In this document: positions 1 through 11,573 of the stretch, one piece after another
Position numbering within the stretch: the first letter of the stretch is position 1
Layout: the number at the start of each line of letters is the position of its first letter
Virus genome (UHGV): UHGV-1580203
Origin: a virus
DNA: 11,573 bases
Direction: 5' to 3' (one strand)
The notes under the pieces: model-generated
Databases searched by the model: none
The model's input: only the letters and a program-made list of their open reading frames with translations
What the model was told of the DNA's origin: nothing
Made by a program: the position numbers and the translations under genes

Positions 1-52
1 CAACGACCTTCTAAGTCGTGGGCCGCAGGTTCGAATCCTGCAGGGCGCGCCA
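1..52 (+). tRNA. argU: tRNA-Arg(UCU), 3' portion only (5' part lies upstream of window)
   Basis: Seen: anticodon stem-loop ACGAC/CTTCTAA/GTCGT with TCT anticodon at 10-12, T-arm GGTTCGAATCC at 29-39, acceptor 3' strand GCGCGCCA ending CCA at 50-52. Matches my recollection of E. coli argU; only the 3' 52 nt are visible. Confidence 0.85.
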
Positions 53-67
53 TTACAATTCAATCAG

Positions 68-1231
68 TTACGCCTTCTTTATATCCTCCATAATTCCACA
101 GTGGGACATATTTGGGACATTATCACCAAAAATGTCGTCTATTTTCCTTGCATGCTCTGTCAAATGATTAGGCGCAAGGTGAGCATACCTACGAACCATT
201 TCTATGGACTCCCATCCGCCCATTTCCTGAAGCACAGATAATGGGACGCCTGACTGGATCAGCCAGCTTGCCCAGGTGTGTCTGAGGTCATGGAAACGGA
301 AATCTTCAATTCCTGCACGACGACAAGCTGATAGCCATGATGTCTTGCTGTCGATGCGCATCTTCCTGACCGCAGGCGTTGATGTTCCATCTGCTCGCTT
401 AGCCGCCTTGGTATGTACAAACACCCATTTGTGATGCTTGCCTATTTGATCACGCAACACTTTACAGGCGGTATCGTTCAGCGCCACACCAATGGCGCGG
501 TTTGATTTGCTCTCTTCTGGATTCACCCAGGCAACTCGTCGCTGCATGTCGATTTGTTGCCATTCCAGATTTATGATGTTCGACTTTCTCAGACCAGTTG
601 CCAGCGCAAACTTGACGACAGATTTCAGTGGTTCGGAGCACTCATCAATAAGGCGTTTTGCTTCCTCCTTTTCCAGCCATCTGACTCGCTTGTTTCTGAC
701 CGCTGGTATCTTGATGACAGGCGCTTTTTCCAGCCACTTCCAGTCGCGTTCTGCAGCACGGAGAATGGCCTTTATCATGGCAAGATGCTTTGCCTTTGTC
801 TGAGTTGATACTGGCTTTGGTTCATAAACAGGCGGTTCTTTACCTTTCCTGATGGCGGCCTGAACTTTCTGTTTCCATATTTCTTTCGTCTTTCTGTTAT
901 GCATTCTGCTTACAGCAGAGTAAATCTTTGCCTCCGAGATATCTTTAAGCCTTATACCCTCAAAATGTTCAAGCCAGAACTCAATCCGGCTTTTATCTGA
1001 ATCGAGAGATTTTTTATCAGCTTTTTCCTCAAGCCATCTTAGGCAGGCCTCTTCAAAAGTGACATCAGGTAAATCCCCTAGCTTTTCTACTCGCCAGAGT
1101 TCTGCTTTTCGCTTGTCGTGCAACTCCTGAGCTTGCCGCTTGTCCTTTGTGCCAAGAGATTCCTTAATTCGTTTCCCGCCCGGGAGCGAATACGAGGCAT
1201 ACCATATTTCATTTCTGCGGAAGAGTGACAT
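68..1231 (-). CDS. int: Tyrosine-type phage integrase (P22/DLP12 IntD-like)
   Basis: 387-aa ORF ending 15 bp from the tRNA 3' end; C-terminal [15 protein letters not shown] and RRYAHL motifs typical of tyrosine recombinase R-H-R-Y catalytic core; RBS GAGGAAA upstream of ATG at 1231; N-terminus MSLFRR...WYASY resembles P22-family Int by recollection. Confidence 0.95.
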
Positions 1232-1458
1232 TTTCTTTCCTCTGTTATGCCATCACCCGCGCTCACTTGGACAGTATGCAGCGGAGACTGAAGCGCCGCA
1301 ATGCAAGCTTGCCGTGTTGTGAGGTAAGGAGATTTTGGCTTGGTTGGATCTTTACGTGTTGCCTGTAGGCGGCCTGTTCGTATCCAGTTGGTGGCGGTTG
1401 GTCTGGATATCTTAAGAAACTGACAGGCCTCATCGAGTGTGAGGCTGTATGGCTCCAT
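1087..1458 (-). CDS. xis: Excisionase (Xis), start taken at internal Met of the 151-aa ORF
   Basis: Internal start [31 protein letters not shown], a helix-turn-helix excisionase-like N-terminus; the ATG overlaps the upstream gene stop as TAATG (1456-1460); 3' end overlaps int by about 145 nt, so C-terminal extent is uncertain. Confidence 0.7.
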
Positions 1459-1763
1459 TATTTCACCTCTTGCTGTGTCATTGTTGAAAAATGGATACCA
1501 GCTCGTTGCTGCCAGACGATCCAACCGAGAGTCATATCCCATGCCATGTATTCGTTATCGCCGTTTTTTACTCTCCGACGATCTACTAAGTCACCGAAAC
1601 GCTTTTCCATGAATAATTCATAGGCTTCGCGTTCATCTGGCTCTACTTCCAGAGATACGAGTGCGATTTCATAAGCACGGCGCTCAATATCGTCTCGAAC
1701 CTCTAGGCTGCTGATTCGTTCTTTGATTTCTTTAATCAGTTCTTTATTGGTAAATGTGGTCAT
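1458..1763 (-). CDS. yfdT: Hypothetical early protein, YfdT-like (101 aa)
   Basis: ORF of 101 aa translationally coupled on both sides (TAATG overlaps at 1761-1765 and 1456-1460); length and position match my recollection of CPS-53 yfdT; function unknown. Confidence 0.65.
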   Translation of the reverse strand: MTTFTNKELIKEIKERISSLEVRDDIERRAYEIALVSLEVEPDEREAYELFMEKRFGDLVDRRRVKNGDNEYMAWDMTLGWIVWQQRAGIHFSTMTQQEVK

Positions 1764-2125
1764 TATGCTCCAGCCTCCGGTGCTTTTGGCATTACTGCCC
1801 AGTGAGTGATATTGACGTTTTCAAGGTCCCCGACCTGAAATGTCCACTGCCATTCTCCGGTTTCTTTTTGTCCCCAGGTGTACCAGAGAGAACGCCAGCC
1901 AATCAGCCAGCCTTCTCCATTAGCATCAAATAACAGAACACTTTCATTTGCTGGTGGCAGTTCAGCTGACACTGGTATTATTTTGTTTTCCAGTGCCGCA
2001 CATTTAGCTTCAAGCGCGTCGAATTTACGTAACAGGTACTCAGCATTTGTTTCATTCACTTTCAGATCTCGCGGTACACATTTCCCGCGAAGAAACCCTT
2101 CCATTTCGAAAACATTCATGCGCAT
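1763..2125 (-). CDS. yfdS: Hypothetical early protein, YfdS-like (120 aa)
   Basis: 120-aa ORF in the same operon, Trp-rich C-terminal half; overlaps the upstream gene by 10 nt; length and order match my recollection of yfdS; function unknown. Confidence 0.65.
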   Translation of the reverse strand: MRMNVFEMEGFLRGKCVPRDLKVNETNAEYLLRKFDALEAKCAALENKIIPVSAELPPANESVLLFDANGEGWLIGWRSLWYTWGQKETGEWQWTFQVGDLENVNITHWAVMPKAPEAGA

Positions 2126-2652
2126 TTGCGTAACTCCGATAAATCGTTAAAACGTTCCATAAACATCCCGTAGGCATGACCCGGTGCCAGTGGAATCACG
2201 TTGAACATCTCTGTTGCCGGGATGCCTTCCAGTACAGGCCAGAAAGAGCCATCATCAAGCCCGAGATCGCGGCGTTCGGTTGCCAGCATGATGAGATCGG
2301 CATATTTCACGGGTGTACTCATAACTGGGGGTAACCCGTATTCCTCACGGATTACGGCGTCTATTTTTTCTTCCATCCGTTTATAGTCAGGAAGAAGGCG
2401 TTTCAGTGGTGCGGGAATGTCCTGGCAATACGCTTCTGTTGCATCATGCATTAACGCTTCAAAAGCAAATTCCTGCGGCACCAGCTGGCTGCAAAGAACC
2501 GCATGTTGGGCGACGCTGTAGAAGTGCGAAAGATGACCGGCAAAGCGACAGATATTTGAAAGGGAAACCGCGATATCGTTAATATCGATGTCGTCTTTAT
2601 TTATCTTGTCATAATAAAAATGCTTCCCGGAAAAAGTTTTAATAAATGACAT
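2116..2652 (-). CDS. yfdR: HD-domain phosphohydrolase (YfdR/YfbR-like 5'-deoxynucleotidase family), start at Met10 of the listed ORF
   Basis: Contains H...H and MHDATE (HD) metal-binding motifs; RBS GGAGAACAAA immediately upstream of the ATG at 2652 gives a 178-aa product; the longer ORF start at 2679 lacks an RBS. Confidence 0.8.
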   Translation of the reverse strand: MSFIKTFSGKHFYYDKINKDDIDINDIAVSLSNICRFAGHLSHFYSVAQHAVLCSQLVPQEFAFEALMHDATEAYCQDIPAPLKRLLPDYKRMEEKIDAVIREEYGLPPVMSTPVKYADLIMLATERRDLGLDDGSFWPVLEGIPATEMFNVIPLAPGHAYGMFMERFNDLSELRKCA

Positions 2653-2745
2653 TTTGTTCTCCACGTATATGCACTGCACCGCGCTGAATTCTGGTAAAAG
2701 GAAGCCCTCACCATCCGGTGATTATTGAGTTAATTACGTTTCCAT

Positions 2746-2767
2746 AAATGCCCCCGCAGGGGCATTT
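2746..2767. other. Intergenic 9-bp perfect hairpin (AAATGCCCC-CGCA-GGGGCATTT) without U-tract, between yfdQ-like and yfdR-like genes
   Basis: Seen directly; no T-run on either strand, so not a canonical intrinsic terminator. Confidence 0.5.
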
Positions 2768-2779
2768 GCAGTAATGAAA

Positions 2780-3604
2780 TCAGGCGGTGAAAGTACCAAT
2801 AAAGGTTTCTACTTTGCTGTCTTTGAATTTCTCAACAAGCAGATCACGAAATTCGTTAGCCATTTCTTCCTGCACCGCTTCCAGCTGAATAATGCGCAGA
2901 ACCAGTACAGGACGATCGCCAGTGATAATGCTGAGGCGTAATTTAAACGGACGTTCTTTCAGACCTTCAAACGGAACGCATTTAAATTCAAATGCCACTG
3001 GCATAATGTCTTTGGTCTTCGCTTCGACAGACTCCATCAGGGAGCGTTTGCCGCTGAAGTCATTATCTTCAAAATCAGCGGTCTGGTTTGCTTCAATCGT
3101 GATTTTACGGACTGCCGCAGCCGCTTTTGTTGCTTGAATGGCGTCACCATTAGCATCAAAGCCCACAAGGTAGTCGGCCCAGTCTTCGATCCATTCTGCC
3201 AGTGACCTCTGGGAGTTACGCTCGCCGTTAACAGACAACAGAGCAGAGAACGGTGCTGTCTTTTTCAGTTTGAGAGTGGCAGTGTTATCTGCGTGACCTG
3301 GCTCATCAATAGTACCCAGGTTAAGCACACTGACGGCACGCATATTATCGGCATCGATAAAGCAGCGGGTGCCTTCATCTGCAAGATCTTTAGAATAACG
3401 GGTAAAATCATCGATGCTGGCAGTGGAAAGTGCACCACGGAAACGGAAGCGATTTAAATTAAATTTTTCCAGATCATGAATGCGGAAATTCTCAGGCAAT
3501 GCCACAGCATCGGCACCAATCTTACTGATAATTTCATTAACACCCTGAGCAGAAATAAGGGCATGGATTTGATTAATTGCGGTTGCGTCTAAGTTCTGAG
3601 ACAT
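2780..3604 (-). CDS. yfdQ: Hypothetical phage protein, YfdQ-like (DUF2303-type by recollection), 274 aa
   Basis: 274-aa ORF with RBS GAGGA about 9 nt upstream of the ATG at 3604; N-terminus [21 protein letters not shown] matches what I recall for E. coli YfdQ; function unknown. Confidence 0.8.
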
Positions 3605-3669
3605 AATAAGTCCTCACTATATAAAGATATTCAGTGATGAGATAAATAATCAGTTTATTACGAACGATA

Positions 3670-4032
3670 TTAACGACCTGCTGCGCGGAGTTTTCCGTCA
3701 GGTTCACCGGCAAGAGTCAGTAATTGTCCCTGGTCTTCCTGCAGAATAGTCAGGCGACCACCGCGATTGACATACATCGGCGTTTCGGTGGTGTCTTCTT
3801 CGGAAATTTTCCCGCGGTTAGTTGGGCGAACATATGAGAGTTTGTGTTTGATTTTCACACGGTTCTCATCAAACGGTTCGATTTCCAGATTGAGTGAGAC
3901 CTTCCCTTTGGTTTTCGTGTTCATCACACCGGAAGCGACCTCACTGAGAACTGCGCCGATTTTGGTTTCAAATACGCCGCCGTCCAGCTCCCCGATAAAT
4001 GCCTGCACATCAGTACTGCGTTCGCTAGCCAT
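3670..4032 (-). CDS. yfdP: Hypothetical phage protein, YfdP-like (120 aa), start at internal Met of the 182-aa ORF
   Basis: Internal start MASERSTDVQ preceded by RBS AGGAG with 7-nt spacing; the upstream 62 codons of the listed ORF are GC-rich and not protein-like; 120-aa length matches recollection of yfdP. Confidence 0.65.
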   Translation of the reverse strand: MASERSTDVQAFIGELDGGVFETKIGAVLSEVASGVMNTKTKGKVSLNLEIEPFDENRVKIKHKLSYVRPTNRGKISEEDTTETPMYVNRGGRLTILQEDQGQLLTLAGEPDGKLRAAGR

Positions 4033-4080
4033 TTTGCTGCTCCTCATCATATCGACCCTGCAAGGTCGGTTGGTTTCTCC

Positions 4081-4169
4081 ACAAAACAGAGAAGAACACC
4101 TGCGGTGGCAGCCGCCCGGATGGATTGGGTTATGAGCCCGTCGTCCGGTGATGCTCTTCTCTGTTTTGT
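4081..4169. repeat. Long imperfect inverted repeat (18-bp arms, one mismatch) flanking a 53-bp GC-rich core
   Basis: Seen: 4081-4098 ACAAAACAGAGAAGAACA versus reverse complement of 4152-4169 (ACAAAACAGAGAAGAGCA); on the minus-strand RNA the mismatch becomes a G-U wobble, giving an 18-bp stem; inner segment has CCGGA/TCCGG pairing. Confidence 0.6.
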
Positions 4170-4460
4170 AAAAAGAGCGGTGCCAGCCGGAAGCAAGTGT
4201 ACAAACTGGTACCGCCAAAGCAGTGGCTGTTGTGGTGCCGGGTGCCTCCCGGTGCCTGGCGAAGGTTGCACACCAGGCGGGTGGGTATCCACAGAAGGTC
4301 GACTGTCAGCCTCAACCTTAACCCGCGTGCGCTGAGCCGCATTCACCACAACGCTAAGGATTCTCTCTGGTTGAAAATACTTAGCTGTTATGTGCCTGCT
4401 TTTAGCCACATCAGGCGAGGTGGACCTGGTTATTCCCCAACAACAAGGATTCGGTTAATC

Positions 4461-4489
4461 TTGATACCCCCAATAACATGGTGATTATT
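4461..4489 (+). promoter_or_regulatory. Candidate promoter for the 167-aa plus-strand gene (-35-like TTGATA, A/T-rich -10-like GATTAT/TTATTT)
   Basis: TTGATA at 4461-4466 and a -10-like hexamer 16-18 bp downstream, ending a few bp before the ATG at 4494 (transcript would be near-leaderless); by eye only. Confidence 0.3.
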
Positions 4490-4493
4490 TAAG

Positions 4494-4997
4494 ATGGACA
4501 AATTTGATAGAAGTGCACAAAGGCAGTTGTTACAAATACTGTATGATGCTCATCCTTATGAAATTTCTGATGATGCGTTGCAGTCTGTTCGTGACGCATT
4601 TGGAGATGATAATGTCCTAATTTCGAACTTAATTTATCTCGAAGAACATGGCTTGATTAAGAATGCTCTTGATTATTACTTGGATGGCATAAATATAAAT
4701 ATTCCTGAATTAAGAATTACTAAAGATGGAATTGATTTCATTCGTGATGATGGAGGTCTTAAAGCTATTCTTGGGATTATGACAATAAGATTGCATGATG
4801 AGACTCTCTGTGAACTTGAACGTATCATCAATAGTTCTACTTCTGCCACGACTGAAGATAAGAAGAAATTACTCTCTCAGCTTCGAACGCTTCCTGCCGA
4901 CGCCATAAAACAGCTGACGATTCGATTACTTGGTCAGGGGCTTGACCATCTGCCGGACGTATTTCACGTAATTCAAAAAGCCCTCCATTCTCTGTAA
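4494..4997 (+). CDS. Orphan 167-aa protein, unknown function (AT-rich moron in the immunity-adjacent slot)
   Basis: Uninterrupted 167-codon frame through visibly A/T-rich DNA with A/T-ending codons, opposite in orientation to the flanking early-left operon; followed by a plus-strand intrinsic terminator at 5175-5198; no family recognised. Confidence 0.6.
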   Translation: MDKFDRSAQRQLLQILYDAHPYEISDDALQSVRDAFGDDNVLISNLIYLEEHGLIKNALDYYLDGININIPELRITKDGIDFIRDDGGLKAILGIMTIRLHDETLCELERIINSSTSATTEDKKKLLSQLRTLPADAIKQLTIRLLGQGLDHLPDVFHVIQKALHSL

Positions 4998-5130
4998 ATT
5001 CTGATTCTGGTCGGATTAGACAGAATCGTCCCCATCCGACCTGCTTACTAAGTAGAATCCAGAATTCGTCTTGTTGGTTGGTGCTGATAAAAAATCCATT
5101 AGGATGAACGTAAGCACAGAATATGACCAT
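4837..5130 (-). CDS. Possible small protein (97 aa) antisense-overlapping the 3' end of the 167-aa gene; uncertain
   Basis: ATG at 5130 preceded by AAAGAGGGTTCT (GAGGG RBS, about 5-nt spacing); first ORF downstream of the putative pL; overlaps the convergent gene by about 160 nt, so it may be a shadow ORF. Confidence 0.25.
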   Translation of the reverse strand: MVIFCAYVHPNGFFISTNQQDEFWILLSKQVGWGRFCLIRPESEFTENGGLFELREIRPADGQAPDQVIESSAVLWRRQEAFEAERVISSYLQSWQK

Positions 5131-5159
5131 AGAACCCTCTTTTGTTACGGGGATACTAA

Positions 5160-5174
5160 GATTGTTAAAGAGCT
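5160..5174 (-). promoter_or_regulatory. boxA-like element (AGCTCTTTAACAATC on minus strand) immediately 3' of the antisense hairpin
   Basis: Minus-strand sequence GCTCTTTAACAAT is a 13-nt contiguous match to the rrn-type boxA consensus as I recall it (TGCTCTTTAACAATTTATCA); lies on the pL-transcribed strand directly after the 5198-5175 hairpin. Confidence 0.45.
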
Positions 5175-5198
5175 AAGCGTCCTGTAGGGCGCTTTTTT
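5175..5198 (+). terminator. Rho-independent terminator for the 167-aa gene transcript
   Basis: Stem AAGCGTCC (5175-5182) / GGGCGCTT (5187-5194) with one G-U pair, loop TGTA, then run of six T (5193-5198). Confidence 0.6.
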
Positions 5199-5364
5199 GT
5201 TGCTAACGAATCATCCTGGACTTCATATGCCCCAGGCGGCTACTTCGTGGGCGTCCTGCCTGTTCGTTTTTGACATTTACTGACTGCTTACGACACATGC
5301 ACCGTGTTGCAACCAGATTTTGTTGTAATCCTGTAGTTGGTCTGGAACAAAAGATAAAATTAAA

Positions 5365-5401
5365 TTGCGAGATATGCAAGTGATATTTGCGAGATATGCA
5401 A
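5365..5401. promoter_or_regulatory. OL-like operator pair: two identical 15-bp sites TTGCGAGATATGCAA separated by 7 bp, with overlapping leftward promoter (pL-like)
   Basis: Seen: exact direct repeat at 5365-5379 and 5387-5401; same TTGCGNGATANGCAA pattern as the site at 6169-6183 in the cI-cro intergenic region; minus-strand TTGCAT -35-like hexamers lie within the sites. Confidence 0.6.
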
Positions 5402-5410
5402 ATTTATAGG

Positions 5411-5435
5411 TAATAAAAAGCCACCTTTCGGTGGC
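5411..5435 (-). terminator. Rho-independent terminator downstream of cI
   Basis: On minus-strand RNA: GCCACC-GAAA-GGUGGC (6-bp stem, GNRA-type tetraloop) followed by UUUUUAUUA; 20 nt downstream of the cI stop. Confidence 0.65.
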
Positions 5436-5455
5436 CGATGGATGGGATATTGAGG

Positions 5456-6148
5456 TTAATTATGTCTCTTAAGGGTTTGCGACTGACTGATTAAGACCTT
5501 TCCAAAGACCATGAATCGGTGTTCGTTTTCGCTAGTAATTCCCCATTCACGGTAAATCTGGTTATCAGAAATCACCAGCAGTTTGTCAGGAATCATTTGA
5601 AGTCTTTTAACGTATATTTTGTCATCAAAACCAAAGACATATATACCATCACCATCAAACTGATTGATGCTGACATCAACGAAGATGAGATCTCCTGGCT
5701 CAATGGTTGGACACATACTGTCCCCACGAACGTTGATAACTTTGATGTGATTGGCTGGTCGTCCGCCGAACATTGATACAGCATTATCAGTTCTGTATTC
5801 GATGGCATGAATCACATCAATGACATCACCGCCCTGGATAAGGCCATTTCCCGCACTGGCACTGATATCCAGCATTTCAATACGGAACACATCCTTCACC
5901 TGCGCAACATCCTCATTATTACTGTTTTTATATACAGTATTACTTTTGTGGGCAGAGGTAAAGAGATCAGCAATATCAACACCTAAGCTCTTGGCAATAT
6001 TACTCAGTGTTTGTTCGGTAAATTGTTTTTGCTTACCCGTTTCTAAGCGCGAGATGTTCGCCGCATCTACTCCTATCGCTTCAGCGAGATCGGCGATTTT
6101 CATGTTCTTCGCTTGGCGAAGTTGTCTGACTCGGTTTCCTATGTTCAT
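5456..6148 (-). CDS. cI: CI-type prophage repressor (N-terminal HTH, C-terminal LexA-like S24 autopeptidase domain)
   Basis: 230 aa; N-terminal HTH (VRQLRQAKNMKIADLAEAIGVDAANISRLETGK); C-terminal GDSM (catalytic Ser) and VKRL (catalytic Lys) motifs of the S24 family; divergent from a cro-like gene. Confidence 0.93.
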   Translation of the reverse strand: MNIGNRVRQLRQAKNMKIADLAEAIGVDAANISRLETGKQKQFTEQTLSNIAKSLGVDIADLFTSAHKSNTVYKNSNNEDVAQVKDVFRIEMLDISASAGNGLIQGGDVIDVIHAIEYRTDNAVSMFGGRPANHIKVINVRGDSMCPTIEPGDLIFVDVSINQFDGDGIYVFGFDDKIYVKRLQMIPDKLLVISDNQIYREWGITSENEHRFMVFGKVLISQSQTLKRHN

Positions 6149-6245
6149 GCGTTTATTACATTTCTTTATTGCGTGATAAGCAAATCAACTTGCGCAAAAT
6201 AATTGCGTGAAATAACATGCATAACGCGCAATATTTGGAGGGCGT
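6149..6245. promoter_or_regulatory. OR region with divergent PRM/PR-like promoters and about three operator sites
   Basis: Sites fitting TTGCGNGATANGCAA at 6169-6183 (best), 6203-6217 (weaker) and 6217-6231 (inverted); minus-strand -10-like TGTAAT (6155-6160) placed so the cI mRNA would start at or near its AUG (no SD upstream of cI); GGAGG RBS at 6237-6241 for cro. Confidence 0.65.
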
Positions 6246-6506
6246 ATGCAATCACCATTACGAAATGTGCGTAAGGCGCATGGTTTCACTTTGCAGCATG
6301 TTGCTGCGGGTGTTCAAGTCAATCCAGCGACGTTGAGTCGTATTGAGAGGCTGGAGCAGATTCCATCTATCGAGCTTGCAGAACGTTTAGCCAATTTTTT
6401 TAAGGGTGAAGTCAGCGAAATGCAGATTCTTTATCCGGCACGTTTTCAATCTAGCCAAAACCAGAATGGGTTTAAACCACAGGAACAGGAGGTGAACCGT
6501 GGGTAA
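6246..6506 (+). CDS. cro: Cro-like HTH transcriptional regulator (XRE family)
   Basis: 86 aa; HTH segment GFTLQHVAAGVQVNPATLSRIERLEQ; first gene rightward of the operator region, divergent from cI; GGAGG RBS. Confidence 0.88.
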   Translation: MQSPLRNVRKAHGFTLQHVAAGVQVNPATLSRIERLEQIPSIELAERLANFFKGEVSEMQILYPARFQSSQNQNGFKPQEQEVNRG

Positions 6507-7050
6507 GCATCACTGGAAAGTAGAAAAACAGCCTGAGTGGTACGTGAAAGCTGTCAGAAAAACTATCGCAGCGTTGCCGGGGGGGTACGCTGAAGCTGCT
6601 GACTGGCTGGATGTAACAGAGAACGCATTATTTAACCGCCTTCGTGCCGATGGCGATCAGATTTTCCCGCTGGGATGGGCAATGGTTTTGCAACGTGCTG
6701 GTGGAACTCACTTCATTGCTGACGCTGTGGCGCAGTCTGCAAATGGCGTCTTTGTGTCTCTTCCTGATGTCGAGGATGTGGACAACGCCGATATCAACCA
6801 ACGCCTGCTGGAGGTCATTGAACAGATCGGCAGTTATTCAAAACAGATTCGTTCAGCAATTGAAGACGGTGTAGTGGAACCGCATGAGAAGACAGCAATT
6901 AACGACGAGCTGTACCTCTCAATTTCGAAGCTGCAGGAGCATGCAGCACTGGTCTACAAAATCTTTTGCGTTTCAGAAAGTAGTGACGCCCGCGAGTGTG
7001 CAGCTCCGGGCGCCGTGGCGTGTCGTGACTGTGGAGAAACTAACGCATGA
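6499..7050 (+). CDS. CII-like or YdaT-like regulatory protein candidate (function by position only)
   Basis: 183-aa ORF starting at GTG 6499 (RBS AGGAGG upstream), overlapping the cro stop; position immediately after cro is where cII-type or YdaT-type proteins sit; the CDS is clear but the family assignment is weak. Confidence 0.75.
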
Positions 7051-7385
7051 ACAGTTTAACAACACACTACCGTCGCTCGCAACTGATTGCGCTTCCTGTA
7101 CCGGGTGGAAAAGCGAAGGTGGAGTATTGCTATGCAGTAAATGTACCAGGTGACAGGGAAATTGTAACCCACAGCTTTGCTGAGTGGGCTGTGGGTGATT
7201 TCAACCGGCAGAAGGAGACAGTCCTTTGCGACAAGTTAACCGCTGGTTCAAAGATCACTACGGAGTGCCCGTCAGAGTCATTCGTTGGGAGCCGGAAACA
7301 CAACGAGTTATCTACCTCCGCGAAGGCTATGAGCATGAGTGCTTCAGCCCGCTCGAACAGTTTCGTCGTAAATTCAGGGAAATAG
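7047..7385 (+). CDS. Hypothetical ORF (112 aa); 3' half likely not coding in this frame
   Basis: ATGA overlap with the upstream stop supports a start at 7047, but the C-terminal third ([22 protein letters not shown]) is low-complexity while an alternative frame looks protein-like from about 7199. Confidence 0.3.
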
Positions 7386-7405
7386 AGGTCGGTCATGAGC
7401 ACTAA
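7226..7405 (+). CDS. Candidate small protein (about 59 aa, TTG start) in an alternative frame, not in the supplied ORF track
   Basis: RBS GAAGGAGA at 7211-7218 then TTG at 7226; frame reads [59 protein letters not shown] to stop at 7403-7405; protein-like composition; overlaps the O-like start by 11 nt. Confidence 0.35.
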
Positions 7406-8336
7406 ATTAACCGGCTATGTATGGGATGGTTGCGCTGCATCAGGCATGAAATTATCCAGCGTGGCAATTATGGCCCGCCTGGCTGATTTCAGTAATGACG
7501 AAGGTGTGTGTTGGCCATCAATTGAAACCATTGCCCGTCAGATTGGCGCGGGGATGAGTACCGTCAGGACGGCTATCGCACGGCTGGAAGCAGAAGGCTG
7601 GTTAACGCGTAAGGCGCGTCGCCAGGGTAACCGCAATGCGTCGAATGTTTATCAGCTTAACGTTGCGAAGCTTCAGGCAGCGGCATTTTCTCAACTGTCA
7701 GATTCTGACCCGTCAAAATCTGACGCATCAAAATCTGACCCGTCAAAATTTGATGCGTCGAAATCTGGCAAAAAAGCGGGTTTTCACCCGTCAGAATCTG
7801 GCGGGGATCCGTCAGTAAAATCAAAACATGATCCGTCAGATAAAAAACCTTCTCGTCCGGACGCTTCGCAACCGGACACGCAGACGGATGAACAGGATTT
7901 TTTAACTCGCCATCCTGATGCGGTTGTATTCAGCCCTAAAAAGCGCCATTGGGGAACGCAGGATGATTTGACCTGCGCACAGTGGCTCTGGAAAAAAATC
8001 ATCGCCCTGTACGAGCAAGCCGCCGAATGTGACGGCGAGGTGGTTCGTCCCAAAGAACCGAACTGGACAGCCTGGGCAAACGAAATTCGCCTGATGTGTG
8101 TGCAGGATGGTCGTACTCACAAACAAATCTGCGAGATGTACAGCCGCGTCAGCCGCGATCCGTTCTGGTGCCGTAACGTGCTCAGCCCGTCGAAGTTGCG
8201 GGAAAAATGGGATGAGCTTTCCCTGCGCTTATCACCGTCCGTCAGCACGTACACCGAAAAACGCGAAGACCCGTACTTCAAATCCAGTTACGACAACGTG
8301 GACTACAGCCAGATCCCGGCAGGATTCAGGGGGTGA
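7395..8336 (+). CDS. Replication initiator protein (lambda O-like architecture: N-terminal HTH domain, iteron-encoded linker, C-terminal domain)
   Basis: 313 aa; N-terminal HTH-like segment (WPSIETIARQIGAGMSTVRTAIARLEAEGWL); central low-complexity linker encoded by tandem DNA repeats (see ori feature); RBS GAGG upstream of ATG 7395. Confidence 0.85.
   Translation: MSTKLTGYVWDGCAASGMKLSSVAIMARLADFSNDEGVCWPSIETIARQIGAGMSTVRTAIARLEAEGWLTRKARRQGNRNASNVYQLNVAKLQAAAFSQLSDSDPSKSDASKSDPSKFDASKSGKKAGFHPSESGGDPSVKSKHDPSDKKPSRPDASQPDTQTDEQDFLTRHPDAVVFSPKKRHWGTQDDLTCAQWLWKKIIALYEQAAECDGEVVRPKEPNWTAWANEIRLMCVQDGRTHKQICEMYSRVSRDPFWCRNVLSPSKLREKWDELSLRLSPSVSTYTEKREDPYFKSSYDNVDYSQIPAGFRG
7690..7850. repeat. 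Origin-like iteron array inside the initiator gene: four to five 15-bp tandem repeats (TCTGACSSRTCAAAA) followed by spaced GATCCGTCAG repeats and an A-rich tract
   Basis: Seen: units at 7705-7719, 7720-7734, 7735-7749, 7750-7764 and degenerate 7765-7779; CCGTCAG at 7789-7795, 7810-7816, 7834-7840; ATAAAAAA at 7841-7848. Lambda ori likewise lies within O as iterons plus an A/T-rich region. Confidence 0.7.
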
Positions 8337-8338
8337 TC

Positions 8339-8827
8339 ATGAGTCTTTTGAATGAAGTTCAGAAATTCATTGAAGCCCATCCGGGATGTACTTCCGGAGA
8401 CATTGCGGATGCTTTTGCAGGTTACTCACGGCAGCGCGTTCTGCAGTCAGCAAGCAAGTTACGTCAGAGTGGGCGTGTGGCTCACCGTTGTGAAGGAGAT
8501 ACACGCAGACATTTCCCGCGCCTGACTGAGAGAGCGCAGGAACCGGAACCACAACCAGTTCGAGAAACCAGACCTGTGCGCAATTTCTATGTCGGCACTA
8601 ACGATCCACGGGTGATTTTGTGCCTGACCCGCCAGGCTGAAGAACTGGAGTCCAGGGGCTTATACCGTCGTGCTGCAACCGTGTGGATGGCGGCATTCCG
8701 TGAAAGCCACTCCCAGCCAGAACGAAACAATTTTCTGGCGCGTCGTGAGCGGTGCTTACGGAAAAGCAGCAAGCGCGCTGCATCGGGTGAAGAGTGGTAT
8801 CTGTCAGGGAATTACGTGGGGGCTTAA
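8339..8827 (+). CDS. Hypothetical protein with C-terminal PerC-like motif (putative transcriptional regulator)
   Basis: Start taken at ATG 8339 (RBS AGGGGG; GTG 8333 also possible); C-terminal GLYRRAATVWMAAFRESHSQPERNNFLARRERC resembles the PerC-family signature as I recall it; family call is tentative. Confidence 0.6.
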   Translation: MSLLNEVQKFIEAHPGCTSGDIADAFAGYSRQRVLQSASKLRQSGRVAHRCEGDTRRHFPRLTERAQEPEPQPVRETRPVRNFYVGTNDPRVILCLTRQAEELESRGLYRRAATVWMAAFRESHSQPERNNFLARRERCLRKSSKRAASGEEWYLSGNYVGA

Positions 8828-9153
8828 TGACGACGTTAACTCAATGCCAGCAGCAGGTGCTGGATATGCTGATTTCTTACCAGAAAGAACGTGGCTTCCC
8901 GCCAACCAATCAGGAGGTGGCTACCATGCTGGGATACCGTTCAGTGAATGCAGCGGTGGAGCATCTTCGCGCACTGGAGAAAAAAGGCGTCATCACGATA
9001 AAGCGTGGCGTGGCCCGGGGCATCACGCTTCATACCGCGGTGAAGGACGACGACAGCGAGGTGGCCGGGATTATCCGCGCACTGCTTGCTGGTGAGGAAA
9101 ACGCCAGGCTGCGTGCAGCCCACTGGTTACATGAGAGGGGGCTGAAAGTATGA
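8827..9153 (+). CDS. LexA N-terminal DNA-binding-domain protein lacking the S24 peptidase domain (108 aa)
   Basis: LTQCQQQVLDMLISYQKERGFPPTNQEVATMLGYRSVNAAVEHLRALEKKGVITIKRGVARGITL closely parallels the LexA winged-helix N-domain (LTxRQxEV...GxPPTRxEIAxxLGFRSPNAAEEHLKALxRKGVIEI); start ATG 8827 overlaps the upstream stop (TAATG); no Ser/Lys protease domain follows. Confidence 0.75.
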   Translation: MTTLTQCQQQVLDMLISYQKERGFPPTNQEVATMLGYRSVNAAVEHLRALEKKGVITIKRGVARGITLHTAVKDDDSEVAGIIRALLAGEENARLRAAHWLHERGLKV

Positions 9154-9539
9154 AGCTGATTCTGCCTTTTCCACCCAGCGTGAATACCTACTGGCGACAC
9201 CCCAACAAAGTGGCATTTGCTGGTAAGAGCCTGATAAGCGCGGCGGGGCGAAAATTCCAGAGTGCGGCGTGCACAGCAATAGTTGAGCAGTTACGTCGTC
9301 TGCCGAAACCAACGTCGGCACCTGCTTCAGTGGAGATCGTGTTGTTTCCTCCGGATAACCGGATCCGCGATCTGGACAACTATAACAAGGCGCTGTTTGA
9401 CGCCCTGACCCACGCGGGTGTGTGGGAAGACGACAGCCAGGTGAAAAGAATGCTGGTGGAGTGGGGACCGGTTATCCCGGAAGGGAAGGTCGAGATCACT
9501 ATCAGTAAGTACGAGAAAACGGCGGGTGCAGCCGCCTGA
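9150..9539 (+). CDS. rusA: RusA-family Holliday junction resolvase
   Basis: 129 aa; RIRDLDNYNKALFDALTHAGVWEDDSQV matches the RusA catalytic-region signature (RxRDLDN...FDAL...DD); ATGA overlap with the upstream stop. Confidence 0.88.
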   Translation: MKLILPFPPSVNTYWRHPNKVAFAGKSLISAAGRKFQSAACTAIVEQLRRLPKPTSAPASVEIVLFPPDNRIRDLDNYNKALFDALTHAGVWEDDSQVKRMLVEWGPVIPEGKVEITISKYEKTAGAAA

Positions 9540-9558
9540 TCAAGAGGAGAAACGAAGT

Positions 9559-10356
9559 ATGAATAATCTGATGGTCATTGATGGTATTGAAGTTCGTCGT
9601 GATGCTTATGGGCGTTACAGCCTGAACGATCTGCACAGGGCTGCCGGTTCTCTGGATAAGCATAAGCCTGCATTCTGGCTCCGCAATGAGCAAACTGAAC
9701 GTTTAATAAGCGAGTTGCAGATTTGCAACTCGGTCAATATAGAGCCAGTTAACGTTATTCGTGGCGGAAATAACCAGGGGACGTATGTCTGCAAAGAACT
9801 GGTGTATGCCTATGCAATGTGGATCAGCCCGTCATTCCATCTGAAGGTGATCCGTACTTTCGATATGGTAACCAGCGCATCGGAAAAATTATCCGGGCAG
9901 GCTGCTGACAAGATGCAGGCTGGCGTGATTCTGCTGGACTTTATGCGCCGGGAGTTAAACCTGTCTAACTCTTCAGTGCTTGGTGCCTGTCAGAAACTCC
10001 AGGAGGCTGTTGGCTTACCGAATCTGGCACCGCGCTATGCCATTGATGCTCCTGCTGACGCGCCTGATGGCTCAAGCCGCCCCACGCTGTCACTGAGTGC
10101 ACTGCTGAAGCAGTATGGTATCCGCCTGACAGCTAATCAGGCATATCACCAGATGGTGAAGCTGGGGATCGTCGAGCAGCGCGAACGATACAGCCGTACC
10201 GCGATTAACAACATCAAAAAATTCTGGTCGCTGACAGCGAAAGGCTGCATGTTCGGCAAGAACATCACCAGTCCCGCAAATCCGCGCGAGACGCAGCCGC
10301 ATTTCTTCGAATCCCGATTCCCTGAGCTGTTAAAGCTGCTCGATACCGTTCATTGA
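9559..10356 (+). CDS. KilA-N domain protein (putative antirepressor-type DNA-binding protein), start at Met12 of the listed ORF
   Basis: N-terminus MNNLMVIDGIEVRRDAYGRYSLNDLHRAAG...FWLRNEQTERLI is typical of KilA-N domains; RBS AAGAGGAGA upstream of ATG 9559; the listed start at 9526 lies inside rusA. Confidence 0.78.
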   Translation: MNNLMVIDGIEVRRDAYGRYSLNDLHRAAGSLDKHKPAFWLRNEQTERLISELQICNSVNIEPVNVIRGGNNQGTYVCKELVYAYAMWISPSFHLKVIRTFDMVTSASEKLSGQAADKMQAGVILLDFMRRELNLSNSSVLGACQKLQEAVGLPNLAPRYAIDAPADAPDGSSRPTLSLSALLKQYGIRLTANQAYHQMVKLGIVEQRERYSRTAINNIKKFWSLTAKGCMFGKNITSPANPRETQPHFFESRFPELLKLLDTVH

Positions 10357-10357
10357 G

Positions 10358-11353
10358 GTGACCGTGAGAGCACTATTGACCCCTGAAATTGCCCCGCGTA
10401 TGGGGATCGTATTGTTCAGGCCCGGTTCAGAGCTGATGCCCCTGTTTATGCAGGGGCGTGTACTGCTGGAGCCTGAGCCGGAGCATTATTCATCTTTCGC
10501 CAGTGGTGCCGTTCCCGCGGCATCACAACCGCTGGCGGATGATCCTGCCGTTCGGGCCGTGTTCCGTAATGAGGCAGTGATTCGTCGTGCTGGTGGGGTG
10601 GAATGTCTTGAAAGCTGGTTACTTCGTGAAAAAGGCTGCCAGTGGCCTCATTCCGACTGGCACAGCGAGAACATGACCACAATGCGACACGCGCCGGGCG
10701 CAATCCGTCTGTGCTGGCACTGCGATAATCAGTTACGTGATCAGTTCACGGAGCGGCTGGAATCAATGGCAACGGATAACTGTGCCCGTTGGGTGTTGTC
10801 TGTAGTCCGTCGGGATCTCGATTTTAATGATAACCATGCCGTGACAATGCCGGAACTGTGCTGGTGGCTGGTTCGTAATGACCTGGCGGATGCCTTACCG
10901 GAAAGCGCAGCCCGTAAGGCACTGAGATTACCGAAGTCTGTTTTGCCGTCTGTCACCCGGGAAAGTGACCTTGTGCCTTCGGTTCCTGCCACCAGCATCA
11001 TCCAGGATAAGGCGAAAAAGGTGCTGGCGCTGAAAGTGGATCCGGAGTCGCCGGAGTCTTTTATGTTACGCCCCAAACGTCGTCGCTGGGTTAATGAACA
11101 GTACACGCGCTGGGTTAAGACGCAGCCGTGTGCATGTTGTGGAAAGCCAGCTGATGATCCGCATCATCTGATAGGCCATGGTCAGGGTGGAATGGGTACA
11201 AAAGCGCATGACCTTTTTGTGCTGCCTTTGTGCAGAAAACACCACGACGAACTGCATGCGGATACCGTGGCATTTGAAGAGAAGTATGGCTCCCAGCTGG
11301 AGCTGATATTTCGTTTTATCGATCGCGCACTGGCGATTGGTGTGCTGGCCTGA
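10358..11353 (+). CDS. DUF968-like nin-region protein with C-terminal Cys/His (HNH-like) zinc-binding motif
   Basis: 331 aa; C-terminus [43 protein letters not shown] has CxxC...HH...C...HH spacing; start could be GTG 10358 or GTG 10364 (better RBS spacing); family call is recollection-based. Confidence 0.75.
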
Positions 11354-11370
11354 TTTTGTGGAGAAAGTTA

Positions 11371-11573
11371 ATGCGTGATATTCAGATGGTTCTTGAACGT
11401 TGGGGAGCGTGGGCGGCTAATAATCATGAAGATGTGACCTGGTCGTCCATTGCCGCCGGTTTTAAGGGATTAATTCCTTCAAAAGTAAAATCTCGCCCGC
11501 AATGTTGTGACGATGACGCGATGATCATTTGCGGGTGCATGGCCCGTCTGAAAAAGAACAACAGCGATTTACA
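11371..11573 (+). CDS. Q: Late-gene antiterminator Q (phage 82/DLP12 QuuD-like), 5' partial, runs off window end
   Basis: ATG at 11371 with RBS GGAGAAAG; translation [67 protein letters not shown] matches my recollection of the DLP12-type Q N-terminus including the Cys cluster; truncated, so absent from the ORF track. Confidence 0.8.

Follow-up and report, generated by a model that had tools for sequence, protein, structure and literature searches.

The window analysed here, an 11,573-nt stretch of the viral genome UHGV-1580203, contains at positions 2116-2652 an open reading frame (ORF) for an HD-domain protein, and the question it raises is what such a protein does for the phage that carries it. 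The sequence-only reading of this DNA had proposed an HD-domain nucleotidase of the early operon, which could reshape dNMP/dNTP pools or degrade nucleotide second messengers during infection. Judged from sequence identity, the ORF is the prophage gene yfdR, which is already named, annotated and experimentally studied, and the enzyme is not new. We consider it highly probable that this is the yfdR of an SfII/SfIV/CPS-53-like prophage and that it encodes an HD phosphohydrolase with weak nucleotidase and DnaA-binding activities, from which we infer its role in the phage.

The ORF lies on the minus strand and runs for 178 codons from an ATG at 2652 to a TGA at 2118-2116. Its coordinates and length had been given correctly before, with the strand left unstated. 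The frame stays open further upstream to a GTG at 2679, which would give 187 aa (mechanical ORF list), and we preferred the ATG because a GGAG lies 6 nt upstream of it. In a 100%-identical chromosome, the RefSeq yfdR (9717-10253 of the locus) corresponds exactly to 2116-2652 of the window.

2116-2652, minus strand: yfdR coding sequence, 178 aa, HD-domain phosphohydrolase with H50, H69-D70, E73, D78 and D119 (translation, K-12 identity, alignment)
2659-2662, minus strand: Shine-Dalgarno sequence GGAG, 6 nt 5' of the yfdR ATG (direct sequence reading)

The plus strand of 2116-2652 holds only short ORFs of 52-61 aa, and neither these nor the promoter- and terminator-like hits there exceed shuffled controls; an alternative plus-strand feature within this interval was rejected, with 5 promoter-like sites compared with 9.0 in shuffles. 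Terminator-like sites were commoner than in shuffles over the whole of 1300-6400 (13 vs 4.8), and one weak site of this kind falls inside 2116-2652.

When aligned with YfdR of Escherichia coli K-12 (b2361), a gene of the cryptic prophage CPS-53/KpLE1, the window protein is of equal length and identical at 176 of 178 positions without gaps; the two differences, V23D and K104E, affect no motif residue. The two copies also have in common the yfdP-Q-R-S-T neighbourhood and the RefSeq product name, 5'-deoxynucleotidase. Given this identity and the same neighbourhood, the published nucleotidase and DnaA-binding data for the K-12 protein transfer almost directly to the window protein. Among phages, E. 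coli PhiR29 and PhiR49 and the serotype-converting Shigella phages SfII and SfIV match best, and temperate phages of these kinds carry the yfdP-Q-R-S-T module too. Of the 5426 complete E. coli genomes, 3604, about two thirds, have the 2.9-kb block.

In YfdR, the signature of the HD superfamily of metal-dependent phosphohydrolases (Aravind & Koonin 1998) consists of H50 (VAQH), H69-D70 (LMHDATE) and D119 (KYAD), and the acidic residues E73 and D78 are conserved as well. The H...HD motifs and the 178-aa length on which the enzyme assignment had been based were thus borne out, with H50...H69-D70...D119 intact. The same reading had named loss of the His/Asp metal ligands on careful alignment as the finding that would speak against an enzyme. 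We aligned 51 cluster representatives, 39-67% identical to the query YfdR, and the ligands were kept in 49 to 51 of them: H50 and D78 in all 51, H69 and D70 in 50 each, and E73 and D119 in 49 each. By this alignment, the active site of YfdR is intact and under selection. An AlphaFold2 model (pLDDT 86, pTM 0.84) showed the all-helical HD fold, and its strongest fold neighbours were mono- and triphosphate hydrolases of the YfbR/HDDC2/DatZ/OxsA group; the cyclic-nucleotide phosphodiesterases HD-GYP and PgpH were not among its best functional fold neighbours. YfdR would then be a small all-helical metal-dependent phosphohydrolase, with the metal bound by H50, H69, D70 and D119.

The relation to YfbR needs a more careful statement. 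YfdR scored below the cut-offs of the Pfam YfbR-like model PF12917 (24.2 vs 25.9 bits), of HD_3 (16.9 vs 22.5 bits) and of the NCBIfam YfbR equivalog NF003009 (19.8 vs 122 bits), and it gave no match to the Pfam HD model PF01966, whereas authentic YfbR reached 258 bits on PF12917. These sub-threshold Pfam HD scores reflect the coverage of the models and not a loss of the motif. By both BLASTP and hhalign, the YfdR-YfbR alignment is limited to about 40-70 residues around the HD motif, in which the two proteins have in common the block H-D-x-x-E-x4-D-x-P-x-P-x-K, with H69, D70, E73 and D78 of YfdR corresponding to H68, D69, E72 and D77 of YfbR. We take E72 of YfbR to be its catalytic Glu and D77 its sugar-binding Asp, so that the block presumably handles the 5'-monophosphate and the sugar 3'-OH. 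A nearly invariant C35-R36-F37 lies 14 residues before H50, and R18-W19 of YfbR, its pair for phosphate binding and deoxyribose selectivity, lies 15 before H33, in a part where the alignments are unreliable. A global pairwise alignment for R18, W19, H33 and D137 of YfbR was dropped, being unreliable outside the HD block. Zimmerman et al. 2008 is said to describe YfdR as 'another 5'-nucleotidase in E. coli' that supports W19 of YfbR as a deoxyribose selectivity switch. By the curated thresholds, YfdR is outside the YfbR family; it shares the catalytic block and probably the chemistry. Of the earlier assignment to YfbR/YfdR-type enzymes, the YfdR half is right (99% identity to b2361, the RefSeq name and PHROG 318), and the YfbR half is too loose.

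A better home for the protein is a large subfamily around Atu1052 of Agrobacterium tumefaciens (PDB 2GZ4), the sole solved structure in it, which YfdR matched with E 7.5e-14 by phmmer and 3.2e-30 by profile. YfdR matched this Atu1052-like HD subfamily (2GZ4; PHROG 318; COG1896 in part) in full-length sequence and in fold, and it matched PHROG 318, 'deoxyribonucleoside 5' monophosphate phosphatase', with E 2.5e-109. The subfamily comprised 22,820 representatives of 50%-identity clusters at E<=1e-3 and 15,435 at E<=1e-10, and the former number places the HD match far beyond chance. These matches place the window ORF both in the YfdR orthologue group and in the Atu1052-like subfamily. To our knowledge, weakly active YfdR is the only characterised member of this YfdR/Atu1052 subfamily of more than 20,000 clusters. 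A literature search on Atu1052, DUF2303 and HD/prophage/DnaA/anti-defense found nothing relevant. Some family representatives of 350-410 aa (P0122, P0127, P0128, P0135 and P0146) match YfdR in two separate stretches and are apparent tandem double-HD proteins.

In other phages, distant genes of the YfdR family lie within modules for replication and recombination. The HD gene of Burkholderia phage vB_SBP33 (locus L006, 3468-4043) is beside DNA polymerase and ligase genes, that of Vibrio phage VpKK5 (L007, 3414-3971) is beside Sak4, SSB, Cas4-type exonuclease and helicase genes, and that of Yersinia phage YeP3 (L005, 3501-4034) has RdgC upstream. All three HD proteins fall just under the Pfam YfbR-like cut-off, as YfdR does, which points to a large subfamily without a curated Pfam model of its own. 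A general linkage between the HD gene and DUF2303 was considered and rejected: it is confined to the E. coli/Shigella module and absent from vB_SBP33, VpKK5 and YeP3.

In the window, yfdR is the third gene of a leftward module in the same yfdP-Q-R-S-T order as CPS-53, with identities to K-12 of 99% for YfdQ, 99% for YfdS and 97% for YfdT. Its other members are as follows.

3670-4032, minus strand: yfdP, 120 aa per RefSeq (locus 11271-11633), first gene of the leftward module, phrog_204
2780-3604, minus strand: yfdQ, DUF2303, 274 aa, immediately upstream of yfdR (PF10065, E 2.4e-92; 271/274 identical to K-12)
1763-2125, minus strand: yfdS, DUF551, 120 aa (119/120 identical to K-12 YfdS)
1458-1763, minus strand: yfdT, 101 aa (98/101 identical to K-12 YfdT)

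The beginning of yfdS and the end of yfdR share 10 nt, consistent with translational coupling, and the start of yfdT overlaps the yfdS stop (TAATG). The genes yfdR, yfdS and yfdT are a tightly packed, co-oriented, operon-like block. PADLOC defence models matched neither YfdR nor its five neighbours. The untranslated leader of about 460 nt 5' of yfdP contains a 25-nt inverted repeat (4081-4105/4145-4169, 84% complementary, 39-nt loop), which might form a structure in the RNA or serve as a regulatory site.

Taken as a whole, the window covers the left arm and the early region of a temperate lambdoid phage of the SfII/SfIV/CPS-53 kind integrated beside a tRNA gene, and yfdPQRST occupies the leftward, int-proximal, non-essential region between int and cI. 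The landmarks of this arrangement are the following.

1-49: truncated tRNA, 3' part with its 5' end cut (Rfam tRNA, 36 bits)
68-1231: integrase, abutting the tRNA
5365-5379 and 5387-5401, no strand assigned: a pair of identical 15-nt palindromes TTGCGAGATATGCAA directly to the left of the cI-like gene, candidate oL operators at a leftward early promoter
5456-6148, minus strand: cI-like repressor, XRE family, 230 aa, marking the immunity region
6246-6506: cro-like gene

The prophage attachment end lies at the tRNA/integrase junction. At the corresponding position, the NCTC86 chromosome, 100% identical to the window over 1400-4300, has a tRNA-Arg, and an Rfam scan of the whole window gave nothing beyond the truncated tRNA at 1-49. 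Overlapping the integrase start, a 151-aa minus-strand ORF at 1087-1542 has an internal Met that opens an excisionase-like helix-turn-helix sequence; at the equivalent position, RefSeq annotates in NCTC86 only a truncated helix-turn-helix pseudogene. The window also holds replication O-like, RusA, KilA-N and DUF968 genes. Two products of the rightward early operon may be described here, both encoded on the plus strand: a 119-aa protein at 8794-9153, a LexA-family transcriptional regulator per RefSeq in the matching NCTC86 prophage, and a 331-aa DUF968 protein at 10358-11353 with a Cys/His-rich C-terminus, called an HNH endonuclease in the SfII/SfIV records.

Whether yfdR is expressed early can be approached through the immunity region. 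The 15-nt palindrome TTGCGnGATAnGCAA has 4 matches in the window against 0.36 expected; two are the candidate oL sites, and the remaining pair, at 6169-6183 and 6217-6231, falls between cI and cro. The palindromes flanking cI probably represent the operators oL and oR of this immunity type. The position and orientation of yfdR and the operator-like sites left of cI make its placement in an early operon, as had been proposed, plausible. Between the putative leftward promoter and yfdP, however, there are a plus-strand gene at 4494-4997 and a hairpin at 5175-5194, which count against a simple single early operon. The gene at 4494-4997 is a 167-aa ORF, hypothetical in RefSeq, whose product matched phrog_3983 (unknown function, E 2.6e-59) and had no Pfam or PADLOC match. 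Its placement appears moron-like, of a kind typical of lysogen-expressed accessory or exclusion genes. The hairpin at 5175-5194, downstream of this gene, is terminator-like on the plus strand.

The best-documented activity of YfdR had gone unmentioned in the sequence-only reading, namely that it binds domains I-II of DnaA and inhibits the initiation of host replication. Noguchi & Katayama 2016 (PMC4776307) recovered yfdQ-R-S-T as a suppressor, in multicopy, of hda-185, a mutant that over-initiates, and found oriC initiation to be inhibited by additional copies of yfdQRT or of yfdQRS in wild-type, dnaAcos, seqA, DARS and diaA backgrounds. Among YfdQRST, DnaA pulled down YfdR alone from extract; the binding mapped to DnaA domains I-II, depended on Phe46 of DnaA and was reproduced with purified protein, and YfdR competed moderately with DiaA and with DnaB helicase (PMC4776307). 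In vitro, oriC replication was inhibited by extracts over-supplied with YfdQRST, and in K-12 yfdQ was required together with yfdR for the inhibition of initiation (PMC4776307). A review (PMC5448010) and PMC12122000 likewise regard YfdR as a prophage-encoded inhibitor of DnaA domain I. The authors of PMC4776307 add the caveat that the over-expression effect 'might be an artifact', and in their hands deletion of yfdQRST altered neither initiation nor hydroxyurea resistance and had no phenotype in normal growth.

The enzymatic record has reached us through later papers. Two papers that cite Zimmerman et al. 2008, PMC4776307 and PMC10870394, attribute to YfdR a phosphatase activity on nucleoside 5'-monophosphates; PMC10870394, a metabolic-engineering study, names CMP phosphatase activity on the same citation and reports that deletion of yfdR did not raise CMP yield. 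According to the same 2008 source as cited in PMC4776307, YfdR is a structural homologue of YfbR with much lower nucleotide affinities, and its function is called elusive.

Taken together, we propose the following course of events in the phage. Transcription of the yfdPQRST module would start at a leftward promoter left of cI that is under repressor control. In the lytic cycle, the module would damp initiation on the host chromosome, for which the action of lambda P on DnaA is a published analogy (PMC4776307), and damped initiation might, as our own extension of this model, free DnaB and precursors for phage replication. The conserved active site would meanwhile carry out a nucleotide-monophosphate or related phosphohydrolase reaction in support of phage DNA metabolism. 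The subfamily is far broader than the enterobacteria and occurs elsewhere without DUF2303, and the binding to DnaA may therefore be incidental or specific to one lineage. What is at stake is the natural role of the module in a functional phage, be it shut-down of host replication via DnaA or nucleotide metabolism.

The strongest competitor takes the second of these roles alone. YfdR would be purely a nucleotide-pool enzyme that hydrolyses dNMPs or NMPs during infection, for disposal or balancing, and the DnaA binding would be an over-expression artefact, a possibility that the authors of PMC4776307 concede themselves. The strong conservation of the catalytic residues across a huge family, the nucleotide phosphohydrolases as closest characterised fold neighbours, and the relatives in unrelated phages that adjoin DNA polymerase, ligase, SSB, exonuclease and ribonucleotide reductase genes all fit such an enzyme. 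[quoted passage not shown] The low affinities and the unchanged CMP accumulation also leave a major role in reshaping dNMP/dNTP pools unproven. We regard the pool-enzyme account as plausible, though clearly the less probable of the two; it is not mutually exclusive with our main reading.

Low affinity, as reported at second hand, also suggests that the physiological substrate of YfdR may not be a canonical (d)NMP. Behind the pipeline-propagated '5'-deoxynucleotidase' label there is a weak activity, and YfdR scores under the cut-offs of the YfbR family. As a speculation that we hold at low probability, the substrate of the YfdR/Atu1052 enzymes might be a modified, damaged or defence-derived nucleotide rather than a canonical (d)NMP, with catalysis perhaps coupled to DnaA in enterobacterial prophages. 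For example, YfdR could act on DnaA-bound nucleotide or sense nucleotide status, gating host initiation.

In another reading, YfdR would be a counter-defence enzyme whose HD site degrades a CBASS, Pycsar, Thoeris or type III CRISPR messenger or a toxic defence nucleotide, (d)NMPase activity being a side reaction. Anti-defence genes are common in the accessory early region of temperate phages, which is where yfdR sits, and the low affinity for canonical nucleotides in the summaries of the 2008 study leaves room for another true substrate. Against this are the lack of any match between YfdR and the defence-related models of PADLOC, fold neighbours of the YfbR/HDDC2/DatZ/OxsA type rather than HD-GYP or PgpH, and an HD-x-x-E-x4-D block presumably made of the YfbR residues for the 5'-monophosphate and the sugar 3'-OH; a search for supporting literature found none. 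We therefore judge a counter-defence role improbable, and the proposal that the protein degrades second messengers found no support, its neighbours in fold being mono- and triphosphate hydrolases. Least credible of all is a pseudo-enzyme that serves only as a DnaA-binding adaptor with a vestigial HD site: its sole recorded cellular phenotype is DnaA-related and its catalytic efficiency is relayed as poor, but the metal ligands and catalytic Glu/Asp are intact and 96-100% conserved in relatives only 39-67% identical, and enzymatic activity has been reported in the literature cited above.

Our preferred reading, a yfdR product with weak nucleotidase and DnaA-binding activities, can finally be set against known systems. 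The K-12 copy of the gene belongs to a decayed CPS-53 remnant at argW, whereas the window copy belongs to a prophage whose immunity and replication region looks intact and which has a DLP12-type integrase at a tRNA gene. YfbR (5'-deoxynucleotidase/dCMP phosphohydrolase; PF12917; PDB 2PAQ, 2PAR and 2PAU), whose family is characterised by Co2+/Mn2+-dependent hydrolysis of 2'-deoxyribonucleoside 5'-monophosphates, is the product of a housekeeping gene with, as relayed from the 2008 study, a much higher nucleotide affinity, whereas YfdR is prophage-encoded and binds DnaA. Atu1052, about 26% identical to YfdR, is a chromosomal structural-genomics HD protein without an assigned function. Phage T5 Dmp, a pre-early 5'-dNMPase, is the classical precedent for a phage enzyme that acts on nucleotide pools, and its likeness to YfdR is functional at most; homology between the two was rejected, with an hhalign probability of 0.07% and no Pfam HD match for T5 Dmp. 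On the side of replication control, lambda P and the DnaA domain I binders DiaA, Dps and Bacillus subtilis SirA modulate or inhibit oriC initiation, and they are functional analogues only, without any sequence or fold relation to the HD fold of YfdR. Lambda P binds domain III of DnaA. The Phe46 surface that YfdR engages is also that of DiaA and DnaB (PMC4776307).

Follow-up and report, generated by a model that had tools for sequence, protein, structure and literature searches.

Gene content of the locus

We analysed a stretch of 11,573 nt of viral DNA (UHGV virus genome UHGV-1580203), referred to here as the 11.6-kb window, which covers the part of a lambdoid prophage devoted to integration, early functions and immunity. 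The phages PhiR29_1, SfII, SfIV, SfV and mEp460 are 94-98% identical to the window over 60-80% of its length. At the left edge lies the 3' part of a tRNA gene, presumably the attachment site; ARAGORN reported no complete tRNA in the window. The left operon then runs int, xis, two small ORFs, an HD-domain phosphohydrolase gene directly downstream of yfdQ, yfdQ itself and yfdP (Table 1). The order matches that of the original prediction, made from the DNA letters, apart from the number of small ORFs between xis and the HD gene, which had been given as three.

Table 1. Coordinates of features in the 11.6-kb window
Feature	Position	Strand	Remarks
tRNA gene, 3' part	1-49		Abuts integrase gene; Rfam tRNA, 36 bits, cut by window edge
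int	68-1231	-	
xis	about 1087-1461	-	HTH_17 excisionase
101-aa ORF	between xis and 120-aa DUF551 gene	-	
120-aa DUF551 protein	between 101-aa ORF and HD gene	-	
yfdR-like HD-domain phosphohydrolase	2116..2679	-	phrog_318, E 1e-110; weak Pfam YfbR-like match
yfdQ	2780..3604	-	274 aa; stand-alone DUF2303 (PF10065) / phrog_210
Shine-Dalgarno GAGGA	3611..3615	-	6 nt before yfdQ ATG; read from sequence
yfdP	3670..4032	-	120 aa; phrog_204; PF27127 from precomputed annotation
Shine-Dalgarno AGGAG	4040..4044	-	7 nt before yfdP ATG at 4032; read from sequence
Region directly upstream of yfdP	4047-4440		About 400 nt
167-aa gene	4494-4997	+	phrog_3983, E 3e-59; antisense, between cI and yfdP
cI-type repressor	5456..6148	-	HTH + S24 peptidase (Pfam); marks immunity region
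O-like initiator gene	7395-8336		Right operon
Tandem array	7704-7767		Inside O-like initiator gene
119-aa protein	8794-9153	+	Next to RusA
RusA	9150-9539		Right operon
Chi GCTGGTGG	1950..1957, 6697, 9452, 10589, 10860	+	Five of the window's six
Chi GCTGGTGG	10989	-	Sixth of the window

Both yfdQ and yfdP are real genes. The minus-strand ORFs of 274 and 120 aa had been placed correctly by the original prediction, and each has a good ribosome binding site and a strong family match. YfdQ matched DUF2303 in Pfam over residues 7-272 of 274 (E 2e-92; 309.4 bits against a cut-off of 26.6) and phrog_210 (E 7e-120), and YfdP matched phrog_204 (E 1e-49); the PF27127 assignment of YfdP is recorded on cluster representatives 98-99% identical to the window protein. 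At the same level of identity (98-99%) the two proteins correspond to the E. coli 'YfdQ family protein' and 'protein YfdP', labels that the matches in E. coli genomes carry from PGAP. The yfdP start is an internal ATG of a longer ORF of 182 aa, and the placement of AGGAG favours the 120-aa start over the longer reading frame. The window YfdQ retains the motifs conserved across diverse family members (R..RFRG, PGH, Q132, E140-D141-W142, R166 and R223).

The E. coli K-12 prophage CPS-53 (KpLE1), whose genes are yfdP-yfdQ(-yfdR-yfdS-yfdT), encodes proteins 98-99% identical to those of the window and shares its gene order: yfdP, yfdQ, HD gene, DUF551 gene, small ORF, xis, and int by a tRNA gene. 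CPS-53 is defective and truncated upstream of yfdP, whereas the immunity and replication regions of the window are intact. YfdP and YfdQ of phages ST64B and phiNP are more distant, at only 57-60% identity to those of the window.

yfdP and yfdQ are obligately linked

In the window the two genes are separated by 65 nt, with yfdP upstream on the same strand. Outside the window this arrangement held at all 182 testable loci: 79 of 79 species-level genome loci, 95 of 95 viral contigs from Vibrio-like and Pseudomonas-like clades, and 8 of 8 diverse phage genomes. The 79 loci were taken from one genome per species with upstream DNA present and spanned Enterobacterales, Marinobacter, Hahella, Alcanivorax and others. 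The viral contigs were collected with single distant proteins as queries. A tblastn search of a phage collection likewise gave 184 records for YfdQ and 180 for YfdP, distributed over taxa in nearly the same way. Failure to co-occur had been named in advance as evidence against a functional pair; the linkage we observe across genomes is obligate.

The two proteins also vary together. Pairwise-identity matrices for YfdP and YfdQ correlated at r = 0.92 overall and at r = 0.77 within Enterobacterales, where YfdQ and the product of the adjacent HD gene correlated at r = 0.51. Mosaic exchange thus seldom parts yfdP from yfdQ. We conclude that yfdP-yfdQ is a known, obligately linked two-gene cassette, with its members on the same strand and about 40-65 nt apart. 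Its carriers are phages of Gammaproteobacteria, many of them temperate and some virulent, in which it belongs to the early operons.

The cassette is abundant. The 1.25-kb pair was present at 95% nucleotide identity or above in 2,722 of 5,426 complete E. coli genomes, which places it, in half of these genomes, among the commonest phage gene cassettes without an assigned function; its carriers include Stx-converting and serotype-converting phages. The YfdQ family comprised 1,833 clusters at 50% identity (E <= 0.001), and these roughly 1,800 clusters extend across Gammaproteobacteria. The best 150 of the 1,833 clusters were all stand-alone, single-domain proteins with no fusions, and the full-length ones measured 249-302 aa. 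Three E. coli proteins (P0011, P0073 and P0160) join a YfdP N-terminus to a C-terminal part of YfdQ through in-frame deletions. We considered them as natural fusions and rejected them as deletion chimeras of decaying prophages.

The surroundings of the pair are less constant. An HD homologue lay within 4 kb on the same strand at 93 of 188 loci, making it a frequent, not an obligate, neighbour. At 56 of 80 genome loci the pair followed the immunity region with one opposite-strand gene between, as in the window. Genes for DEDD 3'-5' exonucleases (Rv2179c-like or RNase T-like) occurred near the pair, downstream of yfdQ, at 22 of 80 genome loci and on several Pseudomonas-like contigs, often together with an HD phosphohydrolase gene; in the Vibrio clade the exonuclease gene is directly upstream of yfdP.

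Protein families and predicted structures

A deep YfdQ profile searched against the PDB, together with a Pfam scan of 141 diverse members, returned only PDB entry 9O7M and DUF2303. Entry 9O7M ('YfdQ Protein') is a solved full-length homologue with 36 chains, 38% identical to YfdQ (E 1e-58 with one YfdQ profile and 3e-87 with the family profile), and it has the sequence found in Xanthomonas CP2/Olaya-type phages. Our search found no publication describing the entry and no YfdP homologue in the PDB. The 36 chains could reflect crystal packing instead of a true oligomer. YfdQ is acidic (pI 4.97, net charge about -10), as is its family (median pI 4.93).

The AF2 model of YfdQ (mean pLDDT 78) includes a beta-beta-beta-alpha element in the C-terminal part; Foldseek with this model, run against fold libraries that did not contain 9O7M, gave no PDB match at E <= 0.001. 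YfdP (mean pLDDT 75) is modelled with a long helix at the N-terminus, a sheet of three long beta strands and a C-terminal tail that is low in model confidence and conserved in sequence, and this flexible tail resembles a docking peptide. No nucleic-acid-binding fold was recognised, and NCBIfam and PADLOC gave no match to either protein. Neither fold offers a functional clue.

Motifs of the form Qxx[LM]F bind the sliding clamp. The QGQL[FL] sequence of the YfdP tail was considered as such a motif and set aside as speculation, its leading Q being kept in only 29 of 52 non-redundant YfdPs. The hydrophobic-aromatic pair [LM]F was common to 40 of the 52.

Evidence against the pair as a substitute recombination module

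The original prediction drew attention to an early-left operon lacking recognisable recombination genes. Our searches bear this out: among the ORFs of the left operon and those between yfdP and cI, Pfam, PHROGs and NCBIfam identified no SSAP, lambda-Exo/YqaJ, Gam, Abc or SSB, and RusA is the sole recombination-related gene of the window. Canonical lambdoid Rec modules (lambda exo-bet-gam; P22 erf-arf-abc1-abc2; HK620 sak4-ssb-abc2; ArgO145 gam-recT-exo-ssb) belong to the same operon as the pair, which takes the same relative position in Rec-less phages, but none of their components resembles either protein in sequence, profile or fold.

For the profile comparison we aligned a YfdQ profile (141 diverse sequences) and a YfdP profile (17 sequences) by hhalign with 17 Rec-module proteins: lambda Bet, Exo and Gam; ArgO145 RecT, Exo and Gam; P22 Erf, Arf, Abc1, Abc2 and NinB; HK620 Sak4 and SSB; a Vibrio Erf; the Olaya recombinase; DUF2815; and DUF2800. 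All probabilities were below 1%. They reached at most 0.8% for both proteins against the SSAP set (Bet, RecT, two Erf, Sak4, the Olaya recombinase and DUF2815) and 0.1% against the RecBCD inhibitors Gam and Abc2. Neither protein matched an SSAP family in Pfam or PHROG, and we found no likeness of the pair to solved SSAP folds or to a PD-(D/E)XK profile or fold of the lambda Exo/YqaJ/Cas4 kind.

Gene neighbourhoods gave a second line of evidence. In ArgO145 the order gam-recT-exo-ssb-yfdP-yfdQ is contiguous, and in Xanthomonas phage Olaya a recombinase, an exonuclease and an SSB are encoded in the operon of yfdPQ. The Vibrio clade carries erf and the genes for a YqaJ-domain protein and an RNase T-like exonuclease, followed by yfdP and yfdQ; VvAW1 has two exonuclease genes and an SSB gene near the pair; Acinetobacter phage 4316 has DUF2800-DUF2815-yfdP-yfdQ-PolA; and Burkholderia phage JC1 encodes RecT, YqaJ and a DUF2303 protein within one module. 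Elsewhere, within 8-9 kb of the pair, SSAP, Gam or Abc genes were found at 0 of 71 enterobacterial loci and on 0 of 80 Pseudomonas-like contigs, and lambda-type exonuclease genes at 0 of 71 and on 2 of 80, respectively; SSB-like matches were seen at 2 of the 71 enterobacterial loci. Occurring both with and without Rec modules, the pair is indifferent to their presence. On this evidence the yfdP-yfdQ cassette is not a substitute recombination module.

Chi sites offer a better explanation for the missing Rec module than the pair does, as sites that recruit host RecBCD. Counted in the window and in partial loci rather than over the phage's whole genome, Chi (GCTGGTGG) occurs 6 times in the 11.6 kb against 0.34 expected, a number reached in 0 of 200 shuffles, and at 52 related prophage loci its density is 5.2 per 10 kb opposite the yfdQ strand and 1.3 on the yfdQ strand. 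The whole genomes of the Rec-plus phages P22 and HK620 have 0 and 1 Chi, respectively.

A class of this kind has been described by Zheng, Casjens, Davidson, Amundsen and Smith (Genome Res 2025; PMC12315714). In that paper, Rec-less lambdoid phages make up 22% of the panel and have abundant oriented Chi, typically at least 8 per genome, and growth of the type member LLS is enhanced by host RecBCD. Among the Rec-less phages whose early-left operon it describes are LLS, ST64B, phiNP, SfV and mEp460. That our phage belongs to this Rec-less, Chi-enriched class, with recombination supplied by host RecBCD and RecA, is well supported, with the qualification that its closest complete relative, PhiR29_1, carries only 6 + 2 Chi, confined to its first 12 kb, below the usual figure for the published class. 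Our analysis independently supports the idea that Chi compensates in Rec-less lambdoid phages.

The original prediction also called such pairs under-studied. The description is fair, but the exact question had already been raised and answered in the negative: Zheng et al. name the yfbR-like, yfdQ, yfdP cluster of LLS, ST64B and phiNP and consider it unlikely to hide recombination proteins because ArgO145 has both the cluster and a full Rec module (PMC12315714). The genes, their families, their position and the recombination hypothesis are thus already in databases and the literature, together with the argument against that hypothesis, and the locus is a known, ordinary feature of phages of this type. 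What our analysis adds is a quantification of the obligate linkage, a measure of co-evolution, negative results from fold and profile comparisons, and Chi counts for many prophages that carry the pair.

Possible functions of the pair

In K-12, where yfd gene function has been studied by overexpression only, multicopy yfdQ together with yfdR and either yfdS or yfdT inhibited initiation at oriC and suppressed hda-185, a phenotype that requires yfdQ and not yfdP (PMC4776307). YfdR binds DnaA domain I; YfdQ, YfdS and YfdT bound neither YfdR nor DnaA strongly, and YfdQ gave no pull-down with either (PMC4776307). The authors themselves raise the possibility that the oriC effect is an overexpression artefact (PMC4776307). 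The same paper cites reports that deletion of yfdQ raises sensitivity to H2O2 and MMS. Production of YfdQ led to more plaques of a resident lambdoid phage (bioRxiv 10.1101/413146).

The account that we tentatively prefer, with somewhat less than even confidence in it as a whole, combines a linked cassette that is not a Rec module, use of host RecBCD through Chi, and a YfdP-YfdQ complex in replication or repair. We infer its mechanistic part as follows. YfdP and YfdQ would work together as one protein complex, in which YfdQ would form a large acidic homo-oligomer and YfdP would dock through its conserved flexible C-terminal peptide. Made early, the complex would act on DNA replication or repair and not on strand annealing; most specifically, it might help to redirect or restrain replication of the host chromosome with early proteins such as the DnaA-binding HD protein YfdR. 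Taken separately, an early YfdP-YfdQ complex acting on replication or repair, possibly in control of host replication with YfdR, strikes us as possible and rather doubtful. Only about half of the loci have the HD neighbour, and phages whose replication modules are unrelated carry the pair too, so that a role specific to YfdR cannot be general. Among the three readings in the original prediction (recombination, host takeover or accessory cargo), recombination is not supported, and host takeover draws some support from the K-12 genetics (PMC4776307). As an obligate unit that does not stand in for a missing recombinase, the two proteins should be studied jointly for replication, repair and host-interaction phenotypes.

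Two other readings seem about equally plausible to us, and both unlikely. The pair could be an accessory of recombination or replication that acts on ssDNA, SSB or fork intermediates beside a phage recombinase or host RecA/RecBCD, a helper like P22 Abc1 and Arf and not a core enzyme. Its consistent placement beside genes for SSB, DUF2815, exonucleases and SSAPs, seen in phage groups unrelated to one another, would fit such a role, as would the recurrent DEDD 3'-5' exonuclease neighbour and its presence in Rec-plus and Rec-minus phages alike. This evidence is positional, however, in early operons that are mosaics with unrelated genes side by side; YfdQ is acidic, the fold comparison recognised nothing of the nucleic-acid-binding kind, and reports of an experimental phenotype in recombination are lacking.

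The pair could instead serve counter-defence or control of host nucleases, with the acidic oligomeric YfdQ as decoy, sponge or inhibitor and YfdP as its partner or regulator. Consistent with this are the early position of the genes, the strong acidity of YfdQ, the many chains of the solved assembly (9O7M), a fold without known relatives, and a distribution that is very wide but patchy, as for accessory genes; the HD phosphohydrolase and the DEDD exonuclease encoded nearby could serve to break down nucleotide signals. Neither protein matched a characterised inhibitor, however, and the negative PADLOC result covers defence-system proteins only. An inhibitor of RecBCD would be counter-productive in Chi-dependent phages, and the Chi enrichment of the carriers, which implies that active RecBCD is in use, provides context against such inhibition by the pair. 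Unusually high conservation and constant length over about 1,800 clusters are also less typical of fast-evolving anti-defence genes.

Less likely again is a broader proposal, in which YfdP-YfdQ would be a widespread, hitherto unrecognised two-subunit machine of new fold whose conserved YfdP tail engages a conserved host hub of replication or repair such as the sliding clamp, SSB, or DnaA/DnaB loading. If true, the machine would provide portable redirection of host DNA synthesis, with or without the phage's own recombinase.

We consider it very improbable that YfdQ, YfdP or both are an unrecognised SSAP, exonuclease or mediator replacing exo/bet, erf or recT, which is the non-canonical recombination module of the original prediction. 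The pair does fill the slot just left of the immunity region in Rec-less lambdoid prophages and adjoins SSB, exonuclease or SSAP genes in other phages, MMS sensitivity has been reported for the yfdQ deletion, and the beta-beta-beta-alpha element could be read in the same sense. Against these points, every Rec protein compared gave an hhalign probability below 1%, and YfdQ is strongly acidic. The pair coexists with complete gam-recT-exo-ssb or erf-exo sets and so is no replacement for them, and Chi enrichment accounts for recombination in the Rec-less carriers; Zheng et al. reach the same verdict (PMC12315714). Least credible is a virion-associated YfdQ, which would be packaged, enter the cell along with the DNA and act at infection, as might be read from the detection by mass spectrometry of the DUF2303 protein gp10 in purified virions of Burkholderia phage JC1, a single observation that was unexpected to its authors (PMC9144972), given that the gene is in early and not late operons everywhere we examined.

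The JC1 observation also led us to consider 9O7M as a virion reconstruction, a reading that we rejected on finding that the Olaya capsid and portal proteins match other entries only.

Other features of the window

The region directly upstream of yfdP is relatively GC-rich (53%) and lacks a convincing gene; a 120-aa ORF within it has only a partial phrog_33599 match, and Rfam gave no match there. A promoter scan of positions 2500-5600 yielded nothing above background. The slot of the neighbouring 167-aa gene is variable, and PhiR29_1 carries a different gene of 243 aa in its place. A relationship of the 167-aa gene to HK620 hkaP was rejected on comparison; it may be a cargo gene expressed in lysogeny.

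Besides RusA, the products of the right operon are regulators of the Cro and CII types, an O-like initiator, a PerC-like protein, a LexA-N-domain protein, a KilA-N protein and a DUF968/HNH protein. No helicase or helicase-loader gene of the lambda P, DnaB or DnaC type was recognised between this initiator and RusA (7395-9153), and the interval holds only the PerC-like and LexA-N-domain proteins. The latter, 119 aa long, consists of a LexA DNA-binding domain alone (E 4e-19) and lacks the peptidase domain. The tandem array inside the O-like initiator gene consists of 4.3 copies of a 15-nt unit, TCTGACCCGTCAAAA; it encodes a repeated DPSKSDASKS stretch and looks like origin iterons.

Follow-up and report, generated by a model that had tools for sequence, protein, structure and literature searches.

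The interval 4033-4493 of the window, by which we mean the whole 11,573-nt stretch of viral DNA analysed here (UHGV virus genome UHGV-1580203), is probably a transcribed non-coding leader of the yfdP-int operon on the minus strand, which is terminated, releases a structured small RNA and gates the operon; we put the probability of this reading at about 0.62. Read 5′ to 3′ on the minus strand, its modules follow in the order P0, P1, M2, linker, terminator, M1, a small hairpin and the ribosome-binding site (RBS) of yfdP (Table 1). As minus-strand RNA the whole 461 nt folds with a z-score of -4.43 relative to shuffled sequences, and for both M1 and M2 the plus strand gives the poorer fold. Covariation of the helices is seen in phages of Escherichia, Salmonella, Klebsiella, Cronobacter and other enterobacteria, and only the minus strand can accommodate the U-A to U:G changes and the U:G pairs already present. 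The alignment set consisted of PhiR49, SfIV, SfII, ST64B, 118970_sal3, an Stx2c phage, cdtI, LLS and phiES15, and about 60 further homologues were recovered from IMG/VR with a 15-nt motif.

A preliminary description of the sequence had suggested that the leftward transcript (pL-sense) carries a structured RNA or cis element here, or else that a discrete small RNA is made. The former is supported by the minus-strand z-scores, the covariation and the strand-specific U:G pairs, and the latter by Term-seq 3′ ends mapped in the homologue carried by prophage e14 of Escherichia coli K-12.

Genomic context of the interval

The window contains a lambdoid prophage integrated beside a tRNA-Arg gene, the 3′ part of which lies at positions 1-49. 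In the identical sequence of E. coli NCTC86 the minus strand is annotated as intD, yfdT, a phage protein, yfdR, yfdQ and yfdP, and the leftward operon yfdP-yfdQ-yfdR-...-int starts with yfdP. From yfdP to the plus-strand ORF at 4494 the RefSeq annotation is empty. As described before, the interval is GC-rich, the G+C content being 0.587 over 4051-4350 and about 0.33-0.50 on either side. K-12 prophage CPS-53 was uninformative as only 19 nt upstream of yfdP are kept there.

Table 1. Positions of the leader modules and of the neighbouring genes and signals in the window
Feature	Position	Strand	Description
Integrase	68-1231	minus	
yfdP	3670-4032	minus	ATG 4030-4032, RBS GAGGAG 4040-4045; RefSeq annotation of identical sequence; PHROG 204, E = 1e-49
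Small hairpin	4053-4068	minus	CGACC-UUGCAG-GGUCG; predicted; just upstream of yfdP RBS
M1	4076-4169	minus	Core arms 4081-4098 and 4152-4169; 20-25-bp stem closing a branched loop
Intrinsic terminator	4170-4215	minus	Hairpin GCGGUACCAG...CUGGCACCGC (4177-4215) and U tract UCUUUUU (4170-4176)
M2	4229-4352	minus	Five-helix domain, 124 nt; closing stem GUUGUGGUG/CACCACAAC, AAU junction, H1, H2, H4, invariant H5 CCGGGAGGCACCCGG
P1	4347-4394	minus	Long hairpin CACAUAAC-AGCUAAG...CUUAGC-GUUGUG; 3′ strand overlaps 5′ closing strand of M2
M3 box with hairpin P0	4386-4423	minus	P0 at 4394-4416, GCCUG...CAGGC; conserved
P(-1)	4425-4448	minus	Weak hairpin CCUUG...CCAGG; our own reading of the sequences, unscored; upstream of conserved ACCACC box
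Promoter-like TTGATA-16-GATTAT	4461-4488	plus	For the gene at 4494-4997; consensus scan only
Hypothetical low-GC divergent gene	4494-4997	plus	PHROG 3983, E = 3e-59
cI-type repressor	5456-6148	minus	
cro	6246-6506	plus	

At 5366-5404 the OL-like operator TTGCGAGATATGCAA occurs twice, similar to the operators found between cI and cro, and pL is therefore placed, in our reading, just left of cI and pointing left. With the interval as the leader of the leftward early operon, the minus strand is its sense strand. The element was always found on the same strand as the cI-type repressor gene and downstream of it, ahead of varied early-left genes. In the window it lies about 900 nt from the operator-marked pL. 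A scan for minus-strand sigma-70 promoters upstream of P0 in the window found none, and manual readings were unconvincing, so that transcription may come from pL about 900 nt away and run antisense through a moron gene. In phage LLS a good pL promoter, TTGACC-17-TAGATT, is seen about 25 nt before the M3 box.

The close relatives of the present prophage SfII, SfV and SfIV encode no N, cII or cIII (SfIV genome paper, PMC3851460). ORF97 of the window (4837-5130, minus) was considered as a YmfJ homologue or an N-like protein and was rejected, having no YmfJ homology and being neither Arg-rich nor N-like. To our knowledge no antiterminator is known for this phage group.

Hairpins P(-1), P0 and P1

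The M3 box is 97% identical to that of Cronobacter phage phiES15 and 81-84% identical to those of Salmonella and Klebsiella phages, and other phage types carry different hairpins at the position of P0, namely GCCGG/CCGGC, CCUCG/CGAGG and AGCCGG/CCGGCU. At the position of P(-1) the relatives have CUGG/CCAG (phiES15 and e14), CUUGG/CCAAG (SfII) and UCCUU/AAGGA (118970_sal3). P1 is represented by a long hairpin in every phage type, the interiors being unrelated and the base CACAAC/GUUGUG conserved. This base shows concerted changes to CACAAU/AUUGUG, and in loci L073 and L083 the P1 base and the closing strands of M2 change together, giving CACAAU/AUUGUGGUG/CACCACAAU. P0 and P1 together fold with a z-score of -4.53 relative to shuffled sequences on the minus strand.

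The M2 domain and its relation to STnc100

The minus-strand fold of M2 has a z-score of -3.09 relative to shuffled sequences. A covariance model of the domain was abandoned because MAFFT misregistered the H4 arms between phage types, and a condensed, structure-parsed alignment of 22 distinct variants was used instead. In this alignment 97% of the cells were paired, a figure biased upward by the choice of H4 arms for their complementarity, which leaves the variety of pair types unaffected. Compensatory changes were found in 6 of the 7 pairs of H4, in 2 of the 4 pairs of the variable helix H2 and in the outermost closing pair, which changes from G-C to A-U. None of 500 shuffles reached the covariation score, and in slid controls pairing dropped to about 35%. 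The GTGCC repeats that had been noted at 4234-4256 are indeed present, and are the plus-strand image of GGCACC-GGGAGGCACCCGG-CACC, that is of the invariant H5 hairpin and its flanks. Both this 124-nt STnc100-like domain and the intrinsic terminator behind it were missed by the preliminary description.

An Rfam scan, which had been suggested as a check, gave a divided answer. At gathering thresholds the window yielded a tRNA fragment only, without STnc100 or any RNA family for the interval, and nine relatives together with the whole ST64B genome yielded only isrK and C4. A permissive scan gave a sole significant match, STnc100 (RF02076), with E = 3-4e-6 over model positions 31-147 of 206 and a score of 35.6 bits, which falls below the gathering score of 47 bits. 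The 19 nt formed by H5 and the 3′ closing strand of M2 are identical to the canonical STnc100 copy 2 of Fels-1 and have one mismatch to copy 1. Fels-1 has three STnc100 matches, all between Q and the holin gene, and the two full-length ones end in terminators.

When species-representative genomes were scanned with a 21-nt motif, 24 loci were found, in Escherichia, Shigella, Pantoea, Superficieibacter, Enterobacter, Kluyvera, Buttiauxella, Raoultella, Trabulsiella, Leclercia and Citrobacter. They fall into two H1 sub-types, CCCCC...GGGG, which is STnc100 proper and usually stands ahead of terminators and lysis-type genes, and GCGGCUCAGCGCACGC, which is the M2 type and stands ahead of GUGUGGAGA... 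and early-left genes such as yfdP homologues. Intermediates, found in other genera and with either H1 type, have the conserved hairpin motif in common. Judged by sequence, M2 is a divergent, sub-threshold member of the STnc100/PasD superfamily at a new genomic position.

M2 shares with STnc100 and PasD the closing helix, the AAU junction, H1, a variable middle, H4 and the invariant CACCGGGAGGCACCCGGCAC beside the 3′ closing strand, at the 3′ side of the multi-helix domain, and in the cmscan alignments the helices of STnc100 follow the same order. All of them occur in lambdoid prophages of enterobacteria, and STnc100 is often followed by an intrinsic terminator, as is M2 in the present leader, although this terminator lies outside the span of the Rfam alignment. 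H1, however, is CCCCCUGUGCGGAGGGG in STnc100 and GCGGCUCAGCGCACGC in M2, and M2 is preceded by P0 and P1 and here followed by M1. The genomic position also differs. STnc100 and PasD have been described as related prophage sRNAs near Q and the lysis genes (2026 preprint, 10.64898/2026.05.13.724894), and STnc100 was also found downstream of stx2 (PMC12370729). Canonical copies lie between Q, stx and lysis genes, whereas M2 occupies the early-left pL leader, downstream of cI and with the immunity region on one side and yfdP on the other. No description of an early-left STnc100 sub-type was found in the literature. PasB was rejected as the identity of M2, as it lies among structural genes. Tandem arrays were observed in loci L073 and L157.

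Terminator and transcript ends in the e14 homologue

The terminator differs in sequence between phages and is kept in form, with the stems GUCGGCGUC/GACGCCGAC in ST64B, GCCCGC/GCGGGC in phiES15 and GCGGCAUC/GGUGCCGC in type C phages. In the window its loop is large and the hairpin is only moderately stable (-16.5 kcal/mol, z = -2.4). The string CCGCTCTTTTTAC at 4163-4180, described earlier as a second boxA-like motif, is present as reported, but consists of the 3′ arm of the terminator and its U tract and is not conserved, which argues against its being a boxA. Its counterparts in relatives are CCGTCCTTTTT, GCCGACCTTTTT or CCGCCCTTTTT, and they vary together with the 5′ arm of the terminator. 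In some phage types (B/D and Buttiauxella) M2 occurs without a terminator and without M1, and the terminator is therefore not obligatory for the role of M2.

The M2 sequence was found in 1843 of 5426 complete E. coli genomes, about a third, including K-12, where the copy lies in prophage e14 and is annotated ymfH (b1142). The alignment of e14 with the window extends over the full leader, P0 and the small hairpin included, and the e14 leader runs straight into xisE-intE. Three minus-strand 3′ ends, at 1201423, 1201257 and 1201195, were mapped here by Term-seq in K-12, none of them scored as Rho-dependent (Adams et al. 2021, PMC7815308, supplementary files 1 and 3), and they were placed on the leader structures through the e14-window alignment. 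The strongest, 1201423, was present in all three growth conditions and lies 2 nt past the P0 stem, equivalent to about 4392 in the window. The end at 1201257 lies 4 nt past the M2 closing stem, and that at 1201195 is the final U of the predicted terminator tract. These data come from e14 and not from the present prophage, and the M2 of e14 differs by two changes in H5.

The e14 ends indicate that the region is transcribed on the predicted strand even without induction and that the RNA has discrete ends matching the predicted domain borders, and the position of 1201195 that the terminator works in vivo, in its e14 copy. A structured leader with a working terminator would also account for the ‘internal’ and ‘orphan’ 3′ ends of the e14 Term-seq data. 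As intE-xisE-ymfH form one operon in the YmfT (e14 induction) iModulon (Reg-Seq study), read-through to the downstream genes on induction is indicated.

Proposed function of the leader

In the mechanism that we propose, transcription from the immunity side would be partly halted at the 4170-4215 terminator, and the terminated products would be trimmed back to the stable domains M2 and P0, giving structured small RNAs of the STnc100 kind. The yfdP-int mRNA would be made solely by polymerases reading through the terminator, and its 5′ UTR would start with M1, as a duplex of about 25 bp engulfing the terminator U tract. The module would in this way be both a source of small RNA and a gate, by attenuation, for the early-left genes. 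A role of M2 in trans and cleavage of M1 are inferred.

Lambda 6S RNA (pR′-tR′) and StxS of Stx phages are terminated-leader sRNAs of lambdoid late operons. A leader terminator there gives a short structured RNA and the operon is expressed on read-through only, which the present leader would resemble; those leaders need Q at pR′, however, whereas the present operon is early-left.

Less probably, the early-left sub-type of the STnc100 fold (P0-P1-M2) constitutes a distinct, unrecognised RNA class that heads the left operon of N-less lambdoid phages and is functional in its own right. Candidate roles would be an RNA switch of read-through or processing that replaces N, or an early RNA aimed at host systems. 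The latter would be compatible with the triggering of the retron-Sen2 toxin by a ymfH expression clone (10.1101/2020.06.22.160242). If the distinct class were real, ‘ymfH’ of K-12 would be an RNA gene and not a protein gene.

With M2 as a member, the reach of the STnc100/PasD family is widened from the late region to the early-left operon, and the leader offers an entry point to the control of xis/int transcription in N-less lambdoid phages (SfV, SfII, ST64B, e14 and CPS-53 relatives).

Antitermination and tRNA-like processing as unlikely alternatives

It is doubtful that M2 works in cis as a processive antiterminator, by itself or together with a phage or host factor, replacing N and carrying polymerase past the 4170 terminator and later ones as a functional counterpart to HK022 put or lambda nut. 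The location of M2 in the pL operon immediately upstream of a terminator, the lack of N, cII and cIII in the SfII/SfV/SfIV group, the invariance of the M2 closing strands and of H5, and the co-induction of downstream genes in e14 would all fit such a function, and like put M2 is a non-coding RNA element that precedes terminators in the pL leader of an N-less lambdoid phage. The put-like antitermination RNA that had been suggested for this interval was nevertheless not recovered. The two differ in architecture, put being about 70 nt with two stems and M2 124 nt with five helices, and no shared motifs were found between M2 and the extracted HK022 putL, nor M2 motifs in the HK022 pL region. Put begins at +1 of pL and is repeated after pR, whereas M2 lies far from pL and is single in the window, with no putR-like copy from cro to position 11573. 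HK639 is said to have only one put site. The comparison with lambda nut fares no better, as the only boxA-like string is a terminator arm that varies with its partner arm, and no interval ORF matched an N-like family. Antitermination, which put RNA brings about without a protein and through the beta′ zinc-binding domain, is further opposed by the K-12 transcripts with M2, in which termination persists right behind the domain, by the occurrence of the same domain family three times in the Q-controlled late leader of Fels-1, twice followed by terminators, and by its occurrence without any terminator and inside a tRNA array.

That array, at IMG/VR locus L118, has P1 and M2 between tRNA-Thr and tRNA-Ser and bears on an equally doubtful reading, in which M2 is a tRNA-like punctuation or stable-RNA module excised by host RNases (P, E, Z or III), which processes or stabilises the flanking RNAs rather than acting in trans. 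The topology of M2, with a closing stem, three arms and a 5-bp arm stacked on the closing stem, is that of a class II tRNA, and the tandem arrays mentioned above and the K-12 3′ ends at domain borders without a U tract point in the same direction, although such ends could equally result from exonuclease trimming. ARAGORN, however, found 0 tRNA genes in the window, Rfam tRNA (RF00005) gave no match in 3950-4560 even at E <= 10, the H5 loop has 5 nt and is not a T loop, and no 3′ CCA follows the closing stem. The terminated, gating leader is preferred to both.

Coding potential

Long ORFs are present on both strands of the interval, and none of them is conserved, in agreement with the earlier remark that no convincing protein frame could be seen. 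Every ORF of the interval has frame-breaking indels or stops in relatives that are at least 91% identical and in which yfdP is intact, so that a conserved coding frame, named in the preliminary description as the finding that would overturn the RNA reading, was not found. The longest, at 4047-4409 on the minus strand (120 aa), is the counterpart of K-12 YmfH, and a small protein encoded here is the reading suggested by the ‘ymfH’ annotation over homologous DNA in K-12 and many RefSeq genomes, by the 68% identity between the two products and by the retron-Sen2 result obtained with the ymfH clone. It is largely refuted and very improbable. In the alignment of the two proteins the middle segment is frame-shifted, and of 57 distinct variants only 5 have the frame complete; in 46 of the 57 it stops in the M1 loop, with M1 read in another frame, and in the Salmonella variants it stops after 20 codons. 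No Pfam or NCBIfam matches were obtained for the interval ORFs or YmfH, and the PHROG matches involve ORFs on the two strands of one and the same DNA, as is typical of conserved non-coding sequence that has been over-annotated. In the RNA helices the substitutions compensate one another, and the ORF contains a terminator whose 3′ end has been mapped. The coding reading is effectively excluded, and the ymfH annotation of K-12 is a mis-annotated RNA leader. Other M2 copies in E. coli genomes are unannotated or labelled hypothetical protein YmfH.

The inverted repeat and hairpin M1

The 18-bp inverted repeat reported at 4081-4098 and 4152-4169 is exact as described. The arms are complementary at 17 of 18 positions, and the sole mismatch, A:C on the plus strand, is a G:U pair in the minus-strand RNA. 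The repeat can be extended to 25 nt at 84% complementarity (4081-4105 and 4145-4169). No other 18-nt inverted repeat with 1 mismatch or fewer and a loop no longer than 100 nt occurs in the 11.5-kb window, and none of 60 shuffles gave one. M1, which contains it, folds on the minus strand with -50.2 kcal/mol and z = -7.35 relative to shuffled sequences, and its loop carries a conserved GGGCUCAUAACCC hairpin. The RNAalifold consensus of 10 variants is a stem of 25 bp in which 5 pairs are compensatory and several are U:G; the latter would be A:C on the other strand, and M1 therefore fits the minus strand only. The folding and covariance analysis that had been recommended thus came out positive for M1 as it did for M2. 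In the predicted fold the stem can be extended onto the terminator U tract, to 4174.

M1 lies at a constant position, directly after the terminator and before GUGGAGAAAC. In type C phages this place is taken by an unrelated long hairpin. In ST64B and in type B/D phages it is P1 that stands directly after a terminator, as M1 does here. From the common base motif ACAAAAC...GUUUUGUGG and this common position, M1 is classed as a P1-type helix. The M1 loop motif GGGCUCAUAACCC is also found within the P1-type hairpin of locus L016, which argues for shuffling of RNA modules rather than transposition.

The suggestion that the arms are terminal repeats of a small inserted element, the 89-bp repeat-bounded unit being MITE-like or else a protein-binding palindrome at the DNA level, would accord with the 85% identity of the M1 unit in a Klebsiella phage with different neighbouring sequence and with the 62-nt M1 piece found alone in phages LLS, Flotzy and Eeyore, but it is the least credible of all and effectively excluded, as the arms lack flanking direct repeats and change in a compensatory manner with strand-specific G:U pairs, the unit keeps its fixed place, which a non-homologous hairpin fills in other phages, its loop motif recurs in the L016 hairpin, and variants without M1 also lose or alter neighbouring modules. 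The recommended search for presence or absence of the unit revealed no empty sites differing by exactly the repeat-bounded unit and a target duplication among about 60 variants.

The processing site proposed earlier fares better, in that M1 plausibly forms part of a processed 5′ UTR, and its 20-25 bp may plausibly serve as an RNase III, processing or stabilising site. RNase III processing hairpins exist in phage early transcripts, as in the lambda N leader and T7 early mRNA. By analogy, M1 and P1 would be comparable duplexes of at least 20 bp between units of a polycistronic transcript, just upstream of an RBS. The RNase III tables of Gordon 2017 do not mention ymfH or xisE. Between M1 and the yfdP RBS, the position of the small hairpin is taken in relatives by GCCCC/GGGGC (SfII type) and by GGCGG/CCGCC (ST64B, LLS and Klebsiella).

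The K-12 gene ymfH

The leader RNA of the K-12 prophage e14, when translated from M2 (the STnc100/PasD-like domain) through the intrinsic terminator and M1 (the 18-bp inverted-repeat hairpin), is the gene ymfH (b1142). Its GTG start is located within the closing stem of M2 and its open reading frame encloses the intrinsic terminator, which has a mapped 3′ end. ymfH of K-12 is probably not a protein gene. An over-expressed e14 'ymfH' clone is among the prophage-derived triggers of the retron-Sen2 toxin RcaT (bioRxiv 10.1101/2020.06.22.160242), and if ymfH is not a protein, it could be the structured RNA that triggers RcaT. The yfdP copy of CPS-53, also in K-12, has its upstream leader reduced to 19 nt, and a GACGG-type repeat run adjoining yfdO is found in place of the remainder.

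Features in the window and in related loci
Feature	Locus	Coordinates	Strand	Remark
Linker; P0 segment	window	4217-4228; 4395-4403	minus	complementary
Low-GC (33%) gene, PHROG 3983	window	4494-4997	plus	
97-aa ORF	window	4837-5130	minus	
Two-way terminator-like hairpin	window	5175-5194		
Operator-like repeats TTGCGAGATATGCAA, two copies	window	5366-5404		left of cI
Clean terminator	window	5419-5436	minus	directly past cI stop
TTGCG...GCAA sites, related to TTGCGAGATATGCAA	window	6165-6235		between cI and cro
ymfH (b1142), 'putative protein'	NC_000913.3; L136 (K-12 e14)	1201069-1201380; 5070-5381	minus	same gene in both
yfdP copy	L135 (K-12 CPS-53)	3586-3967		
P1+M2 unit	L118 (IMG/VR)	about 4350-4563	minus	within tRNA array
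isrK and C4 antisense RNA genes	L012 (ST64B)	30004-30192		rightward early region
isrK and C4 antisense RNA genes	L009 (Stx2c phage)	4873-5061		rightward early region
isrK only	L010 (cdtI)	5084-5160		rightward early region
Three STnc100 hits	L134 (Fels-1)	12432-12645, 12846-12968, 13969-14187	plus	between Q and holin genes
isrG RNA	L134 (Fels-1)	37239-37517		

Variation of the leader modules

The window's linker is the variant AGCCACUGCUUU, shared with Stx2c and cdtI phages, whereas most relatives carry UUUAUGCUGUGUGUAGUC. Since AGCCACUGCUUU can pair with AAAGCAGGC in the P0 hairpin, the minimum free energy fold predicts an alternative outer helix around M2 and the long hairpin P1. In the Salmonella phage 118970_sal3 type (L005 and L023) the interior of P1 holds the T-loop-like GGTTCGATTCC, possibly a tRNA fragment. 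The P1+M2 unit of L118 lies in an array ordered tRNA-Asn, Tyr, Thr, P1-M2 and tRNA-Ser; here the 3′ end of tRNA-Thr occupies the position of P0, and the terminator is absent after the unit. In Buttiauxella (L145 and L146) M2 is directly followed by the small hairpin, the RBS and the yfdP homologue, with neither terminator nor M1 in between. Trabulsiella (L157) has two STnc100-type copies in tandem, approximately 400 nt apart, and in Fels-1 a terminator closes both full-length hits (2 of the 3).

Surroundings of the leader

The isrK and C4 antisense RNA genes found in relatives are absent from the window. Between the leader and the immunity region, the PHROG 3983 gene is moron-like and lies antisense within the leftward operon, its 3′ end overlapping the 97-aa ORF, for which no homologues were found.

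Follow-up and report, generated by a model that had tools for sequence, protein, structure and literature searches.

Two convergent genes, A and B, whose 3' parts are encoded on opposite strands of the same DNA, occupy the accessory slot next to the immunity region in the prophage analysed here (the window, 11,573 nucleotides in full). By analogy with recently described prophage systems, we propose that A would be an effector expressed in the lysogen, probably directed against phages, and B its antagonist made in the lytic cycle, overlapping convergent transcription making the expression of the two exclusive. We give this reading a probability of roughly 45%. The initial annotation had described a single-gene unit; the antisense partner B was overlooked, and its recognition turns the model into that of a two-component module. 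The features of the region are as follows.

4387-4477, plus strand: conserved upstream element LE, delimited by blastn borders and alignment
4480-4485, plus strand: probable Shine-Dalgarno sequence of gene A, GGTGAT, 8 nt before the ATG, read from the sequence
4494-4997, plus strand: gene A (ORF167), 167 aa, ATG start, from the ORF list
4837-4997, both strands: dual-coding overlap of A and B, 161 nt, A codons ~115-167 and B codons ~45-97
4837-5130, minus strand (read 5130-4837): gene B, 97 aa, unannotated, ATG at 5130, Shine-Dalgarno sequence AAGAGGG at ~5137-5143
5159-5271, no strand assigned: conserved right flank RE, common to different cargos and immunity types
5175-5198, plus strand: intrinsic terminator, hairpin and T-run, plus-strand-specific
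5365-5401, no strand assigned: OL operators, two exact 15-mers TTGCGAGATATGCAA that mark pL
5419-5436, minus strand: terminator of the cI transcript
5456-6148, minus strand: CI-type repressor, HTH and Peptidase_S24 domains (Pfam)

Gene A is, as initially described, one uninterrupted frame of 167 codons, and lies on the strand opposite to that of every early-left gene. Its A/T-richness is seen in a G+C content of 0.33-0.39 over 4351-4950, compared with 0.52-0.59 immediately to the left. The product, expected to be acidic and soluble, has a pI of 5.0 and a net charge of -9, and membrane segments are absent. The gene had been called an orphan, a view that no longer holds. A matches phrog_3983, a phage protein family of unknown function, over its full length (residues 1-165 aligned to positions 1-164 of the 165-position profile, E 2.6e-59). 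The family is large, with at least 1139 clusters or representatives at 50% identity and occurrences in at least 567 IMG/VR contigs. The profile and structure searches suggested for A yielded this family and, by fold, generic winged-helix matches only. Sequence searches of Pfam, NCBIfam and the PDB gave no significant match. In PADLOC-DB 2.0, no defence model was matched and A gave only a weak hit to CARF_m5 (E 0.013). Domain fusions were considered as a clue to function and discarded: about 14 representatives carry N-terminal extensions, which are not conserved and each of which is followed by a normal internal start, so that they are miscalled starts.

The A protein is composed of an N-terminal winged-helix domain (residues ~6-84), an invariant DDGGL hinge (residues 85-89) and a four-helix C-terminal domain, for which fold search gave no match. 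Y48, D81, D86 and G88 are among the residues that do not vary. The N-terminal domain is acidic and resembles DUF2513 (PF10711) and YjcQ (PF09639). The relationship appears distant; the window protein scores below any threshold against both, and A differs from them by the additional C-terminal helical domain and the DDGGL motif. Because DUF2513 and YjcQ have no known function, the likeness is silent on the mechanism of A. A literature search retrieved no paper on DUF2513 or naming WP_000357060, and papers on YjcQ were uninformative.

The stretch between the stop codon of A and the terminator hairpin is no mere 3' UTR. It encodes the conserved minus-strand gene B, which is convergent with A, co-directional with pL and the first ORF downstream of pL. 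The start codon and Shine-Dalgarno sequence of B lie outside the ORF of A, and both are conserved in 12 loci from 9 genera. In the 44 codons of B located outside A, synonymous change is saturated and non-synonymous change low (pS 0.75-1.0 versus pN 0.09-0.38), which indicates that this free part is under purifying selection. Within the overlap, position 3 of the A codons faces position 2 of the B codons, and position 2 of A faces position 3 of B. Synonymous divergence of A falls there from 0.80 to 0.43 in loci with B, and stays at 0.78 in the same region of loci without B. In phase 0, the antisense frame extends uninterrupted for 90 nt or more to either side of the A stop codon in 97 of 113 loci, versus 3 and 4 loci for the other two phases. 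When A was shuffled among synonymous codons, this frame remained open in just 0-8% of cases per locus.

A profile HMM of B matched 97/113 A loci (86%). A thus stands without B in ~14% of loci, and B was observed only adjoining A. The pairing is conserved in phages of beta- and gamma-Proteobacteria. Searches of Pfam, PHROGs, PADLOC, NCBIfam and the PDB found nothing for B, which is called in only 68 clusters of a database of 5.8 billion proteins; in the relatives examined, RefSeq annotates A only. Similarity restricted to the overlap can stem from the conservation of A, as in locus L014.

The host element is an argU-integrated, CPS-53/e14-like lambdoid prophage. The window opens with the 3' portion of a tRNA-Arg(UCU) gene (bases 1-52), in agreement with the integration site first assumed. 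The convergence of A with pL is also borne out, since pL/OL lies to the right of A, where the operator 15-mer occurs twice. Related copies of this 15-mer are found in the cI-cro intergenic region (6169-6231), and 0/200 shuffles reached 4 matches. The pL promoter hexamers are weak when judged by eye. Leftward transcription from pL necessarily passes through B first and then, in antisense, across A and its promoter region. Conversely, the only end available to the A transcript is at 5175-5198, by which point it has crossed the whole of B and its ribosome-binding site in antisense. The geometry required for silencing of A by convergent pL transcription is therefore in place.

The terminator attributed to A exists as a hairpin with a folding energy of -12.1 kcal/mol on the plus strand, compared with -7.5 kcal/mol on the minus strand, and the T-run is present on the plus strand only. 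It is however not confirmed as A's own, being located 178 nt beyond the stop codon and within a flank common to prophages with other cargos. It is missing from a sibling prophage with a minus-strand-only cargo. In this flank, bases 5205-5271 are invariant in four aligned prophages, and no significant RNA fold was found on either strand of RE.

The promoter initially proposed for A, TTGATA-16-GATTAT (4461-4488, plus strand), could not be maintained. It matches the consensus at 9/12 positions, which is no better than chance (2 such matches in the region versus 5.2 +/- 2.6 expected), and it is not conserved: the -35 hexamer TTGATA reads CTGGAT or CTGGTT in relatives. The -10 hexamer GATTAT overlaps the probable Shine-Dalgarno sequence GGTGAT, which is complementary to the 3' end of 16S rRNA, and ends 5 nt before the ATG of A. 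Initiation at GATTAT to give a leaderless mRNA was considered and rejected, as 39/53 distinct upstream regions of the family have a Shine-Dalgarno-like motif and TANNNT is not enriched beside the ATG. No consensus sigma-70 site was found in LE. This element accompanies A/B into other phage backbones, and its right part (4424-4477) is seen only with plus-strand cargo. Thus, the right part of LE probably holds the actual promoter and the 5' UTR of A. A structured nut- or put-like RNA in LE or in the right flank was also discarded (folding z -0.86 to +1.47, and no Rfam match there). The region downstream of pR yielded no further copy of the STnc100-like motif.

Comparison of the slot across sibling prophages, as had been suggested, showed that these flanks enclose unrelated genes there: phrog_7681, phrog_5286 with phrog_1744, or phrog_3195. 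This variable slot supports the original view of a horizontally exchanged accessory cargo beside the immunity region. The two flanks co-occur in 848/5426 complete E. coli genomes, of which only 76 have the A cargo. No empty slot, with left and right flanks adjacent, was found among 60 sampled records. A and B together form a mobile cassette that spans roughly 4387-5200 and is located in the variable slot between pL/OL and the early-left genes. Its variable presence (848 versus 76) and its deviating G+C content are those of a moron in the sense of Hendrix. Regarding the moron's own promoter and terminator, the strand-specific terminator sits in the shared flank and no credible promoter was found. 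A neighbouring cargo, of FT130 type, pairs an ECs1072-family gene with phrog_1744; its layout is likewise convergent, and it may be a further case.

In other phages, members of the A family occupy classic lysogenic-conversion positions. The A homologue is located downstream of cI in Acinetobacter phages and between Rz and terS in PhiR49_2. In Edwardsiella GF-2, A lies downstream of, and is translationally coupled to, a Mnt/Arc-like repressor gene beside ant. Further positions are beside tape-measure genes and between Q and the holin gene. A search for a conserved partner among the neighbouring genes was not fruitful: only repressors, tape-measure proteins and terminases recur, and these mark insertion sites. 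The gene upstream of B shares B's strand in 81/97 loci, and the left-hand neighbour of A is encoded on the other strand than A in 78/95 loci. A is thus usually the sole gene facing against the operon that contains B, the layout of a "noncontiguous operon"; in the window, B is read with pL and A against it. The Acinetobacter phages deviate from this: A is co-oriented with the cI gene that precedes it, and it is B that stands apart. A minus-strand terminator-like site is found just upstream of B in 41/98 loci, so that B may need antiterminated transcription or a promoter of its own.

This layout recalls Tai/Ati, a tail-assembly-inhibition system of phi80, other prophages, PICIs and P4-like satellites (He et al. 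2024, PMC11364771). In phi80, the defence gene tai is constitutive in the lysogen and encoded on the opposite strand inside the Q operon, with the counter-defence gene ati co-directional with the operon; AtiSalB bound its cognate TaiSalB, and overexpression of Q lowered the expression of TaiEcA (PMC11364771). In phi80 lacking ati, suppressors that inactivate the defence gene have been seen. As judged from the arrangement of the genes, A/B shares with Tai/Ati an accessory gene set against a lytic operon and a small adjacent partner co-directional with that operon. Common to both are also residence in moron hot spots including Rz-terS, occurrence in beta- and gamma-Proteobacteria, and a partner present in only some carriers. 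A and B are nevertheless not homologous to TaiEcA and AtiEcA. Using a profile of 87 A sequences, hhalign gave a probability of 0.2% for A and TaiEcA (phi80 orf63), the one Tai version compared, and likewise 0.2% for the B profile and AtiEcA (phi80 orf64). TaiEcA belongs to phrog_5483 and AtiEcA to phrog_20632, whereas A belongs to phrog_3983. The phi80 genes are divergent with a 20-nt 5' overlap, whereas A/B are convergent with a 3' coding overlap of ~160-170 nt. The partner is present in 86% of A loci, compared with 5 ati-like versions for 57 Tai homologues (PMC11364771). In the supplements of the Tai paper, neither WP_000357060 nor the gene A 5' sequences tried as search strings were found.

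A second precedent is Tha/Ith of Staphylococcus aureus phage 80alpha, in which the inhibitor is encoded by a "small overlapping antisense gene" and expression of the two is mutually exclusive (PMC11087260). Tha is a HEPN RNase encoded in the cI operon, whereas A is a winged-helix protein; Pfam finds no HEPN domain in A, whose fold is a winged helix followed by a helical bundle. The inhibitor is the one antisense gene in 80alpha, where the defence gene is co-oriented with the cI operon; in A/B that place is usually taken by the presumed effector, A. The two systems also differ in host phylum. TerI/anti-TerI of Listeria is counted among the precedents as well. With lambda rexAB and P22 sieA/sieB, A shares the position beside the repressor and presumed expression in the lysogen; the Acinetobacter homologues are exactly in the place of rexAB, downstream of cI. 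However, there is no homology to either system, A is soluble, and its direction of transcription in the window opposes that of cI and pL.

Taking Tai/Ati and Tha/Ith as models, we read A/B as defence plus self-immunity. In the lysogen, a promoter within LE would drive A, and the resulting transcript would suppress stray expression of B. Upon induction, pL (the late or tail operon in other phages) would express B, and A would be shut down by collision and antisense pairing. A may act by binding a protein or ligand through its acidic, probably non-DNA-binding winged helix and the invariant DDGGL hinge, its most likely role being interference with superinfecting phages. B would be a dedicated antagonist of A, allowing the prophage's own lytic cycle to escape. 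The occurrence of B only beside A, with A also found alone, counts in favour of this model. Against it stand the lack of any significant match for A, and of any match for B, in defence and domain databases, the arrangement in Acinetobacter phages, and the terminator-like site upstream of B.

The same occurrence pattern would fit equally well a toxin B and an antidote A. In such a toxin-antidote or host-takeover pair, the lytic operon would express a harmful or host-manipulating B, and A would protect the lysogen against leaky B and, when standing alone, neutralise B-type proteins of incoming relatives. The mutually exclusive antisense expression implied by the layout is compatible with this, as is the association in A of a winged-helix/HTH domain with a partner-binding domain, found in many antitoxins. 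Klebsiella quasipneumoniae L123, in which A is frameshifted and B intact, shows that decay can begin from the A side, but the same case argues that B alone is not lethal and speaks against a strongly toxic B. B resembles no toxin family, and type II systems are co-directional operons, whereas A and B are convergent and overlapping. In addition, where prophage modules of this layout have been studied by experiment, they pair defence with anti-defence. We consider this explanation unlikely.

Similarly unlikely is a regulator and anti-regulator pair, where A would be a DNA-binding winged-helix repressor active in the lysogen and B a small induced anti-repressor of the Gifsy or Mnt/Ant type. The best fold matches of A are indeed the winged helices of MarR, PadR and TubR, one phage record names an A homologue "putative transcriptional regulator", and repressor genes are found nearby in 11/31 loci, in addition to the coupling observed in GF-2. 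Fold search however matched the winged-helix core only and left the MarR dimerisation helices unmatched; A has neither these flanking helices nor the basic DNA-reading surface of the MarR family. Nearly all members have a strongly acidic winged-helix domain, net charge ranging from -1 to -13 over 22 of them, and the putative recognition helix of the window protein (residues 39-51) begins with DDN and has no K or R. Moreover, A is also found in tail, lysis and packaging regions with no evident regulatory target.

Least probable is a single-gene moron whose antisense ORF would be an untranslated by-product of the A sequence or an RNA-level element: the RefSeq annotation, the few clusters with B, the similarity that A's conservation can create in the overlap, and the plus strand at 4998-5140, which folds better than 200/200 shuffles (z = -2.68), would agree with it, but not the constraint and conserved start signals of B's free codons, a frame open far beyond what the A amino-acid sequence allows and in one of three antisense phases only, or the loss of constraint on A synonymous sites where B is absent.

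When long antisense protein-coding overlaps are claimed for bacteria, they are usually disputed. A/B is a clean case of antisense dual coding, documented over 113 loci with internal controls provided by the two other antisense phases and by the loci without B. B is a hidden gene, absent from Pfam, PHROGs and the RefSeq annotation of the relatives examined. If A/B is an effector-antagonist module, its overlap would rank with the longest antisense protein-coding overlaps known from bacteria or phages, and with those of widest conservation; annotation pipelines currently miss it. The substitution C4904T would turn W76 of B into a stop codon and be silent at Ala137 of A, so that simple mutants can separate the two genes. 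The layout also offers a search strategy, namely lone antisense genes in lytic operons with a conserved partner. More tentatively than for the roles of the two proteins, we suggest that A/B may represent a new and widespread prophage family of defence and self-immunity. Because its effector and antagonist would use the two strands of one ~170-bp stretch, recombination could not part them and they could not be co-expressed. Should the analogy hold, A/B would be the third unrelated protein pair arranged as "defence plus antisense self-immunity", a layout first set out in 2024 papers, suggesting a general rule for prophages that carry weapons able to hurt themselves.

The window covers the left arm and immunity region of a lambdoid prophage. 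The features relevant here, including genes that we call A and B, are as follows.

1-52, 3' part (anticodon loop, T-arm and acceptor end) of a tRNA-Arg(UCU) gene, directly before the integrase gene
68-1231, minus strand, integrase
following the integrase, minus strand, early-left operon with yfdT/yfdR/yfdQ/yfdP-type genes, as in CPS-53 and e14
4494-4997, plus strand, gene A, 167 aa
5130-4837, minus strand, gene B, 97 aa, ATG preceded by AAGAGGG
5456-6148, minus strand, CI-type HTH/Peptidase_S24 repressor
6246-6506, plus strand, cro-like gene

No complete tRNA was found by ARAGORN, and the partial gene at 1-52 is the prophage attachment site. The 15-mer TTGCGAGATATGCAA is present in two copies at 5365-5401, with two related copies between cI and cro. 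Four such matches were reached in 0 of 200 shuffles. These copies place OL/pL at about 5340-5401, firing leftward. A therefore lies between pL and the early-left genes, oriented opposite to both. Within the early-left region, 4231-4350 (minus strand, motif at 4233-4254) partially matches the Rfam sRNA family STnc100 (35.6 bits, E 2.8e-6, gathering score 47) and includes the exact CACCGGGAGGCACCCGGCACCA stem-loop. In RefSeq, this G+C-rich stretch is ymfH in K-12 e14, and all relatives have it as a 'frameshifted hypothetical protein'. Instead of a pseudogene, it may represent an RNA element within the early-left transcript.

The initial annotation singled out A as an orphan gene. The locus is real and of interest, but only half of it had been described, because the antisense gene B was missed. 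Alignment across five genera of the 180 nt running from the stop codon of A to the terminator revealed a minus-strand pattern resembling coding sequence. The corresponding gene, B, shares its last 161 nt with the 3' end of A. Its ORF is kept in 12 loci from nine genera, with 85-118 aa, an ATG, a good Shine-Dalgarno sequence and a 125-218 nt overlap with A. In the 44 codons of B located outside A, pS is saturated (0.75-1.0) and pN is low (0.09-0.38), indicating that this free part is under purifying selection. The overlap also constrains A. Synonymous divergence of A drops from 0.80 upstream of the overlap to 0.43 within it, because position 3 of A codons is position 2 of B codons, whereas loci lacking B retain a value of 0.78 in the corresponding part of A. 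When synonymous codons of A were shuffled, only 0-8% of trials per locus kept the antisense frame open throughout the overlap; for nine of ten loci the figure was 1.4% or less. Over 113 loci, the open stretch in the antisense phase of B has a median length of 181 nt past the stop codon of A and 167 nt on the A side. In 97 loci this phase remains open for 90 nt or more in both directions from the stop, as compared to 3 and 4 loci for the other two antisense phases. An iterated B profile also matched in 97 of the 113 loci. Selection, constraint on A, codon shuffles, phase and homology thus argue together that B is translated.

B has no relative in Pfam, PHROG or the PDB. In a 5.8-billion-protein database, only 68 clusters contain B as a called gene, and RefSeq annotation of B is absent in the relatives examined. 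One locus of Klebsiella quasipneumoniae (CP064044, locus L123, 3001-3630) carries an A homologue split by a frameshift next to an intact, annotated B, which shows that B is called when A is no longer intact. This pair is located between the Q antiterminator and holin genes, a further insertion site.

The ORF of A is present as first described. Its A/T-richness was also borne out (G+C 0.33-0.39, versus 0.52-0.59 on the left side), as was the acidic and soluble-looking character of the product (pI 5.0, net charge -9, membrane segments not indicated). The protein is not an orphan, since it matches phrog_3983 end to end in a profile comparison (E 2.6e-59). Exhaustive profile search gave 1139 family representatives at 50% identity, and E was 1e-10 or lower for 923. 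Their length is almost always 155-175 aa; longer members were rejected as real extensions and attributed to miscalled starts. Relatives are encoded by at least 567 IMG/VR contigs and occur in 14 sequenced phage records, with Escherichia, Klebsiella, Edwardsiella, Pseudomonas, Acinetobacter and Halomonas as hosts. In Halomonas phage vB_HboP_4908 (L008, 1763-2311), the annotated gene is opposite in strand to the A homologue detected by tblastn, and is probably a wrong-strand call.

AlphaFold models of A (pLDDT 77.6, or 87.8 with a deeper alignment) contain a confident winged helix at residues ~6-84, a low-confidence stretch at 87-94 and a four-helix C-domain. The low-confidence stretch overlaps DDGGL (residues 85-89), the most conserved motif of the family. 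Among 87 relatives, 30 match DUF2513 and 5 match YjcQ in Pfam; the window protein matches neither, and a literature search found no function for either family. A and B could be a regulator and its anti-regulator. The net charge of the winged-helix domain is -1 to -13 in 22 family members, which argues against ordinary DNA binding by A. If A is instead an effector, it would act by binding a protein or a ligand.

As initially proposed, the locus occupies an accessory slot beside the immunity region. Comparison across prophages shows unrelated genes between the same flanks: phrog_7681 in UTI89, an ECs1072-family gene with phrog_1744 in FT130, and phrog_3195 in strain 2014EL-1346-6. The left flank ends at 4465-4477 and the right flank begins at 5159 (5205 in one case). 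Of 5426 complete E. coli genomes, 848 have both flanks, and only 76 of these have A as cargo. Parts of the wider right flank (4998-5340) have matches in 1529 of the 5426. A 67-nt stretch just downstream of pL (5205-5271) is invariant in four aligned prophages with differing cargo and repressors; neither strand of it folds significantly, and Rfam gave no match. Elsewhere, A family members occupy classic lysogenic-conversion sites: downstream of cI or of a Mnt/Arc-like repressor, between Rz and terS, beside tape-measure genes, and between Q and holin. Together, these data show that A and B form a mobile cassette of two genes, whose antisense coding overlap is deeply conserved, in a variable slot adjoining the immunity region.

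Other possible modules were seen in these comparisons. In E. coli FT130 (L011, 2346-2958, the equivalent of window 4478-5158), the ECs1072-family gene (144 aa, plus strand) and the phrog_1744 gene (68 aa, minus strand, SD GAGGAGG) converge with a 29 nt overlap of their 3' ends, and may be a second module designed like A/B. In Klebsiella phage ST13-OXA48phi12.5 (L007, 4511-5485), an A homologue without B is adjoined on the other strand by genes for a 135-aa protein and for a DUF4065 domain, a domain of antitoxin type. These neighbors could be another accessory module.

The transcription signals first assigned to A need revision. The hairpin and T-run at 5175-5198 do exist, and they are specific to one strand. 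On the plus strand, the hairpin contains a G-U pair and folds at -12.1 kcal/mol; on the minus strand, a C-A mismatch replaces this pair and the value is -7.5. The T-run is likewise confined to the plus strand. This terminator belongs to the shared right flank and is lacking only with minus-strand cargo. The promoter TTGATA-16-GATTAT did not hold up. It matches at 9/12 positions, and 2 such matches are observed in the region versus 5.2 expected from shuffles. Its -35 is CTGGAT or CTGGTT in relatives; its -10 overlaps the likely Shine-Dalgarno sequence GGTGAT and ends 5 nt ahead of the ATG. A leaderless transcript was rejected, as 39 of 53 distinct upstream regions in the family have an SD-like motif and no -10 enrichment is seen beside the ATG. 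The real promoter most likely lies within 4387-4477, although no consensus site was found there. This upstream element (~80-100 nt) accompanies A into the very different phage backbones of Salmonella, Kluyvera and Mangrovibacter, and part of it is common to other plus-strand cargos. Its small hairpin CCAC...GTGG (4405-4423) is CTAC...GTAG in a Salmonella relative (L038, 4912-4930), which looks like a compensatory change, in one case only. On the antisense strand within A, TTTATA-16-AATAAT (4672-4699) resembles a promoter; this may be a simple effect of A/T-rich sequence.

B is the first ORF past pL in the window. The gene upstream of B shares its strand in 81 of 97 loci, and so does the gene beyond the far side of A in 78 of 95. 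A is thus usually a lone antisense gene within a B-containing operon. The transcript of A cannot terminate before 5198 and therefore covers all of B and its ribosome-binding site in antisense. Conversely, any transcript from pL necessarily crosses B first, and is then antisense to A and to the region upstream of A. With such opposed transcripts, mutually exclusive expression is built into the geometry, and we infer it for A and B.

Three studied prophage modules, Tai/Ati, Tha/Ith and TerI/anti-TerI of Listeria, share this logic. A tested Ati, AtiSalB, bound its cognate TaiSalB; overexpression of Q reduced TaiEcA expression, and deletion of ati selected for tai-inactivating insertions (PMC11364771). 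[quoted passage not shown] A/B does not belong to the Tai/Ati family, since the hhalign probability is 0.2% for A against TaiEcA and 0.2% for B against AtiEcA, and the proteins fall in different PHROGs. Moreover, the phi80 Tai/Ati genes diverge with a 20-nt 5' overlap, whereas A and B are convergent and share ~160-170 nt of coding sequence at their 3' ends.

In all searches made, B was found only beside A, and about 14% of A loci lack B. A toxin and its antidote would be a rival reading of the pair. By analogy with the studied modules, and from the dependency of B on A and the orientation patterns, our best inference is that A would be an effector expressed in the lysogen, probably anti-phage, and B its antagonist in the lytic cycle.

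What the first reader, a model, noticed from the sequence alone, without database searches (positions are those of the whole stretch)
4837..5130. Possible antisense-overlapping small gene forming a convergent pair with the orphan gene
Seen: a 97-aa minus-strand ORF starts at 5130 with a reasonable RBS (AAAGAGGGTTCT-ATG), is the first ORF downstream of the putative pL, and overlaps the 3' end of the plus-strand 167-aa gene by about 160 nt exactly where that gene becomes GC-richer. Inference: either a shadow ORF, or a genuine overlapping partner (toxin/antitoxin-like or regulator/effector pair using sense-antisense overlap). Its N-terminus is not arginine-rich, so it is not an obvious N-type antiterminator.
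Basis: partly seen in the sequence, partly recalled or inferred. Interest (0 to 1): 0.5.

Follow-up and report, generated by a model that had tools for sequence, protein, structure and literature searches.

The report
Hidden antisense-overlapping gene in prophage cassette
The small minus-strand reading frame is a real, conserved but almost never annotated gene that shares about 160 bases of DNA, on the opposite strand, with a winged-helix gene; the two travel together as a mobile cassette in many prophages, which makes this a rare, well-supported case of two proteins encoded on opposite strands of the same DNA.

Summary
A 97-aa ORF (5130→4837, minus strand; ATG, AGAGGG Shine-Dalgarno) overlaps the last 161 nt of the 167-aa plus-strand gene (4494-4997).

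Comparative evidence shows it is a gene, not a shadow ORF.
- Among 135 distinct homologues of the 167-aa gene, the same antisense frame is open in 95-100. The other two antisense frames are open in 8 and 12.
- A profile of only the non-overlapping N-terminus finds homologues downstream of 66-79 loci, all but one in that frame.
- That part shows coding periodicity, with an aligned ATG and Shine-Dalgarno site.
- Synonymous variation of the 167-aa gene collapses in the overlap (0.83→0.45) only where the partner exists. Partner-less loci show 0.80 and 0.78.

The pair is a ~680-bp mobile cassette of temperate phages. It usually sits antisense inside a lytic operon, so the small gene reads with that operon. 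Here it lies behind pL; elsewhere it often lies behind Q and a terminator.

The 167-aa protein has an acidic YjcQ/MarR-like winged-helix domain plus helices. The partner is a small β-sheet-plus-helix protein with no known relative.

Most likely the two are expressed in mutually exclusive phases (lysogen versus lytic growth). A functional antagonism between them is inferred, not shown.

The parts
4837..5130 (-). Partner gene: 97-aa small protein. Residues 1-44 are encoded outside the overlap and 45-97 inside it. Predicted as four β-strands plus a C-terminal helix.
   Evidence: ORF. Homologous ORFs in the same relative frame in other phages. N-terminus-only profile hits only in this frame. Alignment A3 has invariant F23, G32 and F36. 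Structure model has pLDDT 69.5.
4494..4997 (+). Sense gene: 167-aa protein (phrog_3983) with an acidic N-terminal winged helix-turn-helix domain and four C-terminal helices.
4837..4997 (.). Dual-coding overlap of 161 nt (about 53 codons of each gene, tail to tail). Partner codon positions 1, 2 and 3 lie opposite sense positions 1, 3 and 2, so no site is synonymous in both frames.
   Evidence: Frame arithmetic from the coordinates. Pairwise differences at the three positions are 0.35, 0.27-0.28 and 0.38, against 0.45, 0.35 and 0.63-0.67 outside the overlap. Sense pS is 0.448 in the overlap against 0.825 outside it.
5135..5140 (-). Shine-Dalgarno sequence AGAGGG of the partner gene, five bases upstream of the ATG.
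   Evidence: Sequence. The aligned start is ATG in 58 of 64 homologues, and 54 of 66 have an SD-like motif.
4478..5160 (.). Mobile two-gene cassette, bounded by phage-backbone sequence that is shared with phages carrying other cargo in the same slot.
   Evidence: Backbone identity with SfIV ends at about 4477 and resumes at about 5160. Mosaic matches. 76 E. coli genomes carry the cassette next to a different immunity region.
4461..4488 (+). Promoter-like site for the sense gene (TTGATA-16-GATTAT). The -35 hexamer lies in the backbone and the -10 in the cassette.
   Evidence: Consensus scan (a pattern match only). Junction position.
5175..5204 (+). Intrinsic terminator for plus-strand (sense-gene) transcription, lying beyond the partner's start codon. 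The sense mRNA would therefore be antisense to the whole partner ORF and its ribosome-binding site.
   Evidence: 8-pair stem, 5 GC pairs, T-run. It is part of the conserved backbone.
5340..5401 (-). pL region with two identical operator-like sites (5365-5379 and 5387-5401). This is the leftward promoter that would transcribe the partner gene.
   Evidence: 4 sites against 0.44 expected; the other two lie between cI and cro. Sequence.
5205..5268 (-). Conserved structured leader RNA of the pL transcript, upstream of the partner gene. It belongs to the backbone, not the cassette.
   Evidence: Present in 51 phage records. Five pairs show compensatory changes. No Rfam match.

Best explanation
Shown:
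- The minus-strand ORF is a genuine protein-coding gene of about 100 aa.
- It forms an ancient, obligatorily overlapping, tail-to-tail pair with a 165-173-aa winged-helix protein gene.
- The pair moves between temperate phages of Gamma-, Beta- and Alphaproteobacteria as one cassette of about 0.7 kb.

Inferred from anatomy and context:
- The cassette is typically inserted so that the small gene reads with the surrounding phage lytic operon. It often sits directly behind a point where transcription needs antitermination. In this window that point is pL plus its leader; elsewhere it is often Q plus a terminator that ends 7-14 nt before the ATG.
- The winged-helix gene reads against the operon from its own promoter. 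In some phages it reads from the cI or mnt-like maintenance operon.
- The winged-helix protein would therefore be made in the lysogen. Its mRNA runs on to a terminator beyond the partner's start codon, so it is antisense to the whole partner message.
- On induction or infection, lytic transcription would express the partner and, by polymerase collision and antisense pairing, shut down the winged-helix gene. The two proteins would be expressed in mutually exclusive phases.

Speculative:
- The small acidic β-protein binds and neutralises the winged-helix protein when the phage itself goes lytic. This would be a lysogen-phase exclusion or regulatory factor with cognate self-immunity.
- The coding overlap would keep the two inseparable.
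For: Evidence that it is a gene:
- Among 135 distinct homologous loci, the partner frame is open from stop-120 to stop+60 in 95. The other two antisense frames are open in 12 and 8.
- A profile of the non-overlapping 44 residues finds 66 hits (79 after iteration) in the 300 nt downstream of the sense stop. All are in that frame except one frameshifted copy. The other four frames give none.
- Pairwise differences by codon position in the non-overlapping part are 0.447, 0.351 and 0.627. The sense gene shows 0.451, 0.345 and 0.665.
- pN/pS in the non-overlapping part is 0.51, with pS saturated.
- The aligned start codon is ATG in 58 of 64 homologues, and an SD-like motif is present in 54 of 66.
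- Sense-frame synonymous differences fall from 0.825 to 0.448 in the overlap, in 2,122 of 2,145 pairs. Twenty-five partner-less loci show 0.795 and 0.781, lower in 150 of 300 pairs.
- F23, G32 and F36 are invariant across Escherichia, Pseudomonas and Acinetobacter versions.

Evidence that the pair is ancient: partner-bearing loci span the whole tree, and partner-less ones form nested sub-clades.

Evidence for a mobile cassette:
- The pair occurs in different genomic contexts.
- The junctions are exact.

Evidence on orientation and context:
- The neighbour upstream of the partner is co-directional with it in 49 of 77 loci. The neighbour beyond the sense gene is co-directional with it in 50 of 79.
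- Q antiterminators lie upstream in 11 loci.
- L127 reads NinG-Q-terminator-partner><sense-holin-lysozyme-Rz.
- A terminator on the partner strand ends 7-14 nt before the ATG in most of the 26 (of 64) loci that have one within 110 nt upstream of the start.
- The sense gene follows a cI-like gene in AbIPP1 and an Arc/Mnt-like gene in GF-2.
- In the window, pL, its leader and the plus-strand terminator are placed as described.
Against: - There is no translation or transcription evidence of any kind.
- Promoter and terminator calls are consensus matches only.
- About a third of partner-bearing loci do not have the partner co-directional with its neighbours. In AbIPP1 the partner points away from the early operon.
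- 35 of 135 sense genes lack the partner yet keep the conserved C-terminal motif, so the sense protein can work alone.
- Neither protein matches a family of known function.
- The winged-helix domain is strongly acidic (charge -9). This argues against simple DNA binding and leaves its role open.
- Physical interaction between the two proteins was not tested.
- The partner model is only of moderate confidence (pLDDT 69.5).
Confidence: 0.55

Rival explanations
1. Shadow ORF. The frame is open by chance or as a by-product of the codon usage and amino-acid conservation of the 167-aa gene, and no protein is made.
For: The window contains several antisense ORFs of 100-122 aa that are plainly shadows. 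PGAP and most gene callers do not call it: only 31 clusters against more than 2,080 for the sense gene. Large surveys conclude that most long antiparallel ORFs are not under selection (bioRxiv 10.1101/724807). There is no expression evidence.
Against: Nearly half of the ORF (44 of 97 codons) lies outside the sense gene. That half is conserved as protein in one frame only, with third-position periodicity and a conserved ATG and SD. Frame openness is 95 of 135, against 8-12 for the other frames. Synonymous sites of the sense gene are constrained only in loci with the ORF.
Confidence: 0.04
2. Toxin-antitoxin-like module. The small protein is a toxin or effector. It is held in check in the lysogen by the winged-helix protein (a type II-like antitoxin/autoregulator), by the sense mRNA acting as a full-length antisense RNA (type I-like), or by both.
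For: It is a two-gene mobile cassette in prophage cargo hot spots. Neighbouring cargo in some relatives is TA-like: a DUF4065 gene in L019, and in L018 an ORF with an RNEADYH motif that I read as HEPN-like but did not scan. The larger partner has a winged-helix domain, as many antitoxins do. The sense transcript would cover the partner's ribosome-binding site. The overlap enforces co-inheritance.
Against: The genes are convergent, not a co-directional bicistronic operon. The partner is acidic and soluble-looking rather than a small hydrophobic type I toxin. It has no similarity to any toxin family or fold. The winged helix is acidic. Partner loss with retention of the supposed antitoxin occurred repeatedly. 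That pattern is possible for TA decay but gives no support.
Confidence: 0.15
3. Two functionally independent genes. The small protein is an early or late lytic accessory factor, such as an inhibitor of a host protein or defence system. The winged-helix gene is an unrelated moron. They are linked only because one arose by overprinting the other's 3' end.
For: The partner sits where first-expressed lytic genes sit. Small acidic phage proteins are often host-protein inhibitors (general knowledge). The sense gene functions without the partner in 26% of loci.
Against: The partner was never found apart from the sense gene. All detected homologues overlap it by 110-218 nt. The 168 called representatives were not checked for context. 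The pair moves as a unit among unrelated positions. This would be unexpected if the partner served the host phage's own lytic programme.
Confidence: 0.2
4. The conserved downstream region is a regulatory RNA or DNA element of the sense gene (3' UTR, terminator or antisense promoter), not a protein.
For: It lies in the 3' UTR of the sense transcript. Terminators abut it in many loci.
Against: The DNA is too diverged for blastn while the protein aligns. Variation peaks at every third base in the ORF's frame. Conserved residues are aromatic or glycine in a β-strand pattern. The start codon and SD are conserved.
Confidence: 0.03

Closest known systems
Experimentally supported antisense overlapping genes in E. 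coli (nog1, asa, ano, pop and others) and surveys of long antiparallel ORFs
   Same: A protein-coding ORF lies on the strand opposite an annotated gene and is missed by annotation pipelines (PMC9927249, PMC6294744, PMC5960689, PMC7457138, listed).
   Different: Those ORFs are mostly embedded, young and taxonomically restricted. They are supported by expression data but by weak conservation. This case is the reverse. It has deep conservation across three proteobacterial classes, a tail-to-tail partial overlap, a clear dual-coding constraint, and no expression data. Surveys found that such selection is exceptional (10.1101/724807).
Phage morons (for example lambda bor, or cargo at the Q-S locus such as stx): autonomous cargo genes with their own promoter and terminator inside phage operons
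   Same: It is a variable-cargo slot between conserved backbone flanks. The sense gene has its own promoter-like site and terminator and reads against the operon. One recurrent site is between Q and the lysis genes.
   Different: Classical morons are single, non-overlapping genes. Here the cargo is a convergent pair, and one member is wired into the host operon's lytic transcription.
Convergent-transcription switches (coliphage 186/P2 pR-pL; Enterococcus pCF10 prgQ/prgX)
   Same: Face-to-face transcription units whose overlap can give mutual exclusion through transcriptional interference and antisense RNA (established knowledge, cited from memory).
   Different: In those systems the overlap is at the 5' ends or is non-coding. 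Here about 50 codons of both proteins are encoded by the same DNA at the 3' ends. Interference has not been measured.
Prophage defence with cognate self-immunity (BstA with its aba element; cited from memory)
   Same: A lysogen-expressed prophage gene is paired with an element that spares the prophage's own lytic cycle and is physically embedded in the same locus.
   Different: aba is a DNA element, not a protein. No defence phenotype is known for this cassette, and there is no PADLOC match.
YjcQ (PF09639) / DUF2513 winged-helix proteins of prophages
   Different: All hits are below Pfam's curated cut-offs. This family has an extra, conserved, four-helix C-terminal half and the invariant G-x-D-F-x3-D-G-G-L motif. 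The function of YjcQ/DUF2513 is itself unknown.

Membership tests
Protein-coding gene (as opposed to shadow ORF) | The reading frame is retained in diverged homologues more often than the alternative frames. | tested here: met
   Open in 95 of 135 loci, against 12 and 8. 100 of 135 are open when the more diverged types are counted.
Protein-coding gene (as opposed to shadow ORF) | Amino-acid conservation and third-position periodicity in a part not shared with another gene. | tested here: met
   The N-terminus-only profile gives 66-79 hits in one frame, one frameshifted copy in a second frame and none in the other four. Positional differences are 0.447, 0.351 and 0.627. pN/pS is 0.51.
Protein-coding gene (as opposed to shadow ORF) | It constrains synonymous sites of the overlapped gene. 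| tested here: met
   pS is 0.448 against 0.825 with the partner, and 0.781 against 0.795 without it.
Protein-coding gene (as opposed to shadow ORF) | Conserved translation-initiation signals. | tested here: met
   Aligned ATG in 58 of 64 homologues. SD-like motif in 54 of 66.
Protein-coding gene (as opposed to shadow ORF) | Direct evidence of translation (Ribo-seq, peptides). | not testable with these tools
   No expression data are available here.
Type II toxin-antitoxin system | Co-directional, usually overlapping or adjacent, bicistronic operon. | tested here: not met
   The genes are convergent in every locus examined.
Type II toxin-antitoxin system | The toxin belongs to a known toxin fold or family. 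| tested here: not met
Type II toxin-antitoxin system | Toxicity of one component, neutralised by the other. | not testable with these tools
   Requires experiment.
Type I toxin-antitoxin system | Small hydrophobic membrane toxin repressed by an antisense RNA. | tested here: not met
   The partner is acidic (family median pI 5.3) and is predicted as β-sheet plus helix with no membrane segment. Antisense coverage by the sense mRNA is plausible from anatomy only.
Lambda N-type antiterminator | Arginine-rich N-terminal RNA-binding motif. | tested here: not met
   The N-terminus is MVIFCAYVHPNGFF. The family is acidic.
Lambda N-type antiterminator | Fixed position as the first gene of the pL operon in related phages. 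| tested here: not met
   Related backbones (SfIV, Kati and others) carry other cargo there. The gene occurs with its partner at Q-S, terminase-lysis and immI-like sites.
Phage moron / cargo cassette | Variable cargo between conserved backbone flanks. | tested here: met
   Junctions at about 4477 and about 5160 against SfIV. 76 E. coli genomes carry the cassette, and many more carry only the flanks.
Phage moron / cargo cassette | Own promoter and terminator. | tested here: inconclusive
   Promoter-like site at 4461-4488 and terminator at 5175-5194 for the sense gene. These are consensus matches only. The partner has no room for its own promoter, with only 29 nt between the junction and its ATG.
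YjcQ/DUF2513 winged-helix family (167-aa protein) | Score above Pfam's gathering threshold. | tested here: not met
   The window protein has no hit. 12 and 4 of 62 relatives hit at E values of 1e-4 to 0.1.
YjcQ/DUF2513 winged-helix family (167-aa protein) | Winged helix-turn-helix fold. | tested here: met

The most novel reading that the evidence does not exclude
The cassette is a previously unrecognised lysogeny/lysis-coupled two-protein switch. A lysogen-phase winged-helix exclusion or regulatory protein and its lytic-phase protein antagonist are encoded on opposite strands of the same 160 bases. The coding overlap would itself be the device that enforces mutually exclusive expression and inseparable inheritance. 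It would be a widespread, unannotated class of prophage module across Proteobacteria.
Probability: 0.25. Interest if true: 0.85.

Novelty: new variant of a known kind. Interest (0 to 1): 0.68.

Why it matters
Long antisense coding overlaps in bacteria and phages are contested. Most candidates rest on expression data and have little or no conservation, and genome-wide surveys conclude that most are not under selection.

This pair supplies the missing kind of evidence.
- The overlap of about 50 codons has been maintained across Gamma-, Beta- and Alphaproteobacterial prophages.
- There is an internal control: partner-less relatives show no such constraint.

It also exposes a protein family that annotation pipelines miss in roughly 98% of cases. 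This is a rough estimate from 31 called clusters, against about 1,500 expected if about 74% of the more than 2,080 sense clusters carry it.

The small gene recurs just behind pL or Q-controlled terminators, opposite a lysogen-oriented gene. That suggests a testable way for prophage cargo to be switched between lysogenic and lytic states.

The cassette is present, 100% identical, in culturable strains such as E. coli NCTC86, so the experiments are straightforward.

Tried and rejected
- Family searches for the partner (Pfam, PHROGs, NCBIfam, PADLOC) found nothing, either singly or across 36 members.
- For the sense protein, the profile matches to staphylococcal protein A B-domains (best E 4e-6, no individual stretch passing the threshold) and to DUF1542 were judged to be helical low-complexity resemblance. 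The weak PADLOC CARF hit (E 0.013) was ignored.
The BFVD search gave only weak YjcQ-like hits.
- Literature searches for phrog_3983, DUF2513/YjcQ and overlapping prophage genes found no description of the pair.
- The N-antiterminator reading was rejected (see the membership test).
- I tested whether the conserved pL leader RNA is an HK022-type put element. A covariance model found no copy in HK022 (24-31 kb) and no second, putR-like copy in the window. The identification was therefore dropped. The nhmmer run printed nothing and is uninformative.
- JC-corrected dN/dS was set aside because synonymous sites are saturated. Raw proportions were used instead.
- One search was an empty script.

Full report
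**Setting**

The window is the left half of a lambdoid prophage of the SfV/SfII/SfIV type, integrated next to a tRNA-Arg(UCU) gene.
- Integrase lies at 68-1231 (-).
- YfdT/R/Q/P-like early-left genes follow.
- The cI-like repressor is at 5456-6148 (-), and cro and a cII-like gene start at 6246 (+).
- Sources.

Two identical operator-like sites (TTGCGAGATATGCAA) lie at 5365-5401, just left of the cI terminator (5419-5436). Two related sites lie between cI and cro. That is 4 matches against 0.44 expected. pL therefore fires leftward from about 5340.

**Observation**

The ORF is exactly as described: 5130→4837, 97 aa, ATG, with AGAGGG five bases upstream.
- It overlaps the 3' end of the 167-aa plus-strand gene (4494-4997) by 161 nt.
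- GC rises from 33.8% to 46.6% at the overlap.
- An ORF of this length on the antisense strand is not unusual in this window, so the sequence alone decides nothing.

**The ORF is a gene**

A blastn search with the cassette hit only the overlap region (72-73% identity) in two unrelated phages, PhiR49_2 and Edwardsiella GF-2. In both, that DNA is the 3' end of a 171-aa homologue of the plus-strand gene, in quite different genomic contexts. Both carry an antisense ORF whose non-overlapping N-terminus aligns with the window ORF: MIVYTADFHPNGFFI...DFWV.LS..VGWGKF. The same holds in Pseudomonas and Acinetobacter phages.

I then collected 182 loci from species-representative genomes, IMG/VR contigs and GenBank phages. 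They hold 135 distinct versions of the plus-strand protein. The results were as follows.

1. Frame retention. The antisense frame used in the window is open from 120 nt inside to 60 nt beyond the sense stop in 95 of 135 loci. The other two antisense frames are open in 12 and 8.
2. Frame-specific protein conservation. A profile was built only from the 44 residues encoded outside the overlap and searched against six-frame translations of the 300 nt downstream of each sense stop. It gave 66 significant hits, and 79 after iteration. All were in that frame except one frameshifted copy, and four frames gave none.
3. Coding periodicity. In that non-overlapping part, pairwise differences at codon positions 1, 2 and 3 are 0.447, 0.351 and 0.627. 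This is virtually the pattern of the sense gene's own non-overlapping part (0.451, 0.345, 0.665). pN/pS is about 0.5 even with saturated pS.
4. Initiation signals. The start codon aligns in one column and is ATG in 58 of 64. An SD-like motif precedes it in 54 of 66.
5. Dual-coding constraint. Partner positions 1, 2 and 3 lie opposite sense positions 1, 3 and 2, so no site is silent in both frames. All three positions are accordingly constrained in the overlap (0.35, 0.27-0.28, 0.38).
6. Synonymous-site control. Sense-frame synonymous differences fall from 0.825 outside the overlap to 0.448 inside it, and are lower in 2,122 of 2,145 pairs. In 25 relatives that lack the partner ORF, the same C-terminal codons show no drop: 0.795 against 0.781, lower in 150 of 300 pairs.

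**Age and annotation status**

A neighbour-joining tree shows partner-bearing loci throughout the family. Partner-less ones form nested sub-clades: a Klebsiella type with a replaced C-terminus, Paraburkholderia, Stenotrophomonas, Psychrobacter and some Alphaproteobacteria. This points to an ancestral pair with repeated loss.

Overlap length is 152-218 nt in the main type and 110-125 nt in a diverged type. No unpacked, non-overlapping arrangement was seen.

Gene callers almost always miss the partner.
- It has 31 clusters among 5.8 billion proteins, against more than 2,080 for the sense gene.
- It has 168 representatives at 50% identity among 1.84 billion.
- It has no Pfam, PHROG or NCBIfam family.

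**What the proteins look like**

The 167-aa protein:
- It is phrog_3983, of unknown function.
- The model has pLDDT 83. It shows an N-terminal winged helix-turn-helix followed by four helices.
- Sub-threshold YjcQ/DUF2513 hits recur in relatives.
- The family is acidic (median pI 5.3). The window's winged-helix domain carries a net charge of about -9, which is unusual for a DNA binder.
- A G-x-D-F-x3-D-G-G-L motif is invariant.

The partner protein:
- The model has pLDDT 69.5. It shows four β-strands and a C-terminal helix.
- It is also acidic.

**The cassette and its wiring**

Comparison with SfIV puts the cassette at about 4478-5160. The flanks are shared by many phages that carry other cargo there.

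In the window:
- The sense gene has a promoter-like site at 4461-4488.
- The only plus-strand terminator is at 5175-5194, beyond the partner's start codon. The sense mRNA would therefore be antisense to the entire partner message.
- Only 29 nt separate the junction from the partner's ATG, so the partner must be transcribed from pL through the leader.

Across 77-79 partner-bearing loci, the flanking genes are co-directional with the partner in about 63% on each side. The sense gene is typically a lone antisense gene inside a phage operon.

Q antiterminators are the commonest upstream neighbour, in 11 loci. L127 reads NinG-Q-terminator-partner><sense-holin-lysozyme-Rz. In 26 of 64 loci a terminator-like hairpin lies on the partner's strand within 110 nt of the start, and in most of these its T-run ends 7-14 nt before the partner's ATG.

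Conversely, the sense gene follows a cI-like repressor in Acinetobacter phage AbIPP1. It follows an Arc/Mnt-like gene, beside arc-ant, in GF-2.

**Interpretation**

Shown: the gene is real, the overlap is ancient and selected, and the pair is a mobile cassette.

Inferred from anatomy: expression is phase-specific and mutually exclusive. The sense protein would be made in the lysogen and the partner under antiterminated lytic transcription. Exclusion would be reinforced by convergent transcription and full antisense complementarity.

Speculative: the partner neutralises the winged-helix protein during the phage's own lytic growth.

Against generality:
- About a third of loci have other orientations.
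- The sense gene survives without the partner in 26% of loci.
- There are no expression or interaction data.

A type II TA reading fails on operon architecture and toxin similarity. A type I reading fails on the nature of the small protein. An N-like role fails on sequence and on the gene's mobility.

**Novelty**

I found no description of the pair. Antisense overlapping genes are a known but disputed category (bioRxiv 10.1101/724807). This is an unusually well-conserved, tail-to-tail example with a suggestive regulatory context. I rate it a new variant of a known kind.

Noticed in passing
window 5205-5268 (-): A 64-nt, highly conserved structured RNA lies at the very start of the pL transcript. 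It is present at the same place, just beyond the cI-like gene, in 51 phage records, including SfII, SfV, SfIV, ST64B, mEp460, mEp237, phiNP, and Yersinia, Pantoea, Klebsiella and Pectobacterium phages. It is unannotated in nearly all of these records. Its 5' half is invariant. It has an outer stem and an inner hairpin with five compensatory pairs. Rfam has no match. A covariance model finds no copy in HK022 and no second copy in the window, so a put-type identity is not shown. It is a candidate cis-acting leader or antitermination RNA.
   Followed up: partly
window 5162-5194: The hairpin that terminates plus-strand transcription (5175-5194) is followed on the minus strand by GCTCTTTAACAA (5162-5173). 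This matches the rrn-type boxA consensus as I recall it, in the rrn-like order of hairpin then boxA. It is a single copy, and a match of this length is expected by chance about once per window.
   Followed up: partly
L002 (SfIV) 3094-3721: The same backbone slot in SfIV carries a different, unrelated convergent pair: SfIV_36 (144 aa, +) and an unannotated 73-aa minus-strand ORF at 3500-3721 that overlaps it by 29 nt. The slot may favour convergent two-gene cargo.
   Followed up: partly
window 4231-4350 (-): A partial match to the Rfam sRNA family STnc100 (35.6 bits, gathering score 47, E 8e-5) lies between the cassette and the YfdP-like gene, inside overlapping ORFs.
   Followed up: no
window 3670-4409 (-): The YfdP-like region is split into two overlapping ORFs here (3670-4218 and 4047-4409). 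In an otherwise near-identical E. coli prophage the corresponding genes are annotated as frameshifted pseudogenes (L001), whereas SfIV has one intact 226-aa gene. This is probably a decayed early-left gene.
   Followed up: no
window 7696-7770 (+): Iteron-like direct repeats lie inside the replication-protein gene (7395-8336) and encode a DPSKSDASKS-type repeat. They produced a spurious mir-5880 Rfam hit. This is probably the replication origin within the O-like gene, as in lambda.
   Followed up: no
window 1-49 (+): The 3' part of a tRNA gene with anticodon loop CUUCUAA (Arg-UCU) lies next to the integrase gene. It is the prophage attachment junction.
   Followed up: no
L022 (Halomonas phage vB_HboP_4908) 1763-2311 (-): The GenBank record annotates a full-length antisense shadow ORF in place of the phrog_3983 homologue on the other strand, which looks like a mis-annotation. 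In PhiR49_2 (L003), an unannotated 116-aa minus-strand ORF at 2779-3129 whose translation looks HNH-endonuclease-like to me (not scanned) lies opposite an annotated 61-aa plus-strand CDS.
   Followed up: no
L122, L025, L096/L097, L081: These loci show decaying partner genes. L122 has a frameshifted copy. The others have N-terminally truncated copies with the overlap frame still open. They show the route by which partner-less lineages arise.
   Followed up: partly

Follow-up and report, generated by a model that had tools for sequence, protein, structure and literature searches.

The early-left region of the prophage

The DNA analysed here, hereafter the window, is a whole stretch of 11,573 nucleotides (virus genome UHGV-1580203) that belongs to the CPS-53/SfII-like type of temperate prophage. 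At its left end, the 3' end of a tRNA (positions 1-49, plus strand) adjoins an integrase gene (68-1231, minus strand), which is followed on the same strand by yfdT/R/Q/P-like early-left genes. We take the anticodon loop of this tRNA to be that of tRNA-Arg(UCU). The position of the tRNA 3' part beside the integrase gene makes it a likely attachment site, and E. coli NCTC86 has an identical layout next to an annotated tRNA-Arg. The cI-like repressor gene (5456-6148, minus strand), which encodes HTH and S24 peptidase domains (Pfam HTH_3 and Peptidase_S24), sets the orientation of the early-left operon. On the plus strand lie cro (6246-6506) and a CII/YmfL-like gene (6499-7050). From position 5205 rightwards, including the cI-cro region, the window shares 99.5% DNA identity with Shigella phage SfII. 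The replication O-like gene (7395-8336) contains inverted and direct repeats resembling CTGACCCGTCAAAA at 7696-7770 (plus strand), to which a spurious match to a miRNA family drew attention; these repeats are probably origin iterons.

A putative pL promoter (TTGCAT-17-TATCTT), identified by reading the sequence and by comparison with relatives, overlaps two operator repeats, TTGCGAGATATGCAA, at 5351-5403 on the minus strand, with its hexamers at about 5379-5351. Agreement with the promoter consensus is weak (7/12), and a promoter scan of the region did not detect it. The same hexamers are present in phage mEp460, and relatives have consensus promoters at this position and in the same orientation. 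Upstream of pL lies the terminator of the cI-like repressor gene (5419-5436, minus strand), which was found by terminator scan and is annotated as a terminator in phage SfII.

Downstream of pL, the operon is interrupted by a gene that runs against it. This accessory, moron-like gene of 167 aa (4494-4997, plus strand) has a low G+C content of 0.31-0.37, matches phrog_3983 over its full length (E=2.6e-59) and carries the RefSeq annotation WP_000357060.1. A promoter-like sequence, TTGATA-16-GATTAT, is located at 4461-4488 (plus strand) and ends 5 nt before the ATG at 4494; if this promoter is real, the mRNA of the gene is leaderless or nearly so. Since the gene is real and oppositely oriented, the pL transcript must cross it in antisense, over a stretch of about 750 nt (4410-5160, minus strand) that is probably untranslated. 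The sole same-strand ORF in this stretch, of 97 aa (5130-4837), has no family match in PHROG and Pfam scans. The antisense RNA includes a C-rich, G-poor segment (4800-4641) whose C/G ratio of 2.4-2.9 lies above the background (median 0.96, maximum 2.15) and above any value in the coding part of the operon. No convincing intrinsic terminators were found on the minus strand of the pL operon, leaving Rho as the main threat to pL transcription, and the antisense stretch is predicted from its composition to be Rho-sensitive.

Adjacent to this stretch, positions 4231-4350 (minus strand) give a sub-threshold Rfam match to the sRNA family STnc100 (35.6 bits against a gathering score of 47; E=8e-5). 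The match falls within a stretch of 62% G+C that is kept in all related loci and overlaps a weakly supported ORF (4047-4409); it may represent an RNA and not a protein-coding segment.

The boxA and the hairpin

A boxA, GCUCUUUAACAAU, is located at 5161-5173 on the minus strand, about 180 nt downstream of the putative pL and on the strand of cI and the early-left genes. The 13-mer GCTCTTTAACAAT (5173-5161) is identical at 13/13 positions to the E. coli K-12 rrnB leader boxA, where it lies directly 3' of the boxB hairpin. Even with three mismatches allowed, the window contains no other match, and an exact 13-mer match is expected by chance at 3.4e-4 per window. Within it, GCTCTTTAACA (5173-5163, minus strand) shows no mismatch to GYTCTTTAANA, the published functional boxA consensus of gammaproteobacteria (PMC5725501), and there is no other perfect match to this consensus in the window. 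The element is a candidate binding site for NusB-NusE. The terminator scan shows no minus-strand terminator between pL and boxA, and in relatives the consensus promoters lie 90-110 nt upstream of boxA.

Conservation of the element was assessed in 16 unique variants, which were found through the leader RNA described below and the hairpin, without boxA as a key. The boxA is intact in all 16 variants, and variation is confined to position 10 (C/A) and the base preceding the G, both of which are degenerate in the consensus. Similarity among the variants drops off right after boxA. This pattern indicates that boxA is under its own constraint. An initial annotation of this DNA, which had noted a 13-nt rrn-type boxA on the pL-transcribed strand, had made its reading depend on conservation of the 13-mer in related prophages; both the match and its conservation, degenerate positions aside, are borne out. 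The sequence that follows boxA is CTTAGT in the window and CTGGAT in most relatives and in the rrn spacer. Most relatives carry GCTCTTTAACAATCTGGAT, in which the leader boxA runs into the CTGGAT that extends the boxA of the rrnB spacer, and with it the 17-mer GCTCTTTAACAATCTGG. Further along, at 5135-5160 (minus strand), a partly conserved motif reads CTGGATATCC(C)NAAC in most relatives and CTTAGTATCCCCGTAAC in the window; it does not resemble boxC.

Other components of known antitermination sites were searched for around boxA. The sequence after it, CUUAGUAUCCCCGUAACAAAAGAGGG, forms no stable hairpin that could serve as a boxB, and the first 60 nt downstream of boxA contain nothing like the boxC of the rrnB leader, which is GU-rich and UGUGUGGG-like. 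The initial annotation had proposed looking for a second boxA as the nutR equivalent; on the plus strand to the right of cro, a search that tolerated 3 mismatches to the 13-mer, or 1 to the consensus, brought up none. In agreement with the same annotation, which had seen no N-like ORF nearby, PHROG and Pfam scans of the ORFs in the 11.6-kb window identified no arginine-rich, N-like family. Two ORFs were considered individually and rejected. As an N analogue, the 97-aa ORF at 5130-4837 was discarded because it is not arginine-rich and matches nothing in PHROG or Pfam. A 31-aa ORF rich in arginine and lysine (5298-5203) is unlikely to encode an N-like peptide, as in relatives the frame has lost its start or ends sooner, and the differences compensate one another in the RNA.

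Directly upstream of boxA on the pL strand is a hairpin that was initially annotated as having a dual use, and both sides of that description hold. On the plus strand, the scan and the fold identify a predicted intrinsic terminator for convergent transcription (5175-5203). Its hairpin, AAGCGTCC-TGTA-GGGCGCTT (5175-5194), has an 8-bp stem with one G.U pair and a TGTA loop, and is followed by T6 within TTTTTTGTT. It ranks first among the terminator-like sites of the region and folds at -11.5 to -12.1 kcal/mol, with AAAGAG paired to the U-tract. The G+C-rich stem-loop, the U-run and a gene upstream on the same strand are all as expected of an intrinsic terminator, predicted here to act 178 nt past the stop codon of the accessory gene at 4997. 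In many relatives, the terminator lies 10-60 nt past the stop codon of opposite-strand genes and is the first terminator there.

On the minus strand, the antisense image of the terminator, consisting of an A6 run and a weak, interrupted hairpin (5175-5200), immediately precedes boxA in the position of the rrn boxB. The hairpin-then-boxA order, described at the outset as rrn-like, does match both the rrnB leader and the 16S-23S spacer. On the pL RNA, this hairpin folds at only -7.5 kcal/mol (centroid -3.9), and a C.A mismatch replaces what is a G.U pair on the plus-strand RNA. The same asymmetry extends across 30 variants, with means of -10.3 kcal/mol for the opposite strand and -6.3 kcal/mol for the pL strand and a more stable opposite-strand fold in 28 of them (Wilcoxon 3e-6). 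Two variants (L063 and L178) have acquired extra G.U pairs through transitions, which are paired on the opposite strand only, and no selection for pairing on the pL strand was seen across the 30 variants. This strand asymmetry indicates that the hairpin is maintained as a terminator of inserted, reverse-oriented genes. From these comparisons, the hairpin is under selection as opposite-strand RNA and not as a boxB on the pL RNA, where its boxB-like look is a by-product. The weaker hairpin on the pL RNA should result in less unwanted termination in the pL direction.

An insertion slot and a conserved leader RNA

Of 5426 complete E. coli genomes, 753 (about 14%) contain the hairpin-boxA block (5159-5206), which is also found in phages SfIV, PhiR29_1, PhiR49_1, Kati and others. 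Among species-representative Enterobacterales genomes, the unit occurs in 23, from genera that include Escherichia, Shigella, Citrobacter, Enterobacter, Kosakonia and Buttiauxella, as well as Raoultella, Sodalis, Symbiopectobacterium and more. The left flank of the window is common to only 65 of the 753 block-bearing E. coli genomes, and to the left of 5159 most sequences with the unit depart from the window. Sharp mosaic boundaries fall at 5151-5159, 5205, 5268 and 5296. Homology with SfII and SfV begins at 5205, homology with mEp460 and Stx2a phages begins at 5296, and other E. coli prophages have 4480-5268 in common with the window. Mosaic boundaries also coincide with the start and stop codons of the 31-aa ORF.

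Genes that follow the block are predominantly oriented against the operon. Loci that share the leader RNA were compared as modules, with the dominant ORF within 600 nt scored by strand on the basis of ORF length and PHROG matches. The dominant ORF is on the opposite strand in 18/19 modules with boxA and in 14/51 modules without it (Fisher p=3e-7, the modules not being phylogenetically independent). Likewise, in 22 of the 23 genome loci the nearest ORF of 90 aa or more downstream of boxA is on the opposite strand and ends 24-236 nt past boxA; in the remaining locus (L235), a 167-aa opposite-strand ORF comes after a 100-aa same-strand ORF. Five PHROG families, unrelated to one another, account for the opposite-strand ORFs (3983, 5286, 1244, 7681 and 6315). 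Given this variety, the block marks the edge of a slot and is not part of one gene: it is a portable edge for reverse-oriented accessory genes, tied neither to one gene nor to the immunity region. The possibility that boxA forms part of the module of the 167-aa gene was rejected, both on the restricted flank (65/753) and on the occurrence of at least four other gene families after the unit. SfIV-type modules carry a small, genuine same-strand gene (phrog_1744) about 45 nt after boxA, ahead of the antisense stretch. Some relatives, such as L071, L057, L103 and L073, lack a boxA even though opposite-strand genes follow their leader RNA, indicating that boxA is not indispensable there.

Immediately upstream of the block, the pL transcript contains a conserved, structured leader RNA of about 70 nt (5199-5271, minus strand) that is unannotated and is recognized by a covariance model at 96.4 bits. 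It consists of an outer stem, P1, a small hairpin (GGC-AGGAC-GCC), an invariant single-stranded stretch and a hairpin, P3, with the loop GGCRUAUGAA (a conserved 12-nt loop). The invariant core spans 27 nt, CAGGCAGGACGCCCACGAAGUAGCCGC. Covariation is strong in two helices: across 46 distinct sequences, pairing holds in 95.7% of the cells and compensatory changes are seen at 8 of the 11 pairs, values that none of 500 shuffles reaches; slid controls pair at 18-45%. An independent set, collected through boxA instead, bears this out with 92.3% paired. Each phage has one copy, located at the start of the pL transcript or close to it, and the phages concerned come from E. coli, Shigella, Salmonella, Citrobacter, Yersinia, Pantoea, Pectobacterium and Klebsiella. 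A comparison with Rfam returned no family, only chance-level matches to the terminator hairpin, and none of the papers in the library searched contains the core sequence. As a possible new cis-acting RNA of phages, the leader RNA is a candidate in its own right.

What lies downstream of the leader RNA differs between loci: in some it is a hairpin-boxA unit, in others the start of a gene or a long hairpin of the Salmonella type, and in L107 it is a put-like element. Ten of the 23 genome loci with the hairpin-boxA unit have no leader RNA, and most leader-RNA loci are without boxA. In L107, a sequence very like HK022 putL follows about 20 nt after the leader RNA. The leader RNA was itself considered as a put homologue and rejected: it does not align with HK022 putL, its covariance model is blank on HK022 and L107 has both elements. 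In L192, L212 and the L139 group, a hairpin resembling put stem I stands directly before boxA, as though boxA had replaced put stem II; L142 and L177 belong to the same set of loci. Such put-stem/boxA arrangements may be hybrid antiterminators. In Salmonella-type loci, among them L009, L094, L167 and L184, a segment of about 200 nt closed by a long-range stem, GUGUCUUCGGGAGGGG ... CCCCGCCCGAAGAUAC, comes after the leader RNA and is sometimes succeeded by the hairpin-boxA unit. This segment may be a further structured leader element.

A proposed role for the block and its relation to known systems

Stand-alone boxA elements that act on Rho termination are established for the suhB leader (Baniulyte 2017, PMC5725501) and for CRISPR arrays (Stringer 2020, PMC7665894). 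The boxA of the window is best read as a site of this kind, a stand-alone Nus-factor loading site that would make pL transcription Rho-resistant over about 750 nt of untranslated antisense RNA, a reading to which we assign a probability of roughly 0.6 from the sequence comparisons. The block of about 45 bp (5159-5203) would then do a separate job on each strand. On the plus strand, it would act as the Rho-independent terminator of the reverse accessory gene (4494-4997), keeping transcription of that gene out of pL/OL and out of cI antisense. On the pL RNA, the rrn-type boxA would recruit NusB-NusE(S10), and the resulting complex with NusA, NusG and SuhB would turn RNA polymerase Rho-resistant, as at rrn operons and ahead of CRISPR arrays. 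The polymerase could thereby get through an antisense region of about 750 nt or more that is untranslated and in part C-rich, and pL transcription would reach the yfdP/Q/R-like genes, xis and int without N. The suggestion in the initial annotation that antitermination is N-independent fits this evidence; its alternative, an unrecognised factor, is not needed, although the upstream leader RNA leaves room for one. Two potential sources of experimental support were set aside. One is phage mEp460, which comes from a collection assembled by selecting for Nus dependence and whose pL leader has neither boxA nor leader RNA; the other is the mEpimmI paper, which deals with a different, N-bearing phage group.

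The leader RNA also suggests another arrangement, in which boxA is half of a larger N-independent antiterminator whose main, put-like part is the leader RNA (5271-5199), with boxA adding Nus factors. Its location directly upstream, which in most relatives is the very start of the pL transcript, its strong covariation and a core that is invariant across genera are all consistent with such a joint device, as is the succession of put-like stem and boxA in L192, L212 and L139. However, the distribution described above shows the two elements to be independent, the leader RNA model does not hit HK022 put, and the presence in L107 of a leader RNA together with a full put-like element argues that the leader RNA is not itself an antiterminator. 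A joint device of this type is therefore rather unlikely.

It is also improbable that boxA has no role in the pL RNA. In that case, the block would be kept as a terminator with its 3' UTR, the A-rich tract pairing with the U-run, or as a recombination 'linker' of phage modules. Selection on the plus-strand hairpin and the pairing of AAAGAG with the U-tract would be expected of a terminator, and mosaic boundaries do fall at both edges of the unit, at 5205 and at 5159 or 5151. Yet a terminator has no need of 13-17 bases identical to the rrn boxA, and it would not explain why variation is confined to consensus-degenerate positions or why the orientation of boxA to the early promoter is constant. 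The 17-mer, moreover, recurs after early promoters in unrelated phages, including T7, where the hairpin is absent.

Equally, boxA could act in the opposite sense, as a Nus-dependent repressor or attenuator. Modelled on suhB and on lambda N autoregulation, in which a Nus complex is tethered at boxA, this would involve blocking translation of a downstream ORF, promoting Rho termination and damping early-left expression. The ORF concerned would start about 30-45 nt downstream, being 5130-4837 in the window and phrog_1744 in SfIV-type phages. The spacing is suitable: boxA lies 31 nt ahead of the ATG at 5130, which has a good Shine-Dalgarno sequence (AAGAGGG), the small gene of SfIV-type modules is genuine and lies about 45 nt past boxA, and the suhB precedent requires a boxA no more than about 50 nt from the start codon (PMC5725501). 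Most modules, however, have no same-strand gene after boxA and instead present an opposite-strand stop codon within 11-60 nt, while the 97-aa ORF of the window matches no family. There would also be no obvious benefit in attenuation right at the start of an operon bound for xis and int, and such a function is doubtful at best.

A true lambda-type nutL, served by an N-like protein encoded elsewhere in the phage, is very improbable: boxA does belong to the nut sites of lambda, P22 and phage 21 (PMC2800207) and lies, as nutL does, just downstream of pL and before the first early-left genes, but the order of hairpin and boxA is reversed, there is no boxB after boxA and no nutR partner on the pR transcript, the hairpin is selected on the opposite strand, no N-like family occurs among the window ORFs and the basic 31-aa ORF is not conserved as a reading frame, so that the nutL equivalence first proposed for this element does not stand in the lambda sense.

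A stand-alone, Rho-countering boxA has a wider implication that we put forward tentatively. The hairpin-boxA block could be a portable two-way insulator for backwards accessory genes in the early-left operon, with one strand terminating the insert and the other loading host Nus factors without N, thereby preventing polarity. Together with the leader RNA, which could be a new element that binds RNA polymerase or another factor, the block might define N-free early antitermination in SfV/ST64B/ZF40-like phages. In phages, boxA is usually treated only as part of N-dependent nut sites, whereas N-independent protection from Rho by boxA is accepted for rRNA, suhB and CRISPR arrays. A perfect lone boxA in a large and common N-less prophage family, joined to the terminator of a reverse gene, suggests a simple rule for how phages tolerate inserts that oppose an essential operon, and such a rule would also account for the recurrent mosaic boundary.

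Among known systems, the rrn antiterminator (boxB-boxA-boxC, acting with Nus factors, S4 and SuhB) shares with the block the same 13-nt boxA, the hairpin-then-boxA order and independence from N, and the expected effect is alike in that untranslated RNA is shielded from Rho. Hairpin and boxA are separated by A here, by ACT in the rrnB leader and by TT in the rrnB 16S-23S spacer. The two differ in that the hairpin of the window doubles as a terminator on the other strand and is not kept as a structure on the boxA-bearing RNA, and in that the site lies in a phage early operon and not before a structural RNA. The closest functional analogue is the boxA of CRISPR arrays and suhB, a single GYTCTTTAANA element with neither boxB function nor a phage protein, which acts on Rho-dependent termination of poorly translated RNA. 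In the prophage, by comparison, the RNA is the antisense of an inserted gene and boxA is fused to the terminator of that gene, an arrangement known from sequence.

HK022 put is likewise a cis-acting, N-independent device on the early-left transcript, and the corresponding slot of L107 holds a put-like element. Its sequence and structure are nevertheless unrelated to those of the block, with nothing beyond short words of similarity in the window, and put overcomes intrinsic terminators and does so independently of Nus factors. The early leader of T7-like phages contains the identical 17-mer, 63 nt past the T7 A3 start, between promoter A3 and gene 0.3 (L215, 813-829), where it is unannotated in the T7 record; six T7-like contigs (L143, L144, L148, L161, L183 and L187) carry it exactly. 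We know of no demonstrated function for the T7 boxA, and a literature search on it found nothing. The presence of this 17-mer after early promoters of many unrelated phages argues for a general function of boxA. In T7, no reverse terminator is attached and boxA is followed by a translated same-strand gene, which shows that the antisense rationale is local to this prophage family and not general.

Lastly, the insert and its terminator resemble moron cassettes, which comprise their own promoter, a gene and a terminator; here too, a low-G+C gene runs against the flow of the operon and is closed by an intrinsic terminator. The block differs from such cassettes in that its terminator is common to at least five unrelated inserted genes and the other strand carries a predicted anti-polarity signal.

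Follow-up and report, generated by a model that had tools for sequence, protein, structure and literature searches.

We consider it highly probable that the immunity region described here works as a lambda-like switch, in which 15-bp sites placed on both sides of the repressor gene would serve as operators of the 230-aa CI and very probably of Cro too. The stretch of DNA analysed, referred to below as the window, comprises 11,573 nucleotides of the UHGV virus genome UHGV-1580203 and, judged by its sequence, is an E. coli/Shigella lambdoid prophage with an SfII-type immunity region. The layout of such a switch is itself known from lambda, 434 and P22, whereas the operators of SfII-type immunity are previously unannotated: they were annotated in none of the public records compared, and a literature search found no description, binding data or transcript data for operators of this immunity type.

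Positions 5205-6600 of the window are 99.5% identical to the cI-cro-cII region of the Shigella phage SfII, and the same region is ~90% identical in mEp460, the Stx2a phages 1447 and WGPS2, 1720a-02 and phiSTEC1575-Stx2k. Prophages matching the whole window are present in many E. coli genomes. The cI gene (minus strand) and cro (plus strand) are divergent, with 97 bp in between, and the genes and signals that frame the switch are as follows.

5456-6148, minus strand: cI repressor gene, 230 aa; the translation carries an N-terminal Pfam HTH_3 domain (1.2e-11) and a Peptidase_S24 autocleavage domain (6e-19)
6246-6506, plus strand: cro, 86 aa; the translation matches Pfam HTH_3, and the gene is named cro in the SfII record
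6237-6241, plus strand: GGAGG, the Shine-Dalgarno sequence preceding cro
5419-5436, minus strand: intrinsic terminator of cI, annotated in SfII and conserved in relatives, which separates cI from OL

The CI of the window is 100% identical to that of SfII, and the serine of GDSM, the lysine of VKRL and the Ala-Gly within SASAGNG are all visible in its translation. A search of the PDB with CI and Cro gave no close solved relative, and nothing closer to CI than an E-value of ~1e-4. The gene after cro encodes a CII-like activator of the CP76 family (Phage_CP76). No N gene was recognised within the window, and SfII is without N according to the SfIV paper; for the genes to the left of OL, PADLOC returned zero defence-system matches.

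Exact matches to TTGCGNGATANGCAA occur three times in the window, at 5365-5379, 5387-5401 and 6169-6183, all on the plus strand, and shuffling the window 200 times with dinucleotides preserved never produced one. When the motif was relaxed to allow up to 2-3 mismatches, the total count over the whole 11.6-kb window was no higher than chance, so that the signal resides in the exact or near-exact copies and in their clustering in the intergenic regions that flank cI. The sites, to which no strand is assigned, are listed below.

5365-5379: OL1, TTGCGAGATATGCAA, predicted promoter-proximal operator; an exact match, with an equivalent site past the cI terminator in diverse relatives
5387-5401: OL2, TTGCGAGATATGCAA, predicted operator identical to OL1, 22 bp away centre to centre
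6169-6183: OR site A, TTGCGTGATAAGCAA, an exact match nearest to cI, at an OR3-like position, offset -35 from the cI ATG
6190-6204: OR site B, TTGCGCAAAATAATT, at an OR2-like position; degenerate, with the left arm alone intact
6217-6231: OR site C, TTGCGCGTTATGCAT on the minus strand, at an OR1-like position; inverted, with 2 mismatches, offset -83/-84
6267-6281: candidate site D, GTGCGTAAGGCGCAT, within cro codons 8-12, with the TGCG-N5-CGCA core intact

Sites A and B are 21 bp apart, and a further weak copy, with only a left arm TTGCG, can be read directly at 6203-6217. OL thus holds two sites, in the window as in nearly all relatives, and OR holds two good sites, one half-site and one intragenic candidate. 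A sequence-only reading of this DNA had pointed to a 15-bp site common to OL and OR, and the three exact copies bear this out. Its description of OL as exact direct repeats 22 bp apart is accurate for the window, although the identity of the two copies is not general among relatives. Likewise, the view of OR as one strong copy among weaker or inverted ones agrees with the exact match at 6169-6183 but undervalues 6217-6231, which is widely conserved, and leaves aside the candidate in cro. The site was also taken to be only partly palindromic, which describes the window copies with their TTGC...GCAA arms, whereas the family consensus is a palindrome of 5+5 bp.

On comparison with relatives, the operator unit is best described by its conservation: it is an inverted repeat, [T/A]TGCG-N5-CGCA[A/T] with the consensus TTGCG-N5-CGCAA. 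It is no direct repeat built around GATA, and relatives do not keep the inner G-ATA that the earlier consensus had. In the ~90% DNA-identical relatives the arms TTGCG and GCAA are invariant and the centres differ (OL1 of mEp460, for example, is TTGCGCATTATGCAA), and the OL spacing ranges over 22-24 bp. OL2 follows the same pattern, its arms being kept while its centre and the inter-site spacer of 7-9 nt are variable. The two OL copies of SfII itself differ by 1 nt. Amongst 83 viral and genomic loci with 96-100% identical CI there are 58 distinct versions of OL, with changes mostly in the centres and the spacer, and the exact duplicate is a minority form; across the sequences compared, exact duplication of OL is limited to a few lineages.

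The pattern extends to much more divergent repressors. In phages whose CI is 83%, 70% and 67% identical (an ST64B-like Salmonella phage, two Klebsiella phages and Eeyore) the same palindrome is found at the same offsets; OR can be aligned without gaps, clean TTGCG-N5-CGCAA sites lie at the positions of 6169-6183 and 6217-6231, palindromes are often present also at 6190-6204 and inside cro, and two more lie past the cI terminator. The fragment TTGCGCAA of site B is intact in 20/21 loci of subfamily 1 and less constant in subfamily 2, and the right arm of site B, which is degenerate in the window, is a good match (1 mismatch) in the Klebsiella, Pantoea and Eeyore relatives.

A scan of a genome collection, in which the 61 best-matching of 80 loci (L012-L072) were searched for the motif, relates the sites to the recognition helix of the repressor. 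In nearly all of the 38 loci with the helix xxxN(I/V/L)SR(L/V)E(T/R)G, whose CI identity spans 41-100%, [T/A]TGCG-N5-CGCA[A/T] occurs at -35 and -83 from the cI ATG (these are all of subfamily 1 together with L034-L048 and L071 of subfamily 2), and in loci with the homologous helix the motif is found downstream of cI as well. At those positions the motif was absent from the 16 loci whose repressors have a different helix, such as QAAIQKIETG or QPTIWRLTSG. In the 22 loci of the closest subfamily the OR/OL zones held 84 sites with at most 1 mismatch and the remaining sequence 1, a ~500-fold density; the corresponding counts were 21 and 3 in the second subfamily, and 0 and 3 in the loci with other helices. 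In an unbiased scan, which considered every inverted repeat with 4-nt arms and gaps of 2-11, TTGC-N7-GCAA ranked first, with 40 occurrences in 5.5 kb of OR/OL zones and 1 in 50.7 kb of background. The predicted recognition helices of CI (DAANISRLE) and Cro (NPATLSRIE) have A-x-(I/L)-S-R-(L/I)-E in common; BLASTP gave no alignment between the N-terminal domain of CI and Cro, and therefore a shared specificity would depend on a few helix residues. The sequence-only reading had proposed that the sites bind CI and Cro and set the immunity specificity, and had suggested comparing the operators of phages with similar repressors. That comparison recovers the same palindrome and offsets in about 38 diverged loci, and the proposal gains from it, since the motif tracks the recognition helix and is absent otherwise.

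The same arms appear to take part in the early promoters, for which the following predictions were made.

6190-6218, plus strand: predicted PR, -35 TTGCGC (6190-6195), 17-bp spacer, -10 TAACAT (6213-6218), start near 6225
5351-5379, minus strand: predicted PL, -35 TTGCAT (5374-5379, the right arm of OL1), 17-bp spacer, -10 TATCTT (5351-5356), start near 5344
6155-6183, minus strand: predicted PRM, -35 TTGCTT (6178-6183, within site A), 17-bp spacer, -10 TGTAAT (6155-6160)

No promoter in 5100-6400 passed a sigma-70 consensus scan, PL and PR being below threshold, because each of the -35 elements matches just 3/6 positions; the assignments of PL, PR and PRM are therefore based on conservation and not on score. 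PR is conserved in ungapped alignments of relatives as TTGCGC-17-TAA(C/T)AT, and its predicted start is followed by GGAGG and then the cro ATG. Its -10 and site C share two bases, the last two of the hexamer and the first two of the site, and as a result of this overlap site C ends in ...CGCAT and never in ...CGCAA. For PL, nine diverse loci were examined by eye, and in each a TATNNT follows the OL1 arm TTGC(A/G)N at exactly 17 bp. Operator arms thus double as the predicted -35 hexamers of PL, PR and PRM, and coverage is the same in each case, with OL1 over -35..-21 of PL, site B over -35..-21 of PR and site A over -35..-21 of PRM. Site C spans -8..+7 of predicted PR, and OL2 lies two helical turns upstream of OL1.

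From this geometry we infer protein binding, the order in which sites are filled, the promoters and the 5' end of the cI transcript along the following lines. A repressor dimer would contact both arms of a site, leaving unspecified the five central base pairs, which at most would tune affinity. Since OL1 supplies the predicted -35 of PL, bound repressor would occlude this promoter, and CI at OL1 and OL2 would silence PL. On the other side, CI would turn PR off from C and from B, which it would fill cooperatively with A; once site A was occupied by Cro or by surplus CI, PRM would be closed. Transcription from PRM would begin at the first base of the cI start codon, so that the maintenance transcript would have no leader.

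The last point is consistent with the upstream region of cI. In 16/18 distinct upstream regions of subfamily 1, TGTAAT stands at -12..-7 from the A of the cI ATG without a Shine-Dalgarno sequence, and in the same regions TTGCNN stands at -35..-30, 17 bp upstream of TGTAAT. The start of cI at 6148 is sound, because relatives share the N-terminus MNIGNR and the reading frame is closed by a stop 3 codons before the ATG. It is plausible that the predicted PRM starts at the A of this ATG (6148), a leaderless cI transcript being the simplest reading. The suggestion of a TGTAAT -10 and a leaderless cI transcript, made earlier from the letters alone, finds support here, with TGTAAT 6 nt before the ATG and no Shine-Dalgarno sequence in 16/18 relatives. 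Several database records annotate cI 45 nt (15 codons) short, from an internal ATG, and the likely reason is that no ribosome-binding site precedes the true start.

Candidate site D is of a different kind, being located within a coding region. Most subfamily-1 relatives have TTGCG-N5-CGCA(A/T) at the equivalent spot, -133/-134, and codon usage was checked in ~15 distinct cro genes, a small and phylogenetically related sample. In the arms, Leu8 is always TTG (or Val GTG), Arg9 always CGN and Ser11 always TCG (or Ala GCG), whereas third positions in the spacer vary freely and Leu, Arg and Ser codons elsewhere in those genes use many synonyms. Site D is retained in one locus with a disrupted cro, and it is missing from two relatives with a different Cro N-terminus and from the second subfamily. 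Within these ~15 related cro genes, codon choice points to constraint on site D at the DNA level; an RNA hairpin as the source of the constraint is the weaker alternative.

Other explanations of the sites have to be weighed against the operator reading. Three of the arms coincide with predicted -35s (OL1 right, site A right and site B left), and arms doubling as -35 elements would be kept for promoter reasons alone, which could suggest that the TTGC arms are merely TTGCNN -35 elements of PL, PR and PRM, with no repressor-specific operator involved. However, the partner arms outside any -35 are equally conserved, as are whole sites away from the -35s (OL2, site C and site D), and the motif vanishes where the repressor helix has changed, yet those loci need promoters too; this explanation is thus extremely unlikely. 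It is even harder to credit that the sites bind another protein, for example the CII-like activator or a host factor, although TTGC is present in the arms and the CII-like gene (Phage_CP76) adjoins cro. Lambda CII recognises TTGC-N6-TTGC, and lambda CII sites were rejected as an identity for the present ones, in which TTGC-N7-GCAA is inverted, so that both spacing and orientation are wrong. Moreover, the CII here is of the CP76 family and not of the lambda type, and from locus to locus the sites go with the CI helix, flanking cI in the manner of lambda OL and OR.

Two further proposals accept the repressor and differ about how the sites are used. The identity and shared orientation of the OL copies could themselves be functional, for instance by orienting asymmetric binding, since the copies are identical over 15 bp in the window and both OL sites of close relatives have their imperfect TTGCA arm on the same side. 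This seems very unlikely given the 1-nt difference between the SfII copies, the minority status of the exact duplicate amongst the OL versions of near-identical repressors, and the inconsistent orientation of the imperfect arm in more distant relatives. A less remote, though still unlikely, proposal is that the same operators follow the logic of lambda, with CI at B activating PRM (positive autoregulation) and A acting as a weak OR3. Between the divergent promoters the sites follow one another as A-B-C, like OR3-OR2-OR1, and A and B have the 21-bp separation of a cooperative pair. Lambda OR2 is centred at about -42 from the PRM start; the centre of site B lies at -49 relative to the predicted one, and the site is degenerate in the window. 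Site A is the best OR match to the consensus and fully covers the PRM -35, which speaks against a weak OR3 as far as a match can, affinity being unreadable from sequence. The preferred reading, in which CI and Cro would share 15-bp palindromic operators and site A would close PRM, can be placed among the switches already described.

The likeness to lambda includes divergent cI and cro, a CI composed of a DNA-binding domain and a LexA-like S24 cleavage domain, palindromic operators that overlap the predicted PR and PRM, a second cluster past cI that would control PL, and a cI without a Shine-Dalgarno sequence, for which a leaderless PRM transcript is plausible. The helix-turn-helix of the window is, however, of the HTH_3/434 type, and the operators are of 15 bp, compared with 17 bp in lambda. 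OL has two sites where lambda has three; at OR the middle site is degenerate, and the predicted PRM -35 lies wholly within the site nearest to cI. The window further differs from lambda in its candidate extra site in cro, in having no recognised N and in a CII of the CP76 family. The lambda/434/P22 pattern of three operators per side is therefore not seen in the window, and the rest of the defining layout is.

Phage 434 belongs to the same fold family, and its repressor is a weak PDB match to CI. Its 14-bp operators (ACAA-N6-TTGT) resemble the present sites in their short conserved outer arms and variable, non-contacted centre, and the centre of the 434 operator tunes affinity; the window has a different arm sequence and different residues in the recognition helix. 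The Stx phage 933W has an OL with only two repressor sites. The Shiga-toxin-phage context is shared as well, the operator type of the window being present in 1447, WGPS2 and phiSTEC1575-Stx2k, whereas the repressor and operator sequence of 933W are unrelated to those of the window.

The comparison provides a testable operator definition (TTGCG-N5-CGCAA) and a map of predicted promoters for an immunity type common in prophages of E. coli, Shigella and Salmonella, which spans SfII, mEp460, ST64B-like phages and the Stx2a/Stx2k-converting 1447, WGPS2 and phiSTEC1575. On account of their identical recognition helices and operator arms, SfII, mEp460 and the Stx2-converting relatives are predicted to be mutually immune, and such cross-immunity would bear on superinfection, prophage stability and Shiga-toxin induction.

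Analysis of the region past OL also brought out a structured RNA in the predicted PL leader, which may be a more valuable lead than the operators and is widespread in N-less phages.

5198-5270, minus strand: predicted PL-leader structured RNA, 73 nt, with a 6-bp P1, an invariant core AGGCAGGACGCCCACGAAGUAGCC and a 5-bp P3 hairpin

In the window it lies ~75 nt downstream of the predicted PL start. It recurs in heteroimmune phages, namely SfV, ST64B-like phages, Eeyore, Pantoea AH07, Yersinia YeP1, Pectobacterium ZF40, SPN3UB and mEp237, in most of them within ~10-15 nt of the PL -10, and in at least 10 phages it invariably follows the repressor gene and shares its strand (the PL strand). The three-helix structure has 97.8% of cells paired, with compensatory changes in 10/14 pairs, compared with at most 45% in slid controls, and almost all of 94 distinct versions from at least 120 viral contigs keep 13-14 of the 14 pairs. 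Its covariance model scores the window copy at 93.8 bits. A second, PR-side copy was found in the window neither by pattern nor by covariance model, and an Rfam scan of 4400-7100 (E<=1) gave no match, the leader RNA included.

The put sites of HK022 and HK639 are the closest parallel considered, being likewise structured PL-leader RNAs of lambdoid phages without an N homolog, and the short strings CGAACNGG and CAGGAUGA are common to both. In put, however, two stems stand side by side, whereas the leader RNA has a closing stem P1 around two hairpins. Identity with put was rejected, as the covariance model finds nothing in HK022 or HK639, including the annotated putL-like RNA of HK639. These N-less phages might use the element for antitermination in the manner of put, which is an attractive idea, and one paper speculates on such a mechanism for a related phage. 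The leader RNA, with its support from covariation, could represent a new class of RNA, possibly acting on transcription elongation.

Taken further, these features might define a switch of non-lambda type, with operator-arm -35s at every early promoter, site D as a roadblock or loop anchor for CI or Cro, and a previously undescribed leader RNA, fed by the OL-controlled PL, in place of N. We regard this combination as doubtful at present and put it forward tentatively; if true, the leader RNA would replace N as a processive antiterminator in phages of the SfV, ST64B and ZF40 types.

A mini-ORF within the leader RNA (MKSRMIR) was considered as a gene and rejected, the AUG being missing in an ST64B-like relative in which the pairing is kept. 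The homology to SfII stops at ~5205, a few bases past the beginning of the leader RNA on the plus strand, and there begins a convergent plus-strand gene (4494-4997, phrog_3983) with its terminator hairpin at 5175-5194.

The leader of the predicted leftward promoter PL contains a structured RNA, recorded as follows.

5198-5270, minus strand: structured RNA of 73 nt in the PL leader, combining an invariant core with compensatory changes

The core, AGGCAGGACGCCCACGAAGUAGCC, does not vary, while compensatory changes are abundant in the closing stem and the hairpin, where covariation is seen at 10 of the 14 pairs and 97.8 % of the cells are paired. The same RNA occurs in SfV (L002) and at further comparison loci (L007, L010, L016, L020, L021, L174-L178 and L179-L258), and in IMG/VR at least 120 contigs carry it, in 94 distinct versions. 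It is present across many heteroimmune N-less lambdoid phages, its position being always downstream of the repressor gene. Rfam holds no entry matching this RNA, nor was it detected as the put antiterminator RNA of HK022 or HK639. It is a candidate for a new RNA class and possibly acts as a put-like antiterminator.

Two further genes are recorded next.

Within 4494-5194, plus strand: gene of 167 aa that matches phrog_3983 (function unknown) over its full length
6499-7050, after cro: CII-like activator of the CP76 family (Pfam, 1.3e-13; phrog_101)

Searches of Pfam and PADLOC gave no match for the 167-aa gene, which is transcribed convergently to PL towards a terminator hairpin of its own (5175-5194). 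The SfII homology of the window stops at about 5205, immediately next to the leader RNA. The segment 4494-5194 looks like a moron-type insertion that separates PL from the early-left genes. The CII-like gene and cro share an 8-nt overlap; SfII is without CII according to a published comparison (PMC3851460).

A further operator may lie inside cro.

6267-6281, cro codons 8-12: candidate fourth operator (site D), with synonymous sites frozen in the arms

Among relatives, the synonymous positions of the arms are fixed (without exception TTG for Leu, TCG for Ser and CGN for Arg) and variation falls at third positions within the spacer. L017, a Pseudescherichia MAG whose cro reading frame is missing or broken, nevertheless retains the OR sites, among them TTGCGCGTTGCGCAT at the site-D position. 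In a second repressor subfamily (L034-L048 and L071; Pantoea, Erwinia, Enterobacter, Xenorhabdus, Yersinia), cro is without an operator site. Its repressor is approximately 48 % identical, with the helix SDVGNLSRLERG; the OR geometry is unchanged, the operator takes the form ATGCG-N5-CGCAT, and the OL sites are adjoining, 15 bp apart.

Comparing SfII-type with mEp460-type phages (the window versus L003-L006) shows that OR sites A and C have exchanged their central pentamers on unchanged arms: the window has TGATA at site A (6169-6183) and CGTTA at site C (6217-6231), mEp460 CGTTA and TGAT(A/G), respectively. This exchange may reverse which of the two sites is bound more tightly. OL is hypervariable, with 58 distinct versions among 83 loci whose CI is 96-100 % identical (window 5340-5440; L012-L014, L092-L171), the differences being limited to the operator centres and the inter-site spacer of 7-9 nt.

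The N-terminus of CI, MNIGNRVRQLRQAKN, is conserved and forms part of the HTH domain. In mEp460, Stx2a_1447 and 1720a-02 (L003, L004 and L005), cI is annotated from an internal ATG as 215 aa, 15 codons too short (6104-6148 in the window), an error probably owed to the lack of an SD at the true start.

Follow-up and report, generated by a model that had tools for sequence, protein, structure and literature searches.

The region spanning positions 7047-7405 of the window (the whole 11,573-nucleotide stretch of virus genome UHGV-1580203 analyzed here) very probably holds two real genes that occupy the same DNA in different reading frames: ymfM and, nested in its second half, a gene encoding a DUF4222 protein. 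The two genes overlap on the same strand and selection acts on both frames, two marks of an overprinted pair, and both proteins are presumably made. Each gene is already known, the first as ymfM and the second as a Pfam DUF4222 protein, and the locus therefore represents no new type of system; their conserved out-of-frame overlap seems to be unreported.

The 112 aa ORF runs from ATG 7047 to TAG 7383-7385, and its start, judged plausible in an earlier note on this DNA, overlaps the stop codon of the upstream CII/YmfL-like gene in an ATGA arrangement. The second frame opens at 7199, and a Shine-Dalgarno sequence separated by an 8-nt spacer from TTG 7226-7228 delimits a 59 aa ORF closing at TAA 7403-7405. 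Both ORFs share 7226-7385 (160 nt, ~53 codons). The DUF4222 frame corresponds to a -1 shift from that of ymfM, within whose tail all but the last 20 nt of the DUF4222 gene is nested. This gene ends with a TAA that lies 8 nt into the O-like gene, whose ATG is in the ymfM frame. The features of the region are collected in Table 1.

Table 1. Features of the ymfM-DUF4222 region and its flanks (positions in the window).
Feature	Position	Strand	Evidence or remark
YmfL/CII-like regulator, 183 aa	6499..7050	+	Pfam Phage_CP76, E 1.3e-13; NCBIfam phage_reg_YmfL, 169.9 bits vs. cutoff 90
Stop codon (TGA) of the YmfL/CII-like gene	7048..7050	+	Overlaps the ymfM ATG; gene also RefSeq-annotated in the 100%-matching locus
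ymfM, 112 aa	7047..7385	+	Orthologue of K-12 e14 YmfM (b1148, SfiC); phrog_1170, E 3.8e-70
ymfM conserved N-terminal part, residues 1-61	7047..7229	+	Variant pattern, alignment columns, homologues
ymfM C-terminal tail, residues 62-112	7230..7382	+	S/T-rich, predicted disordered, stop-free frame
TGA stop in the DUF4222 frame	7196..7198	+	Ends that frame 5' of the DUF4222 start
DUF4222 Shine-Dalgarno sequence, AAGGAG	7212..7217	+	Inside ymfM codons K56-E57
DUF4222 gene, 59 aa, TTG start	7226..7405	+	PF13973, E 8.6e-19; RefSeq WP_001250269.1, same coordinates
Three-gene junction: ymfM TAG 7383-7385, AGAGG 7384-7388, O-like ATG 7395	7383..7397	+	
O-like replication initiator (HTH_36), 313 aa	7395..8336	+	Pfam HTH_36, E 4.3e-11; phrog_391 'replication initiation O-like', E 2.2e-135
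Probable origin iterons in the O-like gene	7704-7767		15-bp unit, 4.3 copies

The earlier note had described the second frame, from about 7199 to 7405 with AAGGAG and TTG 7226, as protein-like, and this impression was borne out by profile search. The product matches Pfam PF13973 with 67.3 bits against a gathering cutoff of 27, residues 2-53 aligning to positions 3-52 of the 53-position model, and a score so far above the cutoff argues that the two-frame pattern is not due to chance. RefSeq/PGAP calls the same ORF as a 'DUF4222 domain-containing protein' in a locus 100% identical to window positions 6900-7500; the ORF can accordingly be described as unannotated, as it had been, for Escherichia coli K-12 and not for RefSeq. 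The AF2 model of the protein has a pLDDT of 83.4. Across 76 close sequences, the DUF4222 frame carries no nonsynonymous variants and 14 synonymous ones, all at 7240-7348; the viral-contig relatives all exceed 96% identity and hence inform polymorphism, not divergence.

The upstream gene is, by sequence and synteny, orthologous to K-12 b1148. Its product is identical to K-12 YmfM at 109 of 112 residues, with all three differences in the tail, and is 112 aa long in all 58 close variants. Up to ~7220, most substitutions among close variants are silent for ymfM (18 synonymous and seven nonsynonymous at 7047-7220). Within this stretch T7196 is polymorphic, replaced by G, A or C in 11 of the 58 variants with no effect on the ymfM product. 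Invariant columns of the YmfM alignment all fall within residues 1-50, and columns conserved to at least 90% extend to D51 and C61. Homologues of the N-terminal domain are found in other species at 30-57% identity, and AF2 offers a weak beta-beta-beta-alpha-alpha prediction for this part (block-mean pLDDT ~53-72). Residues 1-61 are the only part of YmfM under purifying selection at the amino-acid level. In the tail, by contrast, the 14 variants at 7240-7348 that are silent for DUF4222 are all nonsynonymous (14/14), and AF2 pLDDT stays below 50 for residues 68-112. The earlier note had called the last third of the ORF low-complexity; the 3' end is indeed biased (S/T-rich) and non-conserved, over the last ~52 residues, nearly half of the protein rather than a third. 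Sequence searches for solved structures of YmfM or the DUF4222 protein returned none.

Selection on the ymfM frame over DUF4222 is seen as an absence of stop codons. The ymfM frame is open across DUF4222, without any stop ahead of the terminal one, in 41 of the 42 loci tested, which come from ~40 Enterobacterales species and have DUF4222 identities of 40-98%. Synonymous resampling under a background codon-usage model built from only 18,765 flanking codons predicts 1.6-3.3 stops per locus and a probability of remaining open of ~0.01-0.15 each; the third frame contains 2-10 stops, in line with expectation. The naive product of the open-frame probabilities (10^-31.7) overstates the significance because the lineages, taken as 24 clusters at 85% nucleotide identity (third-position identity of 0.40 at conserved four-fold residues), are not fully independent. 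The avoidance is visible in DUF4222 NTN codons preceding A: none of the 137 at-risk sites uses NTA or NTG, at-risk valines being GTY in 54 of 54 cases, compared with a background GTR share of 47%, and at-risk leucines CTY in 13 of 13. Purines occupy 47% of no-risk four-fold columns and none of the 48 at-risk ones. As a control, 48 distinct RgdR-type DUF4222 genes lacking an overlapping partner were inspected, and all contain 2-4 stops in the equivalent frame. Synonymous-variant density is 0.27 per codon in the overlap versus 0.29-0.40 in the flanks.

The sequence of the ymfM tail is unconstrained, and its frame is kept stop-free by selection. Since selection holds the 112 aa frame open over its full length in distant relatives, the arrangement is an out-of-frame overlap of ~160 nt. 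Among the options raised in the earlier note was a pair consisting of a short gene at 7047 and a TTG-initiated small protein; the small protein proved real, and the gene at 7047 is longer than this option supposed, its 112 aa frame being kept open. Of the outcome that the note had set against its own reading, a 112 aa frame conserved end to end and an unsupported second frame, the first part holds, in that the 112 aa frame is conserved as open, and the second does not, the amino-acid conservation in the 3' half lying entirely in the DUF4222 frame.

These observations suggest a model in which the interval would comprise two same-strand genes, overlapping by ~160 nt, in the early-right operon of an e14-like lambdoid prophage. 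Translation of ymfM would be coupled to that of ymfL via the ATGA, yielding a protein with a conserved ~60 aa N-terminal domain and an S/T-rich, probably disordered tail of ~52 aa. The DUF4222 protein, a member of the RgdR regulator family with a predicted small Tudor/SH3-like beta-barrel fold, would arise by independent initiation at AAGGAG-N8-TTG within the ymfM message. The nucleotide sequence of the overlap would be set by DUF4222, all variation there being silent in that frame; the YmfM tail would tolerate nearly any amino-acid change, its openness maintained through selection on DUF4222 synonymous codons. Because the tail frame is open, ribosomes translating YmfM reach its TAG, 9 nt short of the O-like ATG. 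Both ORFs terminate no more than ~12 nt from this ATG, so that either can deliver ribosomes to the replication gene.

What the open tail is for admits two readings. We favor, at about even confidence, a disordered C-terminal extension that YmfM requires over pure ribosome delivery or translational coupling to the O-like gene. When compared with resamples conditioned on an open frame, the tail is both enriched in S/T and less hydrophobic in 23 of the 24 lineages, which hints at selection on its composition and speaks against a tail devoid of peptide function; the S/T enrichment could also stem from DUF4222 third positions being rich in C, instead of from selection on the tail. The long tail is not indispensable to every family member, since an Entomohabitans variant (L220) has the N-terminal domain with a tail of only ~16 aa, and no DUF4222.

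The alternative, a tail without peptide function that stays open for ribosome travel to the O-like start, is a possibility to which we give somewhat less weight. It could take the form of translational coupling, of mRNA protection or of unmasking of the DUF4222 start. It is consistent with the lack of amino-acid constraint on the tail (14/14 nonsynonymous variants), with the unreduced DUF4222-synonymous diversity, and with the placement of the ymfM stop, which in either clade is no more than ~12 nt from the O-like start despite a different offset from the ATG (-12 vs. +8). Most of the 24 representatives show this placement, with L123 and L120 as misfits and a doubtful start in L130. In the tail-less Entomohabitans variant, moreover, the ORF still extends 11 nt into the O-like gene. 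A second route to the junction nevertheless seems redundant, as DUF4222 translation already reaches it (with an ATGA overlap in clade 2). Unmasking would apply to the E. coli lineage, in which the Shine-Dalgarno sequence and the TTG of DUF4222 are paired in a 6-bp hairpin that passing ribosomes would open; this segment is, however, not significant (z -1.4), and no equivalent was seen by eye in the ATG-start lineages.

The remaining explanations deny one of the two genes or their separateness. That the 112 aa ORF is real only for its first ~60 codons, with openness further 3' a chance by-product of DUF4222, is very unlikely. It would fit the absence of any Pfam or NCBIfam match to the ORF in profile searches, the low-complexity, non-conserved tail, and the omission of the ORF by PGAP, which uses protein-family evidence. 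Yet a frame with so low a probability of remaining open in each lineage is open in 41 of 42 loci falling into 24 nucleotide clusters, stop-creating synonymous codons are wholly avoided at at-risk sites and freely used at no-risk ones, and the RgdR-type controls are interrupted.

Slightly less credible still is a programmed -1 frameshift at ~7199-7240 generating a fusion of the YmfM N-terminal domain and DUF4222. DUF4222 does lie in the -1 frame, open from 7199, before the end of the N-terminal domain; the two domains adjoin in nearly all lineages, and rare fusions exist in databases, such as P0059 (118 aa) and P0065 (119 aa, 14 members). A slippery X XXY YYZ heptamer is nonetheless absent from the window and from 19 of the 24 representatives, appearing only sporadically and at no conserved position in the other five, and the downstream ORF has its own initiation signal. 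All 24 lineage representatives have a DUF4222 start of their own (ATG in 19, GTG in four, and TTG in the E. coli lineage; two of the four GTG starts were read by eye, upstream of the aligned start), preceded in most of them by a purine-rich, Shine-Dalgarno-like stretch (e.g. GGAGG, AGGAG or GGGG; judged by eye from upstream sequences, unscored). Several lineages carry an in-frame stop 1-5 codons 5' of this start, and the variants at 7202, 7206, 7211 and 7220, silent for ymfM, are nonsynonymous or create stops in the DUF4222 frame. DUF4222 also stands alone elsewhere, without a ymfM partner, in RgdR and in Erwinia and Serratia loci. The fused forms differ at their junctions, as separate indels would; together with their rarity, this leads us to regard them (P0030, P0052, P0059, P0065 and P0090) as indel variants or assembly errors, which is also the best reading of the rare 63 aa forms (P0063, P0068 and P0077). 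A prfB-like +1 shift at CUU UGC was likewise considered and rejected, as it leads to a frame full of stops.

The single disrupted or frameshift-joined gene proposed as an option in the earlier note is not supported, on the same grounds, namely the absence of a -1 slippery heptamer and the separate DUF4222 start, and on the 100% match to a complete genome. An indel from sequencing or assembly, or a recently acquired pseudogenizing frameshift in the prophage, has nothing in its favor except the frame switch itself and negligible probability, given that window positions 6900-7500 have a 100% match in a complete E. coli genome and matches of 99% or more in 416 records, that K-12 e14 shows no indel, that both ORFs are intact in all 58 distinct close variants, and that the arrangement is conserved in ~40 species.

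The locus has a match in 2,701 of 5,426 sequenced E. coli genomes. The K-12 e14 copy differs by six substitutions over 359 nt and encodes a 100% identical DUF4222 protein, which is neither annotated in K-12 nor mentioned in the ymfM papers (10.1101/2020.11.19.390815). K-12/EcoCyc annotation thus records only ymfM and PGAP only DUF4222; both are probably right, in which case about half of the sequenced E. coli genomes lack one real gene at this locus.

Expression of the K-12 ymfM ORF leads to filamentation and blocks Z-ring formation (Ansari et al., bioRxiv 10.1101/2020.11.19.390815). The 2013 library clone carries the complete DUF4222 gene. The limits of the pBAD 'ymfM ORF' clone are taken from its description as 'the open reading frame'; if it corresponds to the annotated 339-bp ORF, it includes the Shine-Dalgarno sequence, the TTG and codons 1-53 of DUF4222. 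A ymfM deletion would also take out most of DUF4222. Since clones and deletion affect both ORFs, the published work on ymfM cannot say which protein blocks division, and the checkable published constructs are all compatible with a DUF4222 role in SfiC. That the SOS-inducible SfiC division block is caused by, or needs, the nested DUF4222 gene, making the pair functionally coupled as well as overprinted, is a speculative and rather unlikely proposal; if true, a block now assigned to the 112 aa YmfM would be due to, or depend on, an RgdR-like factor of Tudor/SH3 fold.

Irrespective of SfiC, the pair represents a clean natural case of asymmetric overprinting, in which the DUF4222 frame carries all the sequence constraint and the ymfM frame is constrained only to openness, a constraint visible as the absolute avoidance of GTR, CTR and ATA codons before A. 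The locus also establishes a link between the lambdoid prophage replication module and a protein of the DUF4222/RgdR family.

The closest known counterpart is K-12 e14 ymfM (b1148, 'cell division inhibitor YmfM'/SfiC), which shares the 112 aa length, the synteny with ymfL and the O-like gene and the ATGA coupling, with no material sequence difference; what differs is that K-12 annotation and papers (10.1101/2020.11.19.390815) treat the locus as one gene, and that the K-12 O-like gene is a pseudogene chimera (oweE/ymfN) and that of the window is intact. For the nested gene the counterpart is RgdR (ECs1581), a DUF4222 regulator of LEE/T3SS and motility from the CP-933C/Sp7 prophage of EHEC O157:H7, which activates the LEE1 promoter, represses motility and binds DNA, and in which an RGD motif at residues 20-22 matters for T3SS activation (PMC3378721). 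Judged by homology, the window protein belongs to the RgdR family: both match the same Pfam domain (82 bits for RgdR, 67 for the window protein), they share 41% identity over 49 aa (BLASTP, E 3e-11), and both are small prophage proteins encoded directly 5' of, and overlapping, a replication gene. RgdR differs in its length (99 aa, with N- and C-terminal extensions), in its P4-like element, in its position upstream of a DUF927 primase and in having no overlapping partner. The window protein, in turn, has no RGD tripeptide; the alignment starts at RgdR residue 24, just C-terminal to the motif, and the residues of the window protein that precede it are MRQVNRW.

Programmed -1 frameshift genes include dnaX, the transposases of IS elements and the phage tail chaperones G/GT. 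They resemble the present locus in having an upstream ORF followed by a conserved ORF in the -1 frame, and the pair is not one of them, as it has no slippery heptamer and its second ORF has a start of its own. The lambda Rz/Rz1 genes form an embedded out-of-frame pair, with Rz1 wholly inside Rz, in which both partners are sequence-constrained and serve one function. The ymfM-DUF4222 pair likewise consists of two same-strand frames with the ribosome-binding site of the inner gene inside the outer one; it differs from Rz/Rz1 in that sequence constraint in the overlap falls on the inner gene alone, the outer gene adding an unconstrained tail.

The window belongs to an e14-like lambdoid prophage of E. 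coli and comprises its immunity and replication region. Its two out-of-frame ORFs, together with the AAGGAG and TTG signals of the second one, had been described accurately in the earlier note, as a check against the sequence confirmed.

Genes and translation signals of the immunity and replication region, in window coordinates
Feature	Position	Strand	Remarks
cI-like repressor	5456-6148	minus	
cro-like HTH gene	6246-6506		
YmfL/CII-like gene	6499-7050		
ymfM, 112-aa ORF	ATG 7047 to TAG 7383-7385		ATG overlaps ymfL stop (ATGA)
DUF4222 gene, 59 aa	TTG 7226 to TAA 7403-7405		AAGGAG 7212-7217 upstream
O-like replication initiator	ATG 7395; 7395-8336		
PerC-family, Dam methylase, LexA-family and RusA genes			3' of O-like gene, in this order

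The DUF4222 frame, which is the -1 frame of ymfM, opens at 7199, just after a TGA at 7196-7198. Its 59-aa ORF matches Pfam DUF4222 (PF13973; 67.3 bits, E 8.6e-19) and corresponds exactly to WP_001250269.1 in the RefSeq/PGAP annotation of an E. coli chromosome that is 100% identical over window 6900-7500 and in which the 112-aa ORF is not annotated. The latter ORF is ymfM, listed in K-12 MG1655 as b1148, a 112-aa "cell division inhibitor YmfM" flanked by ymfL and an O-like remnant. The MG1655 record lacks an annotation for the DUF4222 ORF, which is present at L084:2502-2681 (the MG1655 locus; about 1,204,001-1,204,180). Phage records are split too, some listing YmfM and others a 59-aa hypothetical protein, and PHROGs holds one family for each ORF. 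Both ORFs are already named, yet never together in one annotation. K-12 and the window differ at 6 of 359 positions: three before 7200, silent in ymfM, and three in the overlap, silent in DUF4222 and altering the YmfM tail. The DUF4222 protein of K-12 e14 is 100% identical to that of the window and has the same AAGGAG-N8-TTG arrangement.

A DUF4222 alignment used to scan one genome per species yielded 48 loci, representing about 40 species of Enterobacterales (DUF4222 40-98% identical). By-eye inspection found the frame starting from DUF4222 codon position 2 to be open throughout the DUF4222 gene in 43 of 45 loci, as part of ORFs of about 108-151 aa whose start ("MNSL...") falls at the CII-like gene's stop and whose end lies no more than about 20 nt from that of DUF4222. 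The YmfM N-terminal halves diverge strongly across species (30-57% identity) but are collinear and homologous. Several occurrences of this enterobacterial prophage module (L096, L107, L124, L126 and L132; 52-86% protein identity) lie in records titled Vagococcus sp., Geobacteraceae MAG and Martelella alba, and are likely contamination or misbinning. The Citrobacter braakii locus (L123:1049-2203) looks rearranged; its ymfM frame lacks the usual stop and runs 384 codons into a different downstream region.

The ymfM frame acquires a stop only where DUF4222 uses an NTA or NTG codon and the next base is A or G, so stop avoidance can be tested directly. Resampling DUF4222 synonymous codons with flanking-gene usage (18,765 codons) predicted 1.6-3.3 stops per locus and a probability of an open frame of about 0.01-0.15; of the 42 loci tested, 41 had zero pre-terminal stops. 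Stops in the third frame numbered 2-10, matching prediction. Clustering at 85% nucleotide identity divides the loci into 24 groups, with a third-position identity of only 0.40 at conserved four-fold residues. The naive product of probabilities, 10^-31.7, is overstated because the lineages are related; six independent lineages alone would yield about 10^-8. Among the 24 lineage representatives, none of 137 NTN codons preceding A was NTA or NTG; at-risk valine was invariably GTY (54/54, against a background of 47% GTR) and at-risk leucine invariably CTY (13/13), whereas NTR occurred at 38 of 127 no-risk sites, including one leucine column with CTG in 14 of 18 sequences. Purines made up 47% of no-risk four-fold columns and 0/48 of at-risk columns. 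All four bases were seen at the former, and transversions are therefore saturated. As a negative control, 48 distinct RgdR-type DUF4222 genes with no overlapping upstream ORF were examined, and each had 2-4 stops in the corresponding frame of the domain. A Serratia locus without a YmfM partner had three stops in that frame. An Erwinia locus also lacks the upstream N-domain, yet its frame is open across DUF4222. The ymfM frame is thus kept open over DUF4222, and we regard overlapping genes as the probable explanation of the locus.

Variation among 58 distinct close sequences (above 96% identity) locates the boundary between the two coding regimes. Of the variable sites in 7047-7220, 18 are synonymous and 7 nonsynonymous when read as ymfM, with ymfM-silent changes at 7202, 7206, 7211 and 7220 that are nonsynonymous or stops in the DUF4222 frame, while all 14 variable sites in 7240-7348 are DUF4222 third positions, where the change alters YmfM but not the DUF4222 protein. 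The frame under selection therefore changes at about 7221-7240, where the TTG start falls. DUF4222-synonymous variants in the overlap are nearly as dense (0.27 per codon) as synonymous variants in the flanking non-overlapping genes (0.29-0.40), so the YmfM tail shows no visible amino-acid constraint. When YmfM homologues with identities as low as 43% are aligned, invariant columns all fall in residues 1-50 and nearly invariant ones extend to D51 and C61, with none in the tail beyond. The TGA at 7196 is itself polymorphic (11 of 58 variants have G, A or C in place of T, silent in ymfM), which probably explains N-terminally extended DUF4222 proteins in databases, such as the 86-aa protein P0093.

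The AF2 model weakly predicts a beta-beta-beta-alpha-alpha N-terminal part of YmfM and a disordered tail (pLDDT below 50, residues 68-112); no relatives were found in Pfam, NCBIfam or PDB. The tail is richer in S/T and less hydrophobic than open-conditioned resampled tails in 23 of 24 lineages, Citrobacter braakii L123 being the sole exception. Selection on composition may account for this bias, but so may a mere abundance of C at DUF4222 third positions.

The ymfM stop lies 9 nt 5' of the O-like ATG and in the same frame, a position conserved throughout the clade in which the O-like start is 12 nt downstream, and the DUF4222 TAA lies 8 nt within the O-like gene. A second clade has its DUF4222 stop overlapping the O-like start (ATGA) and its ymfM stop 8 nt further in. 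Both ORFs therefore end within about 12 nt of the initiator start in most lineages examined, which raises the rival idea that the ymfM tail is kept open for ribosome delivery to the O-like gene. A natural variant in Entomohabitans teleogrylli (L220:1501-1737) lacks DUF4222, and its 78-aa YmfM N-domain ORF directly adjoins the O-like gene, ending 11 nt inside it. Only the TAG and three codons separate ymfM from the in-frame O-like gene in the window (7383-7397), and read-through at the TAG would fuse YmfM to the initiator. Upstream, window 7211-7227 can form a 6-bp hairpin (GAAGGA/UCCUUU, 5-nt loop) pairing the DUF4222 Shine-Dalgarno sequence with the first TTG bases, which ribosomes translating ymfM would melt; its segment z-score is only -1.4, and no equivalent was seen in ATG-start lineages. 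Within the O-like gene, a 15-bp unit (TCTGACCCGTCAAAA) is repeated in tandem, 4.3 copies in all, over 7704-7767. In lambda, ori lies inside O, and by analogy these repeats are probably origin iterons.

The earlier note had offered either two genes, the upstream one short, or a single frameshifted gene. The former stands in outline, the 59-aa gene being DUF4222, except that the upstream gene is not short, its 112-aa frame being kept open. A frameshifted gene is rejected, since the window contains no X XXY YYZ slippery heptamer, with no conserved one elsewhere, and DUF4222 has its own starts across the representatives (ATG in 19 of 24, GTG in 4, and TTG in the E. coli lineage alone). This start is preceded by a purine-rich stretch in most representatives, and in several by an in-frame stop 1-5 codons away. 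Database proteins fusing the N-domain to DUF4222 are rare and their junctions mutually different, as indels would give. Sequencing error is excluded by complete-genome matches at 100% and at 99% or better and by the 58 intact variants.

The overlap of ymfM and DUF4222 calls for caution, in practical terms, over the published attribution of SfiC, the e14 cell-division inhibitor activity, to YmfM. That identification used ymfM, "the open reading frame", in pBAD24 and a ymfM deletion (bioRxiv 10.1101/2020.11.19.390815); neither evidence at the protein level nor controls with frameshifts or stops are described. If the pBAD24 clone spans the annotated ORF, it includes the initiation signals of DUF4222 (Shine-Dalgarno sequence and TTG) together with codons 1-53, which make up the Pfam domain in full. 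The original library clone carried ymfL residues 142-185, the entire ymfM and ymfN residues 1-92, and therefore the complete DUF4222 gene. Filamentation may therefore be due to either product. In the literature examined, DUF4222 papers do not mention ymfM, nor ymfM/SfiC papers the nested ORF. Silent, frame-specific mutations able to separate the two products were verified in silico.

The locus is an ordinary, well-conserved lambdoid prophage segment in which each gene was already known on its own; the novelty lies in the conserved, asymmetric out-of-frame overlap of the SfiC gene ymfM with an RgdR-family DUF4222 gene. The one characterised family member, RgdR (ECs1581) of EHEC, is a small regulator encoded by a prophage; it activates LEE1, acts as a repressor of motility and shows non-specific DNA binding (PMC3378721; PMC10877973). 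It shares 41% identity over 49 aa with the DUF4222 protein of the window. Having a replication gene as neighbour in three different element types suggests that DUF4222 is tied to the replication module: in the window (7226-8336) the DUF4222 gene lies immediately 5' of and overlaps a lambdoid O-like HTH_36/Phg_2220_C gene, at the Erwinia locus (L125:1135-2388) the gene without a YmfM partner immediately precedes and overlaps an HTH_36/Phg_2220_C initiator, and the RgdR gene lies immediately 5' of and overlaps the DUF927 primase gene of a P4-like element (L139:3720-6148, Sakai Sp7).

Follow-up and report, generated by a model that had tools for sequence, protein, structure and literature searches.

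The locus analysed here lies in a window of 11,573 nucleotides (the whole stretch of DNA under study, from the virus genome UHGV-1580203) and raises the question of how a lambda-style replication module obtains its helicase when its O-like initiator gene is followed by no recognisable helicase loader gene. The adjacent P partner gene is missing, and yfdN, encoding a PerC-family protein, occupies the slot after the initiator. The initial annotation had reported the missing loader and the lack of Walker motifs, and both observations are borne out by the gene and domain content of the window as read directly from the searches. At E <= 0.1, Pfam returned no match to an AAA+ loader domain (PF01695 or PF00308) in either the initiator or YfdN, and none to AAA+, IstB, DnaA, Phage_lambda_P or DnaB in the initiator; Phage_lambda_P (PF06992) likewise matched neither protein. 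Lambda-P and DnaC HMMs built for this analysis found no match at E <= 10 among ORFs of at least 60 aa in the window and in the complete 39.8-kb genome of phage SfIV, which is 97% identical to the window, and the Walker A-like motif [AG]xxxxGK[STN] is absent from all ORFs of at least 100 aa in both. As a positive control, the DnaC HMM and Pfam do detect the DnaC-like genes of four related O-like modules (L086, L097, L108 and L111) as well as YdaV. The profile search that had been proposed as a check on both proteins therefore gave no loader domain, and it supported the PerC match.

The loader-less arrangement is ordinary in frequency and is not a defect. Of 5426 complete E. coli genomes, 2816 carry the module, and its 3.4 kb recur at 94-98% identity in the complete genomes deposited for SfII, SfIV, mEp460, Kati, PhiR29 and a Stx2k phage; a first scan of viral contigs with the family alignment retrieved 98-100% identical copies only. 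The earlier statement that lambdoid modules normally pair an initiator with a loader was overstated, since an adjacent P or DnaC gene is missing in 30 of the 78 relatives of the C-terminal domain sampled at species level, and roughly every second complete E. coli genome contains this very module. In the species sample, all loader-less loci with a DnaT-like tail are from Enterobacterales or come with enterobacterial sequence, and these hosts possess both dnaT and dnaC.

Table 1. Features of the replication module and its surroundings (positions in the window; residues are those of the initiator)
Feature	Position	Strand	Evidence or remark
Small DUF4222 ORF, 59 aa	7226..7405	+	Pfam DUF4222 E 8.6e-19; 3' end within initiator start
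O-like replication initiator, 313 aa	7395..8336	+	phrog_391 'replication initiation O-like', PHROGs E 2e-135; AF2 model; phage identity
N-terminal winged-helix DNA-binding domain	7461..7604	+	HTH_36 residues 23-70; fold = residues 1-102
Iteron-like array, putative origin	7697..7805	.	6 copies of a 13-bp partly palindromic unit, GTCAAAATCTGAC type
A/T-rich stretch, candidate unwinding region	7838..7907	.	AGATAAAAAA ... GGATTTTTTAACT; inverted repeat I12; sequence reading
Helical C-terminal domain	residues 165-280, 7887..8234	+	invariant W227, R232, W258; PNW..WAN.IRL motif
DnaT-like tail DYSQIPAGFRG	residues 303-313, 8301..8333	+	putative docking peptide for host DnaB-DnaC complex
yfdN, PerC-family protein	8333..8827	+	164 aa from GTG 8333, 162 aa from ATG 8339

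The initiator gene is 97-98% identical in DNA to the gene annotated as 'O protein / primosomal protein' in SfII and SfIV, and the AF2 model of its product (mean pLDDT 82) has two folded domains with a disordered linker between them (Table 1). HTH_36 is the sole Pfam match above cut-off (E 4e-11), with weaker matches to other winged helices of GntR-like and DnaD_N-like type, and no Pfam match to a Phage_rep_O-type origin-binding domain was found in the protein. Foldseek with the N-terminal domain gave MarR/TFIIE-type winged helices and nothing else, and the sequence search against the PDB gave MarR-type matches only. A DUF4222 family member also stands immediately 5' of the initiator in two related loci (L084 and L085) and is conserved before related initiators. 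Within the linker-coding part of the gene lies the iteron-like array, whose copies are spaced 15, 15, 15, 15 and 33 bp from start to start; TRF describes it with a period of 15, 4.3 copies and a score of 86, and a repeat search as repeat family D1 plus the inverted repeats I3, I5 and I7. The A/T-rich stretch follows directly 3' of the iterons and might be the region of unwinding. The lambda O-type feature of iterons and an A/T-rich region within the initiator gene is thus present here with a putative origin activity, which we infer for the array from its analogy to ori-lambda, itself located within gene O.

What is new here is a sequence match between the last residues of the initiator and the C-terminus of host DnaT: the initiator ends in SQIPAGFRG and E. 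coli DnaT in SQIPPGFRG, with 8 of 9 residues identical. The ..IPxGFRG tail hardly varies across 107 DnaT orthologs, in which its conservation equals that of the ssDNA-binding helices, and its low pLDDT in the initiator fits a disordered linear motif. Relatives of the initiator align to DnaT over 19-43 residues (E 6e-8 for P0126), and a profile-profile comparison of the subfamily with DnaT by hhalign gave a probability of 97% and an E of 3e-11, mostly due to the tail; the whole C-domain family aligned collinearly with DnaT at a probability of only 3%. The tail of the window is the most reduced version, in which the IPxGFRG core is kept and the upstream RDVN..S.PD is missing, and aligned pairwise with DnaT it reaches an E of only 0.009. 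Pfam DnaT (PF17948) matched neither the initiator nor YfdN, DnaT was absent from the fold-search results for the C-domain, and a literature search for PPGFRG and variants as a motif returned nothing relevant. The 'primosomal protein' annotation in source records goes back to this same DnaT similarity. The tail is common to at least four initiator families, among them Rac YdaU of K-12, a DUF1376 protein that ends in ..LPDSAIPPGFRG and is followed by the DnaC-like gene ydaV.

The type of tail was directly observed to go with the type of the next gene. In the sample of 78 species-level C-domain relatives, taken as one genome per species, W-rich tails are followed by a Phage_lambda_P gene in 45 of 45 cases, and all 46 P calls were confirmed by Pfam PF06992. 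After the 17 DnaT-like tails, by contrast, the next gene is never P; it is DnaC-like in 3 and neither in 14, where 'neither' means no loader in the next three or four ORFs and, for SfIV, in the whole genome. The link between tail type and next gene has a Fisher p of 1e-15, uncorrected for phylogeny, and the loci counted within families are not phylogenetically independent. Pfam searches of 61 downstream ORFs at the DnaT-like (17) and GFR-variant (5) loci found IstB/DnaA-ATPase domains in the same 3 loci only, and no P. A second tail type, ..WNxIW.., is without P or DnaC in 9 of 9 loci, so that the absence of a loader does not require a DnaT-like tail. We also scanned viral contigs by the tail alone, requiring an ORF that ends in PDxx[IV]PxGFRG*, and obtained 120 cases with O-type C-domain (44), YdaU/DUF1376 (44), phage DnaT-like (5) and other (27) bodies; the next gene was DnaC-like in 68, P-like in none and of neither kind in 42, and the remaining 10 contigs had no sequence downstream of the ORF. 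A single tail sequence, identical throughout, is found with a DnaC-like gene in 12 cases and without one in 7, as would be expected if the phage gene was lost and the host provides DnaC, and the phage DnaC-like proteins are 48-50% identical to E. coli DnaC. The idea that loader-less tails are closer to host DnaT than those of dnaC-bearing loci was rejected, the mean identities being 6.9 and 9.8 of 13 residues, respectively.

That no loader gene is present and that DnaT-type tails were seen only beside a DnaC-type loader or none suggests that the phage probably borrows host DnaC. We lean, if only modestly, towards an initiator-only lambda-style module whose tail would recruit the host DnaB-DnaC complex. 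According to this model, the N-terminal winged helix would bind the 15-bp repeats within its own gene, the helical C-domain would form the organiser part, and the last ~10 residues (..IPAGFRG) would act as a disordered docking peptide akin to the C-terminal end of host DnaT. The tail could then bring host DnaB6-DnaC6 to the opened origin, most likely via contact with DnaC, and a P or dnaC gene of the phage would be unnecessary; relatives with a DnaC-like gene directly after the initiator would then show this module in its fuller form. The comparative evidence hence favours the suggestion in the initial annotation of direct recruitment of host DnaB/DnaC by the C-terminal part of the initiator, and it points to the DnaT-like tail as the element that would bind. 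Counting against this role of the tail, a 2026 preprimosome study suggests that the N-domain of DnaT, not its tail, may recruit DnaB/DnaC (PMC13377028). The reduced form of the window's own tail, the loader-less ..WNxIW.. loci, the lack of a closer DnaT match in loader-less tails and the ssDNA-binding effect of DnaT residues 154-179 (below) also speak against it.

Two other functions of the tail need to be weighed. The C-domain with its tail might replace DnaT on PriA/PriB at an origin opened as an R-loop or D-loop, in which case the partner of the tail would be PriA or PriB, not DnaC, and the host restart pathway would load the helicase. The tail is indeed that of DnaT, whose documented partners are PriA, PriB and ssDNA (PMC13377028), and the 'primosomal protein' label points the same way; we nevertheless regard such mimicry of the restart machinery as unlikely. 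Similarly improbable, in our estimate, is a tail that recruits nothing and instead aids ssDNA binding or oligomerisation of the C-domain, with the globular C-domain contacting DnaB, or DnaA at the origin. The sole experimental datum that we found on DnaT residues 154-179 is in line with it, as their removal lowers ssDNA affinity and cooperativity, with weaker and less cooperative binding of dT30 by DnaT 84-153 than by DnaT 84-179 (PMC4132743). In addition, a low-confidence hhalign alignment places the near-invariant F257-W258 of the family opposite the base-stacking Y127-W128 of DnaT, and the C-domain fold is weakly similar to DnaD/G39P organiser domains. However, this explanation accounts neither for the clean tracking of loader type by the tail, given that the globular domain is shared, nor for the same tail on unrelated bodies (DUF1376 and others) beside DnaC-like genes.

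We consider it very doubtful that the phage encodes an unrecognised loader with a new mechanism, be it YfdN, the upstream DUF4222 or 112-aa ORF, or the downstream LexA-N-like protein. The translational coupling of yfdN to the initiator, the weak family matches that are all the N-terminal half of YfdN has, and the non-homologous replacement of loaders by viruses documented elsewhere (PMC11087808) would suit such a loader. Against it, the gene after the initiator varies among lineages with the same tail, comprising yfdN, dam/MT-A70, DUF977, DUF1627, a gene for a ParB-HTH protein or a DnaC-like gene; dam separates the initiator from yfdN in many 99%-identical relatives; PerC-like ORFs follow P-type modules and other-tail initiators too; and DUF4222 also precedes the initiators of P-bearing modules. 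Finally, the reading as a decayed remnant, left without its loader in a defective prophage, can be practically dismissed. Some database entries are truncated, and K-12 carries a decayed copy in CPS-53/KpLE1, where yfdN lies next to a truncated O gene, but the ORFs of the window are intact and the arrangement is kept across species and in deposited complete genomes such as SfII, SfIV and mEp460.

Among known systems, the lambda O/P module resembles the locus in its early-right operon position behind cro and cII, in an initiator whose DNA-binding N-terminal domain is connected by a flexible linker to a C-terminal organiser domain, and in the repeats and A/T-rich stretch within the initiator gene; it differs in having a P gene, in Phage_rep_O instead of HTH_36, and in the lack of a DnaT-like tail, and the lambda O C-domain (PF09524, as described in PMC5509034) belongs to another family. 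E. coli DnaT (primosomal protein i) shares the extreme C-terminus ..S.PD..IPxGFRG, in close relatives also the preceding last helix, and the dnaT-dnaC operon has a tail-bearing protein followed by a DnaC-type ATPase, as do the relatives that keep a DnaC-like gene. In contrast, the N-terminus of the initiator is a winged helix, presumably repeat-binding, and that of DnaT an oligomerising domain, and DnaT serves fork restart whereas the initiator would serve origin-specific initiation. Rac YdaU-YdaV and the four O-like/DnaC-like modules have the same tail at the same early-operon place, the O-like ones also the same C-domain and YdaU a DUF1376 body; unlike the window, they carry their own DnaC-like loader 2-6 nt past the initiator. 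DopC, with HTH_36 and a DnaT C-terminal motif detected by HHpred to 2ru8_A (Brezellec et al. 2017, PMC5509034), is by its description of the same kind of architecture as the initiator family, but it is chromosomal, without iterons and paired with a P-derived protein, DopE (PMC5509034). Scores of the C-domain against SPP1 G39P and DnaD-like organiser domains are in the range of generic helical matches, Pfam DnaB_2 had no match in the initiator and Foldseek with the C-domain returned nothing. Weigel and Seitz reportedly set up an 'initiator-solo' class in 2006; our literature search for such a class found nothing.

On the hand-over from the E. coli restart machinery to DnaB-DnaC, reviews and recent papers state that no DnaT-DnaC contact is documented (PMC5778457, PMC11087952, PMC13377028). 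Should the shared tail provide that contact, this peptide alone would account both for recruitment of the helicase-loader complex by DnaT and for the absence of the loader gene from very common E. coli and Shigella prophages, serotype-converting and Stx phages included. The final dozen residues of an initiator would then suffice to tell the loader type, which would provide a simple annotation rule and a means to predict the host-factor dependence of temperate phages. Here we speculate, with somewhat less than even confidence and from sequence comparison, that ..IPxGFRG might be a portable docking peptide for DnaC or DnaB6-DnaC6, common to host DnaT and at least four unrelated phage initiator families, and the missing link from the PriA-PriB-DnaT preprimosome to the helicase-loader; the dnaT-dnaC operon might accordingly be a domesticated phage module of initiator C-domain plus loader, and the W-rich tails (WNxxEAWE, NTDW) the counterpart for lambda-P-type loaders.

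The result plays down the PerC-like protein, leaving it no part in the replication machinery. The 162-aa protein described initially corresponds to the reading of yfdN from ATG 8339, which lies 2 nt past the initiator TGA and 5 nt past an AGGGGG Shine-Dalgarno-like run, and its PerC-like C-terminus is genuine: residues 100-151 (nt 8630-8785) match PerC PF06069 with E 7.8e-9 and 36.1 bits (cut-off 22.6). A replication role, which had been offered as one possibility, is disfavoured by the varying next gene of same-tail relatives and by the PerC-like ORFs after other tails and after P. The other possibility, a regulator of lysogenic conversion, gained no support. The gene starts 2 nt past the initiator stop, and a crude scan from cro to rusA, weak evidence in itself, showed no promoter-like site on its strand; to all appearance yfdN belongs to the repressed early-right operon. 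We found no published test of YfdN on LEE1/ler or any other promoter, and a yfdN deletion in one study served only to give a clean background (PMC5931665). A PDB sequence search with YfdN gave no match. YfdN is best read as an early-operon regulator unrelated to replication, a common passenger and not a loader. RefSeq lists it as 'yfdN: PerC family transcriptional regulator', its PHROGs match is phrog_1324 'transcriptional activator' (E 8e-79), its relatives have the same PerC domain in precomputed annotation, and a weak ANR match falls below cut-off. It resembles the small PerC, Pch and ANR regulators in passing the Pfam PerC cut-off but is about twice their length, its extra N-terminal half being a winged-helix-like region in which residues 3-70 give weak MarR and Ren-like PHROGs matches.

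The initial annotation had held that no recognisable helicase loader follows the 313-aa O-like initiator and that a PerC-like protein takes this position, and both observations were confirmed. Pfam matches of the initiator above cut-off are all winged-helix (HTH_36, residues 23-70), with no ATPase, lambda P, DnaC or DnaB match at E <= 0.1, and no ORF of the window or of the complete SfIV genome matches the loader profiles that we made from 46 P-like and 5 DnaC-like proteins, nor does the annotation of SfIV include a helicase or loader. A hidden phage-encoded loader is given lower weight. The window runs from the integrase to the early-right region of a temperate phage of the SfII / SfIV / mEp460 / KpLE1 type, and many E. 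coli chromosomes are 99% identical to it across 3.4 kb around the initiator and yfdN, a stretch present in 2816 of 5426 complete E. coli genomes and 94-98% identical in SfII, SfIV, mEp460, Kati, PhiR29 and one Stx2k phage. The initiator-then-yfdN arrangement is common and already annotated, and a loader-less initiator with yfdN is ordinary in frequency; that the module is a decayed remnant likewise receives lower weight.

Features of the window
Feature	Position	Strand	Remark
Integrase	68-1231	-	
ORF	1458-1763	-	
ORF	3670-4218	-	
ORF, 167 aa	4494-4997	+	
cI-type repressor	5456-6148	-	
cro-like	6246-6506	+	
CII/YmfL-like	6499-7050	+	
ORF, 112 aa	7047-7385	+	phrog_1170, E 4e-70
Small DUF4222 ORF, 59 aa	7226-7405	+	DUF4222 match E 9e-19
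O-like initiator	7395-8336	+	phrog_391 'replication initiation O-like', E 2e-135 (PHROGs)
yfdN	8333-8827	+	
LexA-N-domain protein, 119 aa	8794-9153	+	LexA DNA-binding domain E 4e-19
RusA	9150-9539	+	
KilA-N protein	9526-10356	+	
DUF968/HNH protein	10358-11353	+	

The second gene, which RefSeq names yfdN, PerC family regulator, and which one paper cites as the PerC homologue of K-12 (PMC5931665), encodes 164 aa from a GTG at 8333 or 162 aa from an ATG at 8339, the latter 2 nt past the initiator stop and with a good Shine-Dalgarno-like run. The PerC domain (residues 100-151) scores above the Pfam cut-off, and the N-terminal half is weakly MarR-like (PHROGs). The suggested replication role for this protein found no support, since the partners of tail-bearing initiators vary, PerC-like ORFs also come after initiators with other tails and after P, and a dam / N-6-adenine methyltransferase gene of ~650 bp sits exactly between initiator and yfdN in many 97-99% identical relatives, the window and SfIV being without it. 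Nor does anything support expression in a lysogen or the suggested part in lysogenic conversion, and a crude promoter scan gave no promoter-like site 5' of yfdN on its strand. The most suitable view of YfdN is that it opens the 'nin-region-like' genes of the early-right operon and has a putative regulatory function.

In the AlphaFold2 model of the initiator, two parts are predicted with confidence, an N-terminal winged helix (residues 1-102) and a helical C-domain (165-280). The linker between them (~105-160) is disordered, and the tail has low confidence. Within the linker-coding DNA, a 13-bp partly palindromic unit occurs six times, mostly 15 bp apart (7697-7805), with an A/T-rich stretch on its 3' side; as in lambda, this would place the putative origin inside the initiator gene.

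The C-domain family (2667 cluster representatives at E <= 0.001) has a few distinct tail types. For 80 loci from a one-genome-per-species collection, we extracted the tail and the next ORFs, and sorted the latter into P-like, DnaC-like or neither by iterated searches.

Initiator tail type and the neighbouring gene
Tail	Loci	P-like next	DnaC-like next	Neither
WNxxEAWE	28	28	0	0
NTDW	14	14	0	0
Aeromonas-type (EWDLTKTM..)	3	3	0	0
DnaT-like (..IPxGFRG)	17	0	3	14
GFR[SVC] variants	5	0	0	5
..WNxIW..	9	0	0	9
Other	2	1	0	1

DnaT-like tails differ from the three P-associated types with a Fisher p of 1e-15, which overstates the evidence because loci of one clade are not independent. Pfam finds Phage_lambda_P in 46/46 P-labelled proteins; among 61 ORFs downstream of DnaT-like and GFR-variant tails it finds no lambda P, and IstB_IS21/Bac_DnaA only in the three labelled DnaC-like, the remainder including PerC, DUF977, DUF1627, Dam/MT-A70, ParB-HTH, RusA and LexA-N. 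Where P is next, its gene overlaps the initiator stop codon, and in all three DnaC-type modules the DnaC-like gene begins 2 nt past it. Five single look-ups among initiator relatives agree, with P next to the W tails of P0160 and P0129, a DnaC-like gene next to the DnaT-like tail of P0126, and neither next to those of P0145 and P0169. A third tail type of this C-domain family (..AWNSIWKQA.. / ..WNKIWAECSQR..) comes from Proteus, Morganella, Edwardsiella, Sodalis and Acerihabitans (L120, L122, L123, L125, L135, L144, L148, L152, L153); all nine loci lack a P-like or DnaC-like neighbour, two having little or no downstream DNA. Three loci (L102, L105, L141) assigned to 'Bacillota bacterium' / 'Veillonella parvula' metagenome bins have tails identical to those of Escherichia loci (the first two) or Citrobacter loci (the third) and are probably mis-binned enterobacterial prophage DNA.

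The motif ..IPxGFRG is the conserved extreme C-terminus among aligned C-domain relatives. E. coli K-12 DnaT ends in ..RDVNTVSEPDSQIPPGFRG and the initiator in ..DYSQIPAGFRG; the two agree at 8 of their final 9 positions. Initiator relatives match DnaT over 19-43 residues, P0126 with a BLASTP E of 6e-8 and a match extending back into the last helix, and hhalign of the tail-bearing subfamily against the DnaT profile gives a probability of 97% (E 3e-11), the score coming mostly from the tail. The tail and the ssDNA-binding helices are equally well conserved across 107 DnaT orthologs. As the whole C-domain family aligns to DnaT collinearly and without significance (hhalign), and Foldseek with the C-domain as query returned nothing, we claim a shared tail and not a shared domain. 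The similarity explains the 'primosomal protein (I)' label in some phage annotations. A link of DnaT to such an architecture is not wholly new, given that DopC, an HTH_36 protein beside a P-derived gene, is reported to have a DnaT C-terminal motif by HHpred (Brezellec et al. 2017, PMC5509034), an architecture similar to that of the initiator family.

As an independent replicate, viral contigs were scanned for any reading frame that closes with PDxx[IV]PxGFRG and a stop, regardless of the rest of the protein, which gave at least 120 loci. With the tail masked, the ORF bodies were O-type C-domain (at least 44), YdaU/DUF1376 (at least 44), phage-encoded DnaT-like (at least 5) or other, many ending ..TFFGP..W.. 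(at least 27). The downstream gene was DnaC-like at at least 68 loci, P-like at none among the matches listed, and neither at at least 42; downstream DNA was absent at at least 10. The K-12 Rac prophage has the same pairing, YdaU (DUF1376, ending ..LPDSAIPPGFRG) preceding the DnaC-type ATPase YdaV. Among the matches listed, 12 contigs that share one identical tail sequence have a DnaC-like gene and 7 others with this tail lack it, so the phage gene comes and goes and the tail stays. Host DnaC is 48-50% identical to the phage DnaC-likes. The phage-encoded DnaT-like proteins carry ..FHHDQWQQKLARS..EPDSEIPPGFRG; a DnaC-like gene is next in 2/5 of their loci among the matches listed, and a dnaT-dnaC-like pair thus exists on mobile elements.

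From these sequence patterns, the tail appears to accompany DnaC-type loaders, whether next door or host-supplied. It never occurs with P-type loaders at the species-level loci or the viral contigs listed, though the globular C-domain is common to both groups, and P and DnaC reportedly share a site on DnaB (PMC9912922); hence the simplest reading is that the tail may contact the loader or a loader-specific complex. The initiator would bind its own internal repeats and its tail would bring the host DnaB6-DnaC6 complex, such that no phage loader would be needed. A DnaT-DnaC contact is not documented (PMC5778457, PMC11087952), and a 2026 cryo-EM study assigns DnaB/DnaC recruitment to the DnaT N-domain as a proposal, leaving the mechanism open (PMC13377028). 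We give lower weight to PriA or PriB as the tail's partner, and to a tail that aids ssDNA binding, for which ssDNA-binding cooperativity linked to DnaT 154-179 speaks, the only datum found on that segment (PMC4132743). Our literature motif search found no description of a correspondence between initiator tail and loader type, or of the DnaT tail on several unrelated phage initiators, and loader recruitment by the tail is a specific candidate, open to experiment, for the means by which DnaT and phages without a loader engage DnaB-DnaC.

Upstream of the initiator, the 112-aa ORF, the usual call in phage annotations, and the DUF4222 ORF, whose family also precedes related initiators elsewhere, overlap in different frames; one of the two is spurious unless both are genuine genes. 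The LexA-N protein, which overlaps the end of yfdN, is a LexA DNA-binding domain alone, without the S24 peptidase domain, and could be a competitor at LexA boxes or a non-cleavable repressor. The three ORFs tabulated between integrase and repressor have no Pfam/NCBIfam match, and the low GC (0.38-0.42) around the 167-aa ORF among them points to an acquired moron.

Follow-up and report, generated by a model that had tools for sequence, protein, structure and literature searches.

We identified in an SfII-like prophage arm a functional 108-residue protein in which a LexA-type DNA-binding head is followed, in place of the S24 peptidase domain, by a conserved two-helix tail. The gene lies on the plus strand at 8827..9153 of the window, by which we mean the whole stretch of 11,573 nucleotides that was analysed. 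It starts with ATG at 8827, stops with TGA at 9151-9153, and belongs to PHROG 362, whose 106-position profile is matched over positions 1-106 by residues 1-108 of the product (E=7e-58). The product begins MTTLTQCQQQVLDML and ends HERGLKV, in an intact reading frame. The longest mechanical open reading frame opens at GTG 8794; homologues and public annotations use the ATG at 8827, a start that aligns with Met1 of LexA. DNA-damage responses, mutagenesis and prophage induction all hang on one master switch, the cleavage of LexA, and an uncleavable phage protein with the DNA-reading head of LexA could override this switch inside an induced cell. If SOS boxes are bound, the protein would bear on antibiotic-induced mutagenesis, on the induction of Shiga-toxin phages and on competition between prophages. 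If a private site is bound, it would represent a second, independent recruitment of the LexA domain by a phage for its own circuitry.

Residues 1-69 (8827..9033, plus strand) form the winged helix-turn-helix DNA-binding domain, delimited by Pfam, by alignment to LexA and by a structural model. PF01726 (LexA_DNA_bind) covers residues 1-65 and positions 1-65 of its 65-position profile with E=2.9e-19 and 69 bits, against a Pfam cutoff of 23.7. When PDB sequences were searched with phmmer, the best matches were to E. coli LexA (1lea, 3jso and 1jhh, E about 1e-15), and residues 2-70 of the phage protein aligned without gaps to residues 2-70 of LexA; such agreement lies far outside what chance would give. 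An AlphaFold2 model built from a 16-sequence family alignment reached a pLDDT of 81.6, a single-sequence run having reached only 52, and gave the head helices at 6-22, 28-35 and 40-52 and strands at 56-58 and 66-68 (the wing). Superposed on the LexA of the LexA-DNA complex 3jso, the model fitted with 0.9 A rmsd over 68 residues at 50% identity. Peptidase_S24 had no Pfam match in the protein, which ends at residue 108, and the LexA equivalog profile TIGR00498 scored 67 bits, below its cutoff of 111, over profile positions 1-91 of 203 only. The protein is without any cleavage machinery and, having no S24 domain, therefore does not cleave itself. The original prediction, a LexA DNA-binding domain lacking S24 and hence non-cleavable by architecture, was thus upheld by the PF01726 match, the gapless alignment, the 0.9 A model and the missing Peptidase_S24. 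Its description of the product as that domain only was right about S24 and overlooked the conserved two-helix tail, so the protein is not a bare fragment.

The recognition helix, SVNAAVEHLRALEK, occupies residues 39-52 (8941..8982, plus strand) and was placed by alignment to LexA together with the published contact list (PMC3091678). According to that list, Ser39, Asn41, Ala42, Glu44 and Glu45 of LexA helix III contact DNA (PMC3091678). Four of the five contacts are retained (S39, N41, A42 and E45) and E44 is replaced by V, residues 39-47 reading SVNAAVEHL here and SPNAAEEHL in LexA. Residues A43, H46, L47 and K53 and the wing residues R64-G65-I66 are also identical to those of LexA. The similarity, with four of five contacts kept, is not that of a generic winged helix with different recognition residues, which would have spoken against the original prediction. 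In an alignment of 38 family members with identities down to 39%, drawn from Escherichia, Salmonella, Citrobacter, Cronobacter, Klebsiella, Enterobacter, Atlantibacter and Hafnia, conservation across the family is highest on the DNA-binding surface, at S39, N41, K53 and R64-G65-I66. No member of this alignment has Glu at position 44. At position 45 the Escherichia/Salmonella/Citrobacter clade has E, Cronobacter D and the large Klebsiella clade L (NAVLLH), with T or G in the others, and this variation argues that specificity has diversified and is not locked to the SOS box. Judged by these residues, the head in the Escherichia/Salmonella/Citrobacter clade appears still to resemble that of LexA, with the family as a whole looser.

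The head is joined to the tail by a flexible hinge at residues 70-74 (9034..9048, plus strand), where pLDDT falls below 50 at residues 71-74. The hinge begins at the same residue as the LexA hinge, and its columns in the family alignment are variable in length and poorly conserved. The tail spans about residues 75-104 (9049..9138, plus strand), as seen both in the model, with helices at 75-88 and 93-103 at pLDDT of about 86-88, and in the 38 aligned sequences, where its conservation equals that of the DNA-binding domain. Among these sequences A97 and L101 are invariant and A93 is nearly so, a spacing of i, i+4, i+8, and the hydrophobic residues I82, I83, L86 and L87 of the first tail helix are conserved. 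A93, A97 and L101 share one helical face, with I82, I83, L86 and L87 facing opposite. Searched by itself against Pfam, the tail matched no family, and a conserved tail of this kind therefore marks a distinct family, a LexA head with a helical hairpin, rather than a broken lexA. Because a 30-residue amphipathic hairpin cannot bury its hydrophobic faces alone, we infer that the hairpin would dimerise, probably as a four-helix bundle, and that the tail probably replaces the S24 domain as the dimerisation module. The tail also contains an A88-G89 dipeptide, and in one alignment its LLAGEE lines up with VAAGEP of LexA (A84-G85). A vestigial LexA cleavage site was rejected as an explanation, since other family members do not keep the AG, which lies within or beside a predicted helix, and the catalytic domain is absent.

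The gene is functional and under purifying selection. In IMG/VR, where the sample for alleles and synteny comprised 80 loci with the gene at 96-100% identity, 83 copies resolved into 49 distinct alleles, every one of the 49 intact. These alleles differed by 52 synonymous and 17 nonsynonymous variants (pN/pS about 0.11), and codons 39-47 of the recognition helix carried zero nonsynonymous variants among the 49. On the strength of this selection analysis a pseudogene reading was rejected.

This is no rarity, being a widespread family already annotated by similarity alone; RefSeq names the gene ‘LexA family transcriptional regulator’ or ‘LexA family protein’. Of 5426 complete E. coli genomes, 2691 have, at no less than 95% identity, a 1.2-kb stretch comprising a perC-like gene, the LexA-domain gene and rusA. 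Products of SfII, SfV, SfIV, cdtI, mEp460, Ayreon and many Stx2a and Stx2c phages match the protein with 94-97% identity, and the carriers include serotype-converting phages of Shigella and CDT phages. In the full-text literature we found no experimental work on this enterobacterial family. Stand-alone LexA domains recur across many phage groups. Six proteins of 140-220 residues (P0129, P0130, P0150, P0152, P0158 and P0160) have two tandem LexA DNA-binding domains and no S24, and from this layout they are predicted to be single-chain pseudo-dimers, bivalent by duplication.

The window contains, in order, an integrase, leftward early genes, cI, cro, cII and an O-like replication gene, followed by the perC-like gene, the LexA-domain gene, rusA, a KilA-N gene and a DUF968/HNH gene. 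The cI-type repressor gene (5456..6148, minus strand) encodes Pfam HTH_3 and Peptidase_S24 domains, and in a tblastn search against phages its product was 100% identical to the CI of SfII. Cleavage of CI on SOS induction would switch on the operon holding the LexA-domain gene. The O-like replication gene (7395..8336) contains a 15-bp unit, TCTGACCCGTCAAAA, repeated 4.3 times at 7704-7767 within the initiator-coding sequence; these repeats look like an iteron array, which, by analogy with lambda O, would locate the phage origin in this gene.

Immediately upstream of the LexA-domain gene is a perC-family, yfdN-like gene (8333..8827, plus strand; Pfam PerC E=7.8e-9, PHROG 1324), whose TAA stop shares one base with the LexA-domain ATG (TAATG, 8827). 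Its PerC domain lies at residues 100-151 and its residues 8-70 weakly match a MarR/BilQ-type winged helix, so that two neighbouring genes of the operon code for putative transcription factors. A 650-bp gene for a Dam-type N6-adenine methyltransferase splits this pair in many relatives, SfII among them. Across the 80 IMG/VR loci the perC-like gene accordingly starts at -494, as in the window, where the genes abut (junction 8824..8830), or at -1144 with the Dam insertion. Downstream, the TGA stop overlaps by 4 nt (ATGA) the start of rusA, a Holliday-junction resolvase gene (9150..9539, plus strand; Pfam RusA E=8.5e-15), which starts at +323 in 80 of the 80 loci. The same ATGA overlap is found in relatives with 43-48% identity (L002-L006), and members with 41-48% identity keep an order of replication genes, LexA-domain gene, rusA, Rha-ANT or KilA-N, DUF968 and Q. 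From the overlapping start and stop codons and the lambdoid organisation, the gene is inferred to be expressed within the early right operon after loss of the repressor. Since it sits between the replication genes and the Q antiterminator, its original placement in the ‘nin region’ was fair, as was the statement that it is not a lambda nin gene. In an Enterobacter prophage (L007) with a 135-residue family member (P0138), a 67-residue open reading frame separates the LexA-domain gene from rusA. A PADLOC search for defence systems returned insignificant matches only.

We then consider the DNA sites that such a head might read. Candidates were ranked with a position-weight matrix derived from a set of twenty E. 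coli SOS boxes; its scores serve as a ranking device only. As the original prediction had proposed, the prophage was searched for LexA-box-like sites, and a pattern search gave one strong match, a perfect 20-bp SOS box, TACTGTTTTTATATACAGTA, at 5920..5939 inside cI, which is a candidate target. Its matrix score of 26.8 equals that of the top-scoring training site, and neither the window nor the whole SfII genome has a second strong LexA-type site. Read on the other strand, the box is identical to the E. coli umuDC operator. The box is conserved at one and the same codon position of cI, nt +200 or +206, in 16 of 19 cI homologues with 54-100% protein identity (L089-L107), which represent about eight genera of Enterobacterales (Shigella, Citrobacter, Pseudescherichia, Pantoea, Mixta, Rosenbergiella, Proteus and Serratia) and a record titled Actinomadura. 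It encodes T-V-Y/C-x-x-S in cI, and T-V-H-I-N-S in a Klebsiella phage outside these nineteen (L001, box at 6204). The box lies in the linker-coding part of cI, and the flanking 20-40 nt are unalignable on both sides; a conserved box amid such flanks indicates selection on the DNA site itself. This pattern suggests that the cI-internal box is a functional LexA operator in the phage repressor gene, where it might act, among other possibilities, as a roadblock or as a promoter under SOS control, internal or antisense. No conserved -35 and no internal start codon were evident at the box, and a consensus promoter scan of 5300-6400 was uninformative, giving no sites even between cI and cro, where early promoters have to be. 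We found nothing in the literature on an SOS box inside cI, which is perhaps more surprising than the LexA-domain gene.

Other phage-borne boxes were less regular. About half of the 80 carrier phages had no SOS box scoring 17 or more within 8 kb; the cI site was always present in carriers with an SfII-type cI, and L002-L005 had no SOS box. Of the box-bearing cI homologues, only two came from phages with the LexA-domain gene. Phage-borne SOS boxes were therefore rejected as a general target, half of the 80 carriers being box-free and the cI box occurring mostly without the LexA-domain gene. The gene is an optional accessory, independent both of SOS boxes borne by the phage and of RusA function, and this uncoupling implies that its main targets, if it reads SOS boxes, lie outside the phage. 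Within the window, SOS boxes with one mismatch were not above chance, CTGT/ACAG half-site pairs in other spacings or orientations were not enriched, and no candidate private operator was found, the genes from cro to Q being packed without intergenic space. In about 20 of the 80 IMG/VR loci an SOS-like box lies at the start of a methyltransferase gene, +3.9 to +5 kb from the LexA-domain gene. The example in L020 (12651..12670 of that locus, outside the window), TACTGTAAAAATAAACAGTG, has a matrix score of 22.4 and overlaps the first codons (MKNTVKINSV) of a 350-residue DNA methyltransferase gene between Q and holin. In the Enterobacter prophage L007, an SOS box at 4560..4579 lies about 150 bp upstream of an 82-residue open reading frame preceding the LexA-domain gene and adjoins a divergent RNase_A_bac/CdiI-like gene pair; a second strong box, at 9164..9183, follows the lysozyme gene. 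To judge from its position, the 4560..4579 box may place the LexA-domain gene or the toxin pair under host LexA control in some phages.

Tentatively, we favour a reading in which the protein, dimerised by its tail and insensitive to RecA, serves as a LexA surrogate at SOS-type operators, a phage accessory factor derived from LexA, and we hold this to be quite possible if short of probable. On this model the amphipathic hairpin would dimerise the protein and so provide the bivalency that a LexA DNA-binding domain needs for repression, and a dimer without S24 could not be inactivated by RecA*. The protein would recognise CTGT-type half-sites, as in SOS-type operators. It would be made only once CI is cleaved and the host LexA has just been destroyed, and would bring SOS-controlled promoters back under repression of the LexA kind while the phage grows lytically. 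It might act on SOS genes of the host, on genes under LexA control in co-resident prophages or colicin plasmids and, in this phage, on the SOS box in cI. A LexA DNA-binding domain represses only as a dimer, whatever module dimerises it: a LexA408 domain fused to light-controlled dimerisers represses as a dimer and not as a monomer, with a switch of more than 500-fold (PMC7102963). The tandem-domain proteins likewise obtain their bivalency without S24. LexA-controlled antirepressors of co-resident prophages are established (PMC3121763), and a target class for interference between phages therefore exists.

Taken to its full extent, as an anti-SOS factor, the protein would be a natural uncleavable mini-LexA, dimerised by its tail, that re-occupies SOS operators after RecA* has destroyed both LexA and the phage repressor; this stronger claim we regard as rather unlikely. 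Were it true, host error-prone polymerases and other SOS functions would be shut off, and the LexA-controlled antirepressors, colicins and defence genes of competing elements would be blocked. Being carried by about half of E. coli genomes and by Stx2 phages, the protein would then be a widespread, hitherto overlooked influence on the SOS response, on antibiotic mutagenesis and on prophage cross-induction.

Chief among the alternatives is a reading in which the protein is a dedicated regulator comparable to gp6 of the Bacillus phage GIL01, with a LexA domain that has drifted to a private operator in phage or host and leaves the SOS regulon untouched. It would then activate or repress one or a few promoters, for example in timing late or accessory genes. 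GIL01 gp6 gives the only experimental precedent, with its own palindrome and activation of the late promoter P3 (PMC6182141), and stand-alone LexA-domain proteins are recurrent in phage groups. Recognition-helix positions 44 and 45 differ between clades, half of the carrier phages lack nearby SOS boxes, and the gene next upstream also encodes a putative transcription activator, a member of the PerC family. The same facts weigh on the LexA surrogate, against which it counts that E44 is never kept, that position 45 is variable, that half of the carriers are box-free nearby and that the only characterised phage protein consisting of a LexA domain alone activates at a non-SOS site. However, neither a candidate private operator in the packed cro-to-Q region nor an enrichment of CTGT/ACAG pairs at other spacings was found, although a scan can miss such a site. 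The recognition helix in this clade, moreover, stays near that of LexA, whereas gp6 changed N41, A42 and E45; that gp6, which reads a non-SOS site, altered exactly the recognition positions retained here supports the surrogate. There is also no detectable pairwise similarity to gp6, so that the parallel could only be convergent. We consider a dedicated regulator of this kind possible, if somewhat doubtful.

It is quite improbable, in our estimation, that the protein works through protein contacts rather than sequence-specific DNA binding, either as a partner or targeting subunit of RusA or with its tail docked on a host SOS or replication protein. The rusA gene does adjoin the LexA-domain gene in every locus examined (41-100% protein identity), with the 4-nt overlap in all of them except L007, and the conserved tail is of no known family. 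Against this, rusA genes with 51-70% identity occur without an upstream LexA-domain gene in L001, L094, L098 and L103, and it is the DNA-binding-surface residues (S39, N41, K53, R64-G65-I66) that are most conserved. As related phages have rusA without the LexA-domain gene, RusA does not need the LexA-domain protein, and an obligate partnership was rejected. That the gene is a decaying, functionless fragment of a captured host lexA is scarcely credible. The product does look like a LexA truncation, and LLAGEE aligns with the cleavage-site sequence VAAGEP in one alignment, but the dipeptide AG is not kept in the family, the 49 alleles are all intact with pN/pS about 0.11, the start and stop codons overlap neighbouring genes, and the full-length family, tail included, is maintained down to about 40% identity in at least eight enterobacterial genera.

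Several known systems can be set beside the phage protein. The closest is E. coli LexA itself, whose winged helix is 50-51% identical over 68 gap-free residues, with the start of the hinge and S39, N41, A42, A43, E45, H46 and R64-G65-I66 the same. LexA has an S24 dimerisation and peptidase domain with Ser119, Lys156 and a functional cleavage site, whereas the 108-residue protein has none of these and carries a 30-residue hairpin instead. Residues E44, P40 and R28 of LexA are V, V and N in the phage protein. Unlike lexA, the phage gene stands in an early lytic operon and is not autoregulated from an SOS-box promoter of its own. Proteins of the BlaI/MecI type (Rv1846c, 2g9w; MecI, 1okr) likewise consist of a winged helix and then C-terminal helices, and 2g9w and 1okr appeared as weak full-length structural matches (ranks 13 and 46; rmsd 7-10 A, 12-28% identity); they have no sequence relationship to the window protein, and the analogy is one of layout only. 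The LexA-dimeriser fusions (PMC7102963) share the architecture of a LexA domain, a short linker and a small heterologous dimerising module, and are unresponsive to RecA. These are laboratory constructs with dimerisation-dependent activity, whereas the phage protein has a natural tail whose dimerisation is predicted.

In its biology the nearest system is gp6 of GIL01, a tectivirus of Bacillus thuringiensis, a truncated LexA homologue that activates the late promoter P3 (PMC6182141). It does so from a non-SOS palindrome, GaCACAnnTGTGaC, bound at -43.5 of P3 (PMC6182141). Both are phage LexA DNA-binding domains without the protease, from an early operon after SOS induction, although host and virus type differ. 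The gp6 protein has 66 residues and stops right after the wing, with no tail, whereas the window protein carries one. Its recognition helix reads SHKTAHRY, in which K38 is essential, against SVNAAVEH here, with N41 at the position of K38. BLASTP of gp6 against the window protein gave no alignment at E<=100, and any shared role would therefore be convergent; the two appear to be independent derivations of one idea. Relative to the gp6 precedent, what appears to be new here, from the sequences compared, is the conserved helical tail together with the retention of the LexA recognition residues.
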